DNA of 64,000 bases, taken from an uncultured virus (IMG/VR IMGVR_UViG_3300032220_001168). Lineage: Duplodnaviria; Heunggongvirae; Uroviricota; Caudoviricetes. The first letter of the stretch is position 1. Every line of letters starts with the position of its first letter. Where the stretch lies: the IMG/VR virus record IMGVR_UViG_3300032220_001168. The stretch is one strand, 5' to 3'. Positions 1-64,000 of the stretch are shown here, one piece after another. The translations under genes were made by a program, and so were the position numbers. The notes beneath the pieces are model-generated. The model searched no databases. It saw only the letters and a program-made list of their open reading frames with translations, and was not told the DNA's origin.

Positions 1-2
1 CC

Positions 3-227
3 CAATGGGGCGCCGACCAGGAGCTGGAGGTGTGCGTCAGATGGCTTGACCGAAATGGTTACTACGACTCTGAAACTGAACTCCTTGCCGCCCGCCGCCC
101 CAATCCGCCGAGCTTGAAGGAGCAGGCGCTTGCTGTGATCGAAAATTCTATATGGGTTTGTGACCACTTAAGTAAACAGGATGAAACAATCCTCCGCCGC
201 GCACTGAAGGCATTGCCCAATGACTGA
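3..227 (+). CDS. hypothetical early protein, 5'-truncated by window edge
   Basis: Frame is open from position 3 (QWGADQELEVC...PPSLKEQAL); overlaps next gene start. Confidence 0.7.
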   Translation, partial: QWGADQELEVCVRWLDRNGYYDSETELLAARRPNPPSLKEQALAVIENSIWVCDHLSKQDETILRRALKALPND

Positions 228-498
228 CCTCTCCCCCGCCGCGCAGGCAGTGCTGGATGCTTACAGCAAACATGTATCGGAATGGCTTAAGTCAAGTAAG
301 ACTGATAAACCAAGTTCGCATTATCACGCATCCGGTATGGCCGCCGCCCTTCGCGCTGCTGCGGATGAAGTGGCGCCAGAAACTCCCGAGTCCGAGCAAG
401 ACGACCCCGACATGCTTAAGGGCATTTGGAGTGAGCGGCGCACCATCCGCACAGAACTCCTTGCCATCGCCGATGAACTTCAGGCTATTTCCATTTGA
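220..498 (+). CDS. hypothetical early protein
   Basis: 92 aa ORF (LSPAAQAVLDA...AAALRAAAD) followed by a terminator. Confidence 0.75.
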   Translation: MTDLSPAAQAVLDAYSKHVSEWLKSSKTDKPSSHYHASGMAAALRAAADEVAPETPESEQDDPDMLKGIWSERRTIRTELLAIADELQAISI

Positions 499-513
499 AA
501 CTAAATTAGAAGC

Positions 514-547
514 AAAAAAAAGGGGGGCCTTCAGGGGCCCCTTTTTT
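514..547. terminator. bidirectional intrinsic terminator
   Basis: A8, then GGGGCC/GGCCCC hairpin, then T6. Confidence 0.85.
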
Positions 548-665
548 ATTGGCTTGACGAGTTCCGAGAGGCTGAGTGCCTCACAAATCAGGCTTTTGCC
601 ATCCATACCATTGCACTATACAGCCAAGGCTCAATTGGCTTCGTATAAGGTCCGGCTAGTAATAG

Positions 666-866
666 ACAAAAGAAAAGGGCCCTTACGGACCCTCGTCTTT
701 ATCACCCTCCGATTGCGCTGCTCCTCACAAAGGGAAAGGAACCCAAACGAGCCAACCACAAAGCCCGGTCTATCCTTACGGAGAAGACATTCCTTTCACG
801 CCGTCCATCCTCGCGGGCCCTACGTGGGGACGTAGAACGAAGCCGAAGCATCAGGACCGAGTGACT
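666..866 (-). ncRNA. candidate ~200 nt structured ncRNA
   Basis: Own extended -10 (TGGTATGAT, 872-880 minus), closing stem, several stems needing G-U pairs on the minus strand, GUAA tetraloop, terminator GGGUCC-GUAA-GGGCCC-UUUUCUUUU. Confidence 0.6.
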
Positions 867-871
867 TGCAA

Positions 872-880
872 ATCATACCA
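872..880 (-). promoter_or_regulatory. extended -10 promoter (TG-n-TATGAT)
   Basis: Reverse complement of ATCATACCA; predicted start ~865-866 coincides with the ncRNA closing stem. Confidence 0.6.
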
Positions 881-1001
881 CACCTCGCACGCCTCCACCC
901 GTGCTAGGGCAAGGTTCGGTTAACCGTCCCTTAAATCGTGCTAGCGTCAAGGCGCTGGTCAGGCGACTGTCAGCCCAAACTGACATTCTTCTTCTTTTCC
1001 T

Positions 1002-1367
1002 GTGATCAAAACATTATTCTCCGTTTGCTTTGCTGCCCTCACCTTCGTGCCAGTGGTCAGTGAAGCTGCTTCATCGCGTCAATGCGGCACATCCTCTTGG
1101 TATGGCATGGGAGACGGCTTCCATGGGCAACGAACTGCCAATGGGGAACGCTTCAGTGCTTATGCCATGACTGCTGCCCATCGCTACCTCCCGCTTGGTT
1201 CCACGGTGAAGGTGACCAACCCGGCCAATGGCAGGAAGGTGACAGTCAGGATCAATGACAGAGGCCCGTATTACGGCAGTCGCATCCTCGATCTGTCCTA
1301 CGCAGCCTTCGCAAAATTAGCCAGTCCAGGCAGTGGCACAGCGCAAGTGTGCATTGCTCGCCTTTAG
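1002..1367 (+). CDS. rlpA: RlpA-like lytic transglycosylase (DPBB), with signal peptide
   Basis: SWYG...FHGQRTANGE...MTAAHRYLPLGS...VRINDRGPY...RILDLS. Confidence 0.9.
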   Translation: MIKTLFSVCFAALTFVPVVSEAASSRQCGTSSWYGMGDGFHGQRTANGERFSAYAMTAAHRYLPLGSTVKVTNPANGRKVTVRINDRGPYYGSRILDLSYAAFAKLASPGSGTAQVCIARL

Positions 1368-1391
1368 GGCATGATGGTTTCGGAAAGTGCT

Positions 1392-1426
1392 AAGCGTCTT
1401 CTCGGCTGGGGAGGCGCTTTTTTTTT
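1392..1426 (+). terminator. intrinsic terminator
   Basis: AAGCGTCTTCTC/GGGGAGGCGCTT stem plus T run after rlpA. Confidence 0.8.
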
Positions 1427-1492
1427 GTAACGATTTATTACAGCGCTGGCAAAAGCGGCCATTTGGCTGTATTCTTCTTTCACGAGGCGCGA
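1424..1492 (+). promoter_or_regulatory. early promoter module copy 1 (HLR1-like box + -10 + conserved leader)
   Basis: TTTGTAAC-GA-TTTATTAC (1424-1441), 28 nt, TATTCT (1470-1475), CACGAGGCGCGA. Confidence 0.75.
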
Positions 1493-1503
1493 CCCTCACA
1501 ACC

Positions 1504-1809
1504 ATGCCCACTTCAACCATGTTCAAGCCCCAAACCAAAACCGACATCATCAAGCGCTTCATCTTCGACGCTGGCAGCTCCATCATCAGCGTTGAATTCA
1601 TCAAGGCCGATGGCACTGTCCGTAAGCTGCAGTTCAACCCCCTTGATTCGCAGGAAGTCAAAGGCACTGGCCACGCCCTGAAGAAGCCCAATATCGTGCG
1701 CTGCCGCGACTTTGCAGTGGCTCGCAAGGAAGGCGAAGGTGCATGGCGTTCGTTTGACTGCGAGCGCGTGGTCAAGATTCAAGCCCACGGCACCGTCATC
1801 TCTTTTTGA
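1504..1809 (+). CDS. WYL-like/SH3-fold phage protein
   Basis: SVEFIKADGTVRKL...WRSFDCERV; ATG 1504 follows promoter module. Confidence 0.7.
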   Translation: MPTSTMFKPQTKTDIIKRFIFDAGSSIISVEFIKADGTVRKLQFNPLDSQEVKGTGHALKKPNIVRCRDFAVARKEGEGAWRSFDCERVVKIQAHGTVISF

Positions 1810-1811
1810 TC

Positions 1812-2114
1812 ATGCCATCCTTCACTGCACCCATTGCCGTCGTTTCCCCCGAGGCATTCTTCAAGAAGCATGCAGAAGAAATTCTGCTGGAGCTAATCAA
1901 GGAAGAACTAACGCAAGCCATATACGATGAAATTTACGAAGAAACCGTTGATTTAGCGTTTGACCGTTATTTGCAATGGGCTGAAACATTGCCCAAGAAA
2001 AGAAAAAATAATGCGATGCAATTTTACATAAAGAAAGTCAAGGAAATGAAGAGCAAAACATTTCTCAAACACAGAAGATTCAGCCACTTGTTTTCCACTT
2101 GGGACGGACCATGA
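1812..2114 (+). CDS. hypothetical protein
   Basis: Tightly packed ORF in early operon. Confidence 0.7.
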   Translation: MPSFTAPIAVVSPEAFFKKHAEEILLELIKEELTQAIYDEIYEETVDLAFDRYLQWAETLPKKRKNNAMQFYIKKVKEMKSKTFLKHRRFSHLFSTWDGP

Positions 2115-2293
2115 AAGACGCATTCATGAATGGTGTTGCCTTGGGAGCGGCGACTGGCGCTCTAGGCTTTCTGGTGTTTGGCATCATGGCGGATTTCCCT
2201 GCCCCACAGAAGGATCCGCAAGCCCTTGCCATCTGCCTAAAGCTGCATCCTGAGCGCTACTGCCGCATTACTTACGACGGCCTCAAGCCCTGA
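2111..2293 (+). CDS. small membrane protein
   Basis: N-terminal hydrophobic helix, CLKLHPERYC; ATGA overlap. Confidence 0.7.
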   Translation: MKDAFMNGVALGAATGALGFLVFGIMADFPAPQKDPQALAICLKLHPERYCRITYDGLKP

Positions 2294-2294
2294 C

Positions 2295-2363
2295 TTTGTA
2301 AAGCTTTGTAACAGGCCCTGGCAACGGGGCCATTTAGCTGTATTGTTCTCTCAAGGGCGCGAG
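2295..2363 (+). promoter_or_regulatory. early promoter module copy 2
   Basis: TTTGTAAA-GC-TTTGTAAC (2295-2312; exact reverse-complement HLR1), 28 nt, TATTGT (2341-2346), AGGGCGCGAG. Confidence 0.8.
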
Positions 2364-2382
2364 TCCACCATCTTTTTCCACC

Positions 2383-2595
2383 ATGGCCTCCTATCTAGAG
2401 AAAATTGAAGCTGATCGTCAGGCGCAGCACAGTGGCACCAGCATCCGCAAGTACCAAACCAGCGATGGTATCAAGTGGGAAGTGTACTGCTGGGAGCGCG
2501 TGACTGAACTGCACCATATCTCCTACCCCGTGTCTGACTTATTCGACCACGAATGGCAGGCCGAACGTTTCCTCACTGCCCTTAAGCACCGCTGA
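2383..2595 (+). CDS. hypothetical protein
   Basis: 70 aa ORF directly after promoter module. Confidence 0.75.
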   Translation: MASYLEKIEADRQAQHSGTSIRKYQTSDGIKWEVYCWERVTELHHISYPVSDLFDHEWQAERFLTALKHR

Positions 2596-2597
2596 TC

Positions 2598-2882
2598 ATG
2601 AGACTTGCACCTGCCACCCCCATTGTTCCCACCATCCACCTGAATGGCACCAATGGGGAAGAACTGAAGGCTGAATACTATGCCGCCTATGAGGCCATCG
2701 AACGAGCTGTGGAGGCCCTGGCAGCAGCAACGCTCAATGCCCGTGACTACTACGTGCAAAGTGCTGATGCCTACTATGAGGCCCGCGAGCAGCGTGCTGA
2801 AGCCTTCGACAAGCTTCGGCAAGTGTCTGACTACGTGGAGGGCATGCTCGTGGGCATCATTGACCAGACCAAGCCTTTGTAA
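2598..2882 (+). CDS. hypothetical protein
   Basis: PTIHLNGT...NARDYY helical protein. Confidence 0.75.
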   Translation: MRLAPATPIVPTIHLNGTNGEELKAEYYAAYEAIERAVEALAAATLNARDYYVQSADAYYEAREQRAEAFDKLRQVSDYVEGMLVGIIDQTKPL

Positions 2883-2945
2883 AGCTTTGTAACAACGGGG
2901 CCTCCGGGCCCTTTTTAGCTGTATTGTTTTCTCACGAGGCGCGAG
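2876..2945 (+). promoter_or_regulatory. early promoter module copy 3
   Basis: TTTGTAAA-GC-TTTGTAAC (2876-2893), 28 nt containing GC hairpin+T5, TATTGT (2922-2927), CACGAGGCGCGAG. Confidence 0.8.
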
Positions 2946-2967
2946 CTTCACCACCCCCGTTACAACC

Positions 2968-3327
2968 ATGGCAATCATCAACCACACTGTCGAGCAGATC
3001 GCTCCAGATCTCGACTCCTACACCAAAGTCGAGGGGCTGGAGCGCCTTGATTTCAAGGTGGTGCTCCCTGATTCCTGTGAGCCTTTCCCCGTGAACGAGC
3101 GCAACGGCTCGCCTCAGCATCTGCTTCGCACGCTTGAAATGTACGGCCTGCTGCACGTGTGCCACCGCTGGCATATGAATGGGCCAGTGAGGAGTGAGTG
3201 GACCATCTCCACCATGGTGGGCCCCATCACCGTTCCTGCTGGCACTCGCATTGTCTCCGAAGAAGTGCCCTCCACCATGCAGGCCATCAAAAAGCCAGCC
3301 TCCCTGGGCAAACGCATCTGGGATTGA
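2968..3327 (+). CDS. hypothetical protein
   Basis: 119 aa ORF after promoter module. Confidence 0.75.
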   Translation: MAIINHTVEQIAPDLDSYTKVEGLERLDFKVVLPDSCEPFPVNERNGSPQHLLRTLEMYGLLHVCHRWHMNGPVRSEWTISTMVGPITVPAGTRIVSEEVPSTMQAIKKPASLGKRIWD

Positions 3328-3394
3328 TTACGAAATGTAATGACGGGGCCATTAGGCCCCTTTTTGCTGTATTCTTCTTTCAACGAGGCGCGAG
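3324..3394 (+). promoter_or_regulatory. early promoter module copy 4
   Basis: TTGATTAC-GA-AATGTAAT (3324-3341), 28 nt, TATTCT (3370-3375), AACGAGGCGCGAG. Confidence 0.7.
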
Positions 3395-3414
3395 CTTCCC
3401 AACTGGCTTCAACC

Positions 3415-3576
3415 ATGACCGTCATCCTCCATCGCCTCTTCGAGCAAACGCCAGATGGCGTTGTTCGTCACTGCGGATTCACTGGCCCCTCCCTTGAAGA
3501 GGCCCTGCTATGGCAAAAGGAAATGCAGGAATGCTTCCCGCAGAATTGCCACTGGATCACCCCCGTTCTTCGTTGA
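3415..3576 (+). CDS. hypothetical protein
   Basis: ATG 3415 after promoter module. Confidence 0.65.
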   Translation: MTVILHRLFEQTPDGVVRHCGFTGPSLEEALLWQKEMQECFPQNCHWITPVLR

Positions 3577-3578
3577 TC

Positions 3579-3764
3579 ATGGACACCATCAACATTCTGG
3601 CAATTAGCTCAAAAGGCAAAAGCCGCATTGGCACCAAAATGACCATGGCCATTGTTGAGCAAAACCATCATGACAAAATGTTTGTTGTGATTCCTGGCAC
3701 TAATCAATGCCGCTGGATCAAAAAGGATAACGACCCTGATTTTCGCATTATTGGAGACGATTGA
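3579..3764 (+). CDS. hypothetical protein
   Basis: SSKGKSRIG...CRWIKKDNDPDFRI. Confidence 0.7.
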   Translation: MDTINILAISSKGKSRIGTKMTMAIVEQNHHDKMFVVIPGTNQCRWIKKDNDPDFRIIGDD

Positions 3765-4060
3765 TGATTACTATTCGCACTTCTACTGACCATGGCCCAT
3801 ATTTTGATACATCCCGTGGTTCTTATCAAGCTGCACGCTTGAAGGATGTTGTTTTCCATTGCCGCTTAGCAATGAGCGATGGGGAAGACATTATTGGCAT
3901 TTTTCACGATGACACCTGCATTGGCATTTGGCAGAACGAGCCAGACGTTGATAGCGATGGCGAAGGCGGTTGGGACAGAGGCCCTAATGCCTATGTGCAA
4001 TACCGGCCTGACGGCCCTAGCCCTAAGCTGTTCAAGATCCTCTGTGAGGCCCTCCAATGA
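3764..4060 (+). CDS. hypothetical protein
   Basis: Stop/start overlap with neighbours. Confidence 0.7.
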   Translation: MITIRTSTDHGPYFDTSRGSYQAARLKDVVFHCRLAMSDGEDIIGIFHDDTCIGIWQNEPDVDSDGEGGWDRGPNAYVQYRPDGPSPKLFKILCEALQ

Positions 4061-4311
4061 GCGTCCTTTCCATTCTTGATTGGTCTGTTTGTCCTGACAG
4101 TGATATGTTGATTGTCACGGCTACTGTTGATAATTTCACCGTCACCTCCTGGCACTGGGACCACAGTGATTATGAGGAGGAGCATGGTCGCGCAGTGTGC
4201 AGGACGACCATCCTGCTGGAAGAGCGCAGCGACTGGCCCTCCACTGAGGAGGAGCAGATAGAGTTTTTGGACGCTTACGAGCCTTGCTGGCTGCTCCTGG
4301 AGGACGCATGA
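4057..4311 (+). CDS. acidic hypothetical protein
   Basis: ATGA overlaps on both sides. Confidence 0.7.
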   Translation: MSVLSILDWSVCPDSDMLIVTATVDNFTVTSWHWDHSDYEEEHGRAVCRTTILLEERSDWPSTEEEQIEFLDAYEPCWLLLEDA

Positions 4312-4652
4312 GCACCAATTACTACCTGCACGCCCCCGCTTGCCCCCATTGCCAAACACCACTGGAAGAGCCTCTGCATCTTGGCAAAAGTTCGCAGGGC
4401 TGGTGCTTTTCCCTTCATCTCCACCCAGAAGATGAATTAAGTGATTGGGCGGATGTTTGGGAGCGCTTAGAGCATTCTGTGGTATCGGCTGGCTATGAAA
4501 TTAAAACTGAATATGGAGAAAGTGTTAGCTTGCCTTTATTCTTTGCCACTGTTTGGAACAGGAGCAATAATTGCAAAAGGCACGATATCGATGATCGTTG
4601 TATTGGCCATGGCAATGGCCCCTTTGATTATTTTATTGGAGATTTTTCATAG
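4308..4652 (+). CDS. hypothetical protein with CxxC
   Basis: MSTNYYL...CPHC...HLGKSSQGWCF. Confidence 0.75.
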   Translation: MSTNYYLHAPACPHCQTPLEEPLHLGKSSQGWCFSLHLHPEDELSDWADVWERLEHSVVSAGYEIKTEYGESVSLPLFFATVWNRSNNCKRHDIDDRCIGHGNGPFDYFIGDFS

Positions 4653-4788
4653 TGATAGATTTAATCAAAGATCTATGGCAATTACTAGGTTCATATTCAT
4701 TTAAAGCTTATGATCCTGAAGGGCAAGAAGCATTGCGCATTCCACTTAATTGGTTAGCTATTTTCTTTATTCTTTGTCTTTTCTCATT

Positions 4789-4968
4789 ATGATTATTGTT
4801 GATTTCTTTTCTGAAACATGCTGCAAAGGCACGGAAATCGTGGAAGGCTGGTATTGGTATGAAGACGATGGGGAAGGCATGGGAGGTCCGTTTGATGACG
4901 AAGAAGATGCTATGCTTGCCGCTGAAAACGGTATTGGCTGGGATTCGCCTTGGCAACTGCACAAATGA
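4789..4968 (+). CDS. small acidic protein
   Basis: EGWYWY...GGPFDDEEDA. Confidence 0.65.
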   Translation: MIIVDFFSETCCKGTEIVEGWYWYEDDGEGMGGPFDDEEDAMLAAENGIGWDSPWQLHK

Positions 4969-5537
4969 AGGTATTGGTGGCATGCGAATACTCGGGAGTG
5001 GTACGCGATGCTTTTATTAAGCAAGGACACAATGCCATTAGTTGCGACTTACTACCCAGCGAGAGACTAGGCCCTCACTACGAAGGAGATGTGTGCGACA
5101 TTATCAACAATGGATTTGATTTAATGATTGCTCACCCTCCCTGCACACATTTAGCGGTTAGTGGTGCTCGATGGTTCAAAGATAAACAAACAGAGCAGCT
5201 TGAAGCATTAGACTTTGTGCGTTTATTGCTAAATGCTCCTATTGATTATATTGCTTTGGAAAATCCCGTTAGTATTATTTCCTCTCGCATTCGCAAGCCT
5301 AGTCAAATTATACAACCTTGGCAATTTGGCCATGGTGAAACAAAAGCAACTTGTTTATGGTTAAAAAACTTGCCTAAACTCGTTCCCACTAATATTGTTG
5401 AAGGAAGAGAAGCAAAAGTGCACCGAATGACACCTGGTCCCAACAGATGGAAGGAAAGAAGCCGTACGTATCAAGGAATTGCAGATGCAATGGCAAGTCA
5501 ATGGGGAAATTTGCAGGGTCCGGCTGGAGGCGTATAG
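4965..5537 (+). CDS. DNA (cytosine-5) methyltransferase, short phage type
   Basis: VLVACEYSG (motif I variant), HPPC catalytic, ENPV. Confidence 0.85.
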   Translation: MKVLVACEYSGVVRDAFIKQGHNAISCDLLPSERLGPHYEGDVCDIINNGFDLMIAHPPCTHLAVSGARWFKDKQTEQLEALDFVRLLLNAPIDYIALENPVSIISSRIRKPSQIIQPWQFGHGETKATCLWLKNLPKLVPTNIVEGREAKVHRMTPGPNRWKERSRTYQGIADAMASQWGNLQGPAGGV

Positions 5538-5599
5538 GGTCCGGCTGGGAATGTATCAAGACCCGGCTGGAGGCGTATAGGGTCCGGCCAGGGTTGTAT
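5515..5599. repeat. ~21 bp tandem repeat x4
   Basis: AGGGTCCGGCTGGAGGCGTAT units at 5515, 5536, 5557, 5579. Confidence 0.9.
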
Positions 5600-5679
5600 T
5601 AGTACGCTTGTACTATTGGTTATTGCTATTGCGACTCATTCTCAAAATAGTACATTTGTACTATAGTGCGTTTGTACTA
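5600..5679. promoter_or_regulatory. three LexA-like boxes plus one Fur-like box
   Basis: TAGTACGCTTGTACTA 5600-5615, TAGTACATTTGTACTA 5648-5663, TAGTGCGTTTGTACTA 5664-5679; ATTGCGACTCATTCTCAAA 5628-5646. Confidence 0.65.
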
Positions 5680-5685
5680 CTGCTA

Positions 5686-5855
5686 AATATACCCTACCTA
5701 ATCGCCGTTGAATATACCCTACCTAATCGCCGTTGAATATACCCTACCTAATCGCCGTTGAATATACCCTACCCTCGGAGTGTGGAATAACCTACTCATA
5801 GCGCCTTTAAATATAGCTTACCCATAGGGGCTTTAAATATAGCTCACTCGCGAGC
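5686..5855. repeat. 25 bp tandem repeat (3 exact + ~4 degenerate copies)
   Basis: AATATACCCTACCTAATCGCCGTTG at 5686, 5711, 5736; decaying copies at 5761, 5786, 5810, 5836. Confidence 0.9.
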
Positions 5856-5860
5856 TCTTG

Positions 5861-5930
5861 CTCCTCGCTCCTCCTCGCTCCTCCTCGCTCCTCCTCGCTC
5901 CTCCTCGCTCCTCCTCGCTCCTCCTCGCTC
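5861..5930. repeat. 10 bp tandem repeat x7
   Basis: (CTCCTCGCTC)7. Confidence 0.95.
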
Positions 5931-6097
5931 CCTTCGATCCATCAGCCTGGCTGATCAAAAAGCCCGCAATCGGGCACTCATTAGCTTAGCCGTTTATTAG
6001 TGGGCAATATTGCCCGAAAGGATCAGGATGCCTGATCAGCACCCCATAAAGGCGCCTCGAGGCCTTTATATGGGGAGGCCTTCGCTCCTTTCTTCTC

Positions 6098-6532
6098 ATG
6101 GCTTCGCCTCTCCTCCCCGGTGAGAAACGCGCGCCTCGCGCTCCTCGCCTTTCGCCTTCGCCTCTCCTCCCCGGTGAGCTCTCATGGCCGGAGCGCTCCT
6201 TCTCTTCTCTTGAGGAGGCCGAAGCCTTCGCGCTTCTCCTCGAGAAGGAGCTCCTCGCTCTTGAGGAGCGCTCCTCTCCCTTCTCTCTTCGCGCCAATGC
6301 TCAAGAGCTCGAAGGCGACGCTCGATCAGCTCTCCTCGCTCTTGAGCGGGAGCCTCGCCTCGCCTCAAGCGCTCGAAGCATTGGCGCATTGGTCGATCAG
6401 CTTCGCGCGAGCGCTTCGAGGCTTCGCGCTCTTGCTGATCAGCGCGAGGAGCTTCGCGCTCGCCTCGAGGCCTCCCTCGAAGAGCTCGAGGAGCTCATGG
6501 CAGGGGTTCGCTGGCCTCTCCTCGCTCACTGA
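6098..6532 (+). CDS. coiled-coil hypothetical protein, L/S/A/E/R-rich
   Basis: 144 aa, first island ORF, no Thr or Tyr. Confidence 0.6.
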   Translation: MASPLLPGEKRAPRAPRLSPSPLLPGELSWPERSFSSLEEAEAFALLLEKELLALEERSSPFSLRANAQELEGDARSALLALEREPRLASSARSIGALVDQLRASASRLRALADQREELRARLEASLEELEELMAGVRWPLLAH

Positions 6533-6562
6533 TCCTTCTTCTTCTTCTTCGCCTTCTCTCCC

Positions 6563-6835
6563 ATGGCTTCTCTCTCTCCTTTCGCTCTCTGGCAATTCTC
6601 AAGGCGCCTCGGTTCGCTCGAAGAGCTCGAGCGCATGCATCCGGGGACCGTTGATACCTTCGCGCTCGAGGAGGCTCCTCCTCTTGCCGTCTTGCTTTAT
6701 GAAGGCGACGCTTGGCTTCTCGTTTGCTCTGACGCTGCTGGTTCCTACTTTCGCGCTCATATAGAAAACCAAACCCACGTGAGCGAAGAGCTCGAGGAGC
6801 TCGAGCTTCTTCTTTTTGAATGGCTTCTGCCTTGA
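6563..6835 (+). CDS. acidic hypothetical protein
   Basis: LLYEGDAWL...YFRAHIENQ...LEELELLLFEW. Confidence 0.7.
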   Translation: MASLSPFALWQFSRRLGSLEELERMHPGTVDTFALEEAPPLAVLLYEGDAWLLVCSDAAGSYFRAHIENQTHVSEELEELELLLFEWLLP

Positions 6836-6891
6836 GGCGCTCGCCTCCTCTCCCTTCTCCTCCTCCTTTCTCCTTCTCTTCTCTTCTTCTC

Positions 6892-8016
6892 ATGGCCTCC
6901 TCTTCTCTTCTTCTCGCTCCTCCTTCGCTTCTCGCTCCTCCTTCGGTTCGCTCGAGCGCGCCTCGCTCTCCTCGCGAGCTTTCGGCCTTTCTCTCCCGCT
7001 TCGGCCTTTCGATCCCCGGCCTGCTCACGAGCGGGAGCTCCAATGCGAAGCTCGCGAAAGGGAAAGGCCTCGCCTTCTCCTCGCTTCTCCACATGCTCCC
7101 CGCGAAAGGCCTCGCTCGAGCGCTCACTCCTTCTTCTCATGCTTGCAACGTGAGAAGCGAGCTCCCCGGCCTTCGAGAGCTTGCAATTCGCGAAGGCCTC
7201 CTCGAGCGCGCGCTTCTCTTTAATGCTTGCGCTTTCTCTTCTCCCTCTTTCGAGGAGCTCTGTCTAGCTTTCTCCGGCCATGGCGGGCTTTCTACAGTGC
7301 CTGGCCAATGCCGCGCGCGTCGCATGCTTGCAATGCTCGCTGATCGGGAGCTCTTTATTCGCTCCCTCCTATGGGGAGGAGGCCTCGCCATGAGAAAGGC
7401 GCGAAAGCTTCGCCTCCCTTTCGCGCTTCGCCTTAACGGCACGCAGGAGCTCCCGTGGCACGAGCCTTTCATGAGCGCGAGCCTTTCGAAGGAGGAGGCT
7501 CTCGGCCTTTCTCGCCTTTATGGAAGCCCCATCCCTTCGGGCACAGTCACAATCCCCGAAGCGCTTCGGAGTGTTCGCGGCCTTTCGCTATATGATTACG
7601 CGAAAGCGCCTCTCCCTCGCCTTCTCGCCATGAGGGAGGCCGGAGTTTACACCACGGCTTCTCTCGCTGCAGATAATCCCGGAGGAGCAAGGCGAGCGCT
7701 CGAAGCGGTTCGCCATGGCTTCTCTCTTGCTGTGCCGATCCTTCTCCCGAAAGGCGCGCCTCTCCCTTCGAACCTTCTCCTCGAGGCCGAAGGCGAAGCT
7801 TCCGCGCTCCTCGATTGCATAGACGGGGATCTAAACGACCTTCGCATGCTAGATCGCGCGCCTCGCGCGGGCTTCTCTGGCCTCGCCGTGATGCTTCGCC
7901 TCAAGCGCTCGAGAGGAGCTGATCCTTCCGCCGCTTCTCGCTTCGCTCTTGCTCCCTCCTCTGATTGGCAAGAGCTCGCGGGAGGAGGCCTCGCTCGCCT
8001 CGGTGGCCTCTCATGA
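6892..8016 (+). CDS. GP88-like phage protein
   Basis: NAKLAK, CL.FSGHGG, LRLNGT.E.PW, YDY.K, IDGD..DLR.LD motifs; start may be 6820 or 6892. Confidence 0.75.
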   Translation: MASSSLLLAPPSLLAPPSVRSSAPRSPRELSAFLSRFGLSIPGLLTSGSSNAKLAKGKGLAFSSLLHMLPAKGLARALTPSSHACNVRSELPGLRELAIREGLLERALLFNACAFSSPSFEELCLAFSGHGGLSTVPGQCRARRMLAMLADRELFIRSLLWGGGLAMRKARKLRLPFALRLNGTQELPWHEPFMSASLSKEEALGLSRLYGSPIPSGTVTIPEALRSVRGLSLYDYAKAPLPRLLAMREAGVYTTASLAADNPGGARRALEAVRHGFSLAVPILLPKGAPLPSNLLLEAEGEASALLDCIDGDLNDLRMLDRAPRAGFSGLAVMLRLKRSRGADPSAASRFALAPSSDWQELAGGGLARLGGLS

Positions 8017-8204
8017 GCGCCTCCCTTCGCCTTCGCCTTTCTGAGCTCGAAGCGCTTCTCCTTCTCCTCGCTCTCGAAAGCTTCTCTCCCGAAAGCTCCC
8101 GCGAAGAAGAGCTCCTCTCCTCCCTCCTCGAAGAGCTCGAAGCCTTCGCTCCTCGCCTCCCCTTCTCCTCCTCTCGAGAAGCTCGCGAGCGCCTCCTTAG
8201 TTGA
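8013..8204 (+). CDS. 63 aa protein using only 8 amino-acid types
   Basis: ATGA overlap with GP88 stop; followed by terminator; only M,S,A,L,R,E,F,P. Confidence 0.55.
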   Translation: MSASLRLRLSELEALLLLLALESFSPESSREEELLSSLLEELEAFAPRLPFSSSREARERLLS

Positions 8205-8229
8205 TCCGTCGAGGCCTTCTCGAGCCCAT

Positions 8230-8259
8230 AGGCTGATCCTTCAGGATCGGCCTTTCTTT
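8230..8259 (+). terminator. intrinsic terminator closing the island operon
   Basis: AGGCTGATCC-TTCA-GGATCGGCCT-TTCTTT. Confidence 0.8.
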
Positions 8260-8348
8260 ATGAGCTGCAGCGGCTTTCGTAGTGTTAGCGGATTATCCCG
8301 ACTTTTAGAATCAACTATCAGCGTTGCTAATGTATACTTTTGTCAAAA

Positions 8349-8364
8349 TGTATCACCCGATACA
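8349..8364. promoter_or_regulatory. NtcA-like box
   Basis: TGTA-TCACCCGA-TACA = GTA-N8-TAC with T/A flanks. Confidence 0.6.
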
Positions 8365-8575
8365 GAAACTTTGCCAATCCGGTGCTAGTCTGGCGCAGTA
8401 ACCCGGCACCATGGGCCGTGAGGCGGTGGGCATCCCCCAAAAAATACGACATCATTTTTCATCCGTTTTTTTTTGTCCGTATATTTACTACCACGTCCGT
8501 AATTGTCACTAATTGCGCGTAAAGCTAGTCGCGGCTGCGCGAACGGTCGAGCATGGACGATGGGGAGTGAGCGCA

Positions 8576-9091
8576 TTAAAACTCCAGGGATTTAACAATT
8601 GCCTCACCTACTGCTTTTGTTATAAGCTTTAGCTCTTCGTGCGTGGCATCATTTTTAATCGTATTAGCTCTCTGGCTAATAATCCATACATTACCCTTTA
8701 TATAACCTTTTACTGGGTCTATGCGATCTAAGGATGGACTATTAGGAACCGTGCCGTTCCCGTGAAAAGTCGACCATTCAAGGGGAATTCCTAGTATCGG
8801 ACAATGTGTGACAAAAAGAGAGCGCACGTATTCACTGTCAATATTAAATTCTAAATGTTTTTTCCTGGCTCTCTTTTTAGCGCTGCATGTCATATGAGTT
8901 GTCTGACGCAATACTGGATTTGCTTTGCCGTATGCACGTGATTGCTTGTCGTGACATTTTTTGCAAGCACTATGAAAGCCATCTTTTGCTCTTATTTTTT
9001 TGTAAAAAGCTGTGACCGGCAACTCTTCACCACAAACCGTGCATTGCTTAGTGAGCACGGCGTCCGTTGGAGAGGCAGCAGTATCGGGCAT
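8576..9091 (-). CDS. HNH-like endonuclease with N-terminal zinc finger
   Basis: CTVC...CKKC; CPILG...SLDRIDPVKGYIKGNV.IIS.RAN. Confidence 0.8.
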   Translation of the reverse strand: MPDTAASPTDAVLTKQCTVCGEELPVTAFYKKIRAKDGFHSACKKCHDKQSRAYGKANPVLRQTTHMTCSAKKRARKKHLEFNIDSEYVRSLFVTHCPILGIPLEWSTFHGNGTVPNSPSLDRIDPVKGYIKGNVWIISQRANTIKNDATHEELKLITKAVGEAIVKSLEF

Positions 9092-9184
9092 GAAAAGCTA
9101 TAAGTTGCGCTAATCATACAAGGATTCCCGATAAACGGCAAACATCAAGATTCCCGATAATCGCCTGTTTCCTCCATTGTTCTT

Positions 9185-9460
9185 CCAGGGCTCATCGCGC
9201 AGGTAGCTCCCAAGAGCGTCGTAGCTTGAGCCCTTTCTTCCTTCTTTTTCTCTTTTCTCTTTCTAGCCGTGTGCGAGCACACCCCTAGCGGCTTTGTGCT
9301 CTCGCAAAGTATTGAAAAGGAGATGGGGGGGGAGGGAGCCTAGTGATCGTAGTCGCTGGGGCTCTTCTCGAAGGCTCCCTTGGCGGAGGTGCTAAAGGAA
9401 GAAGGAGAAGAGCCGCTTGGGAAGGATCGCCTTGGGGGCTCCCGGTCGTAGCGGCTCAAG
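9185..9460 (+). ncRNA. candidate multi-hairpin structured RNA or ssDNA element
   Basis: Stems GGGCTCA/TGAGCCC, GGGAGCC/GGCTCCC, GAGCCGCT/AGCGGCTC; G-U pairs favour + strand. Confidence 0.45.
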
Positions 9461-9515
9461 AGGCCAACTGTTACAAGCGTGTGCATCGCCTTTACCTATC
9501 GTAAATTGTAGTCTC

Positions 9516-9544
9516 ATGAGACGTGAATGAGACTCATATGAGAC
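9516..9544. repeat. ATGAGAC x3 at 11 bp period
   Basis: Copies at 9516, 9527, 9538; first sits in palindrome GTCTCATGAGAC. Confidence 0.8.
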
Positions 9545-9654
9545 AGCAGTCATAGCCTTGACCAGTGAAACAATTGTTAGCAAGCTTGCATAATTTCTTA
9601 ACAATTCCCTTGGCTGGTAGCCATGGTATGATTCCTGCGCCTCACGACAGAGCC

Positions 9655-10071
9655 ATGGATCAAAGCTTCAGTCAATTCAGCAAAGCCGTCAACAAGCACG
9701 TGCTTGGCAACCAAGACGAATTTGTGCGCCTAAAGGACAGGCTGGAAATGTGCGAGCATGCCACGAGCAAGGCGGGAGCAGCAGCTCTTGGCTACCTCAT
9801 GGCAATGGAGGAAATGGAAGAGCTAAAAAGCGAGGCCGAAATTTCCGTCTACGACAAAGTAATGGATGTAGTCGACGGCTTGATTGCTTGCAACGGACAG
9901 TATTTTGCAGAAAGCGCTTGCGACGAAATCTTTACAATCATCTACGAATGGTTGCTCGAAGAGTTGGAATCATTAACAGACCTTCGTAAATTGCCAACGG
10001 AGAGGATGAGTCGCAATATCATGCAACAAGACATTGCCACTCTCTTTAAAGAATACATTGTGCAAGAGTAG
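9655..10071 (+). CDS. hypothetical helical protein
   Basis: ATG 9655 downstream of TGGTATGAT (9624-9632). Confidence 0.75.
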   Translation: MDQSFSQFSKAVNKHVLGNQDEFVRLKDRLEMCEHATSKAGAAALGYLMAMEEMEELKSEAEISVYDKVMDVVDGLIACNGQYFAESACDEIFTIIYEWLLEELESLTDLRKLPTERMSRNIMQQDIATLFKEYIVQE

Positions 10072-10211
10072 TTATTGTTACAATTCTTTTCCCATTGCCT
10101 CTAGCGTGACCAACTTTAGGGGCTTTTCCATGGATGCCGTTTTATCGGCCAGGGAAATGCTAGGGTTGGACCGTTGATCGTTCGGGGGCCAAGGGCCCCT
10201 TTTGTTGTCTC

Positions 10212-11639
10212 ATGAATCTCAAGGAAGACCAAAAGCAAGACAAGATTGCTCGCACTGGACGTGTGGAAAGCTGGATTAATTCCGCCGATGGACGGCTCCC
10301 CGTTTCATGCACTGTATTCTCAGTGAAAGATGCAATGGAGGGGGACGATGGCATTGAAGCTAGTTGGCGTTTTGTTAGCCATGGGCTGCGTTATGGGGCT
10401 GGTGTGGCGGTGCATTTGTCTGAACTGCGTGGCAAAGGCGCTGAAAATGATAAAGGGCTAGTTGCAAGTGGTCCTATTAGTTTTGGCAAGATTTATTCCA
10501 CGCTGAATGAAATTTTGCGTAGAGGCGGATTGTATAAAAATGGGGCTGTAGTGTTGCATCTTGACTACCAGCATCCTGATGCCATTGAATTCATCACTGC
10601 GTCACGAAGGGAGCTTCCATGGGTGAAACGTTGCTTGAATGTTGATGAGAATTTCTTGGATGACATTGAACCCTCCTATTTGGAAGCAGTATTGCAGGCT
10701 ATTTCTGCAGGCGATTTGTGGCTCAACAAAATTCGCTACGACGCTAAAGGCGAGCGCATCCGCGCCAATGTCTGTTTGGAAGTTTACCTTCCTCATAGGG
10801 GCACTTGTTTGCTACAGCATGTCAACTTGGGCGCTTGCTCCATTGAGGAAGTGGAAGGGGCATTCTTCCAGGGCATGAGCGAACTTTGCTCTCTCCATGG
10901 CAAAACGGGCGTGGGTGACACTGGCGAATACCTTTCGCCTGAGAATGACAAGCAAGTTGGACTTGGGCTGCTTGGCTTGGCTAATTTCCTTTCCATCCAT
11001 GGCATTTCCTATGCTGATTTTGGACATTCCCTAAAGGCATTGAACAATGGTGAGCCGCAGGAGCGTACAGTTGCCTATGAAGCGGCCCTGGCACTTCAAA
11101 AAGGCATTGATTCAGCAACGCAGGTGGCACGAACTTATTCCATGGACCGTGCCTTTGCCATTGCTCCCACTGCCTCTTGCTCATATCGCTACACAGATAG
11201 CAAAGGTTTCACCACAACCCCTGAAATTGCCCCTCCCATCGCTCGGGAAGTGGATCGGGATAGTGGCACTTTTGGCGTGGAGAGCTTTGACTATGGGCCG
11301 GTAGAGACTGCTGCTGAAGTGGGCTGGGAAGCTTACAAGCTTATGGCCGACGAACTGGTGCGTATGTATCAAGCCACTGGTCTTTTCCATGGTTATTCAT
11401 TCAATTCGTGGTCAGATGTTGTTACTTATGATCGTGAGTTCCTACAAGATTGGCTAGACTGTCCTCAGACAAGCCTCTATTATTCCCTGCAAGTTCTCCC
11501 GGACACGCAGCGGAAAGATGATGCCTACGCGGCATTGGATGATGACTTCAAGAGCATGTTCGGGCTTGGCAATGCTGAGTCCTTGGACGGTGCTGTCTGT
11601 GAAGTGGAGGCTAATTTCTGTACGAGTTGTTCTGAATGA
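10212..11639 (+). CDS. nrdA: ribonucleotide reductase alpha subunit, short cyanophage class I type
   Basis: RLPVSCT, NVCLE (radical Cys), IAPTASCS, C-terminal CxxC. Confidence 0.92.
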   Translation: MNLKEDQKQDKIARTGRVESWINSADGRLPVSCTVFSVKDAMEGDDGIEASWRFVSHGLRYGAGVAVHLSELRGKGAENDKGLVASGPISFGKIYSTLNEILRRGGLYKNGAVVLHLDYQHPDAIEFITASRRELPWVKRCLNVDENFLDDIEPSYLEAVLQAISAGDLWLNKIRYDAKGERIRANVCLEVYLPHRGTCLLQHVNLGACSIEEVEGAFFQGMSELCSLHGKTGVGDTGEYLSPENDKQVGLGLLGLANFLSIHGISYADFGHSLKALNNGEPQERTVAYEAALALQKGIDSATQVARTYSMDRAFAIAPTASCSYRYTDSKGFTTTPEIAPPIAREVDRDSGTFGVESFDYGPVETAAEVGWEAYKLMADELVRMYQATGLFHGYSFNSWSDVVTYDREFLQDWLDCPQTSLYYSLQVLPDTQRKDDAYAALDDDFKSMFGLGNAESLDGAVCEVEANFCTSCSE

Positions 11640-11732
11640 CCGTTCATTCCACATCATTGGTTGATCAGGCCGCAATTGCGGCCTTTTGCTTCTTCTTTTT
11701 GTTTATTTCCATCACCTTTATCCCTGAAGAAA

Positions 11733-12479
11733 ATGACAGTAGCGACGATTAAAAACTCTCCGTACATTTCGATGATTTCCAAGAAGCGGCCTTGGCAGGC
11801 CGTGCCTATTGAGGCTGGAAAGCTTGTCGAGGGCAGCGAGGAGACTTTGTTTCGTGCGCTGGCCCTGCGTCATCTTGAGCTGCCAGTCAAGGATTTCCTT
11901 GAGCAAGGATTAGAGCGTGATCTGCCTTCTACTTTGGGCGTTATCGAGGCCCTCCGGCACAATCAGGAAGACGAGCAGCGTCATGACGAGGCTTTGAACT
12001 ATGTGGCCGCCGCCCATGGCACCGATGCTAAAGCGGAGGCTGAAGTGATGAACATTCTGAAGGTATGGCAGGATCATCCCGCCCATCCCATTTTGAAGGC
12101 GGCCATCCTTGAGCGTTCATTGTTTTTCGTCATCTTGCCTTTCTTCCGTTTCAACGGTGACATTGGCATCCGCACCGTTTCAGCCGATGTGTCCAGGGAT
12201 GAGATTACTCACGTAGGAGTCCATTCATTGGTCGCAAAAGAGCTTAATGAGACTGCAGGAGAAAGCTTGAACAAACTGCGTAAGGCCACGGCCTTATGGA
12301 TTTTCGACAAGCTTGACAACCATGAGAACAAATGGTTGAACAAAGATTTCTGGCTTCGTCAGTCGGACAATTTGTTTGAAAAGGGCAAGGCCGAAGAGCT
12401 TAATGACACTGCTCGCAGCCGTATGCCAGCCTTTTTCGAGAGTTCCAACGTGAATCTCCCGGCTTACGGCCAGGCTTAA
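11733..12479 (+). CDS. nrdB: ribonucleotide reductase beta subunit (ferritin-like)
   Basis: DEQRH and DEITH metal ligands; adjacent to alpha. Confidence 0.8.
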   Translation: MTVATIKNSPYISMISKKRPWQAVPIEAGKLVEGSEETLFRALALRHLELPVKDFLEQGLERDLPSTLGVIEALRHNQEDEQRHDEALNYVAAAHGTDAKAEAEVMNILKVWQDHPAHPILKAAILERSLFFVILPFFRFNGDIGIRTVSADVSRDEITHVGVHSLVAKELNETAGESLNKLRKATALWIFDKLDNHENKWLNKDFWLRQSDNLFEKGKAEELNDTARSRMPAFFESSNVNLPAYGQA

Positions 12480-12541
12480 CGCTACACTGATTTCGTAACA
12501 CCCCCTAAGCCCCTCAACGATGCTCAAACCTGGGGGTCACT

Positions 12542-12610
12542 GGATCTGGAGTGTTGGCACACGCTAGGCTCATAGCCTAGAATTCCGGGTTCGATTCCCG
12601 GCAGTCCCCA
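12542..12610 (+). tRNA. atypical tRNA, anticodon CAT (Met/Ile2)
   Basis: Anticodon arm CTAGG-CTCATAG-CCTAG; T arm CCGGG-TTCGATT-CCCGG; ends CCA; 4 nt D loop; imperfect acceptor stem. Confidence 0.7.
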
Positions 12611-12627
12611 TTATTTCTTTCTTTTGA

Positions 12628-12882
12628 ATGGCAAAGTCGGACAAATATTTTGCTCGTCGCAGTGTATGGGTGTGGTTTAAGCATGGTTTGAATGTTCCAA
12701 GCCAGTGGGAACCAGGATTTACCGCCATCGCAGAACCCGTTCCCGGCTTCTACCGCCTGGAACATCGTGAGTACCGCACTGAAATCCTGCCTTCATGGCG
12801 CATCTCCTTTTCCAAGCCCGAGGATATTGACAAGGGCCCTCCCATTGAACTCAATGTTGAATGGCGCTACGCTCCGGGCTAG
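12628..12882 (+). CDS. hypothetical protein
   Basis: 84 aa ORF. Confidence 0.7.
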   Translation: MAKSDKYFARRSVWVWFKHGLNVPSQWEPGFTAIAEPVPGFYRLEHREYRTEILPSWRISFSKPEDIDKGPPIELNVEWRYAPG

Positions 12883-12894
12883 CCCTTTTCCACC

Positions 12895-13407
12895 ATGGCC
12901 AGCCTCTTCCTCACTGCTGACACGCATTTCTCGCATGCTGGAATGTGTCAATTTCTCAATGCAGATGGCAGCAAGGTGCGCCCATGGGACGACGTAGAGG
13001 AGATGGACGAAGCCTTAGTGGAGCGATGGAACGAGACTGTGCGGCCCAATGACAAGGTGTACCATTTGGGCGACGTTGCCATTCAGCGCAAGGGACTTCG
13101 CCTCCTCGACCGTCTTAACGGAGATTTAGTGTTGATCAAGGGCAACCATGATATTTTTAAGCTTTCCGACTACACCAAGTATTTCCGTGACATCCGCGCC
13201 TACCACATCCTTGACAGAATTTGTTTGTCTCACATTCCTCAGCATCCTGATTCCATTGATCGCTTTAGGGGTAACGTCCATGGCCATTTACACACGGGAC
13301 AAGTGATGCTTGATGGGCAAATTGACACACGGTATAAGTGTGTTTGCGTCGAGCAGACCAATTATGCGCCAGTAGCATGGGAAACGGTGGAAGCCTTTTT
13401 CAACTGA
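12895..13407 (+). CDS. calcineurin-like metallophosphoesterase
   Basis: DTHF, HLGD, GNHD, HGHLH. Confidence 0.9.
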   Translation: MASLFLTADTHFSHAGMCQFLNADGSKVRPWDDVEEMDEALVERWNETVRPNDKVYHLGDVAIQRKGLRLLDRLNGDLVLIKGNHDIFKLSDYTKYFRDIRAYHILDRICLSHIPQHPDSIDRFRGNVHGHLHTGQVMLDGQIDTRYKCVCVEQTNYAPVAWETVEAFFN

Positions 13408-13425
13408 TTCCATTGTTCACCAACC

Positions 13426-13671
13426 ATGAACGAACGCCGAACGTGGAACACTCCCACTCGTGAGCCGTGGAATCCCATCATTCACCAGCTTTTGCGTGCT
13501 GTTGATTGTCATAACGAAGCATTCTTCAGGGATGGCAAAGAATGGCATTTGGACAGGGCTATCATGCTTAGACAATATGTACGAGAGCTAAAGGACTGGC
13601 TCCATGAAGAAGAGACAAGCATTCTGGAAGGTATGGTGTCATGCTCTCGGCCCCAAGGCGGGATCGAATGA
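13426..13671 (+). CDS. hypothetical protein
   Basis: WNTPTREPWNP..H.LL.A.D.H. Confidence 0.75.
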   Translation: MNERRTWNTPTREPWNPIIHQLLRAVDCHNEAFFRDGKEWHLDRAIMLRQYVRELKDWLHEEETSILEGMVSCSRPQGGIE

Positions 13672-13819
13672 AAAAGAAGCCGATATTATTGCTCTTGTGC
13701 GAACTGTAGTATTTTTGTCATACCTAACCACCAATATTTTTATTGTCGCTGGCGTGGTGCGACACTGGGACGATAATGCTTCTAAGCAGGAGGGTTTGAG
13801 CAAGGTTAGAGCGCATTAG
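13604..13819 (+). CDS. small membrane protein
   Basis: WKVWCHALG.K...EAD..A.VRT...N.FIVAGV.RHW. Confidence 0.7.
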   Translation: MKKRQAFWKVWCHALGPKAGSNEKEADIIALVRTVVFLSYLTTNIFIVAGVVRHWDDNASKQEGLSKVRAH

Positions 13820-13949
13820 CTCGTGAACTGGTGCGGCCAGTCCCTTGCATCGTTGACCATCGCCTAAAGGGGCCTGAACCCTAGAGGGATGGCTGTAAGC
13901 CAGTGGCCACTGGGCTTCTGCAGAAGCTCCAAAAGTTTAGCACGTCTGT

Positions 13950-14189
13950 TCACAAATCAAAACATTTGCACTCTTGACAGGCAGGTTCCTGCTGGCAGCG
14001 CTTGTCCCACCATTGCTCACGTTGATCGTTTTCGTTCATTGCGTAGTATTTGTCCATGAGCCGCCTGTACTCCCCATTGGCTTGGCTCATTTGCTCGCTT
14101 TGTAGGCCATGGACCTGGCCCACTTGCTGCATTTTGTATGCGGCTTCGATGGCTTGGTTAAAGGCAGTTTCAGTGGCTGGCGAAAGCAT
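13950..14189 (-). CDS. hypothetical protein
   Basis: Ends C...P...ECKCFD. Confidence 0.65.
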   Translation of the reverse strand: MLSPATETAFNQAIEAAYKMQQVGQVHGLQSEQMSQANGEYRRLMDKYYAMNENDQREQWWDKRCQQEPACQECKCFDL

Positions 14190-14448
14190 GGCAGTTAATT
14201 CGCAAGTTTCAACAGTCTACTCATTTGCGTCCTTTTGGATTTTCATGGCCTGTGTGAGTTTCCTCAAACGGGGGAGAAGCGATGGTTGGTAGAAATGGTC
14301 TGCAGCCAGTAGCTGCAAGGCTATTTGCTTGTTGCCCTCAAGCAGTGCCACAAGAAAAACTGCCTCTTTTTGCGAGAGTTGAAAGTTGTTCACTAGTAAT
14401 CAATGCCTATTTTTCCCAACAATACTACATGCTATTTGCTATTTGCGA

Positions 14449-15828
14449 TCAACGAATGAGGCTATCTATCCAATTGAGGTCGTCATCCCTAGATGCTTGC
14501 AAGATTGCTGCCGCCATAGCGAATGCATAGTCATCCACCCCCACCTCTTTGCCGCCACTAATTGACCACTGCCCGGAGGCCTTGTATATCACGCTTAAAT
14601 TCTTGAGCTGCTTAATTGCCTTCTCATGATTATAAATATCCACAAGTCCAGCGTTAAATAATTCCTTCATCTTGCTGAATGCCTTCATCTTGCTGCTAAC
14701 GGACCAAGTGAGTTCTTCAATAGGGAAATCAGCGGCAAGAGATTGAATGGTGGCAGAACTGTTGTACTGGTCAAGAACAATGCTGTCAAAATTGTAAAGC
14801 TTATGGTGTTCTCGTATCCAGTCCTCCACTGCTTGAATACTCACTTCCTTTTTCCCATTGATCTCAAAATCTGCAAGGAACGTGTGGAACTTATCCACCA
14901 CCAGGGTTTCCCCATCGAAATGCACAATGCACGCTGTGTAGTCATCTCGTCCCACGCCCCCGCGTGCGGGGTCAAGTGCCAGCACGTACTTGCCGTGGAA
15001 ATGCACCGAAGGTGGCAACAAGCTCCGATGTTTGTTGATTGCTGCTTCTACCACTTCAGAGGCCAGCAGCGCTGACATGTTGCGAGCAAACTGCGCCCCA
15101 TATTCAATCATGAACTTATCTGGATCGCGCTTGCGCTCTGCCTGCATGAAGGCACAGTCATAAGGCAGTTCAGGATTCATCTCCCAGGTGGGAGTGTTTA
15201 CGGGCTGCATAAAGGGAAATTCCCCACTGGTGGCTTCGCAAAAATGCTGATAGAACAGACCGTCAGTGAGCCATGGCGAGGAGAGTTCCAAAATGCGACC
15301 ATGATTGCCGAACTGAGCAATGGATGGAGAAAGAGCGTCGTAGATGGCCTTCGCACCAGCGTTTGCATCACCCTCCTGACTGAAGGCAAGCTCGTCCATG
15401 ATGATTGCAGCTACGGCGCGACCACGAGACGCACGAGCACTGCTAGAGATGGCCCTAAATACGCAGCCATTGCTTATTTCAAGCGTGTCCGTTGTCTCTC
15501 TTACAATCTCTCGGGCGAAGGGGCTTTCAACAATCAAACCACGAATGGTGTTGAGCGCAATCTTGGCCTGGTCAATGCCGTTAGCAATAGTGCAAATATA
15601 CCAACTCTCTCCTTTGCGAATCTTGCGTTTGTATTTCTCCTCTAGGACGAAGCAAATGTAGGTGCAGGCAACTGCTGCCATGAGCGTTTTGCCAGAACGT
15701 CGACCAAGTGCCCACACAGCATGAGTCTTGCCGCCATGGAAAAATTCATCAAGAATATCAGCTTGTTTGTCCCATAGAGGAAGCTTTAACGCATGCCGCG
15801 CAAAGTCCGAACATTTAATTGCTGCCAT
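14449..15828 (-). CDS. terL: terminase large subunit
   Basis: Walker A GRRSGKT, Walker B IIMDE, RNase H-like ALDPA...DD. Confidence 0.92.
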   Translation of the reverse strand: MAAIKCSDFARHALKLPLWDKQADILDEFFHGGKTHAVWALGRRSGKTLMAAVACTYICFVLEEKYKRKIRKGESWYICTIANGIDQAKIALNTIRGLIVESPFAREIVRETTDTLEISNGCVFRAISSSARASRGRAVAAIIMDELAFSQEGDANAGAKAIYDALSPSIAQFGNHGRILELSSPWLTDGLFYQHFCEATSGEFPFMQPVNTPTWEMNPELPYDCAFMQAERKRDPDKFMIEYGAQFARNMSALLASEVVEAAINKHRSLLPPSVHFHGKYVLALDPARGGVGRDDYTACIVHFDGETLVVDKFHTFLADFEINGKKEVSIQAVEDWIREHHKLYNFDSIVLDQYNSSATIQSLAADFPIEELTWSVSSKMKAFSKMKELFNAGLVDIYNHEKAIKQLKNLSVIYKASGQWSISGGKEVGVDDYAFAMAAAILQASRDDDLNWIDSLIR

Positions 15829-16315
15829 TGAGTGTGCTCATAGGGCGTAGGGCCGTTTTAGGAACAAAAAAGGCTGGCCTTCCGCCAGCAGGATCGGACC
15901 AATATTCTTGCTTCATTGCATCCTTGCCGCCAATCCAGCCATGAATAACGGTTTTCTTGTCTTGAATGGTGACAAGAACAAACTTCTTATTGGGACTTTC
16001 GTTCTGTTGCACGATCAAATCATAGCCATGGCGACTACGAGTTTTTACGTCAATGCCTGGCAGATCACAAGAGCCACGCTTGGCTTCGGTTTCTTGATAG
16101 AGGCAATGCTTAAGGCCGAGATAGCTTGCGACTGCCATTTCTCCTGCGGCGCCCAACAGGTGAATGGTGAGGGCCGTCGCTCCCGTCGCGGCTCCCCCAT
16201 TGCGTCCCTTGAGCCCCCGTATTTCGTTAACGGCTTGCCTGCGAAAGGCTTCCTTGCAAGCGGCTTCGCGTTCTTCCTCGGTGAAGACGAATTCAATGGG
16301 GAGAGCGGGGGCCAT
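15815..16315 (-). CDS. hypothetical protein, possible PD-(D/E)xK fold
   Basis: GAAGEMAVA...D...IDVKTR; overlaps terL start. Confidence 0.7.
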   Translation of the reverse strand: MAPALPIEFVFTEEEREAACKEAFRRQAVNEIRGLKGRNGGAATGATALTIHLLGAAGEMAVASYLGLKHCLYQETEAKRGSCDLPGIDVKTRSRHGYDLIVQQNESPNKKFVLVTIQDKKTVIHGWIGGKDAMKQEYWSDPAGGRPAFFVPKTALRPMSTLNGSN

Positions 16316-16378
16316 AATGTAGAGGCGTCAGGGCCACTATACCCACTGTTAGCATAGAAACAACCCCACAATAGAGAA

Positions 16379-18508
16379 ATGACTGAGGAAACTGTTGATT
16401 TAGGGCATGCCACCGAAGCCGGACTGCGGAATGACGGACTCGCCAATGCGCTGACTGGCATGGGAAGCGGCAGGGATAAGAGCCAATACACCTACACCAA
16501 GCCCATTACTTTCCTTATGCAGGAGGAGCTGGAAGGGCTCTATGGGGAATGGCTGCCGCGCCGCATCATCGACATCTATGCAGAGCAAGCCACCCGCAAG
16601 GGATTCAAGGTGCTGTTTGGCGGCGAGGGCGCCAAGGCCGAGGAAGTGGTGGGCGTGGAGCAAGTGATCGAGGATCTATATATCCTCGAAAGCTTGATGC
16701 TGGCATCAAAGAATTCTCGCCTCTATGGTGGTGCCGTAATCCTGCTCTACATTAACGACGGTCGCTCTGCTGATCAGCCAGTCGACAAAAAGAATATTGC
16801 CGAAGTTGAAGGACTGGAAGTATTAGATCGGTATCAAATTGCCCCGGTAATCACTGAAGAAAATATCTACGATTACGCAAAGGCAACGCACTATCAAATT
16901 ATTTCCGGCGATTTGATTAATCAGCCCAATCTCACCTACATCCACAAGGATAGGATTTTACGTTTTGATGGTGACTGGCTTCCCTATCGTATCAGGCAAA
17001 GGAACTATGGGTGGGGACTGAGCAACTTGCAAGTCGTTTATGACAGCTTCCGTCATTATTGGACTGGCTTGAATTCTGCTGCCACTTTGCTGACTGAATT
17101 TGACATTTTTGTTCACAAGATTCGTGGGCTAGCTTCCATGCTCGCCGCTGGCAAGGAAGGGCAGGTCAGGGACAGGCTTGTGCTAAACGACATGAGCAAG
17201 AGCGTTTATCGTGGCTATGCCATTGACGCAGAAAAAGAAGAGCTTAACTTTGAAAGCCGTAACCTTGGGGGTATTGGCGAAATTCTTGAGAAGCTTCGCG
17301 TAGATATTATTGGTGCATCTAAGATTCCCCACACCTTGTTGTTTGGCGAGAGTCCTGGTGGCCTTGGCTCCACTGGCCGCAGTGAGGAGCGTGACTTTGC
17401 CAAGACACTTGCTGACTATCAAACGGCAACGTTTAAACGTCCGTTGAAACAACTGATGGAATACATCCTGCTCAGCAAGGCTGGCCCCACCAATGGCCGC
17501 CTTCCAGAATCATGGCGCATCCATTTCAACGACTTGTACGAGTTGAATGAGCGTGAAAAGGCTGATGTAAGGGCTCGTGTGGCAGCCGTAGATGGCCGCT
17601 ACATCCAACTAGGTGTCCTCCATCCAAAAGAAGTGGCAGATGCTCGCTATGGCGGTAGCGAGTGGAACATGGAACTCACTCTCGACCCATCGCTTCCTCG
17701 CGAGCTGCCAGTGCAGGGGCGGAGTGGAGGGCAGAGTCAGGGGCAGAGTGGCTTTGCCGTACCCCCTGGTGGCCGCGATCCTCTTGATCAAACATCTGGC
17801 AGCTTGCCAATGGATGGCACCCGCAACGTCGCTGATAGTGCTGGCCCCTACATTTACAATTACAACACGGTTCACGAACGGAGGGCTGAATTCACTGAGC
17901 AAGATCCAGAAATAAACCGTGAAGAGGAAGATGTATTCTCAGATAAGGATCTTCATCAACAAGCTGTTGCAGCCGCCAAGTCTAAGTTTCAAGTGTGGCC
18001 CAGTGCTTATGCCAGTGCCTACATGGTCAAGCAGTACAAGGAATTGTATAAGCGCAAGCATGGTTCATCTGGCGGAGCATTTAGAGGCAGGGATGGCGAG
18101 GAAATTCATGCTGATGACCTTGAAGAATGGTTTAAGGAAGAGTGGGTGAGGATTGGTGCCAATGGAGAGATCCTGGGTGAATGTGGCGGACGCAAGGAAA
18201 ACGAAGGCAAACCCAAGTGCTTGCCAAAAGCTAAAGCAGAAGCCATGAGTAAGGAAGAGCGTCAAACAATTGTTGCTCGCAAGCGGAAATCAGATCCCGA
18301 CCCTGAGCGCAGGGGACCAGCGACAATGGTTAGCAGCAAGGTAGACGCTATTGAACCCCTAAAGGTTTCTGGACTATTGCTCAATGATTACGACGAAGCT
18401 GCGTTGGTAAATCAAGCGGATATTGATGCTGCTTTGAACGAATGGAAGAGCGAAGCACCAGAGCGTTTCAAGGATATTCTGGAGGCTACTAATGTCGAAC
18501 TTGGATAA
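16379..18508 (+). CDS. portal protein (DUF1073/HI1409-like) with long C-terminal extension
   Basis: SRLYGGA, IHKDRILRF, IPHTLLFGESPGGL. Confidence 0.88.
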   Translation: MTEETVDLGHATEAGLRNDGLANALTGMGSGRDKSQYTYTKPITFLMQEELEGLYGEWLPRRIIDIYAEQATRKGFKVLFGGEGAKAEEVVGVEQVIEDLYILESLMLASKNSRLYGGAVILLYINDGRSADQPVDKKNIAEVEGLEVLDRYQIAPVITEENIYDYAKATHYQIISGDLINQPNLTYIHKDRILRFDGDWLPYRIRQRNYGWGLSNLQVVYDSFRHYWTGLNSAATLLTEFDIFVHKIRGLASMLAAGKEGQVRDRLVLNDMSKSVYRGYAIDAEKEELNFESRNLGGIGEILEKLRVDIIGASKIPHTLLFGESPGGLGSTGRSEERDFAKTLADYQTATFKRPLKQLMEYILLSKAGPTNGRLPESWRIHFNDLYELNEREKADVRARVAAVDGRYIQLGVLHPKEVADARYGGSEWNMELTLDPSLPRELPVQGRSGGQSQGQSGFAVPPGGRDPLDQTSGSLPMDGTRNVADSAGPYIYNYNTVHERRAEFTEQDPEINREEEDVFSDKDLHQQAVAAAKSKFQVWPSAYASAYMVKQYKELYKRKHGSSGGAFRGRDGEEIHADDLEEWFKEEWVRIGANGEILGECGGRKENEGKPKCLPKAKAEAMSKEERQTIVARKRKSDPDPERRGPATMVSSKVDAIEPLKVSGLLLNDYDEAALVNQADIDAALNEWKSEAPERFKDILEATNVELG

Positions 18509-19175
18509 TCTTGCATCATTCAGCGATACCGTTCTGTCCACGAGGATGGACGCAAGTTGGTCCTATGACCCCGTTAGTGGACGTTATCGTGGCGAAAATG
18601 GACGTTTCCTCGGTCGAAAGACTGTAGAAGCCCTGATCGATGGTCGAGTTGGTAAGCTGTCAACGCAGCTCAAGGACTATACGAGGCGACTTTCTGATGG
18701 TTCCATCACCATTGATCAGTGGCAGGGCAGTGTACGTGAGGCCATCAAGGCGGCGCACATTCAAGCGGCGGTTTTGGGGCAGGGTGGACGCAATGCGTTG
18801 TCATCTTCGGACTATGGGCGCATCGGTCAAAAGCTTCGTCAAGAATACCGTTATTTTGAACGTTTTGTTCGTGATTTACTTGACGGGGCTGTGTCTAGCG
18901 CCCATGCTATTAATCGTATTGGCCTATACGCTGAAAGCGTTCGTAGTTCTTACTGGGAAGGAACTACGGTTCGTCAGGAGCAGCAAGGCTACTCGCTCAT
19001 GCGACGAATCCTGGATAGCCAAGCTGTTCACTGTCAGGATTGCATTGGTTACGCACAAAGAGGAGTAGTGCCAATTGGCAGCCTTCCGATGCCTGGACAA
19101 CGGTGTGAATGTCGCGCACGATGCAAATGCACTATTGAATATCTGAGGCAGCAAGCTCCGACTGTGCCCATGTGA
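18492..19175 (+). CDS. minor head morphogenesis protein (MuF-like)
   Basis: Follows portal; HCQDC...PG..CEC.A.CKC. Confidence 0.75.
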   Translation: MSNLDNLASFSDTVLSTRMDASWSYDPVSGRYRGENGRFLGRKTVEALIDGRVGKLSTQLKDYTRRLSDGSITIDQWQGSVREAIKAAHIQAAVLGQGGRNALSSSDYGRIGQKLRQEYRYFERFVRDLLDGAVSSAHAINRIGLYAESVRSSYWEGTTVRQEQQGYSLMRRILDSQAVHCQDCIGYAQRGVVPIGSLPMPGQRCECRARCKCTIEYLRQQAPTVPM

Positions 19176-19213
19176 AGAATTGCTACTATCATCGGACTAA
19201 TTCCGGTTTTCCC

Positions 19214-20434
19214 GTGGCAAAAATTCTTTACTGTGGCGATGTTGGTTGTCAGACGGGCTTTGGCCGAGTAGCTGAATATCTGATTCCTGCACTGGCAAAG
19301 GAGCACGAGGTGTACGCTCTAGCCGTCAACTATGGGGGTGACCCCAATGAAATGCAGCAGATATGCCAAATGTACCCAGCGATGGCATACGGCACTGACC
19401 CATTTGGGTCTGATCGCATTGCTGAACTGGTGCAACGTATCAAGCCGGACTTGGTGTGGGTGACCAATGACTTTTGGATTGCCATCAATCTCTGGCATCA
19501 AATCAAAGAGCTAAAGGAAACAATTCCTTTTAAATTTTTCTGCTATACACCAATTGATTCCTACGGCATCTATCCAGAAACAATGCCGCCTACTCAGGAA
19601 TGGGATGGCCTGGCCACTTACACGCGGTTTGGTGCGGAAGAGCTGAGAAAAGCTGGTTACGACAAGCATATTGATATTGTTGGCCACGGCACTGATTTTA
19701 CGAAGTTTTTCCCCATTGAGAAAATGGAAAGCCGAAAGGCTTTGGGTGTGCCTGAAGATGTTTTTATTATTTTCAATGGCAATCGAAATCAACCACGCAA
19801 GCGAATTGACTTAACGATCAAGGCTTTCATCAAGTTTGCTCTTGACAAGCCAGATGCTCGATTGTGGCTCCACATGGGCAAGAAAGATATGGGATGGGAT
19901 TTAGTGCCACTGTTTAAGCGCGTAGCTCGCGACATGGAATACGAAAGCGTTGGCAAGCTCATCCTTACCGGCTCAACATTTTCCACCCACAACTGTCTTC
20001 CTGTAGAGCAGTTGAATCAGGTGTATAACGCTGTTGACATTGGCGTGAACACTTGCATTGGAGAGGGCTGGGGGCTGGTCAATACAGAGCACGCTGCTAC
20101 TGGCGTGGCGCAATTAGTGCCCGATCACACTAGTTTTAAGGAGATTTTCCATGACATCCCCCGCATTCCCATCGAAAGCTGGGAAGTCGATAGAAACTAT
20201 GGACTAGACAGGGGACAGCCCTCTCCCGATGGATTGGCAGATCTTCTCACGCAATACTACGAGGATCGTGAGCTGCTGGCTTCTGTGGGAAAATTGTGCT
20301 ACGAAGATGTTCATCAAACAGAACTGACCTGGCCTGCTGTGACGAGCAAGATGGAGGCAATTGTCAAGAGATTGCTTGCGCAGCCCAGCGAGAAAGAGTC
20401 TAAAGGTTTTGGCATGCCTGTGAGGATTGATTGA
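19214..20434 (+). CDS. glycosyltransferase, GT-B/GT4-like
   Basis: TGFGRV, NRNQPRKR, GEGWGL..TEH. Confidence 0.88.
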   Translation: MAKILYCGDVGCQTGFGRVAEYLIPALAKEHEVYALAVNYGGDPNEMQQICQMYPAMAYGTDPFGSDRIAELVQRIKPDLVWVTNDFWIAINLWHQIKELKETIPFKFFCYTPIDSYGIYPETMPPTQEWDGLATYTRFGAEELRKAGYDKHIDIVGHGTDFTKFFPIEKMESRKALGVPEDVFIIFNGNRNQPRKRIDLTIKAFIKFALDKPDARLWLHMGKKDMGWDLVPLFKRVARDMEYESVGKLILTGSTFSTHNCLPVEQLNQVYNAVDIGVNTCIGEGWGLVNTEHAATGVAQLVPDHTSFKEIFHDIPRIPIESWEVDRNYGLDRGQPSPDGLADLLTQYYEDRELLASVGKLCYEDVHQTELTWPAVTSKMEAIVKRLLAQPSEKESKGFGMPVRID

Positions 20435-20436
20435 CC

Positions 20437-21150
20437 ATGGAAATCTCGCAAATCTTTCTTAGCGATGCTCCGAATGCACAGTTGTCACCTTTTCTGAAGA
20501 TGACGACTGGCACTGTTAAAGCTGCCTTCCCGGAAGCTAATCACACCATCTACACCAATGAAACACTTCGTCAATTTATTGTTGACAACTATAGCTCTCA
20601 TGTGGTTTGGGCTTACGATTCACTTGCTCCCTATTCGTACAAGGCGGATCTTGGGCGATTCTGCCTCTTGAATAAGCTTGGCGGATGGTATTTTGACATT
20701 GCAGTGAGAGTGATGAATCCAGTGGATATTGGAGAGCGCATTGAATTCCTGGCATTCCGTGATATTCAACGATTTTCGTTCACTAGTTGGGCCTGTGCCA
20801 CAACAGTGCTTTATTCCAAGCGTGACAACAAGGCATTGCAAACTGCCGTCGATATGATTATTGACAATTGTCGCAAAAAATACTATGGAATCACTCCATT
20901 GTGCCCCACTGGCCCAACGCTTTTGGGTGCTGCGCTGGCCGCGAATGGTGGCAATGCAAACCACGTCTTTGGCGACTACCTAGAACTCACGCCCACGCAC
21001 GAACAGAAGAATCGCGCATTCGTGCTGCCTAATGGCACAATTATGGCATGGAGCAAGCCCTCGGGCGGTGGTGACCTCACTCAACTGGGGGCCAAGGGCA
21101 CGAACAACTACAACGAACTATGGGCATCCAAAAGGGCGTACACATCATGA
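20437..21150 (+). CDS. glycosyltransferase, GT32/OCH1-like
   Basis: YKADLGRFCLL..LGGWYFD, PTGP.LLG. Confidence 0.8.
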   Translation: MEISQIFLSDAPNAQLSPFLKMTTGTVKAAFPEANHTIYTNETLRQFIVDNYSSHVVWAYDSLAPYSYKADLGRFCLLNKLGGWYFDIAVRVMNPVDIGERIEFLAFRDIQRFSFTSWACATTVLYSKRDNKALQTAVDMIIDNCRKKYYGITPLCPTGPTLLGAALAANGGNANHVFGDYLELTPTHEQKNRAFVLPNGTIMAWSKPSGGGDLTQLGAKGTNNYNELWASKRAYTS

Positions 21151-21800
21151 CTTCTCTCACTGACCTTGCTAACAGCTATAACAGCGACAAGGGAAACGTG
21201 TATAAATGCGCTCATCACTACACAAAGCACTACGAAGACATCTTCCGGGTTTATAAATCCAGGAAGAATTTGTCCCTGCTAGAGATTGGTTTGAACCGTG
21301 ATGACTGCAGCGACATTCCATCATTGCGCATGTATAAAGACTATTTTGGCGAAGAAATAAATCTCTACGGTTTCGATATTCGGCCAGAATTCAAAGCGTT
21401 TGAAAGGGAGGGATTCAATATTTACATTGGCGATCAATCTGCTCCGTCAAGCCTTGAACAATGTCTTGCCAAAGATTATGATATTGTCATTGACGATGGC
21501 AGCCACGCATCCTCCCATCAGCAGATTTCACTTCGCGAGCTATGGGCAGCCGTAAAACCTGGCGGTGTTTATATTATTGAAGACCTACATTGGCAGCCAT
21601 TTCCCGAATCTTGGCGCAGTACGGCTGAACTTGGTAAAGATTGGTTGCAGGGCGATATGAAGGGGTCGGCATTTCTTTCGCAGTTATGGATGCAACAGTT
21701 TGAAAAAGAGCTAAGAGCAGTAGAACTTTTGCCATCCGCTAGCAAGCTGCACGATCCTTCTTTGACCGAAAACGCCCTCCTCATTCTTTGGAAAAAATGA
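21147..21800 (+). CDS. class I SAM-dependent methyltransferase
   Basis: LLEIG, GFDI, GDQS, DIVIDDGSH, KPGGVYIIED. Confidence 0.85.
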   Translation: MTSLTDLANSYNSDKGNVYKCAHHYTKHYEDIFRVYKSRKNLSLLEIGLNRDDCSDIPSLRMYKDYFGEEINLYGFDIRPEFKAFEREGFNIYIGDQSAPSSLEQCLAKDYDIVIDDGSHASSHQQISLRELWAAVKPGGVYIIEDLHWQPFPESWRSTAELGKDWLQGDMKGSAFLSQLWMQQFEKELRAVELLPSASKLHDPSLTENALLILWKK

Positions 21801-23029
21801 CAACTAGCTGGGACTGCTTTGATACGCTTGTCACACGCAGGCGACTTGATCCATTGTCTGTTTTTGACGACATGGGAATCAGGCTTGACTTAGATAATTT
21901 TACGGTGCGCCGAAAGGCCGCTGAAGGTCGGGCTCCTTGGACACTGCATACTATCTACGAAGAACTTGCAAAAGATTATCAATGGACTGAAGCACAGAAG
22001 GAATACTACAAGCAAGAGGAAATCAACGCAGAGCTAGAACATTGCTGTCCCATTGTTGAAAATATTAACAGGGTTGCAGATGGTGACTTGATCGTTAGCG
22101 ATATGTATCTACCGCCGGAAGCTGTTGAAGCTATCTTGCGCAAAAATGGCCTCAATAGGGATGTGCAAGTAACTGTCACCACAGGAGGTAAAAGCTCTGG
22201 AACCATTTGGAGTACACTTCCACATATTGATTTACATGTGGGGGATAATTTCCACTCAGATGTTGCCAGCCCCCAAAACGCTGGTATCAAGGGAGAACAT
22301 TACACGGATGTTCATTTGACACCTTTCGAGCAAAACATGGGCGGAGACATGGCCCTCCTGATGCGCGTCATCCGGCTGGCATGTCCCTATGAAAAGGGTA
22401 GCTTGATGTGGCATATGTGGATTGATCAGGCGGGGTTAAACATTCCAGCCTTGGTCCTGGCCTCCCTGGAAATTCCTTTGGAAAATGTTGCCTTTGTGAT
22501 GAGGGATTCGGTCCATTTAAAGCGCATTTATGATGCACTACATAATACAGTAAGCGCTGAATTCCATTGCTCTCGCATTGCCCTAGGGAGCGGAGGAGTT
22601 GCTTGGAGAAAATATGTAGAAGAAACTGCTAGAGGAAAGCTTGTCGTTGATTTACAGGGGACGGGAGGAAGCGTTATTAATTACTGGCGTCAAACATTCG
22701 GGGAGGATCCTCAATTGCTTTACTTGACTGGCACGTTGCGTCTCGGTACATTGCTGGCCCCATGCCTTCACGATGCAATTGAAAGGCTTAACTCCTCCCC
22801 GCTTGGAAGCTTGTCCGCTTATCCGCATCGCAAGCCTTGTGAGTTCAACAAAGACGTGCTTGACTGCCAGGAAAAAGCAGTGAGCAATGCTATTGGGCAT
22901 CTTCCGTATTTTAACTTTTCTCCCAATATCGATGTATTTCGCTTCTTGGTGGAGCAAATGCCCCACACCACAACATTCAAGCAAAACATCCACGTGGATA
23001 ACCATGAAAACGTTTCTGATGTAGAATAA
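21797..23029 (+). CDS. HAD-superfamily hydrolase (glycan-locus type)
   Basis: SWDCFDTL, VSDMYL, GKSSG, HVGDN.HSD. Confidence 0.8.
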   Translation: MTTSWDCFDTLVTRRRLDPLSVFDDMGIRLDLDNFTVRRKAAEGRAPWTLHTIYEELAKDYQWTEAQKEYYKQEEINAELEHCCPIVENINRVADGDLIVSDMYLPPEAVEAILRKNGLNRDVQVTVTTGGKSSGTIWSTLPHIDLHVGDNFHSDVASPQNAGIKGEHYTDVHLTPFEQNMGGDMALLMRVIRLACPYEKGSLMWHMWIDQAGLNIPALVLASLEIPLENVAFVMRDSVHLKRIYDALHNTVSAEFHCSRIALGSGGVAWRKYVEETARGKLVVDLQGTGGSVINYWRQTFGEDPQLLYLTGTLRLGTLLAPCLHDAIERLNSSPLGSLSAYPHRKPCEFNKDVLDCQEKAVSNAIGHLPYFNFSPNIDVFRFLVEQMPHTTTFKQNIHVDNHENVSDVE

Positions 23030-23058
23030 TTTTTACTCTCATACACTCGCGATAGCAA

Positions 23059-23340
23059 ATGACAATGGAAGATCGTGGAGATGCGGCAATGCCTAAAACC
23101 AAAAAGGCAAAGCAAGCGAAAATCGCCAAGGTAATGCGCGAATTTAAGGCTGGCACTCTCAAGGGCAGTGACAAAAAAGCCATTACCAATCGCAAGCAGG
23201 CAATTGCCATCGCTCTTTCTGAGGCTGGCATGTCGATGCAAGGCAAGAGTGACGAATACTGGGACAGCTACGTGGTGACAATTATGGGCGGAGAGGAGGA
23301 AGAGGAGGAAATGGAGGATCCCGAAGAGGGAAAGTCCTAA
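23059..23340 (+). CDS. small basic protein (DUF6496-like), acidic tail
   Basis: KVMREFKAGTL...NRKQAIAIALSEA. Confidence 0.8.
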   Translation: MTMEDRGDAAMPKTKKAKQAKIAKVMREFKAGTLKGSDKKAITNRKQAIAIALSEAGMSMQGKSDEYWDSYVVTIMGGEEEEEEMEDPEEGKS

Positions 23341-23687
23341 GGGGAGACGCTGAGTCGTTCTCCCCTCCGTCGCCTGTGCGGTCCGCAGCACGTCGCGGGC
23401 TTGAATTGCGCAAGAAGTATCGGAAGGGTGGGCTGACCACCCAGGAGGCCGGTAAGCAGGGCATTGGTAGCGGGGTGGCACGGGCGACGAGCCTGGGCAG
23501 CGGAGAATCCGTGAGTTTTGAAACAATCAAGCGTATGGCGGCATTCTTTTCTCGTCACGAGAAGAACAAAAGTGGTGGTGAAAATGATGCTGGTTACATT
23601 GCTTGGCAATTATGGGGAGGAGATGCGGGTAGGGCGTGGGCAAATCGTGTGATTAAGATGGTTGAAAATCGCCAATCAAGACAGTGA
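23334..23687 (+). CDS. conserved phage head-associated domain, probably reached by -1 frameshift
   Basis: F.PP..VR.AARRGLELR...FFSRHE...IAW.LWGGDAG..WA; conserved N-terminus lies upstream of the first GTG (23376). Confidence 0.75.
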   Translation, partial: VLRGDAESFSPPSPVRSAARRGLELRKKYRKGGLTTQEAGKQGIGSGVARATSLGSGESVSFETIKRMAAFFSRHEKNKSGGENDAGYIAWQLWGGDAGRAWANRVIKMVENRQSRQ

Positions 23688-23992
23688 GCGAATACGTCCG
23701 TGTGATCGAAGCTGAGGAGGATGGGATTGGCGTGATGAAGGCGCTAGCCATCTTGTCATCCAATGAACATCGCAATACCAGTGAGTGGCACTTGGTTGAA
23801 AAGCAATGCTTCAAAAATGGGCGGCTAGACGAAACGCATATTTATTGCGAGAGTCATTACGACAAGCCTGATGAGTATTTTGAAAAGACAAAATTCCTCA
23901 CCTTTGAGGTGGAGGCAATGGCAAAAGCGTACATCATGGAGGGCATTGAAGAAGCAATTCGCTCCACTCAAGAGGAAGGCGACGAAGACTAA
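23684..23992 (+). CDS. hypothetical protein
   Basis: GTGA overlap. Confidence 0.75.
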   Translation: MSEYVRVIEAEEDGIGVMKALAILSSNEHRNTSEWHLVEKQCFKNGRLDETHIYCESHYDKPDEYFEKTKFLTFEVEAMAKAYIMEGIEEAIRSTQEEGDED

Positions 23993-24240
23993 TCTCTTAT
24001 TGCGTTGACAACAAAGCTAGGCATACCCAGAAGCCATAGCACGGACAATCCATAGAGGCCGCTTAACGTGGCTAGTTGCACTGCGCTTGGCTCTGTTTCG
24101 CCGTTTTCAATACGGCAGTAAGTGGATTGTCCAATGTGCAAAACTTGTGCCACATCACGCTGGGTAAGGCCGCTGTTTAGTCGTGCATCTTTTAGCCGCG
24201 AAGCTACCAACGCACGACGTTGGTAGTGTGGCATGTTCAT
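23989..24240 (-). CDS. XRE-family HTH regulator
   Basis: RLKDARLNSGLTQRDVA..L.IGQSTYCRIENG..EP. Confidence 0.85.
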   Translation of the reverse strand: MNMPHYQRRALVASRLKDARLNSGLTQRDVAQVLHIGQSTYCRIENGETEPSAVQLATLSGLYGLSVLWLLGMPSFVVNAIRD

Positions 24241-24333
24241 CGCATTGACACTGCTGGCCACAAATCTAGTCACGTGATTCGTCTCTGGTTCAGGAATCGC
24301 AATCTAACACAAAATGTTTGCTATTCTTAATGC

Positions 24334-25527
24334 ATGAGCACCACATGCTTTCGCTACGATGTAGCGCCAATCGAGAAATACGAAACCACACCTGAGGGTT
24401 ACCTGAGGTGCTGGTCTACTATTGCGCGGACAGGTGTACAAAATTACACCAATTCCGATGGTTCGATTCGGCGCGAATATCGTCCCGTAAGCGAAGTGGC
24501 GTCTCCCGAAAGCTTGGCCTCGTTTGCGGGCAAAGCAATCACTCTTGAACATCCTCCCGTATTGCTCGATAGCGACAACACTAAAGACTATCAAATTGGC
24601 TTTAGTGGCACGGAAGTGGTTTATGACAACGGATTTGTCCGTGCAGTCATGACCATTACAGATGCAAAAGCAATTGAGCAAATCATGCGTGGTGATGCAA
24701 AAGAGGTAAGCGCTGGCTATAGGGTTTCCTATGATCCGACGCCTGGTGTTACCGAAGGTGGTGAAGATTACGATGGCATCCAAACGGGTATCAGCGGAAA
24801 TCACATTGCTGTGGTGCGCAGGGGCCGGGCGGGCCCGCAAGTGAAGCTACATCTGGATCGTCTGGATGCCGCTGATCCATCTCTAATGAATACTGAGGAA
24901 CCATCTATGACTGCTAAGGTCGTGTTTGATGGCGCCGAGTTCGAGGTGACCGAGAGCGTAGCTCTGGCGATCACCAAAGAACGTGAAGACGCCAAGATGT
25001 CCTACGAGGACATGAAGAAAAAATACGATGGCATGATGTCCGAAGCTTCTTCCCTCAAGGAAGAAATGGACGCCATGAAGAAGGAAATGAGCGGTAAGTG
25101 CGACTCTGCTGAAGGTCGTGCTGATGCACTCGCCGAAGAAGTGGAAGTCCTGAAAACGGACCTTTCCGCTGCTCAGCAAGTGAACGTCGACAGCCTCGTC
25201 GAAGAGCGCATTGCTCTCATCGACAAAGCTCGCACGTCGCTTGATTCCGCTTTTGATTTTGCTGGCAAGTCTGCTCGTGAAATCATGGAAGCTTCCATCA
25301 AGACCGTCCGTGGCGACGATTGTGACCTGTCGGATCGTTCCGACGATTACGTGACTGCCATGTTCGACACCCTGGCTGCAACTGGCACTCGTGCTGATTC
25401 TGCCAACACTGATGAGCTGCGTAAAGCTGTTGCTTCCATCGCTGCTCCTCTTTCTGCACCTGCGTCCTATATGGACAAGTTGCAGAATGCTTGGAAATCC
25501 CCTCTCTCCGTCTCTAAGGAGCGCTGA
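24334..25527 (+). CDS. prohead protease/scaffold (DUF2213-like)
   Basis: TPEGYL, ARTG.Q.Y, HPP, EVSAGY, NHIAVV..GRAG, coiled-coil C-terminus. Confidence 0.88.
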   Translation: MSTTCFRYDVAPIEKYETTPEGYLRCWSTIARTGVQNYTNSDGSIRREYRPVSEVASPESLASFAGKAITLEHPPVLLDSDNTKDYQIGFSGTEVVYDNGFVRAVMTITDAKAIEQIMRGDAKEVSAGYRVSYDPTPGVTEGGEDYDGIQTGISGNHIAVVRRGRAGPQVKLHLDRLDAADPSLMNTEEPSMTAKVVFDGAEFEVTESVALAITKEREDAKMSYEDMKKKYDGMMSEASSLKEEMDAMKKEMSGKCDSAEGRADALAEEVEVLKTDLSAAQQVNVDSLVEERIALIDKARTSLDSAFDFAGKSAREIMEASIKTVRGDDCDLSDRSDDYVTAMFDTLAATGTRADSANTDELRKAVASIAAPLSAPASYMDKLQNAWKSPLSVSKER

Positions 25528-25530
25528 TCC

Positions 25531-26091
25531 ATGGCTGTAACTTTCTCTGCCTCGGGGACTGCTTCTGCAGGTGGCGTGCAACAGAGCTATGCTCTGACTC
25601 ACGTTGCTCTGCTGGAAGGTCAACTCTCCGACGCTCGCGATAACACCATTGGCACCTATGTCAATGAAACTGGCGCTGTTCTTGCCTTTGGCAACGGCGT
25701 TTCTTATAACACTGGCGGCACCGTTGCTAACTCTGCAAAAACTCTTGCAGGTAGTGGCGAGTCCTTCCTGGGCGTTAACGTTCTCACCTATGTGGACGAA
25801 ACCGCTCTGAATGCCAATGGCCGTCCTGGCGTTAAGGCTGCTCAAGTGGCCAACGTCATCAACCAGGGTGGAGTTGCCGTGTATGTTCACGGTTCTGTTA
25901 CCCCTGCGACTGCTGTTCGCGTGATGCACACCACTTCTGGTGTTCGCTATGCAGGTCAGTTCACTGCCGCTGCTGTCCCCACTCGCTCGGCGGTGCTGTC
26001 CAATGCCCGTTACCTCAACGCTGTCACTGGTTCCGGCCTGGCAATTCTTGAGCTGAACGGTCCTTCCTTCACCCTCACTGGCGACTCGTAG
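25531..26091 (+). CDS. head decoration/cement protein
   Basis: Between protease and capsid; small beta-rich. Confidence 0.7.
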   Translation: MAVTFSASGTASAGGVQQSYALTHVALLEGQLSDARDNTIGTYVNETGAVLAFGNGVSYNTGGTVANSAKTLAGSGESFLGVNVLTYVDETALNANGRPGVKAAQVANVINQGGVAVYVHGSVTPATAVRVMHTTSGVRYAGQFTAAAVPTRSAVLSNARYLNAVTGSGLAILELNGPSFTLTGDS

Positions 26092-26102
26092 GAGACTTAC
26101 CA

Positions 26103-27017
26103 ATGAACGATTTTCGCATGGATGATGCGGGTCTGTTTCTCCAGCGTCAGCTTGAGTACATCCGCCCCCAGGTATTTGAAACTGTTTACGCAGACATCAA
26201 ATACCCTACAATTCTGCCTGTAACTAGCGAAGCTGGTCCTGGCGCAACCACTTTCACCTATCGGATCATGGATTCGACTGGTGAGTTCCGTCTGCTGGCC
26301 GACAGTGCTGACGATCTGCCCCGTGCAGACGTGAGCCAAGTCGAGAAGAGCATCAACATCCGCTCCTTCGGTGGTTCCTTCGGTTATTCCGTCCAGGAAC
26401 TGCGTGCCGCACAAATGGCTAACGTTGCTCTTGAGCAGCGCCGTGCTACTGCTGTGCGTCGTGCTTACGAGGAGAAAGTGGAAAGCGTTGCCATGTTTGG
26501 CGAAGCTTCTGTTGCTCTCACCGGCTTCTTCAACAATGCCACTGTTGACATTGTTGCTGCTGACAAGTGGTTCACCACTGCTGGTATCACTGCTCAGGAA
26601 ATGCTGGAACTGTTGAACTATGGCGTTAGCGCCATCATTAATGGTTCACAGATGAAGGAGCAGCCCGACACCATTCTGCTTGCTTACGAGGACTACAACA
26701 AAATCAGTGTCACTCGCAACTCCGATTCTTCGGACGTGACTGTGCTTGAGTATTTCCTCCGCACCAACCCCTACATCACGAACGTTGAGCCCATCAACCA
26801 ACTGACCAAGGGTAAGAATGGTGGCAAGCTCAACACCAGCCGCATGGTGGTGTACAAGCGTGATCCCGAGAAAGTGCAACTGCACATTCCTCAACCCCTT
26901 GAGCTGTTCCCCGCTCAACAACGTGGTCTTGAGTTCATTGTCCCTGCTCACGCTCGCGTGGGTGGTGTGGCTCTGTACTATCCCAAGAGCATGATCTACG
27001 TTCAAGCTTCTTCTTGA
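26103..27017 (+). CDS. major capsid protein (DUF2184-like)
   Basis: FL.RQLEYI, YS.QELRAAQ, ARVGGV..YYP. Confidence 0.88.
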   Translation: MNDFRMDDAGLFLQRQLEYIRPQVFETVYADIKYPTILPVTSEAGPGATTFTYRIMDSTGEFRLLADSADDLPRADVSQVEKSINIRSFGGSFGYSVQELRAAQMANVALEQRRATAVRRAYEEKVESVAMFGEASVALTGFFNNATVDIVAADKWFTTAGITAQEMLELLNYGVSAIINGSQMKEQPDTILLAYEDYNKISVTRNSDSSDVTVLEYFLRTNPYITNVEPINQLTKGKNGGKLNTSRMVVYKRDPEKVQLHIPQPLELFPAQQRGLEFIVPAHARVGGVALYYPKSMIYVQASS

Positions 27018-27070
27018 GCCTAGACAAGCAAGGGGCGTTAAGCTAATCATCAGTTCTTAAGAACATTCAA

Positions 27071-27457
27071 ATGTTGATTGCTTATCGCCCCGAACTTGAA
27101 AATCCACCTCGTGAAGGCGGGTTTGGCATTATCACTGAATCAGGCATGATTCAACTTGCTCCTGGTCTCAACCAGGAAATCCCAGAGCAGCAATGGGCAA
27201 AAGCGCGTGAAAACGCTTCCATCAAGCGTCTTATGACAATTGGTGCCATTGAAGAAGTGAGGGAGCAACTGACTGTAGAAGAAATTCCACATGACGTGCA
27301 AACTCTTTCCAACATGCCTCTCGTTGAAGCCATTCGCACCATTGAAATCATCCATGATCTCGGCCAACTGACCGAGTGGAAGAAGATTGAAGGTCGCGTG
27401 AGGGTTCGTAATGCCATTGCCAAACGCCAGGAAGCAATCAAAATTGGCAGGGCATAA
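27071..27457 (+). CDS. hypothetical virion-associated protein
   Basis: After capsid gene. Confidence 0.7.
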   Translation: MLIAYRPELENPPREGGFGIITESGMIQLAPGLNQEIPEQQWAKARENASIKRLMTIGAIEEVREQLTVEEIPHDVQTLSNMPLVEAIRTIEIIHDLGQLTEWKKIEGRVRVRNAIAKRQEAIKIGRA

Positions 27458-27459
27458 TA

Positions 27460-27774
27460 ATGACCGTCACCTATGCAAGCTTCCTTGATCGGTTCCCTGA
27501 GTTCACTCCCCATCCTACGGGGATTGTCAATGGGGCCATTTCCGAGGCAACTGCTGATGCGTCTGAAGATGTGTTTGGAGATCAAACAGATCGTGCAGTA
27601 AAGCATTTAGCAGCTCATATCATTGCTGTTCAACTTGCGCAGATGGGCGTTCAAATTGGCGCCACAGATGGCAAGGTGTATGGCAAAGGGCTGGAGGCCA
27701 CTCAATATGGCCAAGAGTTCAAACGAATGCTTGAAACCGTCGCTGGTTCTTTCACCATTGGTTTTGTCGCATGA
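27460..27774 (+). CDS. head-tail adaptor (DUF4054-like)
   Basis: F.DRFPEF, LAAH, TQYGQEF. Confidence 0.78.
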   Translation: MTVTYASFLDRFPEFTPHPTGIVNGAISEATADASEDVFGDQTDRAVKHLAAHIIAVQLAQMGVQIGATDGKVYGKGLEATQYGQEFKRMLETVAGSFTIGFVA

Positions 27775-28160
27775 TCAACGGAATGTCGCCATTAGCAAAC
27801 GCTACGCTCACGTGGAGCGTTGCTTCTGGTTACACCACTGATTCTGACACTGGCAATTACATTCCCATGACAAGTGGTGTTGTGTATTATGCCAGTCTTA
27901 GGCAAAAAGCCAATCCACGGTACGATTATCTGCTAGGTGCTGATAATACGGCTGTGTACATGGAGGGACGCTTGACAGGGCCACTAGCCCTCTCTGGCAT
28001 CACTCCCGGCAGCAATGCTTCTGCAACAATCAATGGAAGAGAAGGACGGTTTGAGCTTCTGCCTAACGAGCAAATTGCTGAACATTATTGGCAATTTCTC
28101 GGCACGCCAATCAGAGGAATATTTAGACTGGTTGGCAAAGGAAGCGTCTTGAACGCTTAA
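27771..28160 (+). CDS. putative head-closure protein
   Basis: Synteny only. Confidence 0.6.
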   Translation: MINGMSPLANATLTWSVASGYTTDSDTGNYIPMTSGVVYYASLRQKANPRYDYLLGADNTAVYMEGRLTGPLALSGITPGSNASATINGREGRFELLPNEQIAEHYWQFLGTPIRGIFRLVGKGSVLNA

Positions 28161-28191
28161 CCGTTCCTTCTTTTTATCCCATCGAGGAAAA

Positions 28192-28773
28192 ATGACTCTC
28201 TACCACCCAACTGAATTGGTTAAGAGCCAAGACGTTATCATTCGTGTTGGCTCTATTTCCGGTACTGCTCGCCCTGTGATCACGCAGAGCGGCGCTACCT
28301 TTACCGTGAGCGGTACTCCCACGCTCTACACCCTGCAGGCGGCTACGACAGCTTCTCTCGCCTTCAACGACAACAACACTGAGTTCTACGTCCTTGGCGG
28401 CGGCGGCTTCTCTGATAGCGTGATCACGACTTCTGCCGTGACTGCGTCAATCACCTCCTACTTCCAGAAGGATATTGACGGAACTGTCTTCGTTCCCAAC
28501 TCTTTTGACGAAGCATTCCAGGTGATCAGCTCTGCTCGCTATGACAAAGATGCTGAAGTGTACGTTGAAATCAACAAGCAACTTGGCGTTAGTGGCACTA
28601 CGTTTTTCTATGATCGCGTGGCATTTGTTAGCCGCGTGATGAACTACAACGAGAGCTATCCTGCTGATAACCTCGTGGAAGTTACCTTCGACTTGATGAG
28701 CCGCAGCCGCATTGGCATTCACCAGAATGCAACCAACTCTGGCACGCTCAATCCTTCTGTTCCCAACAGCTAA
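28192..28773 (+). CDS. major tail tube protein
   Basis: Position, size, PADNLVEVTFDL C-terminus, followed by terminator. Confidence 0.7.
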   Translation: MTLYHPTELVKSQDVIIRVGSISGTARPVITQSGATFTVSGTPTLYTLQAATTASLAFNDNNTEFYVLGGGGFSDSVITTSAVTASITSYFQKDIDGTVFVPNSFDEAFQVISSARYDKDAEVYVEINKQLGVSGTTFFYDRVAFVSRVMNYNESYPADNLVEVTFDLMSRSRIGIHQNATNSGTLNPSVPNS

Positions 28774-28795
28774 GCATTTCCTCCATAGTTTTGCT

Positions 28796-28823
28796 AGCCT
28801 TCCTTTACGGGGAGGCTTTTTTT
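28796..28823 (+). terminator. intrinsic terminator
   Basis: AGCCTTCC/GGGAGGCT plus T run. Confidence 0.75.
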
Positions 28824-28826
28824 ATT

Positions 28827-29237
28827 GTGAACATAGTTCAATTTCGAGACACTATTAATACATTGCTAAGCGCCAGTCCCGATTTGATTGGCACTTATGC
28901 GCTTCCCAACGGAAGCATGGTGCCAGCCATTTATACGGTGGGCAGGCAAAGCGTACCAAGCGACTGGAAGGCAACAGGCCTGGAAGTAACAATTCGAGAA
29001 TTTCCAGAACAACTTCCTACCGTCATGGTTGGCACGTTGAGAATTTTACAGCAATGGGAGGTAATGCTGGTGCAATATACAGGTAGCAGTTCTACGCTTG
29101 CCACAGCAATGGAGCGCATGACCAGACGGTTCCCTGATGGTACATTTCGTTTTCTCCCTGGAGATGACGTGGGCTATGACCGCTGTAGGATTATCATTCC
29201 AGACACTATTCTTCGCAACATTTACCCGTCTATATAG
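28827..29237 (+). CDS. putative tail terminator
   Basis: Synteny. Confidence 0.55.
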   Translation: MNIVQFRDTINTLLSASPDLIGTYALPNGSMVPAIYTVGRQSVPSDWKATGLEVTIREFPEQLPTVMVGTLRILQQWEVMLVQYTGSSSTLATAMERMTRRFPDGTFRFLPGDDVGYDRCRIIIPDTILRNIYPSI

Positions 29238-29239
29238 CG

Positions 29240-29707
29240 GTGATAATAACCTCTGCCAAAATTCATAACTCCGCCGCGCTCGAACAAGCACTGGCCAATG
29301 CCTTCAAGAAATGGGCAAAAGAAGATATCAATGAGGCGCATTGGGACGACCAGTTCAAGGAAATGGGCCGATGGGCATATGACAATGAAACAAAACGCAA
29401 AAGGACTGGTGAAGTTGTTGGCAGTCCTCGCGACATTTACGACTATGGACTGTTGTACGAAAGCGGGGTCGAAAGCTTTAAGATTAACGAATCGCCATCG
29501 GGAATTGAAGCAACTTGGCACTGGGACGCCAAAAACTCATCAGGGGAGGAGTACGCTTGGTACGTTCACTATGGGAAGGGGACAAACGTAACAGCGCGTC
29601 CTTTTACCGATGACATTTCCATCCCATCGTCATTCTTTCACAAAGGGCCAGGCAAGGCATTGGTGCTTAGAATCAGGGCCCAGCTAAAGACTCTTAATGG
29701 AAATTGA
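29240..29707 (+). CDS. putative tail completion protein
   Basis: PRDI.D.G.L, YA.YVHYG, ARPF. Confidence 0.65.
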   Translation: MIITSAKIHNSAALEQALANAFKKWAKEDINEAHWDDQFKEMGRWAYDNETKRKRTGEVVGSPRDIYDYGLLYESGVESFKINESPSGIEATWHWDAKNSSGEEYAWYVHYGKGTNVTARPFTDDISIPSSFFHKGPGKALVLRIRAQLKTLNGN

Positions 29708-29936
29708 CTATCTATGGAGTGACGACGGCTCGGTCCATGCCATAAACTGCCTGAAGAGCAACAACGACTTAGAGGTGGGCATCCTTTGCCTTATGTCCAT
29801 TCTCGAAACCACCATTAGAATTGCTAACGACAAGCATTCATTCGTCGTGGAAATTCCAAAAGAATTTCAATCTCAAAGCGAACGAGTGAAGGCATTTAAC
29901 GCCACTTTAAACATTTTAAGCCATGAGCAAGTATAG
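29697..29936 (+). CDS. hypothetical protein
   Basis: Overlaps both neighbours. Confidence 0.65.
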   Translation: MEIDYLWSDDGSVHAINCLKSNNDLEVGILCLMSILETTIRIANDKHSFVVEIPKEFQSQSERVKAFNATLNILSHEQV

Positions 29937-30462
29937 CTTTCTAGTCGCCAGCAAGGAAATCCAATATTTCGACCTCACCCCGACCGTGCGGATGAAGAAG
30001 TTGGGTGGCTGGCTTGTCGCCGAATCTATTGAGCAGGAAGAGATTTCCAAGCTTCAAAGTCAATCCACTATTCGTGCTGTTCAACTGGCAAAGCGCATTG
30101 CGGCTGCCAAGGGTGTTTCCCTTGATGAAGCATTTGCTCTGTTGCAGGGCGGCGGTGTTGGCTCCGAAATGGACCTGCTGAGTGACTTCACGGAGGAAAC
30201 TCTCAGCATGATTGGTAGCGGGGGCAGTGTGGAGGGCAACAATGCACGACTGGTCACTGCATTTATCCGCTGTCGCGGCGAAGGCTTGATCGACGATGTA
30301 TGGACAGCAATGCCCGACTGGTCGATGGAAGACACTACTGGCTTCACTAGGGAGGTTATCAGCAAGGCTCTTGACTTCATTGGAAGCGAGCAAGAGGTGG
30401 AGGCAAAGGCAGCCGCAAAAAAAACACCGAAGAAGACGACTGCTGCCACACCGAACGAATAG
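29923..30462 (+). CDS. tail assembly chaperone (G-like)
   Basis: Upstream of tape measure; in-frame A_AAA_AAA at 30417-30423. Confidence 0.75.
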   Translation: MSKYSFLVASKEIQYFDLTPTVRMKKLGGWLVAESIEQEEISKLQSQSTIRAVQLAKRIAAAKGVSLDEAFALLQGGGVGSEMDLLSDFTEETLSMIGSGGSVEGNNARLVTAFIRCRGEGLIDDVWTAMPDWSMEDTTGFTREVISKALDFIGSEQEVEAKAAAKKTPKKTTAATPNE

Positions 30463-30884
30463 AAAAGCAAGCCAAGGCAGTGCTTGCGTCCCTTACTAAA
30501 TGGGACGACATCTATCATCGCTTATGCGCCTCCGACCTCAATGATGGGCGATGGAACGCTCAGCATTTTGGCATGCAGAAAGTTGACGATGTAAAAAAAG
30601 CACTGCAATGGCTGGAAAATCACGACCTGCAAAAATACAACATCAGTAGTATCTCTACCGCGAAGCTGGCCACTTTAGTTCTTGGCGCTTTAGGAGGGAA
30701 GAGTGTGAAGCCAAACGTGAATGACTATCTTCCATTTGACACTCGTCGAGTCAGGAAAGATCGCGGTGTTTCAGCGGAAAGCCTTGCTGTGCTGCGGCAA
30801 TTGATGAAAACCAGAAGGATGAATGGACGAGTAATAGCCCTGTTGGCGGATGAATTAAAGATGGCTTCACAGCGTGAAGAATGA
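30423..30884 (+). CDS. tail assembly chaperone -1 frameshift extension (T-like)
   Basis: -1 frame open from the slippery site to 30884. Confidence 0.7.
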   Translation, partial: NTEEDDCCHTERIEKQAKAVLASLTKWDDIYHRLCASDLNDGRWNAQHFGMQKVDDVKKALQWLENHDLQKYNISSISTAKLATLVLGALGGKSVKPNVNDYLPFDTRRVRKDRGVSAESLAVLRQLMKTRRMNGRVIALLADELKMASQREE

Positions 30885-30922
30885 AGTATTTGCTATGCTT
30901 AAAACAATAGGGCCCGTGTAAA

Positions 30923-33900
30923 ATGGCAGTCGGAGCTGGAAGTCCAGAGCTTAAGCTAAGCGTTGGCTTTGACCTTAACTATTTCAGGGGCCAGCTCACG
31001 ACTCTCGGAGCGGCTGCGTCTTCGTACCACCTGCCAATCAATATTAAGTTTGATCGCCTTGGTATTCAGGAGGAATTTAATAAGTTAGGCAGGAATATTA
31101 GCGGGCGCCAATACAATTTAAAGGTTGAAATTAAATCCCTTGGTGTCGCAAGTGAGCAAGCCAGGAGCCTAAAGGAGAACCTTGAGGCTCTGACAAAGAT
31201 AAAGTTTGCCGTAGATACATCGGCCATAGGAGACGCAAAGGACGCGCTCAAGGCCCTCAGGGGCGAAGCTGCTACTGCCGTTAAGAATGCTCAGTCCGTA
31301 GCCAGCAATGCAGGAGCGGTTAATGGGCCAGCGATTAAACAAAGGACCATTCGTCAAGGGCTCTCCGCACTATCAACGGAGGATGTTGCGGCACAGTACA
31401 AAAAAGCTGCCGAAACTGGAATAATTGCTTACAACGAAGCAATTACAAAAAATAGAACCAAGATGGTTCGGGAAATTGGCAAAGTTGCCGATGCCGTCTC
31501 TGCTGGCTTTGCCTCCAAGGGATCCTCTGAATTTTCAAGCAAGGCGAAAGCAGACGCAGAAGCATATATAAAAGGATTGGAGAAGGATCTTGAAATTGCT
31601 TCCCCATCGAAACGGACCCAACGCATTGGTGAACAAACATCTGACGGCTTCTGGTTGGGTTTGATCAAGGGGGGCGCTAAATGGGAGCGCGCGGCAGCAG
31701 CCGACCTTCGCGCCCGAGCAGTCAGGGTATTTCAAAGCATTGATAGTTACGCAAAAAACAAGGCTTTAGATCTAACGGTAGCCGTACAAGTTGAATTTGA
31801 AGTACAAGCTGGTGCCCTGGCTAAGTTTGGAAGCAATCTGGCTATAAGCGCTACGAAATCAGTAAAAGGAGCGCTCGTCAAGGCCGGTGAGGAAGGCTTA
31901 AGCACTGGCGTAAGTTCTGCTATTGGCTCAGTGGCCAGTCCTGGCGGCCTTGCCATGATGGGGGCTGGATCAGTTGCAGCAGGTGGCTGGGAATCTATTA
32001 CGACTGCCATTGACTTGGCCAAGAATATACTATCTGGGTCGCCTGCAAAGGAAACTCTTCTTGGCAGTGCTGTCAAGGTTGCAGAATTAGTCATTGAGCA
32101 CGGCGCAGAAGGTGCGCTTATCACTGCTGCAGGTCTCGCTGGAGTTGGGTTTGCCGGGGGTGCCGCAAAGGGCTTCACAAGTTCGCTGGTCACTCAAGGC
32201 ATTACGGCTGCTGCTCAACTTACTGTCACGCAAGTAGGCGTAAGAGTCGTAGATGGGTTGAAAGGAGTTCCATCTGTCGTCGGGAATGCTTTTAAATCTC
32301 TTCCTGGGCAAGTCAATGCGTTAGCCCTCAAGGGGCGGACAGATATTGGTGGCTTGACGGATGGCAGTACCTATGCATTATTCAAGGAAACTACTGGCAA
32401 TTTTGTAAATGCCGCTGTTGAGCAAGGTAGGTTATTTTCAGAAAAGAATGCACCGCGTATTGCCGCAGCACTTGGAACTGGTATTTCCGTTGGCGGACGA
32501 GCGGTCGGCAGGGGCGTAGCTGCGGGAGGAAGAGCGGTTGGCGCTGGCGTAGCGGCTGGCTGGGAAGATAGTCTTGAACAGAGAATATCTCTGCTAAGCC
32601 AGGCATTGGCGAAGGTGAATCAAGGGATAGATTTCCTTGACAATGTTTTAATTAAAGGCGCTGTTGACATACAAGGGCTTACTGATGGAACAACAATTGC
32701 CGCCACTAAGCAGGCCCTGCTTGGCTACAAAGCAGTTTTAGAAATTGGCGCTGCGCAATTAATGGATTTTCACGCTGCTCTACAGCCTGGAAATATTGAG
32801 CGTGTGGCTGTTAGCGAAATGGTTCGATCTCAGGGCGAGCGCGTGGCTGGTCAGCGACTACTTCCGCCTATCGGGCAAAGTAGCGCAGGCATTAGACGGC
32901 AGTACAGGCCTCCGAACGTTGTTCCTGCTGGAGGATTTTCAACCCATGGCGCGACCCCCGTGGGAGGATTCCCCTCCGATGGACCAGCGCAACTTAGTTT
33001 TATTCAACGCATGTTCCGCAAAGCAGCACCTCCTGCAGCGGCCTACAGCAATTTTGGCTATGGCGGATTTGGCGGTGGGGGTGGTACTGCTAGTGGCGGA
33101 TTCGGTGGATTTGGTGGCGCTGGCGGTGGCGGGCCCTACGGCGGCTTCGGTTATGGCGGATTTGGCGGCGGCGGCGGCGGTAGTGGTGGCGGAGGCAATA
33201 ACCCTCCAATGGGTCCAGCATCCACTCAGCTAGGGGCTGGTTATCACACTGTCAACAAAGGATTGAGCGCAATTGGTAATGCATACAGTGGCGCCAAAGG
33301 TTTTTTAAATACTGCACGATTCCCGGTTTCCGGTGCAATCTCTCAACTCGGTGGCGAGTTTGGCAATGCCGTCAAGCAAGTGTTGCTATTTGGCACTGCT
33401 TACAAAGCTATTGCATTCTTGCAAAATGTTCCAGGGGAAGCATTTAATGCTGCCAAGGGACTGGCTACTTACAAGAACCAACTTCAAGCAATTACCGCTG
33501 AGTCTGGCACGTTTGAACAATCATTTGCCTTTGTCGAGGGTCTTGCCCAGCGCTTTAACGTGCCCTTGGAAAGCGCAAGACAAGGCTTTGTCCGTCTGTA
33601 TGCATCCATGCAGCCAGCCGGTTTCGATCAAGGTCAAATCGAAAGTCTCTTCACTGGTATTTCGCAATCTGCAGCGGCTTTTGGTCTTAGCTCTGATCAA
33701 GTAGATCGTGTTACAAATGCCTTCTCGCAAATGGCGAGCAAGGGCCAGATCATGGCTGAAGAAGTCAAGGGGCAACTGGGCGATGTTTTGCCTGGCGCCC
33801 TCTCGTTGTTTGCCAAGGCTGCTCAAATGAGCTTGCCAGAGTTTACAAAGGCGATGGAAGATGGCGCCTTTAAGGGCAAAGCAATGGCCGCCGTACTAGA

Positions 33901-36880
33901 CAACGTTGGCGTGTTATTGAGTGGTAAATTTGGGGCTGCTGCACAGGGTGCTGCCAAAACATTGCAGGGTGCGGTAAATCAAATTAATAACAATTTGAGA
34001 TTAATGTATGAGAGCCTGACTCCCGTTGTTAACAATATTGCGGCTGCTTTTGGCCCTGAAATTAATAACTTAATTAAAGATGTTACGTCAACAGTACAAG
34101 TTCTTACTTCCACTTTTACTTCTGCCGGGGAGGGGTTCAATACTCTCACTCCTAGGGCACAGGGTTTCTATTTGGCTGTCAAGCAACTAGAGCCCTCTAT
34201 CCGGGCGGCTGGCGCATCAATTGCTGACCTGGCCGGACGCTTTGCAACATTACTGCCAGCAGTTGTCAATGCAATCTCGCTGGCGATTTCATTTGCTGCC
34301 AGTCCGCTGGGAAGGGCTGCAGTGCTTGCAGCGGCTGGCATCGCAACTCTTACAGCAGCTTTTAAATTGCTAGAGGTTACTGGCTTAGAAGCTGCGATAA
34401 AATCAGTTTACAGATACATTGCTTCCCTTACTGGATTCACCCAGGCAACTGGCGTGGCAAGAGTTGCTGCAATTGGACTGAGGCTTGCTCTCACCGGTAT
34501 CGTTATCGGAGGCCTGTTAATGGGTCTTGATTTCTTGGTTGGTAAAATTCTGGAAATTGGCGGAGCAGCAGATAAGTCAAAACAAGAAGTGGCGGGTTTG
34601 AAAAAAACCTTAGATGAAATAGCGGGATCGGGGCGGGTTGAAGATGCCACCAAGGTCTACATGGAAGCTAATACGAAGGCAATAGTCGCAAGAGCCAAAT
34701 ATAAACTTGCAGCAGAAAACGCAGCAAGATACGAAAAGGGCAAGGCTGGAGCAGCGGCTACAAGTCCAGAAAATCAAATGGGTGTTGCGGTAATGGCGGG
34801 AAATATGCAGGAAGCCGCTAAAAACGCTTATGACGAAATGATAAGGGCCAATCAATATTTGCGAGACGCAAGAAAAACAAGAGATAATGCCGTCGCGATC
34901 GCCATGGCTGGCGACAAGCAAACTCAAGCTGCGCTCAAGCCAATTCCCCCGTCAGGAGAAGATGACAAGAAGAAGAAAACAAGTCTTGAGAGCTATCACA
35001 GTCTTCAAGATGCACTGGCAAAGAATTTTACGCAAGCAGAATTGGATCGTCAAGATGCATTGCATCAAGACGCAGTGGACAGGATTAATGCTCAATTTGA
35101 CTTGAGAGACGCTCGTGCGAATAGCTTCCAGAGGGAAGCAATTAAGTTTGAGCGGCAGATGTCAGATATTGACCTGAAGCGCCAAAAAGCTTTGCTTGAA
35201 GCGTCTAAGGAGGTGCTCAAAGCACAAGGAAGCGTGGCGGGCGGTGCGCTTCCTGGAGGAATGTCGGCTACTGGTGCCACTGGACTTCTCCAAGGCAGTA
35301 CAGGTATTTCTGGCGGCGCTCATTTCGATGTGAGAAAGCAGGATGGTTCATACCTCAGCCAATCGCAAGCTCGCGCATTATTTGATTCGTCAGTGGCGAA
35401 ACAATTAACAATGACCAGCCCGTATGGTCCTCGCACTGCTCCAGTACCAGGGGCGAGCACTTACCACAGAGGCGTCGATCTTGCAGGACCAGCCAATACC
35501 CCATTGAATCTTGCAGCCGGTTACAGCATGGTTGGAGCTGGAGAAAAGGGTGGTCTTGGTTATGCAGCATCTGTTCGTGGGCCGGACGGAACAATGTACG
35601 ACGTGGGCCACTTGCAACGGCCTGCGGCAGGCGCCAGGGCACCAGGCAAGGTGCTGGCTAGCGAAAAGCGGGATGAAGTGGCAATACAGAAAACACAATT
35701 AGCCTTGGCCCAGCAATCCTTGGCCGTACAAATTGCAAACGCGCAAGCCGTTCGCGAGTCTGCAATTGCATGGGCTCAATATACCGCTTCGATTGCTCCT
35801 GTTGAAGAGCAAAAGTTGCAAAACAGCTTACTGGAAAAGAAAGGTCAATTGATGAAGAGTGGGCTTTCGGATGATGTGATTGAAAAACAAATGAAGCAAT
35901 TTGAAACGGAGGAAAAAACAGCTTTGGCCGTGAGCGTGGTAAACAAGATGGTGACAGAGAAGAAGATGAAGGCTGAAGAGGCTACCAAAAAAATTGCCGA
36001 ATTAACTGCAAATATGATTGCATACAACGACTCGTTAGATGCCAATCTTGTTCTTCAAAGGCAACAACAGTTCGACGCTAGCATTAGCAGCCTTAACAAA
36101 CAGCTTGAGCTTGCAGGGATTATTGATCCACGAGCTGAACAGAGGCAGAAATACATACAAGAAGGCCTTACTCCAGGGCAAGCTGATGAAAAAGTTAGGC
36201 TCGAAGAGCAACTGGCCGCTGTTACCAGATTGCGAGATGGCTACAGAGGGCTTGCTGATTCCATTGGCGGCTCCTTTGGCCAAGCTTTCAAGGGTGTCAT
36301 TTCCGGCTCAATGACGGCACGGGAAGCGCTGGCTGGTTTCTTCCAAAGCGTGGCAGATTCATTCCTCGACATGGTTGCCCAAATGATTGCGGCATGGATG
36401 AGGACCATGCTCCTCCAAGGCTTCCAGTCATTGTTTGGTCCCGTCCTTGGCGGCATGGGAGGAGGATTTAAGTTTCCAGGGACAACTGGATTGGGAACCA
36501 ACTTCAGCTCTGCCATTGGAAACAGCACTGGCTTTCCGTTCTACTTTGCCAATGGTGGCATCGCCCCTGGCGGATTCCGTGCTTTTGCTTCTGGAGGCGT
36601 TGTCACAGGCCCCACGCTGGGCCTTGTAGGCGAAGGGCGTTACAACGAGGCAGTGATTCCCCTGCCAGACGGCAAGAGCGTTCCAGTGAACCTCAGGGGC
36701 GGTAGTAATGGCAATAACGGTCCTGTTAACGTCGTAGTGAATGTTGACGCAAAAGGCAGTACAGTGGAGGGAGATGAAGACAAGGCTAATGAATTGGGAC
36801 GTGCTATTAGCGCCGCTGTCCAGTCAGAATTGATCAAGCAACAAAGGCCCGGTGGCATGCTTTCTGGTCCTCGACGCTAA
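30923..36880 (+). CDS. tape measure protein with M23 peptidase-like domain
   Basis: 1985 aa; QMASKGQIMAEE.KGQLGD; HRGVD; lambda H-like C-terminus. Confidence 0.92.
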   Translation: MAVGAGSPELKLSVGFDLNYFRGQLTTLGAAASSYHLPINIKFDRLGIQEEFNKLGRNISGRQYNLKVEIKSLGVASEQARSLKENLEALTKIKFAVDTSAIGDAKDALKALRGEAATAVKNAQSVASNAGAVNGPAIKQRTIRQGLSALSTEDVAAQYKKAAETGIIAYNEAITKNRTKMVREIGKVADAVSAGFASKGSSEFSSKAKADAEAYIKGLEKDLEIASPSKRTQRIGEQTSDGFWLGLIKGGAKWERAAAADLRARAVRVFQSIDSYAKNKALDLTVAVQVEFEVQAGALAKFGSNLAISATKSVKGALVKAGEEGLSTGVSSAIGSVASPGGLAMMGAGSVAAGGWESITTAIDLAKNILSGSPAKETLLGSAVKVAELVIEHGAEGALITAAGLAGVGFAGGAAKGFTSSLVTQGITAAAQLTVTQVGVRVVDGLKGVPSVVGNAFKSLPGQVNALALKGRTDIGGLTDGSTYALFKETTGNFVNAAVEQGRLFSEKNAPRIAAALGTGISVGGRAVGRGVAAGGRAVGAGVAAGWEDSLEQRISLLSQALAKVNQGIDFLDNVLIKGAVDIQGLTDGTTIAATKQALLGYKAVLEIGAAQLMDFHAALQPGNIERVAVSEMVRSQGERVAGQRLLPPIGQSSAGIRRQYRPPNVVPAGGFSTHGATPVGGFPSDGPAQLSFIQRMFRKAAPPAAAYSNFGYGGFGGGGGTASGGFGGFGGAGGGGPYGGFGYGGFGGGGGGSGGGGNNPPMGPASTQLGAGYHTVNKGLSAIGNAYSGAKGFLNTARFPVSGAISQLGGEFGNAVKQVLLFGTAYKAIAFLQNVPGEAFNAAKGLATYKNQLQAITAESGTFEQSFAFVEGLAQRFNVPLESARQGFVRLYASMQPAGFDQGQIESLFTGISQSAAAFGLSSDQVDRVTNAFSQMASKGQIMAEEVKGQLGDVLPGALSLFAKAAQMSLPEFTKAMEDGAFKGKAMAAVLDNVGVLLSGKFGAAAQGAAKTLQGAVNQINNNLRLMYESLTPVVNNIAAAFGPEINNLIKDVTSTVQVLTSTFTSAGEGFNTLTPRAQGFYLAVKQLEPSIRAAGASIADLAGRFATLLPAVVNAISLAISFAASPLGRAAVLAAAGIATLTAAFKLLEVTGLEAAIKSVYRYIASLTGFTQATGVARVAAIGLRLALTGIVIGGLLMGLDFLVGKILEIGGAADKSKQEVAGLKKTLDEIAGSGRVEDATKVYMEANTKAIVARAKYKLAAENAARYEKGKAGAAATSPENQMGVAVMAGNMQEAAKNAYDEMIRANQYLRDARKTRDNAVAIAMAGDKQTQAALKPIPPSGEDDKKKKTSLESYHSLQDALAKNFTQAELDRQDALHQDAVDRINAQFDLRDARANSFQREAIKFERQMSDIDLKRQKALLEASKEVLKAQGSVAGGALPGGMSATGATGLLQGSTGISGGAHFDVRKQDGSYLSQSQARALFDSSVAKQLTMTSPYGPRTAPVPGASTYHRGVDLAGPANTPLNLAAGYSMVGAGEKGGLGYAASVRGPDGTMYDVGHLQRPAAGARAPGKVLASEKRDEVAIQKTQLALAQQSLAVQIANAQAVRESAIAWAQYTASIAPVEEQKLQNSLLEKKGQLMKSGLSDDVIEKQMKQFETEEKTALAVSVVNKMVTEKKMKAEEATKKIAELTANMIAYNDSLDANLVLQRQQQFDASISSLNKQLELAGIIDPRAEQRQKYIQEGLTPGQADEKVRLEEQLAAVTRLRDGYRGLADSIGGSFGQAFKGVISGSMTAREALAGFFQSVADSFLDMVAQMIAAWMRTMLLQGFQSLFGPVLGGMGGGFKFPGTTGLGTNFSSAIGNSTGFPFYFANGGIAPGGFRAFASGGVVTGPTLGLVGEGRYNEAVIPLPDGKSVPVNLRGGSNGNNGPVNVVVNVDAKGSTVEGDEDKANELGRAISAAVQSELIKQQRPGGMLSGPRR

Positions 36881-36936
36881 CCAAGCAGTTACTGCAGCCT
36901 CCAGCCCGCACAAACAACTATCACCTTAAATTTCTG

Positions 36937-37278
36937 ATGGCCACTTTCCCCTCCATTGCTCCAAGCTACGGAATGCAAAAAGGAAGCAAGCCCAATGTAA
37001 GACAGATTAGGTTTGGGGACGGCTATTCTCAACGTGTTACCGTGGGACTCAATCAAAACCCCAAGAGCTGGAGCCTCACGTGGAATGTATCCATAGCCGA
37101 TGCTGCCACCATAGAAGCCTTCCTCGATGACCGGGCAGAGGACGCAGCCTCTTTCACCTGGACGCCTCCAGACACGGATACAAGTTATCAATGGATTTGT
37201 TACGATTGGTCCAAAAGTGTTGACAGCGTGAGGAGCGTAACCATTCAGGCAACTTTTGATCAAGTATTTGAGCCATGA
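36937..37278 (+). CDS. minor tail protein M-like (distal tail)
   Basis: FGDGYSQR...GLN...FTWTPP...ATF.QVFEP. Confidence 0.88.
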   Translation: MATFPSIAPSYGMQKGSKPNVRQIRFGDGYSQRVTVGLNQNPKSWSLTWNVSIADAATIEAFLDDRAEDAASFTWTPPDTDTSYQWICYDWSKSVDSVRSVTIQATFDQVFEP

Positions 37279-38771
37279 CTTACAGCGCATCTCTTAGGGC
37301 TGAATCACAAAAGATAAATCCATCGTCGTTAATCGAGCTATATAAGCTTGACTTATTCGCAAGATTACATGGCTCCACTATTTCTTATTATTTTCATGAT
37401 GGGACAAATGCATTAACAGAGGGCACTCGCAATATAGTATGGGCGGGACAGACTTATACAGCATTTCCCGTGCTCGTAGAAGGATTTGAGTATGCAGGAA
37501 ACGGTCAGCTTCCCCAGCCAAAGTTAAAAATTGCAAATACAAGCGGAGGTATTAGCACTATCTTGGATGCCATTAGGCAAGTAAATCCAGGAAATGATTT
37601 AATCGGCGCAAAGTTAACTCGCATACGCACGTTTGCCCGTTTCTTGGACGCCGTTAATTTTCCGGGCAGTGTAAATCCATGGGGAACACCAGATAGCACA
37701 GCGGAATGGCCACGAGAAATTTATTATGTAATCCAAAAGTCAGTTGAGACGAGGGATCTCTGTGAATTCACCCTCGGAAGTGCCTTTGATTTGCAAGGCG
37801 TCAGAGCACCAAAACGTCAATGCTTAAGTAATTTATGTTCATGGATTTATAGGTCATCGGAATGCACGTATGCGAGTGCAAGATATTACACAGTGACGAA
37901 TGCCTTGACAGTATTCCAGTCCGAAGATGTTTGTTCTAAGACTATTGACGGCTGCAGGGCAAGATTTGGGGAAGTTCAAACAATTGGACTTGTAACAAAG
38001 GACAGTTCGGTGATTACCAATGTTGACTCCGCTGCTATTAAGCAAATTTCGCCGGGGGATACAATTTGGGGCTTTGGGCTCACCCCATCGTCCACGACGG
38101 TCACAGCAGTGAATACTGGAAATTTGACACTCACAGTTAGCACGCCATCGACCAATACATCAGTGTTTAGCAATTCAACTGGCCATCTGGAGCTGTCTGG
38201 ATTGGTGATCAACGATGGCCTTCAGATCAGAATTCCCAATAGCGGTGAAATTCCCACTTACGGAATGATAGTGTCAGGCCCCTTTCTTCCGACAGACGAA
38301 GATGTTTATGTTACCAGCGTTACTGGTCCAACTGGTGGCTATTACTATGTTAATTTAAGCATTTCATTCAACACTGGACTCATTGGAACGCTTCGCGGCA
38401 CAAGAACCGGTGCATCCACTTCGTATGCCACCGGCACACCTGTTTACATCAATTGGAGTCTAGCTGATCCAATTCGCAACATGGTTGTCGGTGATTACAT
38501 TTTCCCAGGCGTTGATAAACAAGCGAATAGCATTATTTACTCAAATACAAGAGTCGCAACTATTACTAATTCGGAAAGCTCGGTCACGCCAAGTAAGCCC
38601 CTTGGCTACCCGCCAAACACTTACAGGGATATTGGAATAATTAGCATTTATCAGGCGTTGACGCCAACTACATCCACTTATAGCTTTCGAGGACAGAACC
38701 TTTATACTGTTCGTACTGGCAGCTTGTTGCCATTTGGCGCGTTTCCTGGATTGTCCAGCTTCTTAGTATGA
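37275..38771 (+). CDS. minor tail protein L-like with large insertion
   Basis: TFARFLDAVNF, C.W.YR..EC.Y, C.K...GC..RFG, LPFG.FPG. Confidence 0.85.
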   Translation: MTYSASLRAESQKINPSSLIELYKLDLFARLHGSTISYYFHDGTNALTEGTRNIVWAGQTYTAFPVLVEGFEYAGNGQLPQPKLKIANTSGGISTILDAIRQVNPGNDLIGAKLTRIRTFARFLDAVNFPGSVNPWGTPDSTAEWPREIYYVIQKSVETRDLCEFTLGSAFDLQGVRAPKRQCLSNLCSWIYRSSECTYASARYYTVTNALTVFQSEDVCSKTIDGCRARFGEVQTIGLVTKDSSVITNVDSAAIKQISPGDTIWGFGLTPSSTTVTAVNTGNLTLTVSTPSTNTSVFSNSTGHLELSGLVINDGLQIRIPNSGEIPTYGMIVSGPFLPTDEDVYVTSVTGPTGGYYYVNLSISFNTGLIGTLRGTRTGASTSYATGTPVYINWSLADPIRNMVVGDYIFPGVDKQANSIIYSNTRVATITNSESSVTPSKPLGYPPNTYRDIGIISIYQALTPTTSTYSFRGQNLYTVRTGSLLPFGAFPGLSSFLV

Positions 38772-39490
38772 CTTGGAAAACTGATGCCATGGACCATGCC
38801 AAGGCAGAGATGCCAAGGGAATCTTGTGGCCTTCTTGTTGTTATCAAGGGACGTAAATGCTACTGGCCGTGCAATAATCTCAGCGCGGATAATACCAACT
38901 TTATTTTGGATCCCGACGACTTTTGTGCTGCAGAAACCGCTGGAACAGTCGTTGCCGTCATCCACAGTCATCCAGACACCCCACCGCACCCCAGTGCTGC
39001 AGACAGAATGGCTTGCCAGCATTCGGAAATGCCATGGCATATAGTAAATCCAGTCACTGAAGAATGGGGCTTGTGCAAGCCAGAAGAGTTTCAGGCGGAC
39101 CTAATTGGAAGGGAATGGGTGTGGAATGTTTTTGATTGCTGGAGTTGCGTTCATCAATGGTATGCACAGCAGGGCTTTACTTTATCGGACTACAAGCGTC
39201 CGCCAACTCCAGAAGAGTTTGAGGAATGCCCATTGTTTGATCAATACTGGGCTGATGCAGGTTTTCGCGAACTAGAGGATGGGGAGCAGCTACAAGAAGG
39301 TGATGCGATATTGATGTCCATTGCAGGAAAAACAAACGAATTGAATCATGTTGGAGTGATCGTGGAAGACGGTCGATTGCTGCATCATTTGAGGGGGCGA
39401 CTGTCAAGTGTTGATATGTACGGGTCATGGCTTCAAAAGAGCACTGGAAGGCGTCTGAGGCTCTACAATTGGACAAGGCGGTCTTCTTAA
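38768..39490 (+). CDS. tail tip protein K-like (JAB + NlpC/P60)
   Basis: ESCG, HSHP...S..D, DCW, NHVG. Confidence 0.9.
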   Translation: MTWKTDAMDHAKAEMPRESCGLLVVIKGRKCYWPCNNLSADNTNFILDPDDFCAAETAGTVVAVIHSHPDTPPHPSAADRMACQHSEMPWHIVNPVTEEWGLCKPEEFQADLIGREWVWNVFDCWSCVHQWYAQQGFTLSDYKRPPTPEEFEECPLFDQYWADAGFRELEDGEQLQEGDAILMSIAGKTNELNHVGVIVEDGRLLHHLRGRLSSVDMYGSWLQKSTGRRLRLYNWTRRSS

Positions 39491-39494
39491 TCTC

Positions 39495-40067
39495 ATGAGA
39501 ATTATTAGACTGTACGGACCCCTAGCAAAGTTCCTAGGTAGGCAAACCTTTGAGGCTCAAGTGGCATCTGCTGCTGAAGCTGTTAGATTCTTGGTGACAA
39601 ACTTTCCCCAGTTAGAAGCCTTCATGGCCAACAAGCACTATCGAGTGAGTGTTGGCAATTATGATTTGGGCGAAGATGAATTGCATCATCCTGCTGGCCA
39701 GCAAGAAATTGCAATTGTACCGGTATTCACGGGGGCCGGTGGTGCTTTTGGGAAAATCTTGCTGGGGGTGGCGCTCATCACATTGTCATTCTTCATCCCG
39801 GGCTCCTGGGCAATTGCTGGCATCGCCCTGAAAGGGCTTGCTTTTACCATTGGCGCAAGTTTGGCATTGAATGGTGTCAGTCAATTGCTAATGCCAGTAC
39901 CTTCAATGAAAACTGGAGAGGACAAGTCAGCAGATCCAAAATTATCATATAGCTTTTCAGGAGTGCAAAACGTAAGTCGGCAAGGTGTGCCAGTTCCGAT
40001 TTGCTACGGCCAAGTGCTCGTTGGATCCATCGTTGCTTCCGCTGGTATTGACGTGGTGCAAACATGA
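39495..40067 (+). CDS. tail assembly protein I-like
   Basis: EAVRFL, PV..GAG, N.SRQG.PVP..YG...VGS. Confidence 0.88.
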   Translation: MRIIRLYGPLAKFLGRQTFEAQVASAAEAVRFLVTNFPQLEAFMANKHYRVSVGNYDLGEDELHHPAGQQEIAIVPVFTGAGGAFGKILLGVALITLSFFIPGSWAIAGIALKGLAFTIGASLALNGVSQLLMPVPSMKTGEDKSADPKLSYSFSGVQNVSRQGVPVPICYGQVLVGSIVASAGIDVVQT

Positions 40068-43000
40068 CCGACAAAATCTTATCAGGCGCTGGTGGCCGTG
40101 GTAACCGCAAAGGTGGTGCAGCGCAGCAGCAAGCCTTCTACACTCCTACGACAGCCGTAGACAATTTAAACAGCATTGCCTATGCCAATGTTATAGATAT
40201 ATTGTGCGAGGGTGAAATCCAAGGGCTCGTTGATGGCGAAAGCTCAATTTTTCTGAACAATACACCGTTATATAGCAACGGCCAGTATAACTTTAAGAAT
40301 GTTTCCGTGGCTACAAGGAATGGCACACAGGACCAGTCATTCCTACCCTCCCTTGAGGCCACACCTATCACCGGAACGCAAGGAATTTATAGTGAAGTAA
40401 GCGTAGGTGTGACAGTCGAGTACGGCATTCCAATTGTTCGCACAATTACCGATCCCAGTGTTAAATTTGTAAACGTTACCATTACATTTCCAGCGCTTCA
40501 AGAGCAGAAAAGCAATGGTGATATTGTTGGCACACTAGTTCAACTAAGCATTTCACTACAGGGCGCTGGTAGTGCCAGCTATCAAACTCGACTTGTCAAG
40601 CAAATTTCAGGGCGCACTGGTGACACATACCAAGTCTCTTACCGAGTGGGCTTAACTGATGTAGCTTTTCCAGTGAATATCAAGGTGACGAGAGATACTA
40701 TCAATTCCACATCTTCAAGCTTGGTAAATGCTTTCCAATGGACAAGTTATACTCTTGTAAAAACAGCACAGTTGAGGTATCCAAATACAGCCTTCGTAGC
40801 ACTGCGTGTTGACGCTGAGCAGTTTAATTCGATCCCTGCCCGGTCGTATTTGATAAAGGGTCTCAAGGTTCGTATTCCTAGTAATGCAACGGTCGATCCG
40901 GCCACGGGAGCACTTATTTATGATGGCGTATGGAATGGCACCTTTGGAGCGGCTGCTTACACCACAGATCCCGCCTGGTGCTTATTCGACCTTTTGGTCT
41001 CACGGCGCTATGGATTCGGCGATTATATATTAACAGACGCGGACAAAGCCAATGCAGGAAATTTTACGGCAGAGAATTTAGACAAATTTGCTTTTTACGC
41101 AGCATCTCAATATTGCTCAGCGCTTAACACCCGCGAGGGCACGACTAATGATTACAGTACCCTAGGCGGCAGGCATGGAGTGCGAGATGGTTTTGGCGGC
41201 TATGAACCACGTTTCTCGTTAAATGTAAACATTCAATCAGAAGTAGATGCTTTTCAACTCATAAATGACATGGCATCTGTCTTCAGGGCGATGCCATTTT
41301 GGTCTGCCGGTAGTGTTACGGTGGCGCAAGATGCACCAGCGTCACCAAGCTATCTTTTCAATCCAACTAATGTTTCTGAAGTCGGCTTTTCTTACAGCGG
41401 AAGTAGCCAAAAAAGCAGATCAACTGTAGCGCTTGTCAAATATTTTGATATTGCCAGGAGAGATTATCTTTACGAGGCCGTTGAAGATCGCGATGCAATT
41501 AGTAAGTACGGTGTTACTCAAAAAAACATTGAAGCGTTTGGGTGTACAAGCAGGGGGCAGGCTAGAAGGCTTGGAGAATGGCTTTTAACATCTGAAAATC
41601 TCGAAACAGAAGTGGTTACTTTTACTACTTCCATGGACGCTGGAATGGTTATTAGACCCGGTTCGGTCATTTTAATTGCCGATCCAGTGCGCTCTGGTAG
41701 CAGAAAGGGTGGACGAATTAAATCCGCCACTACAACTACTATCCAGATTGATGATGTTACAAGTATTTCAGCATTTGGTTCTCCCCGTCTATCAGTAATT
41801 ATGCCAAGTGGCTTGGTTGAAGAACGGCTGGTCAGTAATTTTTCTGGAGATATTATCACCGTTAGCTCGCCCTTTTCGGCTGCTCCACAAGCAAACGCTA
41901 TATGGATCTACTCTACTAACAGTAGCAAGCCAACAAAATGGAGAGTGGTTAGCGTGGTTGAACAAAAGGGAATTGAATATGAGATTTCAGCGCTTACATA
42001 CAACGAATCAAAGTATGATTCCGTCGAAAGGGATATACCGCTTGTCTTTGAGGACGTGAGTGATTTGAGTGTAATACCAGACTCGCCAATTGACTTTAGC
42101 GCCTCTGAGAATATTTACGTGTCCAACGGATCTGTTAGGGCACAAATTCTTGTTACTTGGAAAGCTGCGGAATATGCAGTGCGTTATCGAGTGCGCTATC
42201 GCAAAGACTCTGGTAATTGGACCACCACGAATACTTCCGGGCCATCTTTTGACCTCCCGGATATCACTAGCGGACTGTATGAATTTTCCATTGCATCTCT
42301 TGGTTCCAATGGAGTGGGAAGCGTAAATACGCTTGATGGATCTATAAACGCTATTGGTAAAACAGAACCGCCTTCAAACGTTACTAATTTTACTGCGTCT
42401 GTTGATCCTGTCATTGGTGCCACGTTGTCCTGGACAGGTATTTCCGATATTGATTTTTCAACGTATGAAATAAGAAGGGGCTCCTCGTCTGATAGCTGGG
42501 ATACAAGTGCGGTCGTAACCCAGGTGAACGCAACCACCTACAAGCTTGGATTTGTTGATCCAGGCACCTTTACTTACAGAATTAAAGCAATTGACACCAT
42601 TGGTGTTTACAGTACGTCCGCAGCGTCTACAGTAATAACAACACTCCCTCCCAATCCAGTTACATCATTTCGTGCGTTTCCTACAAAAGCTGGAGATGCA
42701 AATTTGGACTGGAATGCCCCAGCTAGCCTCACCACTTTTAACATTAAGGGGTATAAAATATCTCATGGCGATGCTTATGCGTCAAGCACTTACGTTACGA
42801 TGGTTTCTGACGTATTTGCGCTATTCAAGCTAACGTGGACTGGTACAAGGACATTTTGGGTGGTGACAGTGGACGTGAGCGGAGCGGAATCTAGTCCCGT
42901 TTCGGTAACCATGACATCAATAGCCTCGTTTGCCCCTCCCGTGGTCACGGGAAGCTTTGGCGGGGCCGATTACACGGTCAGGTGGGTCGCGAACAAGGCC

Positions 43001-43504
43001 AATCTAGTGACTCCCTCACAGTGGCACATTAGATTTGGCACTTCCTTTGCCAGTGGCACTCAAGCAGTTCCACCCGTTGCTGGCACGGCGACATCGGCAA
43101 AGATAACTCCAACCACCACGTCTGGTTGGTATATAGGAACAAAAAGGATTTGGGTGGCGGCATATTACGAAGCAACGAATGAATATGGAGAAGCGGCATA
43201 CGTTGACGCAACAATTGTCAAGCCACCCGCCCCAACCCTGACAGTCTCACCATTCTCATCACTTGCTATAACACTTACATGGACAAGAGTTGCCGGAACA
43301 CTTCCACTCAGGGAACATGAAATTAGATATTCAGAAATTACAACTGCAAATCCCAATCCAACTTGGGATAGCCCTACGAATACAAAACTTATTAAAACAT
43401 CAGGCACTGCCACGAACATAAGCGTATCATCAAGAAAAAGCTATAGGTTTTTTGTTGCAGCAAAAGATACGGCTGGTAACGTCGGCGATCCTACGGGCAC
43501 ATAA
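40064..43504 (+). CDS. central tail fibre / host specificity protein J-like
   Basis: CEGEI.G, YPNTA, WNGTF, DPAWC, GCTSRGQA.R, FN3-like repeats. Confidence 0.9.
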   Translation: MTDKILSGAGGRGNRKGGAAQQQAFYTPTTAVDNLNSIAYANVIDILCEGEIQGLVDGESSIFLNNTPLYSNGQYNFKNVSVATRNGTQDQSFLPSLEATPITGTQGIYSEVSVGVTVEYGIPIVRTITDPSVKFVNVTITFPALQEQKSNGDIVGTLVQLSISLQGAGSASYQTRLVKQISGRTGDTYQVSYRVGLTDVAFPVNIKVTRDTINSTSSSLVNAFQWTSYTLVKTAQLRYPNTAFVALRVDAEQFNSIPARSYLIKGLKVRIPSNATVDPATGALIYDGVWNGTFGAAAYTTDPAWCLFDLLVSRRYGFGDYILTDADKANAGNFTAENLDKFAFYAASQYCSALNTREGTTNDYSTLGGRHGVRDGFGGYEPRFSLNVNIQSEVDAFQLINDMASVFRAMPFWSAGSVTVAQDAPASPSYLFNPTNVSEVGFSYSGSSQKSRSTVALVKYFDIARRDYLYEAVEDRDAISKYGVTQKNIEAFGCTSRGQARRLGEWLLTSENLETEVVTFTTSMDAGMVIRPGSVILIADPVRSGSRKGGRIKSATTTTIQIDDVTSISAFGSPRLSVIMPSGLVEERLVSNFSGDIITVSSPFSAAPQANAIWIYSTNSSKPTKWRVVSVVEQKGIEYEISALTYNESKYDSVERDIPLVFEDVSDLSVIPDSPIDFSASENIYVSNGSVRAQILVTWKAAEYAVRYRVRYRKDSGNWTTTNTSGPSFDLPDITSGLYEFSIASLGSNGVGSVNTLDGSINAIGKTEPPSNVTNFTASVDPVIGATLSWTGISDIDFSTYEIRRGSSSDSWDTSAVVTQVNATTYKLGFVDPGTFTYRIKAIDTIGVYSTSAASTVITTLPPNPVTSFRAFPTKAGDANLDWNAPASLTTFNIKGYKISHGDAYASSTYVTMVSDVFALFKLTWTGTRTFWVVTVDVSGAESSPVSVTMTSIASFAPPVVTGSFGGADYTVRWVANKANLVTPSQWHIRFGTSFASGTQAVPPVAGTATSAKITPTTTSGWYIGTKRIWVAAYYEATNEYGEAAYVDATIVKPPAPTLTVSPFSSLAITLTWTRVAGTLPLREHEIRYSEITTANPNPTWDSPTNTKLIKTSGTATNISVSSRKSYRFFVAAKDTAGNVGDPTGT

Positions 43505-43506
43505 TC

Positions 43507-44547
43507 ATGGACCTTGAAGACGACATTGGCGCTATTGGATCACTTGACTACACGGTCGACGGTCCGTCTCAGCCAACTGTAACGGCAAGAGTTATCGACA
43601 GCACTGTCACTCTTACGTGGACAGATGTGGCTACAGTTTTCGCCATTAGTTATTTTGAAATTAGACGTGGATCTACGTGGGAGGCTGGTGTTGTTGTTGG
43701 TCAAAAGCAAGGTTCGTTTACGACTATTACGGAGTACGCGGAGGGTGAGTACACCTACTGGGTTGCAGGGGTTGACTCAAGTGGGTCTTATGGACTGCCG
43801 AGTTCGGTTACCGTTGAAGTTGGGTCGCCTCCAGACTTTACCAGTCAATTCAATGAAAATTCTACTTTTAGCGGAACAAAGGTAAATGCACTAATCGAGG
43901 ACGGTGCGCTGCTTGTCAATCTGAACCTAACTGAAACATGGGCCACGCATTTTACCTCCCGCAGTTGGACCACGATCCAGGACCAAATCAATGCAGGCTA
44001 TGCCTATTATGCACTGCCGTCTACCACCACCGCAAGTTACGAAGAGATAATTGACTATGGTTCTATTATTACGGGTTCTAAAATTTCCACAACGCTGACG
44101 CACACACATGTGGTCGGTAATACAATAATAACGCCAACTATAAGCGTTAAAACCGCCAGCGGAGATGCGTGGACCAACTACACAAATACGAGTAGCATTT
44201 TTGCATTAAATTTTAGATACGTCAAGATTCTTTATGACTTTAGTTCGTCTGGGAATAATGATTTACTTCTTGCCACCGGCTTAAATATTCGATTTGACAC
44301 CAAATTAATCACTGACAGCGGTTCAGCGAGTGCAGTAAGCACGGATTCCGGGGGAACGCTAATTTCTTTCAATAAATCTTTCACCCGAGTCACATCCATT
44401 CTTGCGACAGTTAATTCTACATCGGCCAGATTTGCAACTTGCAATTTTACGGACGCAGCAAATCCTGCATCCTTCAGGGTTTTGGTTTTTGCTGATGACG
44501 GGACAAGGCAAAGCAACACTGTTTATTGGCAGGCGCGTGGAGTCTAG
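43507..44547 (+). CDS. FN3-containing tail protein (J C-terminal-like)
   Basis: YFEIRRG..W...YTYWVAGVD; ends YWQARG. Confidence 0.7.
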   Translation: MDLEDDIGAIGSLDYTVDGPSQPTVTARVIDSTVTLTWTDVATVFAISYFEIRRGSTWEAGVVVGQKQGSFTTITEYAEGEYTYWVAGVDSSGSYGLPSSVTVEVGSPPDFTSQFNENSTFSGTKVNALIEDGALLVNLNLTETWATHFTSRSWTTIQDQINAGYAYYALPSTTTASYEEIIDYGSIITGSKISTTLTHTHVVGNTIITPTISVKTASGDAWTNYTNTSSIFALNFRYVKILYDFSSSGNNDLLLATGLNIRFDTKLITDSGSASAVSTDSGGTLISFNKSFTRVTSILATVNSTSARFATCNFTDAANPASFRVLVFADDGTRQSNTVYWQARGV

Positions 44548-44582
44548 TAGGATATGTGCAGCGCTAATTTGGTAAGCATCTA

Positions 44583-46313
44583 ATGGCAAACTGGTCTAAC
44601 CCCACAACGAGCAGCCTCTATACCGATGTCCTGGCACAACTAAAAGGCAGGGACACAGATGCGGCATTGATGTTCGATGGCACTGGCAGTACAAATGTTC
44701 CCAGTGGCGCGGTTGCATGGAGTAGTTCCATTAATCGCTGGCAGCGATACAACGGAACCAGCTATCAAGAGCTGACTTCAGTTTACGCCTTGACCGGCCT
44801 AAGCACTGTGGGGAATGCTGCAATTGGCGGCACTCTTAATGTGACCGGTCAAACCTCCCTTGCAACTGCTACGGCCACCACGCCTTCGACGGCTGACGAT
44901 AATACAAACATTGCTACCACAGCATTCGTAAAAGCACAAGCATACTCCCCCATTGCGTCTCCCACCTTCACTGGAACGGTTACGATTCCTGCTGGAGCGT
45001 CCATCACTGGATACCTTACAACCACCTCTGCTGGCGCCACATACGCTCCTCTTGGCGGAGCTGGCACCAGCGGCACCTGGGGAATCAGTATCACTGGTTC
45101 AGCGGCCACTCTTTCCACTGGAAGAACAATTAGTTTGACGGGCGATGCCACAGGTACTTCTGGATCTTTCAATGGCAGTGCCAATATCAGTCTTAGTACA
45201 ACATTGGCCAATACGGCAGTAGTGCCTGGAAGCTATACCAATGCAAGTATTACGGTCGATTCAAAAGGGCGTCTTACAGCGGCGTCTAGCGGTGCTGGTG
45301 TGGCGGGTGATGTTGTCTTGGCAAGCAACAATGCCTTTACTGGCGCCAATGTTTTTACCAATGTAACGGGGCAAAGATTTCGCAATGCCTCAGCCGAAGA
45401 TGAAATTTTAATTGCAGGTCGCGCTGGTGGCGTTGGAAGTTATTCTGTCAAGATTACGCCTGGAACATTAACAACAAATCAAATTGCAACCTTCCCAAAT
45501 CAAACGGGAACAGTGTTGATTAGCGGCAATGCCAGCATTGTTAACGCAGACGTTTCGGCAAGTGCGGCAATTGCTGGCACCAAGATTGACCCAGCGTTCG
45601 GCGCTCAAACAGTTTCTTCCACCACTTTAATCAGTATCCCGGATGGCAGTGCTACCAACCCTGGCCTTGCATTTACTAGTGCCACTGGAATTGGCCTGTA
45701 CAACACTGGCAGCGGCTTAGGCATTGCTACAGGTGGCGCCGAAAAGGCAAGAGTTTCTTCCACGGGTTATTTAACTGGAAGAGTGAATGGCAATGCTTTT
45801 GCTGTATATCCCGCCTACCAGTATTACCGCTTAAATTCGACCCGGCAACTTAGTTCGACGGTCACCACGCCTCAATCAATCCTTGGGGTGGGGGTATCTG
45901 TGCAGGGCGCAACAGTGTACGAGTTTGAACTATTATTTACGATAAGAAAAACTAGTAATACTTTCACTCATAATGTTTCCGTATTGTATGGGCTTACGGG
46001 TGGCGGAGTGCAAACCATGACCGGCCAATCATTAGCTTCACTCAGTTCGACAACGTCCGATATCGGGACCGTCACGGTGGGATATCGTGACTCGGAAGTG
46101 GCAAAAATTGTCGGCAGTGGACTTTCAACAACAAACCAATGGGTCCATGTTCAGGAGCGAGGCACGGTTCATGTCAGCACGAACACCATACTGACCCCAC
46201 AAGTGCAATTAAGCGCTACTGGCTCCATATATACAGTCCAAGTTGGCTCATCGTTTAGAATTTGGCCAATTGCTGCTAGCGGTGGCAACACTTCCATTGG
46301 TACTTGGTCATGA
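44583..46313 (+). CDS. tail fibre protein
   Basis: IATTAFV, SPTFTG, ITVDSKGRLTAASSG. Confidence 0.8.
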   Translation: MANWSNPTTSSLYTDVLAQLKGRDTDAALMFDGTGSTNVPSGAVAWSSSINRWQRYNGTSYQELTSVYALTGLSTVGNAAIGGTLNVTGQTSLATATATTPSTADDNTNIATTAFVKAQAYSPIASPTFTGTVTIPAGASITGYLTTTSAGATYAPLGGAGTSGTWGISITGSAATLSTGRTISLTGDATGTSGSFNGSANISLSTTLANTAVVPGSYTNASITVDSKGRLTAASSGAGVAGDVVLASNNAFTGANVFTNVTGQRFRNASAEDEILIAGRAGGVGSYSVKITPGTLTTNQIATFPNQTGTVLISGNASIVNADVSASAAIAGTKIDPAFGAQTVSSTTLISIPDGSATNPGLAFTSATGIGLYNTGSGLGIATGGAEKARVSSTGYLTGRVNGNAFAVYPAYQYYRLNSTRQLSSTVTTPQSILGVGVSVQGATVYEFELLFTIRKTSNTFTHNVSVLYGLTGGGVQTMTGQSLASLSSTTSDIGTVTVGYRDSEVAKIVGSGLSTTNQWVHVQERGTVHVSTNTILTPQVQLSATGSIYTVQVGSSFRIWPIAASGGNTSIGTWS

Positions 46314-46624
46314 ACGTAGACGATATTGTTCTTGAGTGGATCATTACGAACCTTGTTCGGCATTCAGAGAATGACATGATTTTCTCTATTGAATGGAAGT
46401 TGAACGCAACTCTAGGCCTTTATGCCACTTCGGCGGAAGGCACCATTGGACTAAAAGCTTCAGAGCATCCTATTCCATTTATTGACTTAACTCGCGAACT
46501 TGTCATCGAATGGCTACTGGCCGCGCTTGGCGAAGAGCAGCAGAATGCCATTGAGCAGGGCTTAATTAATACGATTTACGACAATTATCTGGCTCCGTCA
46601 ACTCACGACGGCATGCCATGGTAG
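46310..46624 (+). CDS. tail-fibre-associated small protein
   Basis: FIDLT.E.V.EW...G.PW. Confidence 0.65.
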   Translation: MNVDDIVLEWIITNLVRHSENDMIFSIEWKLNATLGLYATSAEGTIGLKASEHPIPFIDLTRELVIEWLLAALGEEQQNAIEQGLINTIYDNYLAPSTHDGMPW

Positions 46625-46684
46625 GCAAGCAGGCGACACCTGCGGGAATATGCAGTAAACTGAGCAAGTTGTTTTTCAATCAAA

Positions 46685-46828
46685 ATGGCAGTAAAAAGCA
46701 AAGGTGGCAGTGCAGCTCTCAAGCGTTCGCATCAGCCAGGCCCTCCAAAGCTAACCAAGCAGGGCAATGGGAAGCGCAGCAAGCCTAGCCATGGCAGGAA
46801 GCTCCTCAAGGGCCAAGGAAAGTCTTGA
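46685..46828 (+). CDS. 47 aa highly basic protein (below ORF-track cutoff)
   Basis: MAVKSKGG...KLTKQGNG...KGQGKS. Confidence 0.65.
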   Translation: MAVKSKGGSAALKRSHQPGPPKLTKQGNGKRSKPSHGRKLLKGQGKS

Positions 46829-46877
46829 CAATGGCAAGAGGACAGGCTAGTTTCTGGCTGGTCTTTTCTTTTGCCTC

Positions 46878-47153
46878 GTGGCTGCCGACATTAATTGTTA
46901 TTCCTTTTCCCATCGTTTTTCATCTACACAGGACATTCCTGGGTATTGTGGTTACGAGGAAATTACGCATCAATGCCAGTTGGCTGATGCTCCGGCGCTA
47001 GTGCGTTCTTTTGCTCATTTCCTCACTGGTTGCGGCTTCGCTCCATCGTCTGTTTACAGCGCCATGGAAACCGTTGGAACGGAGTATAATGAAGCATATA
47101 TAGGCAGGGATAATTTCGATGGGTCAAATCAGCAGGCAGGGCGAACAGTTTGA
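46878..47153 (+). CDS. hypothetical protein
   Basis: F..FL.GCGF. Confidence 0.6.
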   Translation: MAADINCYSFSHRFSSTQDIPGYCGYEEITHQCQLADAPALVRSFAHFLTGCGFAPSSVYSAMETVGTEYNEAYIGRDNFDGSNQQAGRTV

Positions 47154-48345
47154 AACCCACGTAATTGCTGACAAATATGGCAATCTTCTTGATTATGGCG
47201 CCGACAGCGGGGCAGTAGATGCATTTGGCAGGCAGCGTGTAAGCAATCCTTATACGCTGTTTGACAGCACAATGCGCTTTGACAAGCGGCTTGATCAATG
47301 GTATGAAATCACGACTGGCGGCGGCAATGTTAACTTCCTCACCAATGCAAGCACACTAGAGCTTCGGACTACCACTGCTTCTGGTGACACTGTTCTTCGT
47401 CGTACAAAGCAAAGGTTTCCGTATCAACCAGGAAAAAGCTTAGTTGCTTTGCAAAGTTTTGTTGGGGCACCATTGACTGCTGGCCTCATTCAAGAAGTTG
47501 GTTATTTTGACGATAATAATGGTGTGATGCTGCGTGCCAGTGGCACCACTCTTCAGTTTGTCGTCAGAAGTTTTGCTACTGGCAGCGTGGTGGAAACTGT
47601 AGTCAATCAATCCGAATGGAACATTGAAACTTTCCCCGCCCTTGATTTCAGTAAGGCGCAAATTTTTACTGCTGATTTTGAATGGTTGGGTGTTGGAAGA
47701 GTGCGTTGTGGCTTTGTGATTGATGGTTCCATTGTGTATTGCCACGAATTTAACCATGCAAATAGGCTCAGTAGAACATACATGCAAACGGCAATCCTCC
47801 CATTTTCATATCAAATTTTCAATAGCACTGCTCAGGCCAGTGGGGCTACTTTTCAACAAATTTGTTGCAGCTTGTTGAGCGAAGGTGGTTACGAGCCGGA
47901 TGGACCTATCTATTCCATTGATCATTCCCTGTCTAGTGTTCCGAATACCAGCGGAGAACGAGTGACGGCTGGTATTCGCATGGTCAGCGGTCGCACCGGT
48001 AATGTTATCTTGCCAGTAAAAGTTGACGTAGCCTCTGAAAGCACCAATGTTGTGGCATGGAAGCTGCGCCTTAATCCCACTCTTTCTGGCGTCACTTGGG
48101 CCCCTGCGGTCAATGGCAGGGGAAACGTTGAAACTATCACCACTGCCAGCGCCGTTAGCGGCGGAACAATCGTCAATACTGGCATCATTTCACAAGGGCA
48201 GTCTGTCAATCTCAATATTGACACGGCCATTCGTTTAGCGCTTGGCGTGAATGCCTCTGGCGTGAGCGATACCCTTGTGCTCACCGTTGACAGCGAAGTA
48301 AACTCTAAGGCCCTGGGACAATTAGGCTGGGTGGAAATAGTGTAG
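47119..48345 (+). CDS. virion structural protein, beta-sandwich
   Basis: DAFGRQRVS.P.TLFD, YQPGK, EWLGVGRVR.GF. Confidence 0.75.
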   Translation: MGQISRQGEQFETHVIADKYGNLLDYGADSGAVDAFGRQRVSNPYTLFDSTMRFDKRLDQWYEITTGGGNVNFLTNASTLELRTTTASGDTVLRRTKQRFPYQPGKSLVALQSFVGAPLTAGLIQEVGYFDDNNGVMLRASGTTLQFVVRSFATGSVVETVVNQSEWNIETFPALDFSKAQIFTADFEWLGVGRVRCGFVIDGSIVYCHEFNHANRLSRTYMQTAILPFSYQIFNSTAQASGATFQQICCSLLSEGGYEPDGPIYSIDHSLSSVPNTSGERVTAGIRMVSGRTGNVILPVKVDVASESTNVVAWKLRLNPTLSGVTWAPAVNGRGNVETITTASAVSGGTIVNTGIISQGQSVNLNIDTAIRLALGVNASGVSDTLVLTVDSEVNSKALGQLGWVEIV

Positions 48346-48354
48346 ACTGACAAA

Positions 48355-48696
48355 ATGGAACCAGCACGTTACGACATTACAATTCATCAAGGCGCCACGT
48401 TTAGCCTTGGCTTGCAATACAGGACTGGCTCTGGCGTACCAGTAAACATGAGCGGTTACACGGTGGCAGCTCAGCTATGGAACAGGAATGGCACGGCTAA
48501 GCTTGCCAATTTTTCCACTTCCTGGACAGATCAGGCCAGTGGCACTTTCAAATTAATTCTCCAAAGCAGTGTGACATCGGGCATCACGGAACAAGGGCAG
48601 TACGACGTGTTGGTGACTGAACCCGATGGAAGCAAGTCTTATTTGCTGCAAGGTACGTCTTATATTGATCTAGGACTTTCTGGGCGCGGCGTTTAA
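48355..48696 (+). CDS. virion adaptor protein (BppU N-terminal-like)
   Basis: I.QGATF...YDV......LLQG. Confidence 0.65.
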   Translation: MEPARYDITIHQGATFSLGLQYRTGSGVPVNMSGYTVAAQLWNRNGTAKLANFSTSWTDQASGTFKLILQSSVTSGITEQGQYDVLVTEPDGSKSYLLQGTSYIDLGLSGRGV

Positions 48697-48698
48697 CC

Positions 48699-49163
48699 AT
48701 GAATGATTTAGTTGTCATCAAGGAGGATGTTCAATTATTAGTTGACAATGAAGAACTTCAACTATTGGTCAGCAGTGACGATGTTCAGTTGGTTGTCACT
48801 GGTGAAAACGGCCCTCAAGGCGCGTCTGGTGCTCCAGGACCACCAAAATCCCTGACCATTGCCTACCCAGTAGCAGGAGATAACTTAACGCTGTTTTATA
48901 CGCAATCCAGTACGACCTTAGTGCAGGTGGCAGCTATCTTGCGAGGCTCAAGCAGTCCGTCTGTCACTTATAGCTTAAGGTATGCTGCCAATCGTTCCAG
49001 CGCTGGAACAGCAGCAACGGCTTCGACCGTAGTGAGCAGCACGACCACTGCTTCTACTGCCACTGTCCAGAACATGCCAATTCCTGCCAACAACTTCCTG
49101 TGGCTTGAAATTTCAAGTATTAGCGGCAATCCGACTGAACTAAGCATCACTGTTGCCGTGTAG
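48699..49163 (+). CDS. virion protein with short collagen-like stretch
   Basis: GENGPQGASGAPGP. Confidence 0.65.
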   Translation: MNDLVVIKEDVQLLVDNEELQLLVSSDDVQLVVTGENGPQGASGAPGPPKSLTIAYPVAGDNLTLFYTQSSTTLVQVAAILRGSSSPSVTYSLRYAANRSSAGTAATASTVVSSTTTASTATVQNMPIPANNFLWLEISSISGNPTELSITVAV

Positions 49164-49195
49164 TGTTAGAATCTGTCTATTAAATTCAAAGCGTC

Positions 49196-49630
49196 ATGGC
49201 CGCATTTAACAAGTTCAACCAGTTTGTCGCTGACGTAGCCTCTGGCGTCCACCAGATGCAAACTGGCACCACTCACGTTTATAAGGTGATGCTCACCAAT
49301 ACAGCGCCAAGTGCAGCTAACTCGGTAAAGGCTAATATCACTGAAATCAGCGCTGGTAACGGGTACACCGCTGGTGGTACAAGTGTTGGTACAATTACCG
49401 GCTCGCAGACATCCGGCACTTTTAAATTCGTGGGTGGCACGGATCCCGTGGTTACAGCCACTGGAGCCGTTGGCCCCTTCCAATGGGTGGTGCTTTATAA
49501 CGATACACCGACATCACCTGCCAAGCCGTTGATTGGCTACTGGGACTACGGCAGCGCCGTAACGCTAGCAACTGGTGAGACATTCACAGTTGACCTCGAC
49601 CAGGCTAATGGCATCCTGACTCTTGCTTGA
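49196..49630 (+). CDS. virion structural protein
   Basis: FNKFN.F, GNGYTAGG, LIGYWDYG. Confidence 0.7.
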   Translation: MAAFNKFNQFVADVASGVHQMQTGTTHVYKVMLTNTAPSAANSVKANITEISAGNGYTAGGTSVGTITGSQTSGTFKFVGGTDPVVTATGAVGPFQWVVLYNDTPTSPAKPLIGYWDYGSAVTLATGETFTVDLDQANGILTLA

Positions 49631-49642
49631 TAGGGGAGCCCA

Positions 49643-52090
49643 ATGGCAACCCTGTACATAGATCCCGATGGTGGTAACGACAACTACGGAGGTACTAGCT
49701 TTGCGCTGCTCGCCTCTGGCACCAATGGCCGCATTGCTAGTACGACATTTAGTAGCGTTGGTGCATCTTTCCCAAACGACGGATCTTTGATTGGTCAATA
49801 TCTCAGTATTTTTAACGGCTTTATATACGCAGTTTACAGAATTACGGCGCGGTTATCAACAACTTCGCTAACGATTACGGCTATAACTGGTGGAACAAGC
49901 TTGGCCAACCAATCCACCGACACTCTGTATTATATCGGAGGTCGGTGGGCGACTATGTTGAATGGCGCAACAGCGGCGCGAGTAGCACCTGGCGACACTG
50001 TTCGCTTTAAAGCGAGTCCTTATCCCACAAGCCTTGGAATAAATGGTAAATGGACTTCAGGTGTCGTGGAAAACACGAAGGTAATATCTGCTGCAACCGA
50101 TACCACTCCCATACAAATTACTCTTGCGGCACATGGGTACAGCACGGGAGACACTATAACTCTTGAGGGTGTTGCGGGAGCAGTTACTGCCAATGGTTTC
50201 TGGGAGATCACAGTAATTGATGCAAATACTTTTTCTCTTGATGGGAGTGTAGCTGCGGGCGTGCGAACTTCGGGAGGGATTACCCGGAGGCGCACTAACT
50301 CTGTTGTAATACTGGATACTGCTGTTACGCAAAATATTGCAAGCACTGGGCAACGCACGACAGCATGGACGGCCTCCGCAAACGTTAGCTCTGCGCTGAC
50401 AACTACGACCAGGGAACATCTCTACGGGGATGTTTTTATCATTAGTTCCGGGTTTACCACTGGCCTGGCTGCATACCGGCCCACGGGAACACTTAATCTA
50501 AGCGGGTATCAGCAGGTTTCTTTTTGGATACAGCAAACATCTGGCACCCTAGCCACTCAGGGCTCTCTTAGGCTTCAGTTGTGTTCTGACAGTCTCGGTC
50601 AAACCCCTGTGAACACTATTTCCATTCCTGCTGTGGTGGTGCTGAACCGTTGGCAGCCAGTTACTGTAGATCTTGCCACTAACCTGGGTTCAAACATAAA
50701 CAGCATTGCCCTGTTCGTCAATACTGACCTTGGGGCTCAAACTATTATTTTAAGCAATATTATTGCATGTAAGGCAGCTAGCTCCCCTGACTCACTGACT
50801 CTCAACAGCCTCATTGGCAAAAATATTACAGGCGAGACTTTTTGGAGCATTCAAAATATAAATGGACGACGAGTTGTCCTTGATTCTGACACCACGCACA
50901 CCACCTCCTCCACTAACTGGAGGGGGTATTTTGGGGCAACTGGAACCGTAACCACGTGGAAGAGAGAAGCTTTTCGGCTTACCCCTGCAGCCTCAGCCCC
51001 CACAGCAGCACTCACTATCCCAGAGGGTGGTAGTTCCATTACCTCTCGCATTATTTATATTGGCGGATGGGATCGCACAAACATGTCGACGCAAGATGGT
51101 GTTAGCTGGTTTGACGGTCAAAACGGTGCTGGCTACGGTATGTCTATGAATTTCCTTGGTTATCTCGACGTTAAACAATTTGCTTTTTCCAGATTTCAAT
51201 ATGGTTTATATATTGCTACCTGTTACAATGTAATTTACGATATAACAGCCTTAAATAATAATAATAACGGTGTGTTCAGTTTTAGCAATTGCTTTGGGCT
51301 TGATATGACGGTTGGCCACGTAGCCGGTTCTTTCCAAAATGCTATTACTTTTAACTCAGCAATCAGCAAGCTATACCTCCAGCACGCAATTGTTAGCGCA
51401 GGAGGCACCGCCTTAGACGTTAACGTTGACTCCTACTCAACCATTAGGGGTTCCGCAACGTTTGTCATGAATAATGTTCAAAGCGTTGGCGCAGTTATCA
51501 GGGCTATTGGCGGTAAGTTTTACGATTTGCAATTGCAGGGGGCCACTCAATCCATTAGTTGCAGCACCGCGGTTGAGGCCAGCCTTATGAACTGCAATCT
51601 CCCCAGTGCCACCGAAGTCAGTCTTAGTGGGGGGCAAGGTATCAGGATTGCATCTCAAGATCACGATCAAACTCCTGGAAATCATAAAATTTTTGCGAAC
51701 ATGGGGAATATTAGCTCGGCTGTTGATGAACGATATGTGGCAAGTGGTTATAGCTGGAAGCTGCAACCTCTTGATAGCCGGGCCAGTGACTTGTCCCCAC
51801 TCATACTGCCCCTGGCCAAGGTAGCTTGCGCTGCCAATAGCCTGGTAACGATAACGGCGCAAATGCGTATAAACAATGCCGCGTTAACAATGCGGTTAAT
51901 GTGCAAGGGTGGTCAGATTTCAGGGGTTACTACTGATGTATCGGCACAAGTATCAACTACTAATGCCTGGGAGCAGCAAACAATTACTTTCACTCCAACG
52001 CAAACAGGTGTAGTGGAAATTACTGCTGAGGCGTGGGGTGGCACCACCCATTCCGGCTGGGTAGACGCCCTTACCATTGCGCAAGCCTAA
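49643..52090 (+). CDS. large fibre/spike protein
   Basis: 815 aa beta-rich; LYIDP..GND N-terminus; beta-helix-like Asn/Phe region. Confidence 0.7.
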   Translation: MATLYIDPDGGNDNYGGTSFALLASGTNGRIASTTFSSVGASFPNDGSLIGQYLSIFNGFIYAVYRITARLSTTSLTITAITGGTSLANQSTDTLYYIGGRWATMLNGATAARVAPGDTVRFKASPYPTSLGINGKWTSGVVENTKVISAATDTTPIQITLAAHGYSTGDTITLEGVAGAVTANGFWEITVIDANTFSLDGSVAAGVRTSGGITRRRTNSVVILDTAVTQNIASTGQRTTAWTASANVSSALTTTTREHLYGDVFIISSGFTTGLAAYRPTGTLNLSGYQQVSFWIQQTSGTLATQGSLRLQLCSDSLGQTPVNTISIPAVVVLNRWQPVTVDLATNLGSNINSIALFVNTDLGAQTIILSNIIACKAASSPDSLTLNSLIGKNITGETFWSIQNINGRRVVLDSDTTHTTSSTNWRGYFGATGTVTTWKREAFRLTPAASAPTAALTIPEGGSSITSRIIYIGGWDRTNMSTQDGVSWFDGQNGAGYGMSMNFLGYLDVKQFAFSRFQYGLYIATCYNVIYDITALNNNNNGVFSFSNCFGLDMTVGHVAGSFQNAITFNSAISKLYLQHAIVSAGGTALDVNVDSYSTIRGSATFVMNNVQSVGAVIRAIGGKFYDLQLQGATQSISCSTAVEASLMNCNLPSATEVSLSGGQGIRIASQDHDQTPGNHKIFANMGNISSAVDERYVASGYSWKLQPLDSRASDLSPLILPLAKVACAANSLVTITAQMRINNAALTMRLMCKGGQISGVTTDVSAQVSTTNAWEQQTITFTPTQTGVVEITAEAWGGTTHSGWVDALTIAQA

Positions 52091-52092
52091 TC

Positions 52093-52287
52093 ATGACTTA
52101 TCACATTCACGCTGTTGAACAAGACATTGCTGCCAAATGGTACGCCCGTGTCTGTATCACCGAAGAGAAAGCAGTTTTGCTGAAGTTTCAAAACTATCCA
52201 ACAATGGAGGAAATTCAAGAGGCCGCTCAACAGTATGTTGCCTCATTGATGGCAACAGAGGAGGCCACAGATGCCGCTTCCGAGTGA
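52093..52287 (+). CDS. hypothetical protein
   Basis: Packed between fibre genes. Confidence 0.6.
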   Translation: MTYHIHAVEQDIAAKWYARVCITEEKAVLLKFQNYPTMEEIQEAAQQYVASLMATEEATDAASE

Positions 52288-54529
52288 CACCAATTTAGAG
52301 ACACTTGACTACGTCTATCTAGGCCAACCATTTGTCAATGTAGAAGCCAAAGCGCTTAATAGCACCACTTTAGATATTGCCTACCTTGGCGAACCTTTTG
52401 TCGCCGTTGGCCCAACAACAGCAACAACGGCTTATACAATTGCCGCAAGTGTTGGCACGTTTATATTAACTGGCAATGCAGCCAGCCTCAGTGAAAACCG
52501 AAGATTGGCTGCAGAAACAGCAATCTTCACCCTTGCTGGAAACGCTTCCAGCTTAATTTACAACCGGCGCTTAATTGCCGATAAAGGTACTTTTTCGCTA
52601 GCCGGAAACGCCGCCAATCTCAGCAGTGGCTTCAAGATAACAGCAAGTCAAGGTAATTTTACTCTGATTGGAAACGCTGCCAATCTCAACGGTAGCTTCA
52701 AGATAACAGCAAGCCAAGGCACTTTTGCTCTGGTTGGAAATGCTGCCAATCTCAACAAAGGTCGACGCCTGGCTGCGGAAGCGGGCGTCTTTACTTTTAC
52801 TGGAAGCGCGTCTAATTTAATTTACGGCAGGCGGTTAATCGCAAGCAAAGCAACTTTTGCGCTCACTGGCAACGTTGCTAACTTGAATCGCAATTATCGT
52901 TTAATTGCCGCAAGTGGTTCTTTCGCCGAGACAGGCAATGATGCTGGATTCAGGCGAGCACTTCGTTTAATTAGCGCTACCGGCAGTTTTGCGATAACAG
53001 GCATCACTGCAACACTAAGAGCCACACGTTATTTGTCTGGCGGTAGTGGGTCTTTTGTCGAGACCGGCCAAGCTGCGTCGCTGGCCAAGGGCCCGCGTTT
53101 AGTCGCTGGCGTTGGCATATTCAGTGAAACTGGCAGGGCTGCCTTCTTTATCCGCACTAGTGTTATTGGTGCAGTCACTGGCAGTTTTACTGTCAGCAGC
53201 ACTGGAGCAGGATTTAATAATCAAAAGCGTATATTTGGTGCAAATGGTTCTCTCGTCTTAACGGGAAATGCCGCTAATTTAAATTATGGCCAACGATTAA
53301 TTGCAGACAAAGCAACCTTTTCTGCTGCCGGGAGTCCAGCAAATCTAACCCGTGGCTTAAGACTTGTCGCTTCTAATGGCATCTTTGCCTTGACAGCCAA
53401 CGCTGCTGATTTCAAGCGCAATGCGATTCTTTCTGCTGCCCCAGGCACATTTTTGCTAACGGGTAATCCTGTCACTTTCAATGGACAGCGCAATATCCTC
53501 GCGGCCGCTGGTACTTTTGCCGTTACTGGCAGCGCTGCAACACTTCGCTCAACCCATCGCCTCGTTGCGGAAACTGGAGCATTTTCTGAAACAGGCAACG
53601 CTGCCGCGTTAAGAGTAGATCGAAGAGTAATTGCCGCATCTAATAATTATACGCTTGTTGGTAATACTGCCAACTTTGTTATTGCCACACCATTCCGAAC
53701 GCTTGCAGCAAATGCGGGAACATTTGCTCTTACTGGTAATGCCGCAGCACTTCTCCGAACACGTCGTATTACTGGCGAGCCTGGTACTTTCAACGAAACA
53801 GGAAACATTGCAACATTCAGAGTTAACCAAAGAGTCATTGGATCTCCCGGCGCATTCACTGTAAGTGGTGGCAATGCCACTTTCGCTATTGCCACGCCAT
53901 TCCGAACATTGACTGCAAGCGTGGGAACATTTGCTCTTGTTGGCAGAGCTGCAATACTTCTCCAAGGGCATCGCCTTGCTTGCGAGCCTGGCACTTTTAA
54001 CGAGACAGGTAGGGCTGCAACTTTCAGGGTAAATAGAAGCATTATTGCAACCACTGGCTCTTTTGCGGTTAATGGTAGCAATGCAAACCTAATCAAAAAC
54101 GTTCCATTTAGAACGCTTACCGCAGTTGCGGGAACATTTGCCCTCACCGGCAAGGCGGCTGGATTGCTTAAAGGTTGCACTTTAATTGCAAATACCAGGG
54201 TTTATGCATTAAGTGGCAATGCTGCAACCTTTAGACATACGCGAATGTTGACGACGGAAAGAGGTGTTTTCTCCGTCACCGGCAATCCATTCAACCTGCT
54301 TGCCACCCGACTTTCCGCTTCAAATGCTGGTGTTTTTGCGCTTACCGGGCAAGAAATTGGCCTAAGAAAGCAACAGCAAATCATCGCAACCGTTGGAAGT
54401 TTTACTCTTGTAGGCAATGGCGTTATGTTGCTTGGTTCTAATAAACTCCAATCCGTTGCTGGCGAATTTCTTGTGGTCGGCAGTGATGCACGCACGTTCA
54501 AAACACGTCGGCGAACTATTAATTTTTAG
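52271..54529 (+). CDS. tandem-repeat virion protein (~22 aa units)
   Basis: About 30 copies of L.A..G.F.LTGNAA.L. Confidence 0.8.
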   Translation: MPLPSDTNLETLDYVYLGQPFVNVEAKALNSTTLDIAYLGEPFVAVGPTTATTAYTIAASVGTFILTGNAASLSENRRLAAETAIFTLAGNASSLIYNRRLIADKGTFSLAGNAANLSSGFKITASQGNFTLIGNAANLNGSFKITASQGTFALVGNAANLNKGRRLAAEAGVFTFTGSASNLIYGRRLIASKATFALTGNVANLNRNYRLIAASGSFAETGNDAGFRRALRLISATGSFAITGITATLRATRYLSGGSGSFVETGQAASLAKGPRLVAGVGIFSETGRAAFFIRTSVIGAVTGSFTVSSTGAGFNNQKRIFGANGSLVLTGNAANLNYGQRLIADKATFSAAGSPANLTRGLRLVASNGIFALTANAADFKRNAILSAAPGTFLLTGNPVTFNGQRNILAAAGTFAVTGSAATLRSTHRLVAETGAFSETGNAAALRVDRRVIAASNNYTLVGNTANFVIATPFRTLAANAGTFALTGNAAALLRTRRITGEPGTFNETGNIATFRVNQRVIGSPGAFTVSGGNATFAIATPFRTLTASVGTFALVGRAAILLQGHRLACEPGTFNETGRAATFRVNRSIIATTGSFAVNGSNANLIKNVPFRTLTAVAGTFALTGKAAGLLKGCTLIANTRVYALSGNAATFRHTRMLTTERGVFSVTGNPFNLLATRLSASNAGVFALTGQEIGLRKQQQIIATVGSFTLVGNGVMLLGSNKLQSVAGEFLVVGSDARTFKTRRRTINF

Positions 54530-54564
54530 CGCATTGCGAGAGGGCGGAGGCTAACGGTGCTATA

Positions 54565-54933
54565 GTGCCAGTCTTGCCAGGGATGTCAATGCAAGACTTT
54601 TTAAACAGTCCAGGGATGAGGGCTTTTCGCGAAGCGTGGCACCATGCTGATTTGATTCAGTCTGCCGAAGACGACGCCTGGTGGGACAGTCTTTCAATGG
54701 ATGAAAGAGCGCGGGCTTTTCGGCAAATTTGCAAATTAATTTACAAGGCTGATGTAAAAGACAAAGGTAGCTACCGCTACGCAATGTACGATATTTTCAA
54801 CATTGACTATGGCGATGGCCTAAATCACTACATGCATTTGCATAATCTAATTAGTCGTGGTATTGATGATGAGCAAGGGGCGTTTGTTGAGCCCGCTGAT
54901 GACAATTCAAATGATACAAGCGTCCAGTCATGA
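54565..54933 (+). CDS. hypothetical protein
   Basis: WWDSLS...GSYRY..YD.F. Confidence 0.7.
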   Translation: MPVLPGMSMQDFLNSPGMRAFREAWHHADLIQSAEDDAWWDSLSMDERARAFRQICKLIYKADVKDKGSYRYAMYDIFNIDYGDGLNHYMHLHNLISRGIDDEQGAFVEPADDNSNDTSVQS

Positions 54934-54995
54934 AAATGCCGGTGGTGAGCATAAATAGGCCAACGACAATTTCCATGACCAATAAGAATCTCGCT

Positions 54996-55394
54996 CTATT
55001 GTAGCTCGTCAAACTTGTAGGTGATCCTCATTTCGCCGCCTAATGCCTTCACTTCATTACTGGCGTCTTCTGCTGCCTCCTGCTGGATCAATACTGAAGG
55101 AACAACGGCGTCGGGCAATGGGGTGACGATGGCATGTGGATAAAGTTGCTTGGCTTGCTCGGCTAATGTTGCAGCATTCTCAATGCGCTCCTCTTTCTCC
55201 CATTGCTCCACAATTTTGACAGTTTGCCTGTCAACATCCTTCATGATTTGCCGTGTTTTCCATTCAGTCCAATCAGGACGGCACCAAACAATAAGCCTGG
55301 AGAGCCAGGGGTTAAAGGCCATTGAAGGACGCATTAGCACCAACCAAATTGCCAGCTCATAAAGCAGAGCATTGATCAGTGCTGATAGCGTCAT
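54996..55394 (-). CDS. lysis-module protein
   Basis: Overlaps endolysin stop; ends ALGGEMRI. Confidence 0.65.
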   Translation of the reverse strand: MTLSALINALLYELAIWLVLMRPSMAFNPWLSRLIVWCRPDWTEWKTRQIMKDVDRQTVKIVEQWEKEERIENAATLAEQAKQLYPHAIVTPLPDAVVPSVLIQQEAAEDASNEVKALGGEMRITYKFDELQ

Positions 55395-56083
55395 GGTTTG
55401 ACCAGTACAGCCCAGCCAGAATTGGGCCCCTCAACAGTCCAGCGGGGAGCCCAATATTTCTTCCCATAGTAAACACATTTGCCGCCTTCGCCACTGATGT
55501 ATCCACCATGAATCACGTCTGCTGTGCCATACGGGTCGTTGTGAACGATGGAAAGCGCATCAAAGCCCACTGCCACGCTCCAGTGACCGCCTCCAGAGGG
55601 GGCTTTATAGCTCCCATGATGCAACCATCCAACCAGCACTGGACGACCCTCTTTCAGCTCCTTTTCAAGGGCTTCTAGGCCCATGTTTTGCTTGAATTCC
55701 GCCTGGAGTCCTAGGTGTTGCAAAGCCTTTAGTTGAGCGCTGGAATCAGTGGTGTCCCCGTAACGAGCGCGAATGCTGTTGTACTCGTCATCACTGCCCA
55801 CTTTTCCATAGAACTTTGCGACCATGGCGGAGCTGCTGCTAAAGCATTCACGACCGCCAGAGCCACTTTTGTTGTCACGTTGCCATTCGTAGGGTACGGA
55901 CAGGATCGGAGATTTTTGCTTTCCAGTCTGACTCCAAACCTTAAACCATTCGTTATTTTTGCTCATCAATTCAGGAGCAGTCTTCATGAGCTGCTCTTCA
56001 AGCAATTGCACGGCAGCACTTTGATACGGCAGTCCTTGCTTGTAATATTTGAACAAATCAGAAAGGCGAACGGAGCCAGACAT
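55391..56083 (-). CDS. putative endolysin, C39-like cysteine peptidase
   Basis: L.VPY..Q.DN, ECFSS, GGGHW, NDPYG. Confidence 0.8.
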   Translation of the reverse strand: MSGSVRLSDLFKYYKQGLPYQSAAVQLLEEQLMKTAPELMSKNNEWFKVWSQTGKQKSPILSVPYEWQRDNKSGSGGRECFSSSSAMVAKFYGKVGSDDEYNSIRARYGDTTDSSAQLKALQHLGLQAEFKQNMGLEALEKELKEGRPVLVGWLHHGSYKAPSGGGHWSVAVGFDALSIVHNDPYGTADVIHGGYISGEGGKCVYYGKKYWAPRWTVEGPNSGWAVLVKP

Positions 56084-56097
56084 GCCTACCTCCTCTC

Positions 56098-56244
56098 CTA
56101 CTTAAGCTTGGTCTTAAAAATGGACTTGGCGATGGCAAGAATTAGCTCAACAGTGCTGTTGGGCTTGATGGGAAGAGCGGCGATGATGGTTTCAATGGCG
56201 CCAACGACGATACCGCCGATGAGCATGAGTTCTGCAGGGGTCAT
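56098..56244 (-). CDS. holin-like small membrane protein (48 aa, below ORF-track cutoff)
   Basis: MTPAELMLIGGIVVGAIETIIAALPIKPNS...; directly upstream of endolysin. Confidence 0.6.
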   Translation of the reverse strand: MTPAELMLIGGIVVGAIETIIAALPIKPNSTVELILAIAKSIFKTKLK

Positions 56245-56268
56245 GGGGAATTCTGCTTTTTCCTTAGC

Positions 56269-56478
56269 TTAGCGTTTGATTTCCAAATCGCGCACTCTTC
56301 CTTCGATCCCCTTCATGCTATTTGTTAGTTCGTCCAGCTTTTCAGCAATGCTTTCCACTTGCGTGGCAATCTTCACTTGTTGATTGCCAACAGTGACCAT
56401 CATGCCGCCACTAGCAAGCAGCATGCCTGCAGTGACGGTCGCTGCAAAGTTCATCATGCTTTCTTGCCAAGACTGCAT
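56269..56478 (-). CDS. membrane-anchored coiled-coil protein
   Basis: Hydrophobic N-terminus; RV.DLE C-terminus. Confidence 0.65.
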   Translation of the reverse strand: MQSWQESMMNFAATVTAGMLLASGGMMVTVGNQQVKIATQVESIAEKLDELTNSMKGIEGRVRDLEIKR

Positions 56479-56566
56479 TGTTCGTTGCTGTTTTTTTTAT
56501 ATTCTACACAATCGCCATCGTTAACTTTGGCAGTTTAAACTGTATGGAAGCCAGTTCAGTATCACT

Positions 56567-57049
56567 ATGGGGATGAGAAATGGACCCGAAGAACTCCTTC
56601 AATCTCTCTCCGAACTACGCCCTGGCGAGGCCAAGCGTCGTTACCGCAAAAGCATTTTTGAAGACTTCCCCACAAGAGGACCATTTGGTCATTGTGCCTG
56701 TGCCTATTGCGGGAAGTGGAGCGAGAAGCTTACGATTGATCACATCGTCCCCAAGAGCAAAGGTGGACCGCACTTTGCAAAATGGAACAATAGCCCATCT
56801 TGTCTCTCGTGTAATGCAAGCAAGGGAAGCCTGCCGTTGTTTGAATGGTGGCGACCGAAAGAATTCTGGACAGAAGAACGTGAGCTTATTTTGATGGGCT
56901 GGATTCATTCCAATAGTTTTGTTAGCGCTCACACTGATCTGTCTGATTGGGAAGCTTGGTGCCAGGCAACGCAACGTGCATTGCCCATTCATGAATCAAA
57001 AGAAAAGGGGGCTTTGGGCCCCCTCTCTATTATTTGGTGTGCGGCTTAG
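56567..57049 (+). CDS. HNH endonuclease
   Basis: CAYCG, TIDHIVPKSKGG, N...C..CN..K. Confidence 0.88.
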   Translation: MGMRNGPEELLQSLSELRPGEAKRRYRKSIFEDFPTRGPFGHCACAYCGKWSEKLTIDHIVPKSKGGPHFAKWNNSPSCLSCNASKGSLPLFEWWRPKEFWTEERELILMGWIHSNSFVSAHTDLSDWEAWCQATQRALPIHESKEKGALGPLSIIWCAA

Positions 57050-57431
57050 TCCACCAATTTGCATCTAAGCGTTCTGGGGGGCCATGGCGAACGGATGGGC
57101 AGCCGCTAATCATGTAGGCATCGGGGTCGGTAGGTTCAGCATCGTCTGTAGGCACCATCACGGCATGATCAAGAAATCTTGCTGCAATGTCTTTAACGGT
57201 GTGAGAGAATTCTTCATCGGCCTCCACTGTTTCAATGAGCTTGTTTAAATACCATTGGCATTTAAGCAAATCTTCCTTGCCATTTTTATTCTCATAGCGC
57301 CATAAATATTTCTGGCAATTTCCCTTCAGGAAGCCTTTGAAGGCTTCCCCGCTCATCGAAGCTTGAATAGCTTCAATGCTTTCAATGCCACCTTTGGCGT
57401 AATGGCTGGGGCTGTTTACGGAGTCGTGCAT
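57030..57431 (-). CDS. DUF3310-family protein
   Basis: VNSPSHY..G.IE.I, GN..KYLWR..K...EDL.K..WYL. Confidence 0.85.
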   Translation of the reverse strand: MHDSVNSPSHYAKGGIESIEAIQASMSGEAFKGFLKGNCQKYLWRYENKNGKEDLLKCQWYLNKLIETVEADEEFSHTVKDIAARFLDHAVMVPTDDAEPTDPDAYMISGCPSVRHGPPERLDANWWTKPHTK

Positions 57432-57433
57432 GA

Positions 57434-58156
57434 TCAGAATTGGTAGTTGTTTTCGGCAAACGCCTCGAAGGCTTCAGGGGCGATGGGTTCGGCCAGTTTA
57501 AGAAGGGCCTCGGCATAAACAGCAATTTCATGCTGAGCTCCCTTGCTAATGCGGAGGCTAATGAAATGCAGCAGAGCTTGCAGGGAGCAGGTCCAGACGA
57601 AGCTCGTGTACATGCATGGAGGCAGCACGCCACGAGCCTGCTCACGGCTTACACCAGCGGCTAGGAGCGCATCATAAGCTTGCCTGCTTTCCTCCACAGT
57701 CTTCGTATAAATCTGAGTTGCCATGGCCTGCCCCCGTGAATCAAGTGGCTCTCCAGAGGCTTGTCTGTTGCTAGCGGCCTGTGAAGCAAACTTAGCAGGC
57801 ACATAAAATTCTGCATCTTGGGCCGGACAATAGCGGAAGCTCTTCTCATTCCAGCCAAGCTGGTCGTCCACGTAAGTGGACGCAATGGTGTGTTTGTACC
57901 ATTGCCGAGCAATGAACAATGGGGCCTTCACCATCCATTTAAAGACAACACCACGAAATGGGCTTGTGTGCTGGTGCTTGATTAAATACTTGAGGAGTTT
58001 TGCATCACGCTCGGACCATTCCTCGGAATGACCATCAAGGCTTTGCCTGGCATCGTTCACAATGGACAGACTGTTCCCCATTGCATCAATGAGGCACAAA
58101 TAACTTTTCCCATCGTTCAAGGGGTCAATGGGGGGCGGAAGGCGCAAATCAATCAT
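57434..58156 (-). CDS. thyX: FAD-dependent thymidylate synthase
   Basis: HTSPF, RQW.KH, NEKS.RY, EQARGVLP, AQHEI. Confidence 0.9.
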   Translation of the reverse strand: MIDLRLPPPIDPLNDGKSYLCLIDAMGNSLSIVNDARQSLDGHSEEWSERDAKLLKYLIKHQHTSPFRGVVFKWMVKAPLFIARQWYKHTIASTYVDDQLGWNEKSFRYCPAQDAEFYVPAKFASQAASNRQASGEPLDSRGQAMATQIYTKTVEESRQAYDALLAAGVSREQARGVLPPCMYTSFVWTCSLQALLHFISLRISKGAQHEIAVYAEALLKLAEPIAPEAFEAFAENNYQF

Positions 58157-58505
58157 GGTCGAGGATCAACGCAATGGGGCGGATTCGTTGAAATGCCACT
58201 GTACCACTGACGTGAGCAGTTTTTTTGTCCCATTGGACCATTGCAGCTTTCCTTCCATTGCTTCTGTCGATGCCCACGAATGTGCCGTAGATGGACGTTG
58301 GCACCACACCAGCCCCCGTGAGGGCGACCAGCGCCACTCGTTCTCCCTCTTGCCAGTCATAGCCTTTTGGAACGCTCCTCAGCTTATAACGCCGGGAAGC
58401 CGGACACAAGATTTCGGGATTCTCGCCATTTTCCACACGTCGTACAAATTGCTTGCTATGCCCTCTTGGTTGTAGCCTAAAGACTGCAAACGATAATTTA
58501 CGCAT
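58149..58505 (-). CDS. hypothetical protein
   Basis: Overlaps thyX start; true start uncertain. Confidence 0.55.
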   Translation of the reverse strand: MRKLSFAVFRLQPRGHSKQFVRRVENGENPEILCPASRRYKLRSVPKGYDWQEGERVALVALTGAGVVPTSIYGTFVGIDRSNGRKAAMVQWDKKTAHVSGTVAFQRIRPIALILDHD

Positions 58506-58860
58506 GACTTTTTGCGTTCCGGTGGAATTGGTTTACAATGGCAAAAGTAGAGTTGCGATGATGGGTCCATTCGAGCATTCGGCAGAACGTGAATTCTCTT
58601 TGACCGTCAACAGAAAGGCCATTGCAGAATGCCACGACAATGCAAAGCTTCGTGAAGTGGCACAGAATTTGCTGACTGGCTGGTCATCCATGCAGACGGC
58701 AGTGCAAAGTCTTATGTTAGAAAACATCCAGCTTCGTCAGGCGATGGCCAAGCAAGAAACAGACTTGGAAGCTGCTGATGCCATTATCAAGGAAGCACTT
58801 GAGCTTGCTGAATGTGCCCAGCAATCAGCGCGTGCCAGAAGGCGTCTTTGGCCATGGTAG
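58504..58860 (+). CDS. coiled-coil hypothetical protein
   Basis: 118 aa. Confidence 0.65.
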   Translation: MTFCVPVELVYNGKSRVAMMGPFEHSAEREFSLTVNRKAIAECHDNAKLREVAQNLLTGWSSMQTAVQSLMLENIQLRQAMAKQETDLEAADAIIKEALELAECAQQSARARRRLWPW

Positions 58861-59161
58861 CCGTGAGCAGAAAGATCGTCCAGTCGCTTGTATAAGCAAG
58901 ATTGTATTTGCGACAGTCTCTTTCATAGCCACTGCCAGTGACGTGACGGCCACGCATGTAAACGCCACCTTGGATTTCGATGCCAGTGCGAGAGTCGGGA
59001 TGAGCAAAATCTAGGCGGTAGCGTTTGGAACGTTTTGATTTGGCATGGCGCTCTTGAAAATCCTTCTCCCAGGCGTCAATCTCACTAAACTCTCTTTCCA
59101 ATGGAAGGGAAGGATTGTGAGCCTGCCATAGTCCCAGGAATTGATCTTCAAGAGCACTCAC
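58787..59161 (-). CDS. Vsr/DUF559-like PD-(D/E)xK endonuclease
   Basis: YRLDFA.P...IEIQGG...GRH...D..KYN.A. Confidence 0.8.
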   Translation of the reverse strand: MSALEDQFLGLWQAHNPSLPLEREFSEIDAWEKDFQERHAKSKRSKRYRLDFAHPDSRTGIEIQGGVYMRGRHVTGSGYERDCRKYNLAYTSDWTIFLLTATMAKDAFWHALIAGHIQQAQVLP

Positions 59162-59163
59162 TA

Positions 59164-59757
59164 TTAAACAGCAGCTAACTGTACGTTAGCCCCTTGGTTC
59201 TGGTAGTTGCCAGTATAGGCCCGTCCCACTTCCTCGATCTCCATGAGCATCACTTGCACAATACCTTCGTTCGCATAGATGCGTGCTGGAAAAGCAGTGG
59301 GGTTGGAGATGCTAATCGTGAGATGACCGGCCCACCCAGGTTCGATGGGCGTCACGTTGATGATGATGCCGCAGCGAGCGTAAGTGGATTTACCATCGCA
59401 AATGCCAATGACATTGCTAGGCATGGAGATAAGCTCGTAGCTTGTACCAAGGCCATAGCTATGGGGAGGCAAGCGAAAATACTCACCACCGTTGCTGTGG
59501 ATTAATGGGGCTTCATACGGGATGGTGCTATTAAAAAGCTTGGCATCCAATTCACCCTTGTTGGTTCCCTTGACAGTTTTGCCGTCAACAACAAGAAAAT
59601 GGTCAGGAGACAGCCGAATGTCATAACCAGCTTGGGACAGGCCGTATGAAATGGCTTTGGTGCCATCATCAAGAGTTCGCATCTTCTCGCCCACGAAAGG
59701 CATGAAGATGTCGTTCTCCGCAAGCTTGGCAATTTGCTTGTCGTTAAGCAGCGTCAC
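59164..59757 (-). CDS. dcd: dCTP deaminase
   Basis: ISYGLS..GYD, GKSTYARCG, IEPGW.G, YANEG. Confidence 0.9.
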   Translation of the reverse strand: MTLLNDKQIAKLAENDIFMPFVGEKMRTLDDGTKAISYGLSQAGYDIRLSPDHFLVVDGKTVKGTNKGELDAKLFNSTIPYEAPLIHSNGGEYFRLPPHSYGLGTSYELISMPSNVIGICDGKSTYARCGIIINVTPIEPGWAGHLTISISNPTAFPARIYANEGIVQVMLMEIEEVGRAYTGNYQNQGANVQLAAV

Positions 59758-59950
59758 GATTGAAGATAAAGCGAAGGATCATTGAGCCAGAAGCCACGGC
59801 AGCTCCGAAGCGCACCATTTCCAACCAAGGAAACAATGGCAAAAGGCCCCACCAAAGGGGCCATGCCATCAAGAAGAGAAGGAATCCTTGAATGGGAATT
59901 GCGAGCAATAAACCTACCAGCATGGAACCAGGGTCTTTATTGCTCATGAC
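59744..59950 (-). CDS. small membrane protein
   Basis: Hydrophobic ORF from MSNKDP. Confidence 0.55.
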   Translation of the reverse strand, partial: VMSNKDPGSMLVGLLLAIPIQGFLLFLMAWPLWWGLLPLFPWLEMVRFGAAVASGSMILRFIFNRDAA

Positions 59951-59951
59951 T

Positions 59952-60215
59952 TCAGAACAGATCGGTGGAGCTGCTGCTGCCGCCGCCATCGTCGCTCTGC
60001 CACACGGAAGCGTAGCCCTTAGGGCCTTCCTTGTCGCCCTTGATCTTGACGGAACCGGTGAAACTCGGGGAGCGCTCAGAGGTCATCCTTTCGTTGGGCC
60101 ATACAGCCATGTCGAGGCTGTAGTTGCCACGATCATTAGCACCAGCCTTCTTCAATGCATTGAGAAGGTCAGGGGTGAGATCAATGGCGGCGGTAATAGT
60201 GGGGCGATTTGCCAC
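59952..60215 (-). CDS. putative ssDNA-binding protein
   Basis: Recombination module; P.FTG.V; flexible tail ending DLF. Confidence 0.55.
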   Translation of the reverse strand: MANRPTITAAIDLTPDLLNALKKAGANDRGNYSLDMAVWPNERMTSERSPSFTGSVKIKGDKEGPKGYASVWQSDDGGGSSSSTDLF

Positions 60216-60272
60216 GGTGTTGCTCCTTGGAGGATGTTAGATGCCCGTGAGGGCTGGCCAAATATAGAGGCT

Positions 60273-61037
60273 TCAAGCGCCCTTGTCAACAGTGATGGTG
60301 AAGGGTTTGCCTCCTGGATAGAATTCGTCAAAGTACCGGCGAGTTTTGTCGTTCATGATGGCTGCCTGGCAGGCGAGATCACAACCATCCATTGTTACGA
60401 TTTGCGCCTCTTCGCCCTCTCCCGTGTCTGGATCGTAGATGGAGATGGCGCAATAGGCTTCGTTAATTTCAATAGAGTACATTTGCTCAAGGGCCTGTGC
60501 GTAGGCTCCAAGTTGCATTTTGTAATCAGCTAGGTAGCAGTCGAGTTTGCGCTTGTAGCTGGTCTTCCAATCGAGGAGGGCAATGTTGCCATTCTTCATG
60601 GTGGCCAGCATGTCGAAGGTGCCGGAATAGCCAATTTGCAACTCAGAATTAAAATAGGCAATGGCGCTCTCCACTAGCAACGGCTCGTCAATGGTTTCTA
60701 GGAAGGGTTCGATGGAATGGAAATAGGGGCGATATTTGCTTTTGGCCTCAAGATGATGCTCAATATCCTCCCCATTCCATAGATCCTCCAAAACGCCGTG
60801 TAACCACACGCCACGATCAATGGAACCCATGGTGCGACGGTTGGCCTCTGCATCGCCCACTCGTTTCCGCCAGTTAATGAGAGCCATGATCTTGCCCACT
60901 GGTGAGCATGCTCCGGCTACGGTCGTAACAGAGGGCAGAACCAAGCCCGCAGGTACATGGTCCAAGCCCTCTGGCACCTTGTAATAGCGACGTTTGTCCA
61001 GTTGAATTCGGTCCGGGACAAACTGCTTGAACTTCAT
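60273..61037 (-). CDS. PD-(D/E)xK (Cas4/RecB-like) exonuclease
   Basis: LPSVTT, RG..LH, GT.D, DWKTS, QL.AY. Confidence 0.85.
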   Translation of the reverse strand: MKFKQFVPDRIQLDKRRYYKVPEGLDHVPAGLVLPSVTTVAGACSPVGKIMALINWRKRVGDAEANRRTMGSIDRGVWLHGVLEDLWNGEDIEHHLEAKSKYRPYFHSIEPFLETIDEPLLVESAIAYFNSELQIGYSGTFDMLATMKNGNIALLDWKTSYKRKLDCYLADYKMQLGAYAQALEQMYSIEINEAYCAISIYDPDTGEGEEAQIVTMDGCDLACQAAIMNDKTRRYFDEFYPGGKPFTITVDKGA

Positions 61038-61175
61038 TGGAACATCATTTGTTCTTCACACAATACCCCCCAGAGCGGTAGTAGCCAAGGGGGCATGTGC
61101 CGGAATAGGTGATAGGCTCATTGCAAGCCCCTGCTGGCAGGCCAAATGCAACGACAATCAGAGCAATGATGGCTT

Positions 61176-61490
61176 TCATGGTTTAGGAGGAGCAAGGGGG
61201 CTTTGCATGTCAACTTTGTAATGGTCAATGATGGCGCCAGTACCACGGTCCCAAGTGGTGCCACAGTCTGGACATTGCCAGGCATAGCCACGATCTTCAC
61301 GCCAAGACGATAGGTAGATCACCCTGGAGAACCATTTGGAGCCACCAAAAAAGTGCTGGCTTTCTTCTGGAATGGGCTTGTCGTGCCATAGGCTTCCACA
61401 CTCTGGGCAGTTTTTAATGTCCGAAAAGCTGGTCACTTCAGAACTTCCCCCCAACACACACGATTGGCTTGCCATAGCAAAACCCTGCAC
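61176..61490 (-). CDS. zinc-ribbon protein
   Basis: CPEC...WQCPDC. Confidence 0.65.
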   Translation of the reverse strand: MQGFAMASQSCVLGGSSEVTSFSDIKNCPECGSLWHDKPIPEESQHFFGGSKWFSRVIYLSSWREDRGYAWQCPDCGTTWDRGTGAIIDHYKVDMQSPLAPPKP

Positions 61491-61774
61491 AAATAATTTT
61501 CTGAAGGGTCCGGGTCAGAAGCATATGCAACATGCGCTGATTCCCATGCACTCATCCATTGTTCTTTCGTGGGAAATTTTCTTTGATCTTGATCGTCCAT
61601 TGGTAAATAGTCTCAAGAAGGTAAACAATTGATGAAAGGATTAGCAGCAATAAGACACTGCCAATCACAATGGAAAATGTAACTGAGAGAGCCATGATTC
61701 ATCAAGAGGGCTGCCTTCAGAATTGGTGACAATTTGGCCCTTGAAAACAAGAGCCAAGCGAACTGCCGCCAGGT

Positions 61775-62686
61775 CTAAAGCTTTCCCGCAACGAATACTT
61801 CCACTCCTTTAATGGCCTGCTCAGTGGTGCCTTCGGCACAGATAGAACGAAGAGTGGCAATCTCCTGTGTCATGGCCGCCTTGGTAATCTTGATGCCTTT
61901 CTCCTTCACCCATGCCGATACCATTGCAATGATTGCATTGGCGAGCATATGAGCGTCTTTGAGATCGTCACCTTTGGAAAGGCCAAGGCTTTCCAAGGCA
62001 GTTTTGGCAGCTAAAAGACTTGCCCGCTCTTCTCCGTACTGAAGAGGATTGGCTTTGCAAAAGGCTGTGAGGGCTTCTTTGCCATTGAAGGCAACAGTCC
62101 CCGTTCCTCCAGTAGCAGGAATGCTTGTTGTAGCAGGCGACTTGTCCTGTTGCGATACCGCTGCTGGTTTCTTGCTCTCCTGTTGGAGGGGGAGTTTGGG
62201 CGCAGTTTGTACGTTGCCATCGTCAGCAGTGGGAATGTCTTCGCCGGAATAAAGCTTGAGACCAAGGCCCGTAAAAGTAGCAATACACTTGACACTGGCC
62301 CGTTGAATGTTGTCGCTCACTTGACGAGCATCAAGCTCCTTAACTGCATTGTGCTTGTTGTCCATCAATGGAAAGACCAACGCAGGAGTGCGACGGCAAC
62401 CATCTGTAAGGTAGGCCCGCAGAATCCAGCAGCCAGTCTGGCCAAACACCGGCCACCCCATTGTGCTCTCCTCAAATGCCACGAACAACGTGGGAAATTG
62501 CTCCTTGAGGTAGCGGAAAGCAAAAGGCCAGGACAAATAGGAGAGTCCTTTGTAGTTTTTCTCAACGTGCTCGCCAATGGGCAGCATGTAAGCTTTGGTG
62601 AACTGTTCAGGGGTGATTTCCAGAGGGCTGAACAGACCATTCATGCGGTCAGATAGAGCTAGTGATGCGGGGGAGGTAAGGTCCAT
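61775..62686 (-). CDS. sak: Sak/DUF1071 (Rad52-like) single-strand annealing protein
   Basis: LSYLSW..A, PLMD.K.NA, QRA.VK.IA..GLGL.LY.GED.P. Confidence 0.85.
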   Translation of the reverse strand: MDLTSPASLALSDRMNGLFSPLEITPEQFTKAYMLPIGEHVEKNYKGLSYLSWPFAFRYLKEQFPTLFVAFEESTMGWPVFGQTGCWILRAYLTDGCRRTPALVFPLMDNKHNAVKELDARQVSDNIQRASVKCIATFTGLGLKLYSGEDIPTADDGNVQTAPKLPLQQESKKPAAVSQQDKSPATTSIPATGGTGTVAFNGKEALTAFCKANPLQYGEERASLLAAKTALESLGLSKGDDLKDAHMLANAIIAMVSAWVKEKGIKITKAAMTQEIATLRSICAEGTTEQAIKGVEVFVAGKL

Positions 62687-62726
62687 GGGAAAAGAAAAGA
62701 TGTCGGAAAAACAAGACTGGGTCACT

Positions 62727-62993
62727 TTACAATTCGGGAACAGAACTGTCCAGGTTTTGAATGAGGTCATACATGATGACCACTTTGTTGGTAATCTTCT
62801 CCTCGTGGTTGACAAGGCTATCGCCAGGCAACGGCCAATCACGAGTCACTCGCACGTCCGTAATGCCTTCAACGTGCTTCCAATCAAAACCTTCTTCCAT
62901 GGCACCCTCCTCAAAACAGAGCACCACTTCCATGTCTTCATGGTCCATGACGTAGGCGCTTTGAAGGGCTTGAATCAGTTCAGAGATTTTCAT
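62727..62993 (-). CDS. hypothetical acidic protein
   Basis: MKISELIQAL. Confidence 0.65.
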   Translation of the reverse strand: MKISELIQALQSAYVMDHEDMEVVLCFEEGAMEEGFDWKHVEGITDVRVTRDWPLPGDSLVNHEEKITNKVVIMYDLIQNLDSSVPEL

Positions 62994-63228
62994 AGTCATC
63001 AAGAGAAGTGGGGAGTTCGGGAGCGGTGTAGTCCACGCATAGGGACCAGGCCCCATTAGAAAGACTTGCGGAGCCTTCCCATATGGGAGTGGCGCGGATG
63101 AGGCGCTCTAACGCTTCGCTACGGGACAGCTTGGCTTCTGAAGCAATGCTGTCTAAGTGGTCAACGGCATCCTGCGTAAGCGTGAAATGCCTTTTGGTTT
63201 TGGGGCTGTCGTAACTGGATTTCGGCAT
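62980..63228 (-). CDS. ribbon-helix-helix DNA-binding protein
   Basis: HFTLT......LD..A....LSRSE..ERLIR. Confidence 0.75.
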   Translation of the reverse strand: MPKSSYDSPKTKRHFTLTQDAVDHLDSIASEAKLSRSEALERLIRATPIWEGSASLSNGAWSLCVDYTAPELPTSLDDYENL

Positions 63229-63375
63229 GCAGTGGCGCCGTGGTTCCTCCCCACAATACCCGCAAGAAGCCTTCAAGCAACCCATTGGGCGATAAGGATG
63301 CCTTATAGCTACAGGGATTGCAGGAAACCACCTTGGATGCGATGATGCAAAGCGGCATACCACGTACCACCTTTC

Positions 63376-64000
63376 ATGTCGTTCTCGATCCTGGACTTTC
63401 TGGACCAACTGGAGCCCAGCAAGGAATCAGGCAAATACATCTGTCCCGCCTGCGGGAACAACGACTTTTCGGTTAACAAAAAGAACGGCGCCTACTCCTG
63501 CTGGCACGACCCATCCCCTGCGCACCGCGCCGAAGTGAGAAACGTGCTTGCTCCAATGGTGCGATGGGAAAAGCCGCCGAGGGAGGCCGGTGTCTATTCA
63601 TTCCCATACAGGAACCAATCTGGGAGCGAAGTGGTGCTTGTTCACCGCGACGACACTTCTGGCAGCAAGCGCATCTGGCAAGAATTTCCCACCATTGATC
63701 ACAACGCCACTGGCCACAAGACGCAGCTCCAAGAGGTGAAGGCCAACATCCTTCCCTTTATGTATGAGGAGGCAATTGCCGAGAGCGCTAAAACCGGCTT
63801 GCCCATTGTCGTGGTCGAGGGTGAACTCACCTGCCAGGCCGTCTGGTCCATTGGTCTGCCCTCCGTCACCTTTCTGGGTGGCAGCAAGCAATACCGCACT
63901 AATGGCGACTACGCCAGCCTCTTCAAAAATCAGAAGCTAGTCCTGGCTCCCGACAGGGATGAGCAGGGCGTTGCTTTCATGAAGGAAGTGGAGGCCGATA
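63376..64000 (+). CDS. DNA primase (zinc finger + TOPRIM), truncated by window end
   Basis: Translated by hand: CPACG...YSCW, IVVVEGE, LAPDRD..G; missing from ORF track because no stop in window. Confidence 0.85.
   Translation, partial: MSFSILDFLDQLEPSKESGKYICPACGNNDFSVNKKNGAYSCWHDPSPAHRAEVRNVLAPMVRWEKPPREAGVYSFPYRNQSGSEVVLVHRDDTSGSKRIWQEFPTIDHNATGHKTQLQEVKANILPFMYEEAIAESAKTGLPIVVVEGELTCQAVWSIGLPSVTFLGGSKQYRTNGDYASLFKNQKLVLAPDRDEQGVAFMKEVEAD

Follow-up and report, generated by a model that had tools for sequence, protein, structure and literature searches.

In phage T5, cutting by EcoRI or CRISPR is reported for the first-step-transfer DNA alone, a segment with a repeat-rich stop signal at its boundary (10.1101/866236). 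The locus analysed here is comparable in that a probable end segment of a siphovirus carries small early-type genes and has dense direct and inverted repeats at its inner border. It differs in that the T5 region is a 10-kb terminal repeat without a dinucleotide purge, the repeat sequences are not alike, and homologs of A1/A2 are not seen at the present locus. In Murciavirus, susceptibility to Type I restriction-modification is described as being set by motifs in the first-injected region (PMC12455610). The likeness to the case of Murciavirus, a T7-like phage, and the Type I system Mme2I lies in a variable, exchangeable end region, where according to the same source the presence or absence of the recognition motif decides on restriction (PMC12455610). 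There, one specific motif is missing and the genes point inward, whereas here entire dinucleotide steps are missing, the proteins are reshaped and the cassette genes point outward.

Kupczok and Bollback reportedly found in 2014 that motif depletion in phages is modest, genome-wide and motif-specific. The under-representation of short PAM and restriction motifs in phage genomes has been ascribed to defence (PMC4246573). In contrast, the effect described below is local, approximately five-fold, and accompanied by an excess of palindromes. A further point of comparison is cryptic simplicity, which is low-complexity coding sequence made by slippage. The locus shares with it a limited vocabulary whose words depend on the lineage, short repeats scattered through the sequence and proteins of low complexity, but it is strand-symmetric and stable across a clade, and its bias reaches the synonymous sites and codon junctions of a conserved enzyme gene.

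The locus lies in a 64-kb window (the whole stretch of DNA that was analysed) from a freshwater S-CBS4-like cyanosiphovirus. The closest cultured relative infects a picocyanobacterium, and the hosts are likely to be picocyanobacteria. The island (5845-8275, 2431 bp) is a cassette of four ORFs, with a gene of the GP88 family as its anchor (Table 1).

Table 1 Features of the cassette and its flanks (feature, position in the window, strand, remarks)
Small cytosine-5-type DNA methyltransferase	4950..5537	+	phrog_757, E 3e-71
Four iteron-like copies of GGTCCGGCTGG, spacing ~21 bp	5516..5592	+	direct-repeat family D3
Three TAGTAC-N4-GTACTA palindromic operators	5600..5680	+	repeat families D4, I2
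Three exact 25-bp direct repeats and degenerate copies, putative leader	5686..5838	+	D2, D5
(CTCCTCGCTC)n tandem array, 10-bp period, left edge of island	5851..5941	+	D1, 7 registers
ORF of 144 aa, low-complexity (L/E/R/A/S-rich)	6098..6532	+	frame conserved
ORF of 90 aa	6563..6835	+	present in 4 loci
Uninterrupted pyrimidine tract, 48 nt	6844..6891	+	directly 5' of GP88 start codon
GP88-family protein, 374 aa	6892..8016	+	start placed by alignment
ORF of 63 aa, eight amino-acid kinds only	8013..8204	+	start overlaps GP88 stop (ATGA)
Intrinsic-terminator-like hairpin and T-run, right edge of island	8230..8263	+	hairpin 8230-8253
Conserved non-coding element with putative fixed DNA end	8385..8470	.	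aligned to L069 end, L142 start

The initial annotation had counted 5 AC and GT steps in 6061-6480, where about 45 would be predicted, and none in 8005-8199. Both counts are reproduced here, with 5 steps against 45.5 and 0 against 20.2 expected from base composition. Over the entire island there are 32 AC (118.9 expected) and 28 GT (152.4 expected). The strand-symmetrised odds ratio for AC/GT is 0.21, against 0.82 in the rest of the window; the corresponding values are 0.55 and 1.23 for CA/TG, and 0.33 and 0.65 for TA. For AT the ratio in the island is just 0.79, and AG/CT and GA/TC stand at 1.72 and 1.68. The coding-strand ratios (AC 0.27 and GT 0.18; CA 0.60 and TG 0.58) mark the effect as strand-symmetric. 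The G+C content is 0.61, against 0.49 elsewhere. In sliding windows of 400 bp, the observed/expected ratio of AC+GT has a mean of 0.82 outside the island (sd 0.15, minimum 0.40), and is 0.09-0.37 in windows starting at 5801-7901, which makes the island unique in the 64 kb. The purge extends to the non-coding leader and spacers inside the island. No single motif accounts for the pattern, so that one specific missing 4-mer was rejected as its cause.

The same annotation described purine and pyrimidine runs joined almost only by CG and GC steps. This holds for the two sub-windows above, where CG or GC make up 73% and 89% of purine/pyrimidine junction steps respectively, but is too strong for the island as a whole, where the share is 62% (26% elsewhere).

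The avoidance acts at the level of the dinucleotide, and not of codon or protein preference. The GP88 gene has 32 AC+GT steps, against 93.2 (sd 7.3, minimum 73) when the same protein is encoded with phage-wide codon usage, and 55.8 (sd 3.7) after shuffling of synonymous codons within the gene; none of 1000 such permutations was as low as the observed count. The other three ORFs give the same outcome, and the depletion thus persists when amino acids and codons are controlled for. At the codon junctions of the GP88 gene there is no AC and a single GT. For the amino acids with large codon families (six in number: L, A, S, R, G and P), only 28 of 459 codons contain a forbidden step, compared with 21-57% in backbone genes, and every permitted synonymous codon is in use.

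The rule is also strong enough to alter the proteins of the cassette. Compared with 32 distant homologs, the GP88 protein of the window has less Val (2.4 instead of 5.6%) and Thr (2.1 instead of 4.9%), and more Leu (18.7 instead of 12.3%) and Ser (11.8 instead of 4.5%). Seven of the 19 consensus Val positions have become Leu, a near-invariant Cys is replaced by Phe, and the residual Thr and Val are mostly found at conserved columns.

The purge recurs in relatives, a check that the initial annotation had named. It is present in all 22 metagenome loci with at least 61% GP88 identity (AC/GT 0.29-0.46), while the remaining 58 of the 80 loci have values of 0.50-1.03. More distant relatives are merely GC-rich or have other word biases, and islands with GP88 homologs at 38-49% identity are not AC/GT-purged. 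In a tree of 60 rows, drawn mostly from the metagenome loci, with the window and 8 viral-contig loci added, a single clade of 18 unites the purged rows at a support of 100/100. Three loci with just 54% G+C are purged to an equal degree, and the purge is therefore not a side effect of G+C content. Across the clade, with up to approximately 35% protein divergence, the AC+GT share of junction steps stays at 0.08-0.13. Judged from these comparisons, the composition is inherited within a single lineage of cassettes. The vocabulary differs from one such lineage to the next, and is lacking in the marine one.

An assembly chimera is ruled out, since contigs from other samples (L001, L002/L013) contain the same block, 4789-8215, at 92% identity, with both junctions present. 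The methyltransferase gene lies within this block and, in some relatives, accompanies the cassette. L001/L002/L013 share it with the window at 95% identity, whereas the identity of their RNR is only 66%. Conversely, L037 has flanks 82-93% identical to those of the window but a GP88 at 43%, and L097 is 99% identical in the terminase region and has a different, unpurged cassette. S-CBS4 has no such cassette. The alignments show that the cassette is exchanged between near-identical phage backbones. The nearest virus record is a 38-kb fragment without the island. A first scan of genome contigs gave no relative, and a second gave two MAG contigs that resemble phage contigs.

Contigs of relatives frequently stop close to the island. 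There are 72 independent ones that stop downstream of the GP88 gene, 63 of them within 1314 bp of it, and in 17 of the 72 the last base is one and the same homologous nucleotide. This points to a fixed, cos-like genome end, and we infer that the shared contig end is a physical one. The site is the exact end of 16 marine-type contigs. In the freshwater group it is defined by two contigs and by sequence homology: L142 starts 4-5 nt before the shared end point, and overlaps the end of L069 by 5 nt, although the two contigs come from different phages. The site is conserved in the window at ~8443-8447, about 185 bp past the island terminator, and the surrounding element (Table 1) is 83% identical to that of L037 although the islands differ. 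The suggestion that the island is terminal DNA thus fares well, and by these alignments the island is very probably terminal. A second copy of the end segment, as in a terminal repeat, was not found in the window or the loci, and the search with the terminase gave no relatives informative on packaging type. In the S-CBS4 record the syntenic slot is the point of linearisation. As an ORF seems to cross the junction, this is uninformative on physical ends.

We hypothesise, with a probability of about 0.4, that the composition results from selection acting on the DNA duplex of an end cassette, which would meet an activity that recognises DNA while exposed by itself. The island would be an exchangeable cassette of early-type genes, placed between a regulatory repeat array and a cos-like end of the virion DNA, and its composition would be maintained by selection on the double-stranded sequence itself, rather than by mutation bias. 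A.T pairs would be disallowed at purine/pyrimidine junctions, AC/GT being the worst, then TA, then CA/TG, while CG and GC junctions would be tolerated. The end bearing the cassette would enter first, and the segment would be exposed on its own before the remaining genome is present or protected, following the same logic as for the first-entering DNA of T5 and T7-like phages. The selecting agent would be a DNA-recognising activity that needs such steps; it could be part of a host defence, or an early, DNA-acting function that the cassette provides. First entry of this end, selection over mutation bias and the nature of the agent are the inferred parts of this proposal.

Several observations speak against this proposal. 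The outermost 185 bp, between the island and the putative end, are not purged, and neither are the promoter and the putative leader (5675-5845; AC+GT observed/expected is 0.40-0.72 in its repeats at 5686-5838). The L097 backbone carries an ordinary cassette and S-CBS4 none, and a purged stretch within 4 kb is present in only six of the 47 RNR-anchored relatives whose upstream sequence spans 3 kb or more. The cassette genes are transcribed toward the DNA end. To our knowledge, no defence with a specificity at the level of GT/AC exists in the likely hosts. The excess of palindromes and the repeated words, both described below, point in the same direction.

The repeated words are the core of a non-adaptive explanation, on balance unlikely but a serious candidate, in which an end region prone to recombination and under little constraint would have become uniform through slippage, small duplications and short-patch gene conversion, with its own repeats as the source. 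The lack of AC/GT would then be a by-product of a few words spreading, with the (CTCCTCGCTC)n array as a possible seed. This array shares the vocabulary of the island; its exact 20-mer is found, among viral contigs, only in the two closest relatives, and the corresponding position in L097 is occupied by a different 10-bp array. The island contains 96 repeated 12-mers, against 3-9 in Markov simulations, which suggests that duplication or gene-conversion processes are also at work. It has 1601 distinct 8-mers, against 1929-2059 in order-2 and order-1 simulations, and internal duplications of 18-23 nt. The accessory ORFs are of low complexity and poorly conserved, and the dependence of vocabulary on lineage, down to its lack in the marine lineage, is likewise what cryptic simplicity would give. 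However, slippage gives direct repeats and the vocabulary is strand-symmetric. The conserved core of the enzyme lacks only those codons with a forbidden step, the avoidance at codon junctions is near-complete, and the junction share of AC+GT holds steady across the divergence of the clade. We know of no mutational process that removes AC, GT, TA, CA and TG and yet spares CG and GC.

The initial annotation correctly placed a terminator at the end of the island and repeats and operators on its left. A promoter-like site found by the promoter scan (TTCTCA-17-TATAGT, 5639-5667) is overlapped by the palindromic operators, and similar GTAC palindromes occur beside the islands of L027 and of marine relatives. 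The GGTCCGGCTGG motif family is found at the syntenic place in L006 and L097 also. On the minus strand there is a promoter-like site at 8321-8292 and a terminator-like hairpin at 5975-5962, and these could frame an antisense RNA. A quite improbable reading is that selection acts on the early transcript, and perhaps on such an antisense one too, and clears it of targets of mRNA interferases and endoribonucleases, such as those of ACA-type cutters or the labile UA and CA bonds. It would suit an island that spans leader, genes and spacers, stops at a terminator and is depleted in UA and CA. On the other hand, the strongest depletion on the sense strand is that of GU (0.18), the putative leader is unpurged, and complementary steps are depleted symmetrically, which is not predicted by an RNA model unless both strands are transcribed and selected. 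The Rfam search gave no match within the island.

A physical role for purine.pyrimidine tracts has also been considered, in which stiffness, A-like geometry, triplex formation or a sequence-specific protein coat would serve packaging, ejection or protection of the end. The island adjoins the likely DNA end, and its tandem array has a period of 10 bp. Of the 48 homopurine or homopyrimidine runs in the window that reach 12 nt or more, it contains 17, including the pyrimidine tract of 48 nt that is the longest. Such a role is nevertheless very unlikely: marine and other relatives share the end site without such tracts, L097 and S-CBS4 also do without them, the tracts are interrupted every few bases by a single G or C, which is poor for triplex formation, and the last 185 bp are of ordinary sequence.

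A general desert of restriction sites or PAMs, as had been proposed, is not supported. Although 44 of the 64 possible 6-bp palindromes are absent, the island contains 97 of them in total against 36.2 expected, with GAGCTC present 18 times and CTCGAG 15 times, while the backbone avoids them (684 against 946.5 expected). TCGA (35, 7.5 expected) and CGCG (37, 18.9 expected) are abundant, and both are avoided in the backbone. The more specific proposal was a PAM desert directed against GTN-dependent CRISPR, of type I-D or Cas12k, and is extremely unlikely. It is true that GT is low in all contexts and on both strands (GTA 0.23, GTC 0.27, GTG 0.33 and GTT 0.40). However, 60 GT/AC steps are left and the terminal 185 bp are unpurged. 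Cas12k systems are transposon-associated rather than defensive, and type I-E PAMs include AAG, AGG and GAG, which are abundant in the island. A GTN PAM is reported for type I-D in cyanobacteria (PMC5896167, PMC10212523), and free DNA ends have been called favoured substrates for spacer capture, an effect that the study concerned did not itself observe (PMC13575424). CRISPR is described as rare in picocyanobacteria: the subtypes listed are I-G, I-E and III-B, in 15.9% of freshwater genomes, with almost none in marine genomes, and type I-D is not on that list (PMC11316352). The claim that this DNA is invisible to host targeting is not supported, in view of the wealth of palindromes, the absence of type I-D from that list and the existence of a sister backbone with an unpurged cassette.

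GP88, the anchor of the cassette, is a conserved protein. It has 82 homologs, down to E 4e-36, most of them with PF17338 on record; it matches phrog_1617 at 1.4e-16, and the top Atlas clusters are GP88, with scores of 0.94-0.95. The window protein itself scores below the gathering cut-off of PF17338 (E 0.0092, 16.3 against 24.4 bits), presumably because of its shifted composition. There is thus clear sequence homology to the GP88 family. We know of no function for this family, and the literature search on PF17338/GP88 gave only papers on progranulin and on unrelated phage gp88 proteins. The structure model (pLDDT 89.5) is weakly suggestive of a radical-SAM-like fold: the best rows of VIA-align, 1-21, are all radical-SAM enzymes (Z 4.9-6.3, rmsd 4-5.6 A). 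There was no Foldseek hit at E <= 0.001, no match when a profile was run against PDB sequences, and no radical-SAM Pfam family at E <= 0.01. Radical-SAM enzymes bind their cluster through CX3CX2C, a motif that GP88 does not have; its relatives have three conserved Cys as C-x6-C-x3-C, and it is the middle Cys that is Phe in the window.

Thirteen loci preserve the frame of the 144-aa ORF, at 93% to 63% identity, and the alternative frame is less well conserved. The 63-aa ORF is found at full length only in L001/L002/L013, and its C-terminal 16-19 residues in six more loci. The small ORFs match no Pfam or PHROG family, even at E 5, and no nuclease or DNA-binding family was found in any of the four ORFs.

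A fairly improbable explanation is self-immunity, in which an early activity of very low specificity, with GP88 or a partner as the candidate, would cut or modify DNA and need GT/AC steps, and the cassette, as the sole phage DNA that has to be kept intact and transcribable meanwhile, would have lost these target steps. The signature is limited to the cassette and tracks its lineage rather than the backbone, an enzyme-like GP88 is conserved in every such cassette, and a like logic has been proposed for A1 of T5 and its first-step-transfer DNA (10.1101/866236). Against it, GP88 homologs at 38-49% identity occur in non-purged islands, the ORFs have no nuclease or DNA-binding family, the remaining genome, which is normal in AC/GT, would need some other protection, and the unpurged terminal 185 bp would be a target. 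It is also quite doubtful that the cassette owes its reduced dinucleotide alphabet to an early activity, encoded or aided by it, for which GT/AC steps are the points where DNA is attacked or modified. If it does, the purpose would probably be host shut-off or marking of the genome, the cassette would be the only DNA required to be untouched during the activity, and a vocabulary that co-evolves, in each cassette lineage, with its own enzyme would account for a signature that goes with the cassette and not with the backbone.

Should selection on duplex DNA be the correct reading, this would be the most extreme local motif avoidance in a phage of which we know. A dinucleotide rule would have overridden codon choice and amino-acid sequence, even at a near-invariant Cys, and would have been maintained for a long time in a cassette that is mobile between phage genomes. 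It would point to a new DNA-recognising activity in freshwater picocyanobacteria or their phages, and would provide a signature for locating leading-end cassettes in metagenomes. If the composition is neutral, it would be a rare case, in a bacterial virus, of concerted low-complexity evolution inside a conserved enzyme gene. Whatever the cause, S-CBS4-like cyanosiphoviruses can be assigned an end cassette that is exchangeable and a genome end that is probably fixed.

Some further candidates were considered and rejected. A methyl-shield, in which the C5 methyltransferase acts over the CG/GC junctions, does not fit, as the CG+GC share of junction steps is 0.48-0.62 with the methyltransferase and 0.49-0.59 without it. 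The apparent thymidylate synthase and nucleotide kinase are ThyX and DUF3310, and thus no pathway for thymidine hypermodification is evident. Codon adaptation through phage tRNAs was set aside because there is just one tRNA, and host mimicry because the mean dinucleotide difference to contigs putatively belonging to a cyanobacterial bin of 70% G+C is 0.47 for the island and 0.11 for the backbone. DnaA boxes number 24 in the window against 22.4 expected, which is the chance level, and pairs of them occur in some relatives only, on the outer side.

The loss of AC and GT steps from the island (5845-8275) is extreme and confined to it. On recount, the figures of the initial annotation are exact: there are five AC+GT steps in 6061-6480, where 45.5 are expected from base composition, and none in 8005-8199, where 20.2 are expected. 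In 400-bp sliding windows, the AC+GT ratio is 0.09-0.37 inside the island and never below 0.40 outside it (mean 0.82, sd 0.15). Strand-symmetrised odds ratios for the island against the rest of the window are low for AC/GT (0.21 vs 0.82), TA (0.33 vs 0.65), CA/TG (0.55 vs 1.23) and AT (0.79 vs 1.00), and high for AG/CT (1.72 vs 0.98) and GA/TC (1.68 vs 0.92), with a G+C of 0.61 vs 0.49. The description of purine and pyrimidine runs joined almost only by CG or GC fits the two sub-windows (73% and 89% of junction steps) and is too strong for the island as a whole (62%, against 26% elsewhere). The tracts might themselves have a physical role, a reading to which we give very little weight.

The purge persists after amino-acid and codon controls. 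When GP88, the anchor gene of the island, is redrawn with phage-wide codon usage, it contains 93.2 AC+GT steps (sd 7.3, minimum 73) against 32 observed, and all four island ORFs redrawn in this way have far more than observed. Permuting the synonymous codons of GP88 itself gives 55.8 (sd 3.7), with 0 of 1000 permutations as low as the real gene. The other three ORFs behave alike. Neither protein nor codon composition thus accounts for the purge. At GP88 codon junctions there is no AC and a single GT. Among codons of the six large families, those with a depleted step number 28 of 459 in the island, against 21-57% in backbone genes, while the permitted synonyms are all in use (CTC 57%, CTT 36%; GCT 46%, GCG 28%, GCC 19%). 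Complementary steps have similar odds on the coding strand (AC 0.27, GT 0.18; CA 0.60, TG 0.58), and the non-coding leader of the island and the spacers are also purged. A rule acting on duplex DNA would be expected to leave such a pattern; selection at the level of RNA is, in our estimate, decidedly unlikely.

The composition of the GP88 protein has followed the DNA rule. Compared with distant homologs, it has less Val (2.4% against 5.6%) and Thr (2.1% against 4.9%), and more Leu (18.7% against 12.3%) and Ser (11.8% against 4.5%). Residue 120 (7249-7251) is Phe, where a near-invariant Cys is present in at least 90% of 66 aligned homologs and is retained in the closest relative, P0001; the change from TGC to TTC removes one TG step.

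The window carries a siphovirus gene set (terminase, portal, major capsid, tape measure and a lambda-J-like tail tip) together with RNR, ThyX, dCTP deaminase and a Sak-like annealing protein. Its nearest relative in culture is Synechococcus phage S-CBS4 (portal 60%, terminase 68% identical). The layout first proposed for the island, four co-oriented genes with their spacers, flanked by repeats and operators and followed by a terminator-like hairpin, is borne out (see table). The third ORF is a genuine and well conserved member of the GP88 family, with 82 homologs and a match to phrog_1617 at 1.4e-16; its own score is under the Pfam cut-off. The structure model is confident (pLDDT 89.5) and appears to resemble radical-SAM enzymes weakly: these fill rows 1-21 of the VIA list (Z 4.9-6.3), Foldseek with the model gave no significant match, and the canonical radical-SAM cysteine motif is missing.

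Features of the island and of other parts of the window
Feature	Position	Remark
Left conserved block	4750-4968	encodes a 72-aa ORF
Four iteron-like repeats		upstream of island genes
Three GTAC-palindromic operators		upstream, over promoter-like site
25-bp repeats		upstream of island genes
(CTCCTCGCTC)n array		10-bp period, upstream of island genes
Island ORF 1	6098-6532	co-oriented with other three
Island ORF 2	6563-6835	co-oriented with other three
Island ORF 3 (GP88 family)	6892-8016	co-oriented with other three
Island ORF 4	8013-8204	co-oriented with other three
Terminator-like hairpin		downstream of island genes
Right conserved block	8388-8578
Probable end site	~8443-8447	~185 bp past terminator
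HNH/endonuclease VII gene	8576-9091 (-)	between end site and RNR genes
Pyrimidine run	9231-9264	34 nt, uninterrupted
abiF RNA motif; tRNA-Met (CAT)	12501-12537; 12542-12609	only tRNA of the phage
Two glycosyltransferase genes, one methyltransferase gene	19172-21800	directly after portal gene region

The GP88 gene was followed through 12 viral and 80 metagenome loci. In each of the 28 metagenome loci whose flanks are long enough for comparison, the gene exceeds its far flanks in G+C (0.61-0.72 vs 0.47-0.60), and its GC3 (0.60-0.77) lies above that of the RNR gene next to it (0.41-0.51). Fewer loci have the AC/GT purge: it recurs in all 22 metagenome loci with at least 61% GP88 identity (0.29-0.46), three purged loci having only 54% G+C, and does not extend to the other 58 (0.50-1.03). 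The purged sequences form one clade of 18 with support 100/100 in a 60-row tree (three rows with internal stops dropped, duplicates and short rows omitted), although the stem of this clade may be inflated by its shifted composition. A second clade has high CA/TG (~1.5) and low GA/TC (~0.6), and a marine clade is GC-rich with normal complexity.

Cassettes are exchanged between backbones. The related locus L037 shares the flanks (82-93%, nucleotide) and RNR (93%, amino acid) with the window and differs in GP88 (43%) and in island vocabulary; L013 shares the block 4789-8215 at 92% and has an RNR only 66% identical; L097 is 99% identical in the terminase region and differs from ~4910 to 8295. In the same slot, L097 (70-2076) has six iterons of the window's iteron family with differing sequence, ~300 bp of a (CTGCTGCACT)n-like 10-bp tandem array unlike that of the window, and a short GP88-type gene whose G+C and complexity are ordinary. 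No GP88 gene can be detected in S-CBS4, whose annotated ends lack a cassette at the syntenic slot. Upstream sequence of at least 3 kb is present in 47 of the 80 RNR-anchored loci; within the 4-kb reach of the scan, beyond which some islands may lie, six of these 47 have a purged stretch, nine only a GC-rich stretch and 32 neither. From these comparisons and the scan, the signature belongs to the cassette lineage and not to the phage backbone. The two conserved blocks, 77-90% identical across otherwise different relatives, fall on the breakpoints of the exchange, one at the left and one at the right.

The island had also been proposed to be terminal DNA, and contig ends point the same way. Downstream of GP88, 63 of 72 contigs stop within 1314 bp, whereas upstream the stops are scattered (2-4905 bp). 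In 16 marine-type contigs with diverged sequences, the end falls precisely 9 nt past a conserved GGT (...GGTCTTTCRAAG), and the freshwater contig L069 stops at the homologous position, ...CCCCTTCGAAAAGT, so that 17 of 72 share one end nucleotide (15 by pattern, 2 by eye). Six more end within ~12 nt of it, and the RNR-anchored contig L142 starts 4-5 nt ahead of it. Physical ends (cos or fixed) are the best explanation of such exact common ends in independent assemblies, a fixed mosaic junction being the weaker alternative. The end element is conserved in the window, and the island therefore probably adjoins a fixed DNA end.

In its end position, variability and repeat-rich inner border, the island resembles first-entering DNA. 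According to the available text of the respective sources, EcoRI and CRISPR act on T5 only in the first-entering DNA (10.1101/866236), and in Murciavirus motifs in the first-injected region set sensitivity to Type I R-M (PMC12455610). The stronger claim, that the island is invisible to host defence as a desert of restriction sites, is not supported: 6-base palindromes are in excess (97 vs 36 expected) and fall short in the backbone (684 vs 946), TCGA and CGCG are abundant in the island and avoided in the backbone, the last 185 bp before the end site and the upstream leader are unpurged, and a backbone nearly identical to that of the window functions with an unpurged cassette. Avoidance of GTN PAMs is highly improbable, as type I-D CRISPR is not reported for the likely hosts, picocyanobacteria, in the available text of PMC11316352.

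We tentatively favour (probability roughly 0.4) selection acting on the double-stranded DNA of the end cassette, which would be exposed by itself to an activity that recognises DNA and is supplied by the host or by the cassette itself. Immunity to an activity encoded by the cassette, which this reading also covers, is unlikely when taken by itself. Neutral, concerted low-complexity evolution is doubtful but deserves consideration: the island contains 96 repeated 12-mers, against 3-9 in Markov models, and duplication or gene conversion therefore contributes to it. No description of such a cassette was found in the literature on PF17338/GP88, early genes and dinucleotide content, PAM depletion, first-step transfer, cyanophage GC islands and S-CBS4 (other than its original genome paper).

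Some further observations may be added. CTGATC/GATCAG, although it carries depleted steps, is enriched in the island, which makes up 3.8% of the window and has 12 of its 32 matches (at 5951-8238), several of them forming hairpins. In each of the seven purged islands examined, no other 4-mer is as over-represented, relative to its 3-mers, as TGAT/ATCA. Fourteen loci (L027:6732-6753, L069:5406-5427, L007:1828-1849 and 11 more) have an inverted pair of TTTTCCACA boxes, which we take to be the cyanobacterial form of the DnaA box, between island and end site; the window has no such pair there. Outside 5400-8800, some 4-bp palindromes are strongly avoided (CGCG 100 vs 223 expected, CCGG 106 vs 223, GTAC 105 vs 236, CTAG 103 vs 236, TATA 107 vs 251, TCGA 128 vs 236), which may be a trace of restriction by the hosts. 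The tabulated pyrimidine run, outside the island, is the second longest of the window. The endonuclease VII of S-CBS4 is located after the RNR beta gene instead, and the window gene may therefore be a mobile homing-type nuclease. The Rfam abiF match (50 bits; gathering score 37) directly precedes the tRNA, and within the first 25 kb a high-identity match to a GenBank phage (S-SZBM1) exists for 12501-12609 alone.

Follow-up and report, generated by a model that had tools for sequence, protein, structure and literature searches.

The window (the whole 64,000-nt stretch of DNA analysed here, from an uncultured Caudoviricetes virus, IMG/VR IMGVR_UViG_3300032220_001168) carries on its minus strand, at 61775..62677, a gene for a Sak-like (Rad52-type) single-strand annealing protein with a 0-frame product of 300 aa. 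The gene matches Pfam PF06378 SSAP_Sak (E 1.4e-16, 60.9 bits against a cut-off of 22.3, residues 33-158) and PHROG 8492, 'Sak-like ssDNA annealing protein' (E 7.6e-42). The protein has an annealing N-terminal domain (residues ~1-136), a disordered linker (~137-195) and a helical C-terminal domain (~199-299). The AlphaFold2 model has a pLDDT of 75-87 in the C-terminal domain and merely 38-65 in the N-terminal domain, and within this limit its top Foldseek match in the PDB was the Sak of phage 80alpha (8qe9 and 8pq8, E 6.5e-3 to 1.6e-2, TM 0.28-0.57). The N-terminal annealing domain is homologous to that of the lactococcal ul36 and staphylococcal 80alpha Sak proteins (PF06378), which are ~200 aa long and lack the C-terminal domain found here.

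The next gene after Sak, at 61552..61695 of the minus strand, codes for a small, hydrophobic protein, which has 47 aa if read from ATG 61695. On the same strand, a PD-(D/E)XK exonuclease gene is located at 60273..61037 (Pfam PF12705, E 2.1e-7; PHROG 298 'exonuclease', E 6e-44). The exonuclease, from the same operon, is presumably Sak's partner. From related loci, a full-length orthologue of the exonuclease downstream of Sak was recovered as 34 distinct sequences.

Slippery heptamer and downstream hairpin

On the minus strand, the Sak gene ends with GTT GCG GGA AAG CTT TAG. The initial annotation had placed a slippery heptamer, G_GGA_AAG, at 61787-61781, one sense codon ahead of the stop. We found it there (Gly298 and Lys299, 61781-61787, minus strand) in the X_XXY_YYZ phase of the Sak frame; the stop TAG (61775-61777, minus strand) lies one codon (CTT) past it. 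GGGAAAG occurs in the window 9 times against 9.92 expected, and at least 9 copies were reached in 71 of 100 shuffles. An in-frame X_XXY_YYZ (Y = A or T) no more than five codons from the stop is present in only 5 of the window's ORFs of at least 60 codons. The Sak heptamer stands above chance because it is conserved in relatives, and not because of the frequency of GGGAAAG in the window. In every one of the 95 related loci in which the 3' end of Sak is present (identity 52-100%), an in-frame G_GGA_AAG or A_AAA_AAG stands 0-1 codon ahead of the stop; as related sequences, these loci are not independent samples. These loci comprise 43 from the first viral scan, 49 further contigs (52-77% identity), the isolate Synechococcus phage S-CBS4 (Sak 56% identity) and loci L052 and L053. 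All 43 loci of the first scan have one of the two heptamers (23 G_GGA_AAG and 20 A_AAA_AAG). A canonical heptamer was also found in 49/49 further contigs, in 25 of them A_AAA_AAG, and S-CBS4, L052 and L053 carry A_AAA_AAG at the homologous place. Among 82 non-redundant loci, the stop codon that follows is TAG (67 loci), TAA (12) or TGA (3). In six distant Sak loci from AT-rich genomes (L045-L050), no conserved -1 ORF was found.

We also assessed which codons form the heptamer. The codon ahead of GGA AAG is GCG, CAG or GAG, and the codon ahead of AAA AAG is GGA, GCA or TCA; the third base ahead of AAA AAG is thus invariably A, whether Gly, Ala or Ser is encoded. In the 40 sequences tallied, Gly at the heptamer site is encoded by GGA in 33/33 cases, though GGA makes up 18% of the Gly codons in these genes. 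Ala at this site is GCG in 9/9 cases against a usage of 14%, and Gln is CAG in 8/8 against 36%. Judged by these codon counts, the heptamer is kept by synonymous codon choice, rare codons included, while the encoded residues vary.

A stem with a TTTT loop had been noted 9 nt past the heptamer. We found it at 61771-61724 of the minus strand as a two-tier RNA hairpin, the proposed stimulator of the frameshift. The inner stem (TTGGCTCTTG / CAAGGGCCAA) has 10 bp, one of them G-U, and the loop TTTT; the outer stem (TGGCGGCAGTT / (A)ATTGTCACCA) has two G-U pairs and one mismatch. The 111 nt containing the window hairpin fold at -42.5 kcal/mol, for a z of -3.41; an equally good fold was seen in 1 of 200 shuffles. 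Of 39 non-redundant relatives, 38 have an equivalent hairpin at z < -2; the dG values range from -18.6 to -35.4 kcal/mol, and the spacer is predicted to be 0-10 nt long. In one clade of 17 sequences, compensatory double changes were seen in 8 of 14 pairs. In the same clade 96.4% of the stem cells are paired; slid registers are 32-54% paired. Another clade showed compensatory changes in 3 of 15 pairs. The observed values were reached in 0 of 500 shuffles. The Rfam search of the hairpin region returned no family, the dnaX element included.

The proposed -1 frame extension

From the heptamer, the -1 frame continues for 38 codons (61781-61668) to the stop TGA (61667-61665), and the whole extension occupies 61665..61781 of the minus strand. 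Its translation from 61781 is ALDLAAVRLALVFKGQIVTNSEGSPLDESWLSQLHFPL, which agrees with the 38 aa and the stop at 61665 given in the initial annotation. The predicted trans-frame Sak has 299 + 38 = 337 aa, that is, 37 residues over the 300-aa form. The letters of the Sak stop TAG double as part of a conserved Val/Leu-Asp in the -1 frame. The extension had also been described as filling an otherwise empty gap. The -1 ORF does span this region, but the gap holds the hydrophobic 47-codon ORF starting at ATG 61695, and the two overlap by 31 nt.

In 39 non-redundant sequences, the first 23 codons of the -1 frame contain stops in 0/39 cases, and those of the other two frames in 39/39 and 32/39. An interrupted or unconserved -1 frame in relatives had been named as a sign against the site; in them the frame is open and its peptide is conserved. 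The pN/pS ratio is 0.48 in the -1 frame compared with 0.90 in the 0 frame and 1.14 in the +1 frame, and the third positions of the -1 codons are the most variable. Codons 2-15 of the -1 frame have a pN/pS of 0.36, against 0.37 for the last codons of Sak itself. For codons 16-24, which lie outside the stem, the signal is weaker (0.62 vs 0.76-0.87 in the other frames).

The family consensus of the tail is xVDLAAARLARAFAGxI..D.DG.PL. An Ala/Arg/Leu-rich helix (DLAAARLARAF) is followed by an invariant Gly, and then by a short strand-turn-strand (xIxxDxDGxPL). Asp3 is conserved in 35/39 sequences, Phe13 in 38/39 and Gly15 in 39/39, and position 20 is Asp or Asn in 38/39. Both the conservation of the tail and its Ala/Arg/Gly-rich composition arise in part because the overlapping GC-rich stem forces them.

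Probable frameshifting at the Sak end and its alternatives

The conserved slip site, hairpin and peptide support what the initial annotation chiefly claimed, namely that Sak ends in a -1 frameshift site through which it gains a C-terminal tail. It had also been proposed that, with head and tail sites, the phage would use three -1 frameshifts; besides the Sak site, the analysis covered one other, at 23328-23334. We estimate the probability that the Sak 3' end is a classical -1 programmed ribosomal frameshift cassette, yielding forms of 300 aa and 337 aa, at about 85%. According to the proposed mechanism, the hairpin 9 nt downstream would stall the ribosome while its P site holds GGA (Gly298) and its A site AAG (Lys299). 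A fraction of ribosomes would then slip back one base, the tRNAs re-pairing on GGG AAA, and these ribosomes would bypass the TAG two codons on and translate 38 more codons. The two products would be Sak-S (300 aa) and Sak-L (337 aa), and the extra segment of Sak-L would follow on immediately from the final helix of the C-terminal domain. We infer the actual slippage at the Sak end, its rate and the role of the tail from the sequences; the efficiency could be very low. That a minority of Sak subunits would carry the tail, and that the tail may recruit SSB, exonuclease or primase, are conjectures of the initial annotation. Our best guess is that the tail is a docking peptide on the protein-interaction end of the annealase. 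The annealase would then exist in two forms with a ratio set at translation, which bears on the coupling of Rad52-type rings or filaments to partner proteins.

In 41 of the 82 non-redundant loci, the -1 stop and a start codon of the next ORF overlap (NTGA, offset -1), and in most of the others they lie within ~13 nt. In the window, the in-frame GTG 61668 of the small hydrophobic gene overlaps the -1 stop as GTGA. Slipped ribosomes would often stop right at the next gene's start codon, and a likely second effect is that translation of this gene is coupled to the frameshift. It could even be that the frameshift is real and its selected role is regulatory, the tail peptide itself being functionless. 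Slipped ribosomes would melt the hairpin, end on the next start and fix the level of the small membrane protein (perhaps of the exonuclease operon) relative to Sak. The proximity of the -1 stop to the next start fits this explanation, as do the variable length and end of the tail, which ranges from 23 to 43 aa across related loci. However, Asp3, Phe13, Gly15 and Asp/Asn 20 are conserved past the needs of the stem, the -1 frame has the lowest pN/pS within the stem region and also outside it, and the -1 ORF extends beyond the next start codon in the window and in the A_AAA_AAG clade. We consider a solely regulatory role unlikely.

A second explanation dispenses with the frameshift. The hairpin would be an mRNA-stabilising, processing or termination element, and the heptamer would reflect a conserved Gly-Lys or Lys-Lys C-terminus. 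Such an explanation draws on the fact that hairpins right past stop codons are common at gene ends, and on the chance frequency of GGGAAAG in the window, but it does not account for the fixed synonymous third bases ahead of and within the heptamer. The swap between two canonical heptamers at one place, the openness of the -1 frame and its frame-specific pN/pS are also left unexplained. That the stem might act only as a terminator had been named as a result against the site. The data point the other way: no terminator-like site was found within 61400-62000, a T-rich tail follows the hairpin in 3/39 sequences, and 36/39 have no U-tract. The hairpin does not have the make-up of an intrinsic (rho-independent) terminator, a GC-rich stem with a U-tract directly behind it. 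We consider this explanation without a frameshift very unlikely.

The -1 ORF could also be a separate small gene (~30-45 aa) with its own initiation, overlapping the Sak end. Among 29 matches of the tail profile in public data there are 8 short called proteins of 30-41 aa, an ATG upstream in the -1 frame is present in 13/82 non-redundant loci (absent in 69/82), and the window has an internal TTG. Against this, 61/82 loci have no ATG, GTG or TTG in the -1 frame from its preceding stop up to the slip site, the conserved start of the tail (xVDLAAA) coincides exactly with the slip site, and an internal start would fall inside the stable stem. It is extremely unlikely that the peptide is initiated on its own. 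Transcriptional slippage as a general mechanism was rejected because half of the clade has only GGGAAAG, and stop-codon read-through because the 0 frame has further stops in 39/39 sequences.

Likeness to known systems and candidate partners of the tail

The proposed frameshift belongs to the same -1 mechanism class as that of E. coli dnaX (tau/gamma), which also has a stable stem a few nucleotides downstream. The dnaX heptamer, A_AAA_AAG, is identical to that of 45 related Sak loci (20 + 25), plus S-CBS4, L052 and L053. In both genes the frameshift would decide the presence of a short C-terminal segment; in tau, this segment is the Pol III alpha-binding end, according to the available text of PMC11470591. 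The difference is that the shifted frame truncates the dnaX product (gamma) and would extend Sak. Moreover, Sak is an annealase of an unrelated gene family, its hairpin has no match to the Rfam dnaX element, and an SD-like element upstream of the heptamer is present in 18/39 sequences, at 15-17 nt rather than the ~10 nt typical for dnaX.

Host Pol III alpha subunit is the most specific candidate for a tail partner, and only a putative one. It is possible that the tail is a viral copy of the short C-terminal segment through which the host's clamp-loader subunit tau (DnaX) keeps hold of the replicative polymerase. Some of the Sak subunits would in that case link Pol III alpha of the host to annealed ssDNA intermediates, enabling a phage that lacks a polymerase to start recombination-dependent replication. 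The trick of dnaX would be mirrored, with the frameshift adding an alpha-binding end instead of removing it. We regard this reading as tentative, possible rather than probable. It provides a hypothesis of how a polymerase-less phage would link recombination to the host replisome, which is testable in the cultured pair S-CBS4 / Synechococcus CB0101. In the annotation of S-CBS4, none of the 105 CDS is called DNA polymerase.

The bacterial DnaX C-terminal motif used for comparison is about DPxVQxLLExFxGxIVxI. It was derived from DnaX sequences of two non-cyanobacterial phyla (those of two bins with phage contigs), a weakness of the comparison. With hhalign, the tail alignment (A4) matched this non-cyanobacterial motif over 20 columns with a score of 9.75, and 1 of 200 column-permuted controls scored as high. 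In the alignment with the DnaX C-terminal profile, consensus tail residues 8-18 (RLARAFAGEIV) fall on positions 9-19, which correspond to E. coli tau 626-636; these tau residues are reported in PMC11470591 as required for alpha binding. On the profile from the non-cyanobacterial phyla, 32-40 of 73 distinct tails scored past the 95th percentile of the natural decoys, and only 0-1 of 6000 decoys exceeded the top-scoring tail. Several tails scored 7.0-9.7 bits on this non-cyanobacterial profile, compared with 6.9 bits for E. coli tau itself. The window's own tail, at -1.9 and -0.5 bits, does not score above the decoys; among 1168 ORFs of the window it ranks 151st. Apparently, the tail resembles DnaX in the family consensus and not in the window's own variant, and the signal is modest. 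Compared with E. coli tau directly, the tail gave no hmmsearch match even at E <= 1000, and hhalign aligned 1 column. A search of 57 DnaX proteins and 1714 other ORFs with the tail profile picked out no DnaX C-terminus.

Other searches were aimed at homologues of the tail. No Sak homologue with the tail fused in frame was found among the 120 listed, all of which end at the 0-frame stop. The 29 matches of the tail profile came from 1.84 billion representatives at E <= 0.001, and apart from the 8 short ORFs they are 21 long proteins. Each of the latter has 4-31 matched stretches, and the two examined are internal repeats. When the profile was restricted to longer proteins, nothing was found at E <= 0.01 or E <= 10, which is weak evidence. 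The six frames of the window contain no further copy of the tail motif, 33 tails gave no Pfam match at E <= 10, and the PDB gave no meaningful sequence match at E <= 10 and no tau chain. A protein atlas search with the tail returned a sole match, at 0.77. Complex prediction for the tail (alignment A4) with the operon exonuclease (alignment A6) had a score of 0.00 and a mark of 0.32, with no call either way.

Lambda Red-beta and RecT-type annealases likewise have two domains and an adjoining partner exonuclease. According to a review (PMC11611040), the exonuclease and the host's SSB are probably bound by their C-terminal domain. The frameshift tail would be appended at the equivalent end of Sak. 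Unlike RecT/Red-beta, the protein encoded here belongs to the Rad52/Sak family.

The programmed frameshifts known in phages mostly concern tail chaperones, the decoration of capsids or tails, and transposases. In the phage lambda G/GT tail-assembly chaperone and the T7 gene 10A/10B capsid protein, -1 slippage near the end of the short form gives a minor, C-terminally extended isoform, and the heptamer of lambda G/GT, G_GGA_AAG, is identical to that of the window. These two cases concern virion assembly, whereas Sak acts in recombination/replication, and its site has a strong conserved hairpin and a stop 0-1 codon past the slip site. Here the frameshift would sit in a recombination/replication protein and is conserved as a site across a clade of cyanobacterial siphoviruses. 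The word 'frameshift' does not occur in the available text of two annealase papers (PMC11611040 and PMC8093625). We found no report of a Sak frameshift or of two Sak product sizes in the literature searched, including the available part of the PRFect paper. RefSeq does not annotate the site in its record of S-CBS4, the cultured member of the clade, and the proposed site would correct the gene models of more than 90 public contigs.

The 3' end of the Sak gene and its relatives

The gene at 62677..61775 on the minus strand codes for a Sak-type single-strand annealing protein of 300 codons (Pfam PF06378, 60.9 bits vs a cut-off of 22.3; PHROG 8492, E 7.6e-42). It ends in GTT GCG GGA AAG CTT TAG, where the heptamer G_GGA_AAG (61787-61781, minus) is in phase with the Sak frame as X_XXY_YYZ and is followed by one codon and the stop. 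A two-tier hairpin is predicted 9 nt past the heptamer (61771-61724, minus; z = -3.41; 1/200 shuffles folds as well). The -1 frame, read from the last heptamer G, gives an extension of 38 codons to the TGA at 61667-61665 (minus). Thus, the heptamer, the near stop, the stem and the 38-codon -1 ORF from which the initial annotation proposed a frameshift are all borne out. It also took the -1 frame to fill an otherwise empty gap, which needs a qualification: a 47-codon hydrophobic ORF starts there at 61695 and overlaps the -1 ORF by 31 nt. This small ORF (61552-61695, minus) and those at homologous places in the nearest relatives code for about 33-47 aa, and longer versions are called in some loci.

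The word GGGAAAG alone carries no meaning, because its count in the window is at chance (9 found vs 9.92 expected). An in-frame X_XXY_YYZ (Y = A or T) no more than 5 codons from the stop is present in only 5 window ORFs of at least 60 codons. The case for a putative frameshift site rests on the relatives.

The window spans most of the genome of a siphovirus belonging to the Synechococcus phage S-CBS4 type. This cultured isolate is the sole full-length relative among phage records (tblastn, 57 records matched; 56% identity at 100% coverage, the match being two records of one phage), and its gene ends in TCA AAA AAG TAG. A first scan of viral contigs yielded 50 loci, 43 of which hold the 3' end of a Sak gene 58-100% identical; outside these 43 are one locus cut by the contig end (L042) and six matching in the N-terminal domain only (L045-L050). 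It turned out that the heptamer is in frame in 43/43, as G_GGA_AAG one codon before the stop (23 loci) or A_AAA_AAG abutting it (20 loci). With the family alignment as query, a second scan yielded 80 loci. Of these, 49 lie on contigs absent from the first scan (52-77% identity), and all 49 keep the layout: 25 A_AAA_AAG and 24 G_GGA_AAG, 0-1 codon ahead of the stop. The Sak end ...GGA AAA AAG TAG is also seen in two phage contigs that were assigned to bacterial MAGs (L052, L053). Counted without locus L054, the slip site is kept in 95/95 loci with a Sak gene end, these sequences being related and not independent. The six distant Sak genes (L045-L050) come from AT-rich genomes; they have A-rich words by composition and no conserved -1 ORF. 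Many relatives of the A_AAA_AAG clade (L021-L041, L052, L053 and others) carry the 10-nt run G GGA AAA AAG, that is, two overlapping in-phase heptamers, G_GGA_AAA and A_AAA_AAG.

The residue ahead of Gly-Lys varies (Ala, Gln, Glu), and the last base of its codon is always G; ahead of Lys-Lys stands Gly, Ala or Ser, with a codon always ending in A. The Gly at the site is GGA in 33/33 cases across 40 non-redundant sequences, vs 18% GGA among the Gly codons of these genes, and Ala is GCG in 9/9 vs 14% usage. Judging by this codon choice, the heptamer is selected at the nucleotide level.

Downstream hairpin and coding in the -1 frame

The 62 nt 3' of each heptamer fold with a dG of -18.6 to -35.4 kcal/mol in 39 non-redundant sequences, with z < -2 in 38/39 and a predicted spacer of 0-10 nt. 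The stem register differs among three clades; therefore, it is the structure and not the sequence that is conserved. In the largest clade (17 sequences), 8/14 pairs are supported by compensatory double changes, with 96.4% of cells paired, a level reached by 0/500 shuffles; slid registers pair 32-54%. The A_AAA_AAG clade (13 sequences) has compensatory changes in 3/15 pairs. No Rfam family matched the hairpin. The hairpin is not a terminator, a role that the initial annotation had set against its own proposal: a search of the window at 61400-62000 found no terminator-like site, and just 3/39 stems are followed by T-rich tails. An SD-like AAGGAG/GGGAG is located 15-17 nt 5' of the heptamer in 18/39 relatives, all from G_GGA_AAG clades, and is not universal. 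In the window, this element (61790-61810, minus) also codes for the conserved Lys-Gly/Glu-Val.

Stops within the first 23 codons were found in 0/39 sequences in the -1 frame, 39/39 in the 0 frame and 32/39 in the +1 frame. The pN/pS of the -1 frame is 0.48 vs 0.90 (0 frame) and 1.14 (+1 frame), and variability is highest at its third positions. In the stem-encoding codons 2-15 it is 0.36, like that of the last Sak codons (0.37); it rises to 0.62 in codons 16-24, beyond the stem, where the other two frames are nonetheless higher. By these measures the -1 frame is coding, and it is neither interrupted nor unconserved in relatives, the check called for by the initial annotation. The consensus of the encoded tail is xVDLAAARLARAFAGxIAxDxDGxPLxE, with Gly15 invariant and Asp3, Ala7, Ala10 and Phe13 conserved in at least 90%. 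The stem accounts in part for its richness in Ala, Arg and Gly. TAG serves as the 0-frame stop in 67/82 sequences, and the letters of this stop contribute to the codon of the conserved Asp in the -1 frame. In 61/82 non-redundant loci, ATG, GTG and TTG are all absent from the -1 frame 5' of the slip site; therefore, the peptide can be produced there only as an extension of Sak. A homologue with Sak and the tail in one frame was found neither among the Sak homologues listed nor in protein searches with the tail profile. Tail length varies from 23 to 43 aa among loci. The window and locus L001 have TGG at the codon where their near relatives (L002-L004) end the tail region, so that the tail reaches 38 aa in place of 30 and overlaps the next gene by 31 nt.

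Predicted products and possible role of the tail

The mechanism is very probably a tandem -1 slippage of the standard type, from GGA-AAG to GGG-AAA, for which the downstream stem, and perhaps also the adjacent stop, would act as stimulator. Two products are predicted, Sak-S of 300 aa and Sak-L of 299 + 38 = 337 aa. The -1 stop overlaps the start codon of the next gene in 41/82 loci, as ATGA, GTGA or TTGA, which makes translational coupling a likely side effect. The window holds no phage tRNA-Lys able to affect slippage on AAG; its sole tRNA gene is a tRNA-Met (CAT) at 12542-12609 on the plus strand.

In the AlphaFold2 model of Sak, a disordered linker (137-195) joins the annealing domain to a C-terminal domain of helices (199-299, pLDDT 75-87), the last of which extends to the 0-frame end. 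The tail would thus prolong the end that in other annealases binds partner proteins, according to the available part of the review PMC11611040. Downstream of Sak, the relatives carry an orthologue of the exonuclease (34 distinct full-length sequences were recovered); a predicted complex of this enzyme and the tail spoke neither for nor against binding. Searches of the tail against Pfam, PDB sequences and a protein atlas returned no match.

It is conceivable, and in our opinion rather unlikely, that the tail mimics the alpha-binding C-terminal end of tau, the long product of host dnaX. Direct comparison with E. coli tau gave no match, and the tail profile does not pick out DnaX C-termini. We assembled 57 complete DnaX ORFs from two phyla, neither cyanobacterial; they share a C-terminal motif, approximately DPxVQxLLExFxGxIVxI. 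A profile of 33/57 sequences, chosen by our own regex, scored 33/73 distinct tails higher than 95% of shuffles and 16/73 higher than 99%; with a regex-free profile of 50 DnaX ends, the counts were 33/73 and 14/73. These 73 tails are related, not independent, and the DnaX profiles are non-cyanobacterial. Against natural decoys, 32-40/73 tails exceeded the 95th percentile, and the best tail was reached by 0-1/6000 decoys. With hhalign, the tail alignment matched the DnaX motif over 20 columns end to end (1/200 column-permuted controls as high). In this register, tail residues 8-18 correspond to profile positions 9-19 and to E. coli tau 626-636, residues reported as necessary for alpha binding in the available part of PMC11470591. 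For calibration, E. coli tau scores 6.9 bits on the DnaX profile and the best tails 7.0-9.7 bits. A point against tau mimicry is that the tail variant of the window itself (…RLALVFKGQIV…) does not exceed the decoys, at -1.9 and -0.5 bits. No DNA polymerase is annotated among the 105 CDS of the complete S-CBS4 record, and none was found among the window ORFs scanned. The DnaX ORFs of six scanned loci (L142, L143, L160, L162, L163, L177) are only 379-463 aa long, lack the C-terminal motif and have Lys-rich ends.

Annotation, literature and a second site

In the S-CBS4 RefSeq record NC_016766, the tail region (56615-56897) is without annotation save a 31-aa minus-strand hypothetical protein (gp078), and the whole record contains no joined (frameshifted) CDS. 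In the literature searched by title and abstract, we found no report of a frameshift in Sak or in a phage annealase or recombinase. The words recombin*, annealing and Sak do not occur in the PRFect paper; recombin* and annealing are likewise absent from a 2025 frameshift preprint, and 'frameshift' from the available text of two annealase papers. What is new is the gene class and the clade; the proposed mechanism itself is classical.

A second G_GGA_AAG of like anatomy is located at 23059-23684 on the plus strand and is probably the 'head' frameshift site of the initial annotation. A 93-codon ORF (23059-23340), lying 5' of the head protease gene, carries this heptamer (23328-23334) near its end, with a single sense codon between heptamer and stop. 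After the heptamer, the -1 frame is open for 117 codons, a part that matches PHROG 2859, of unknown function (E 1.2e-19).
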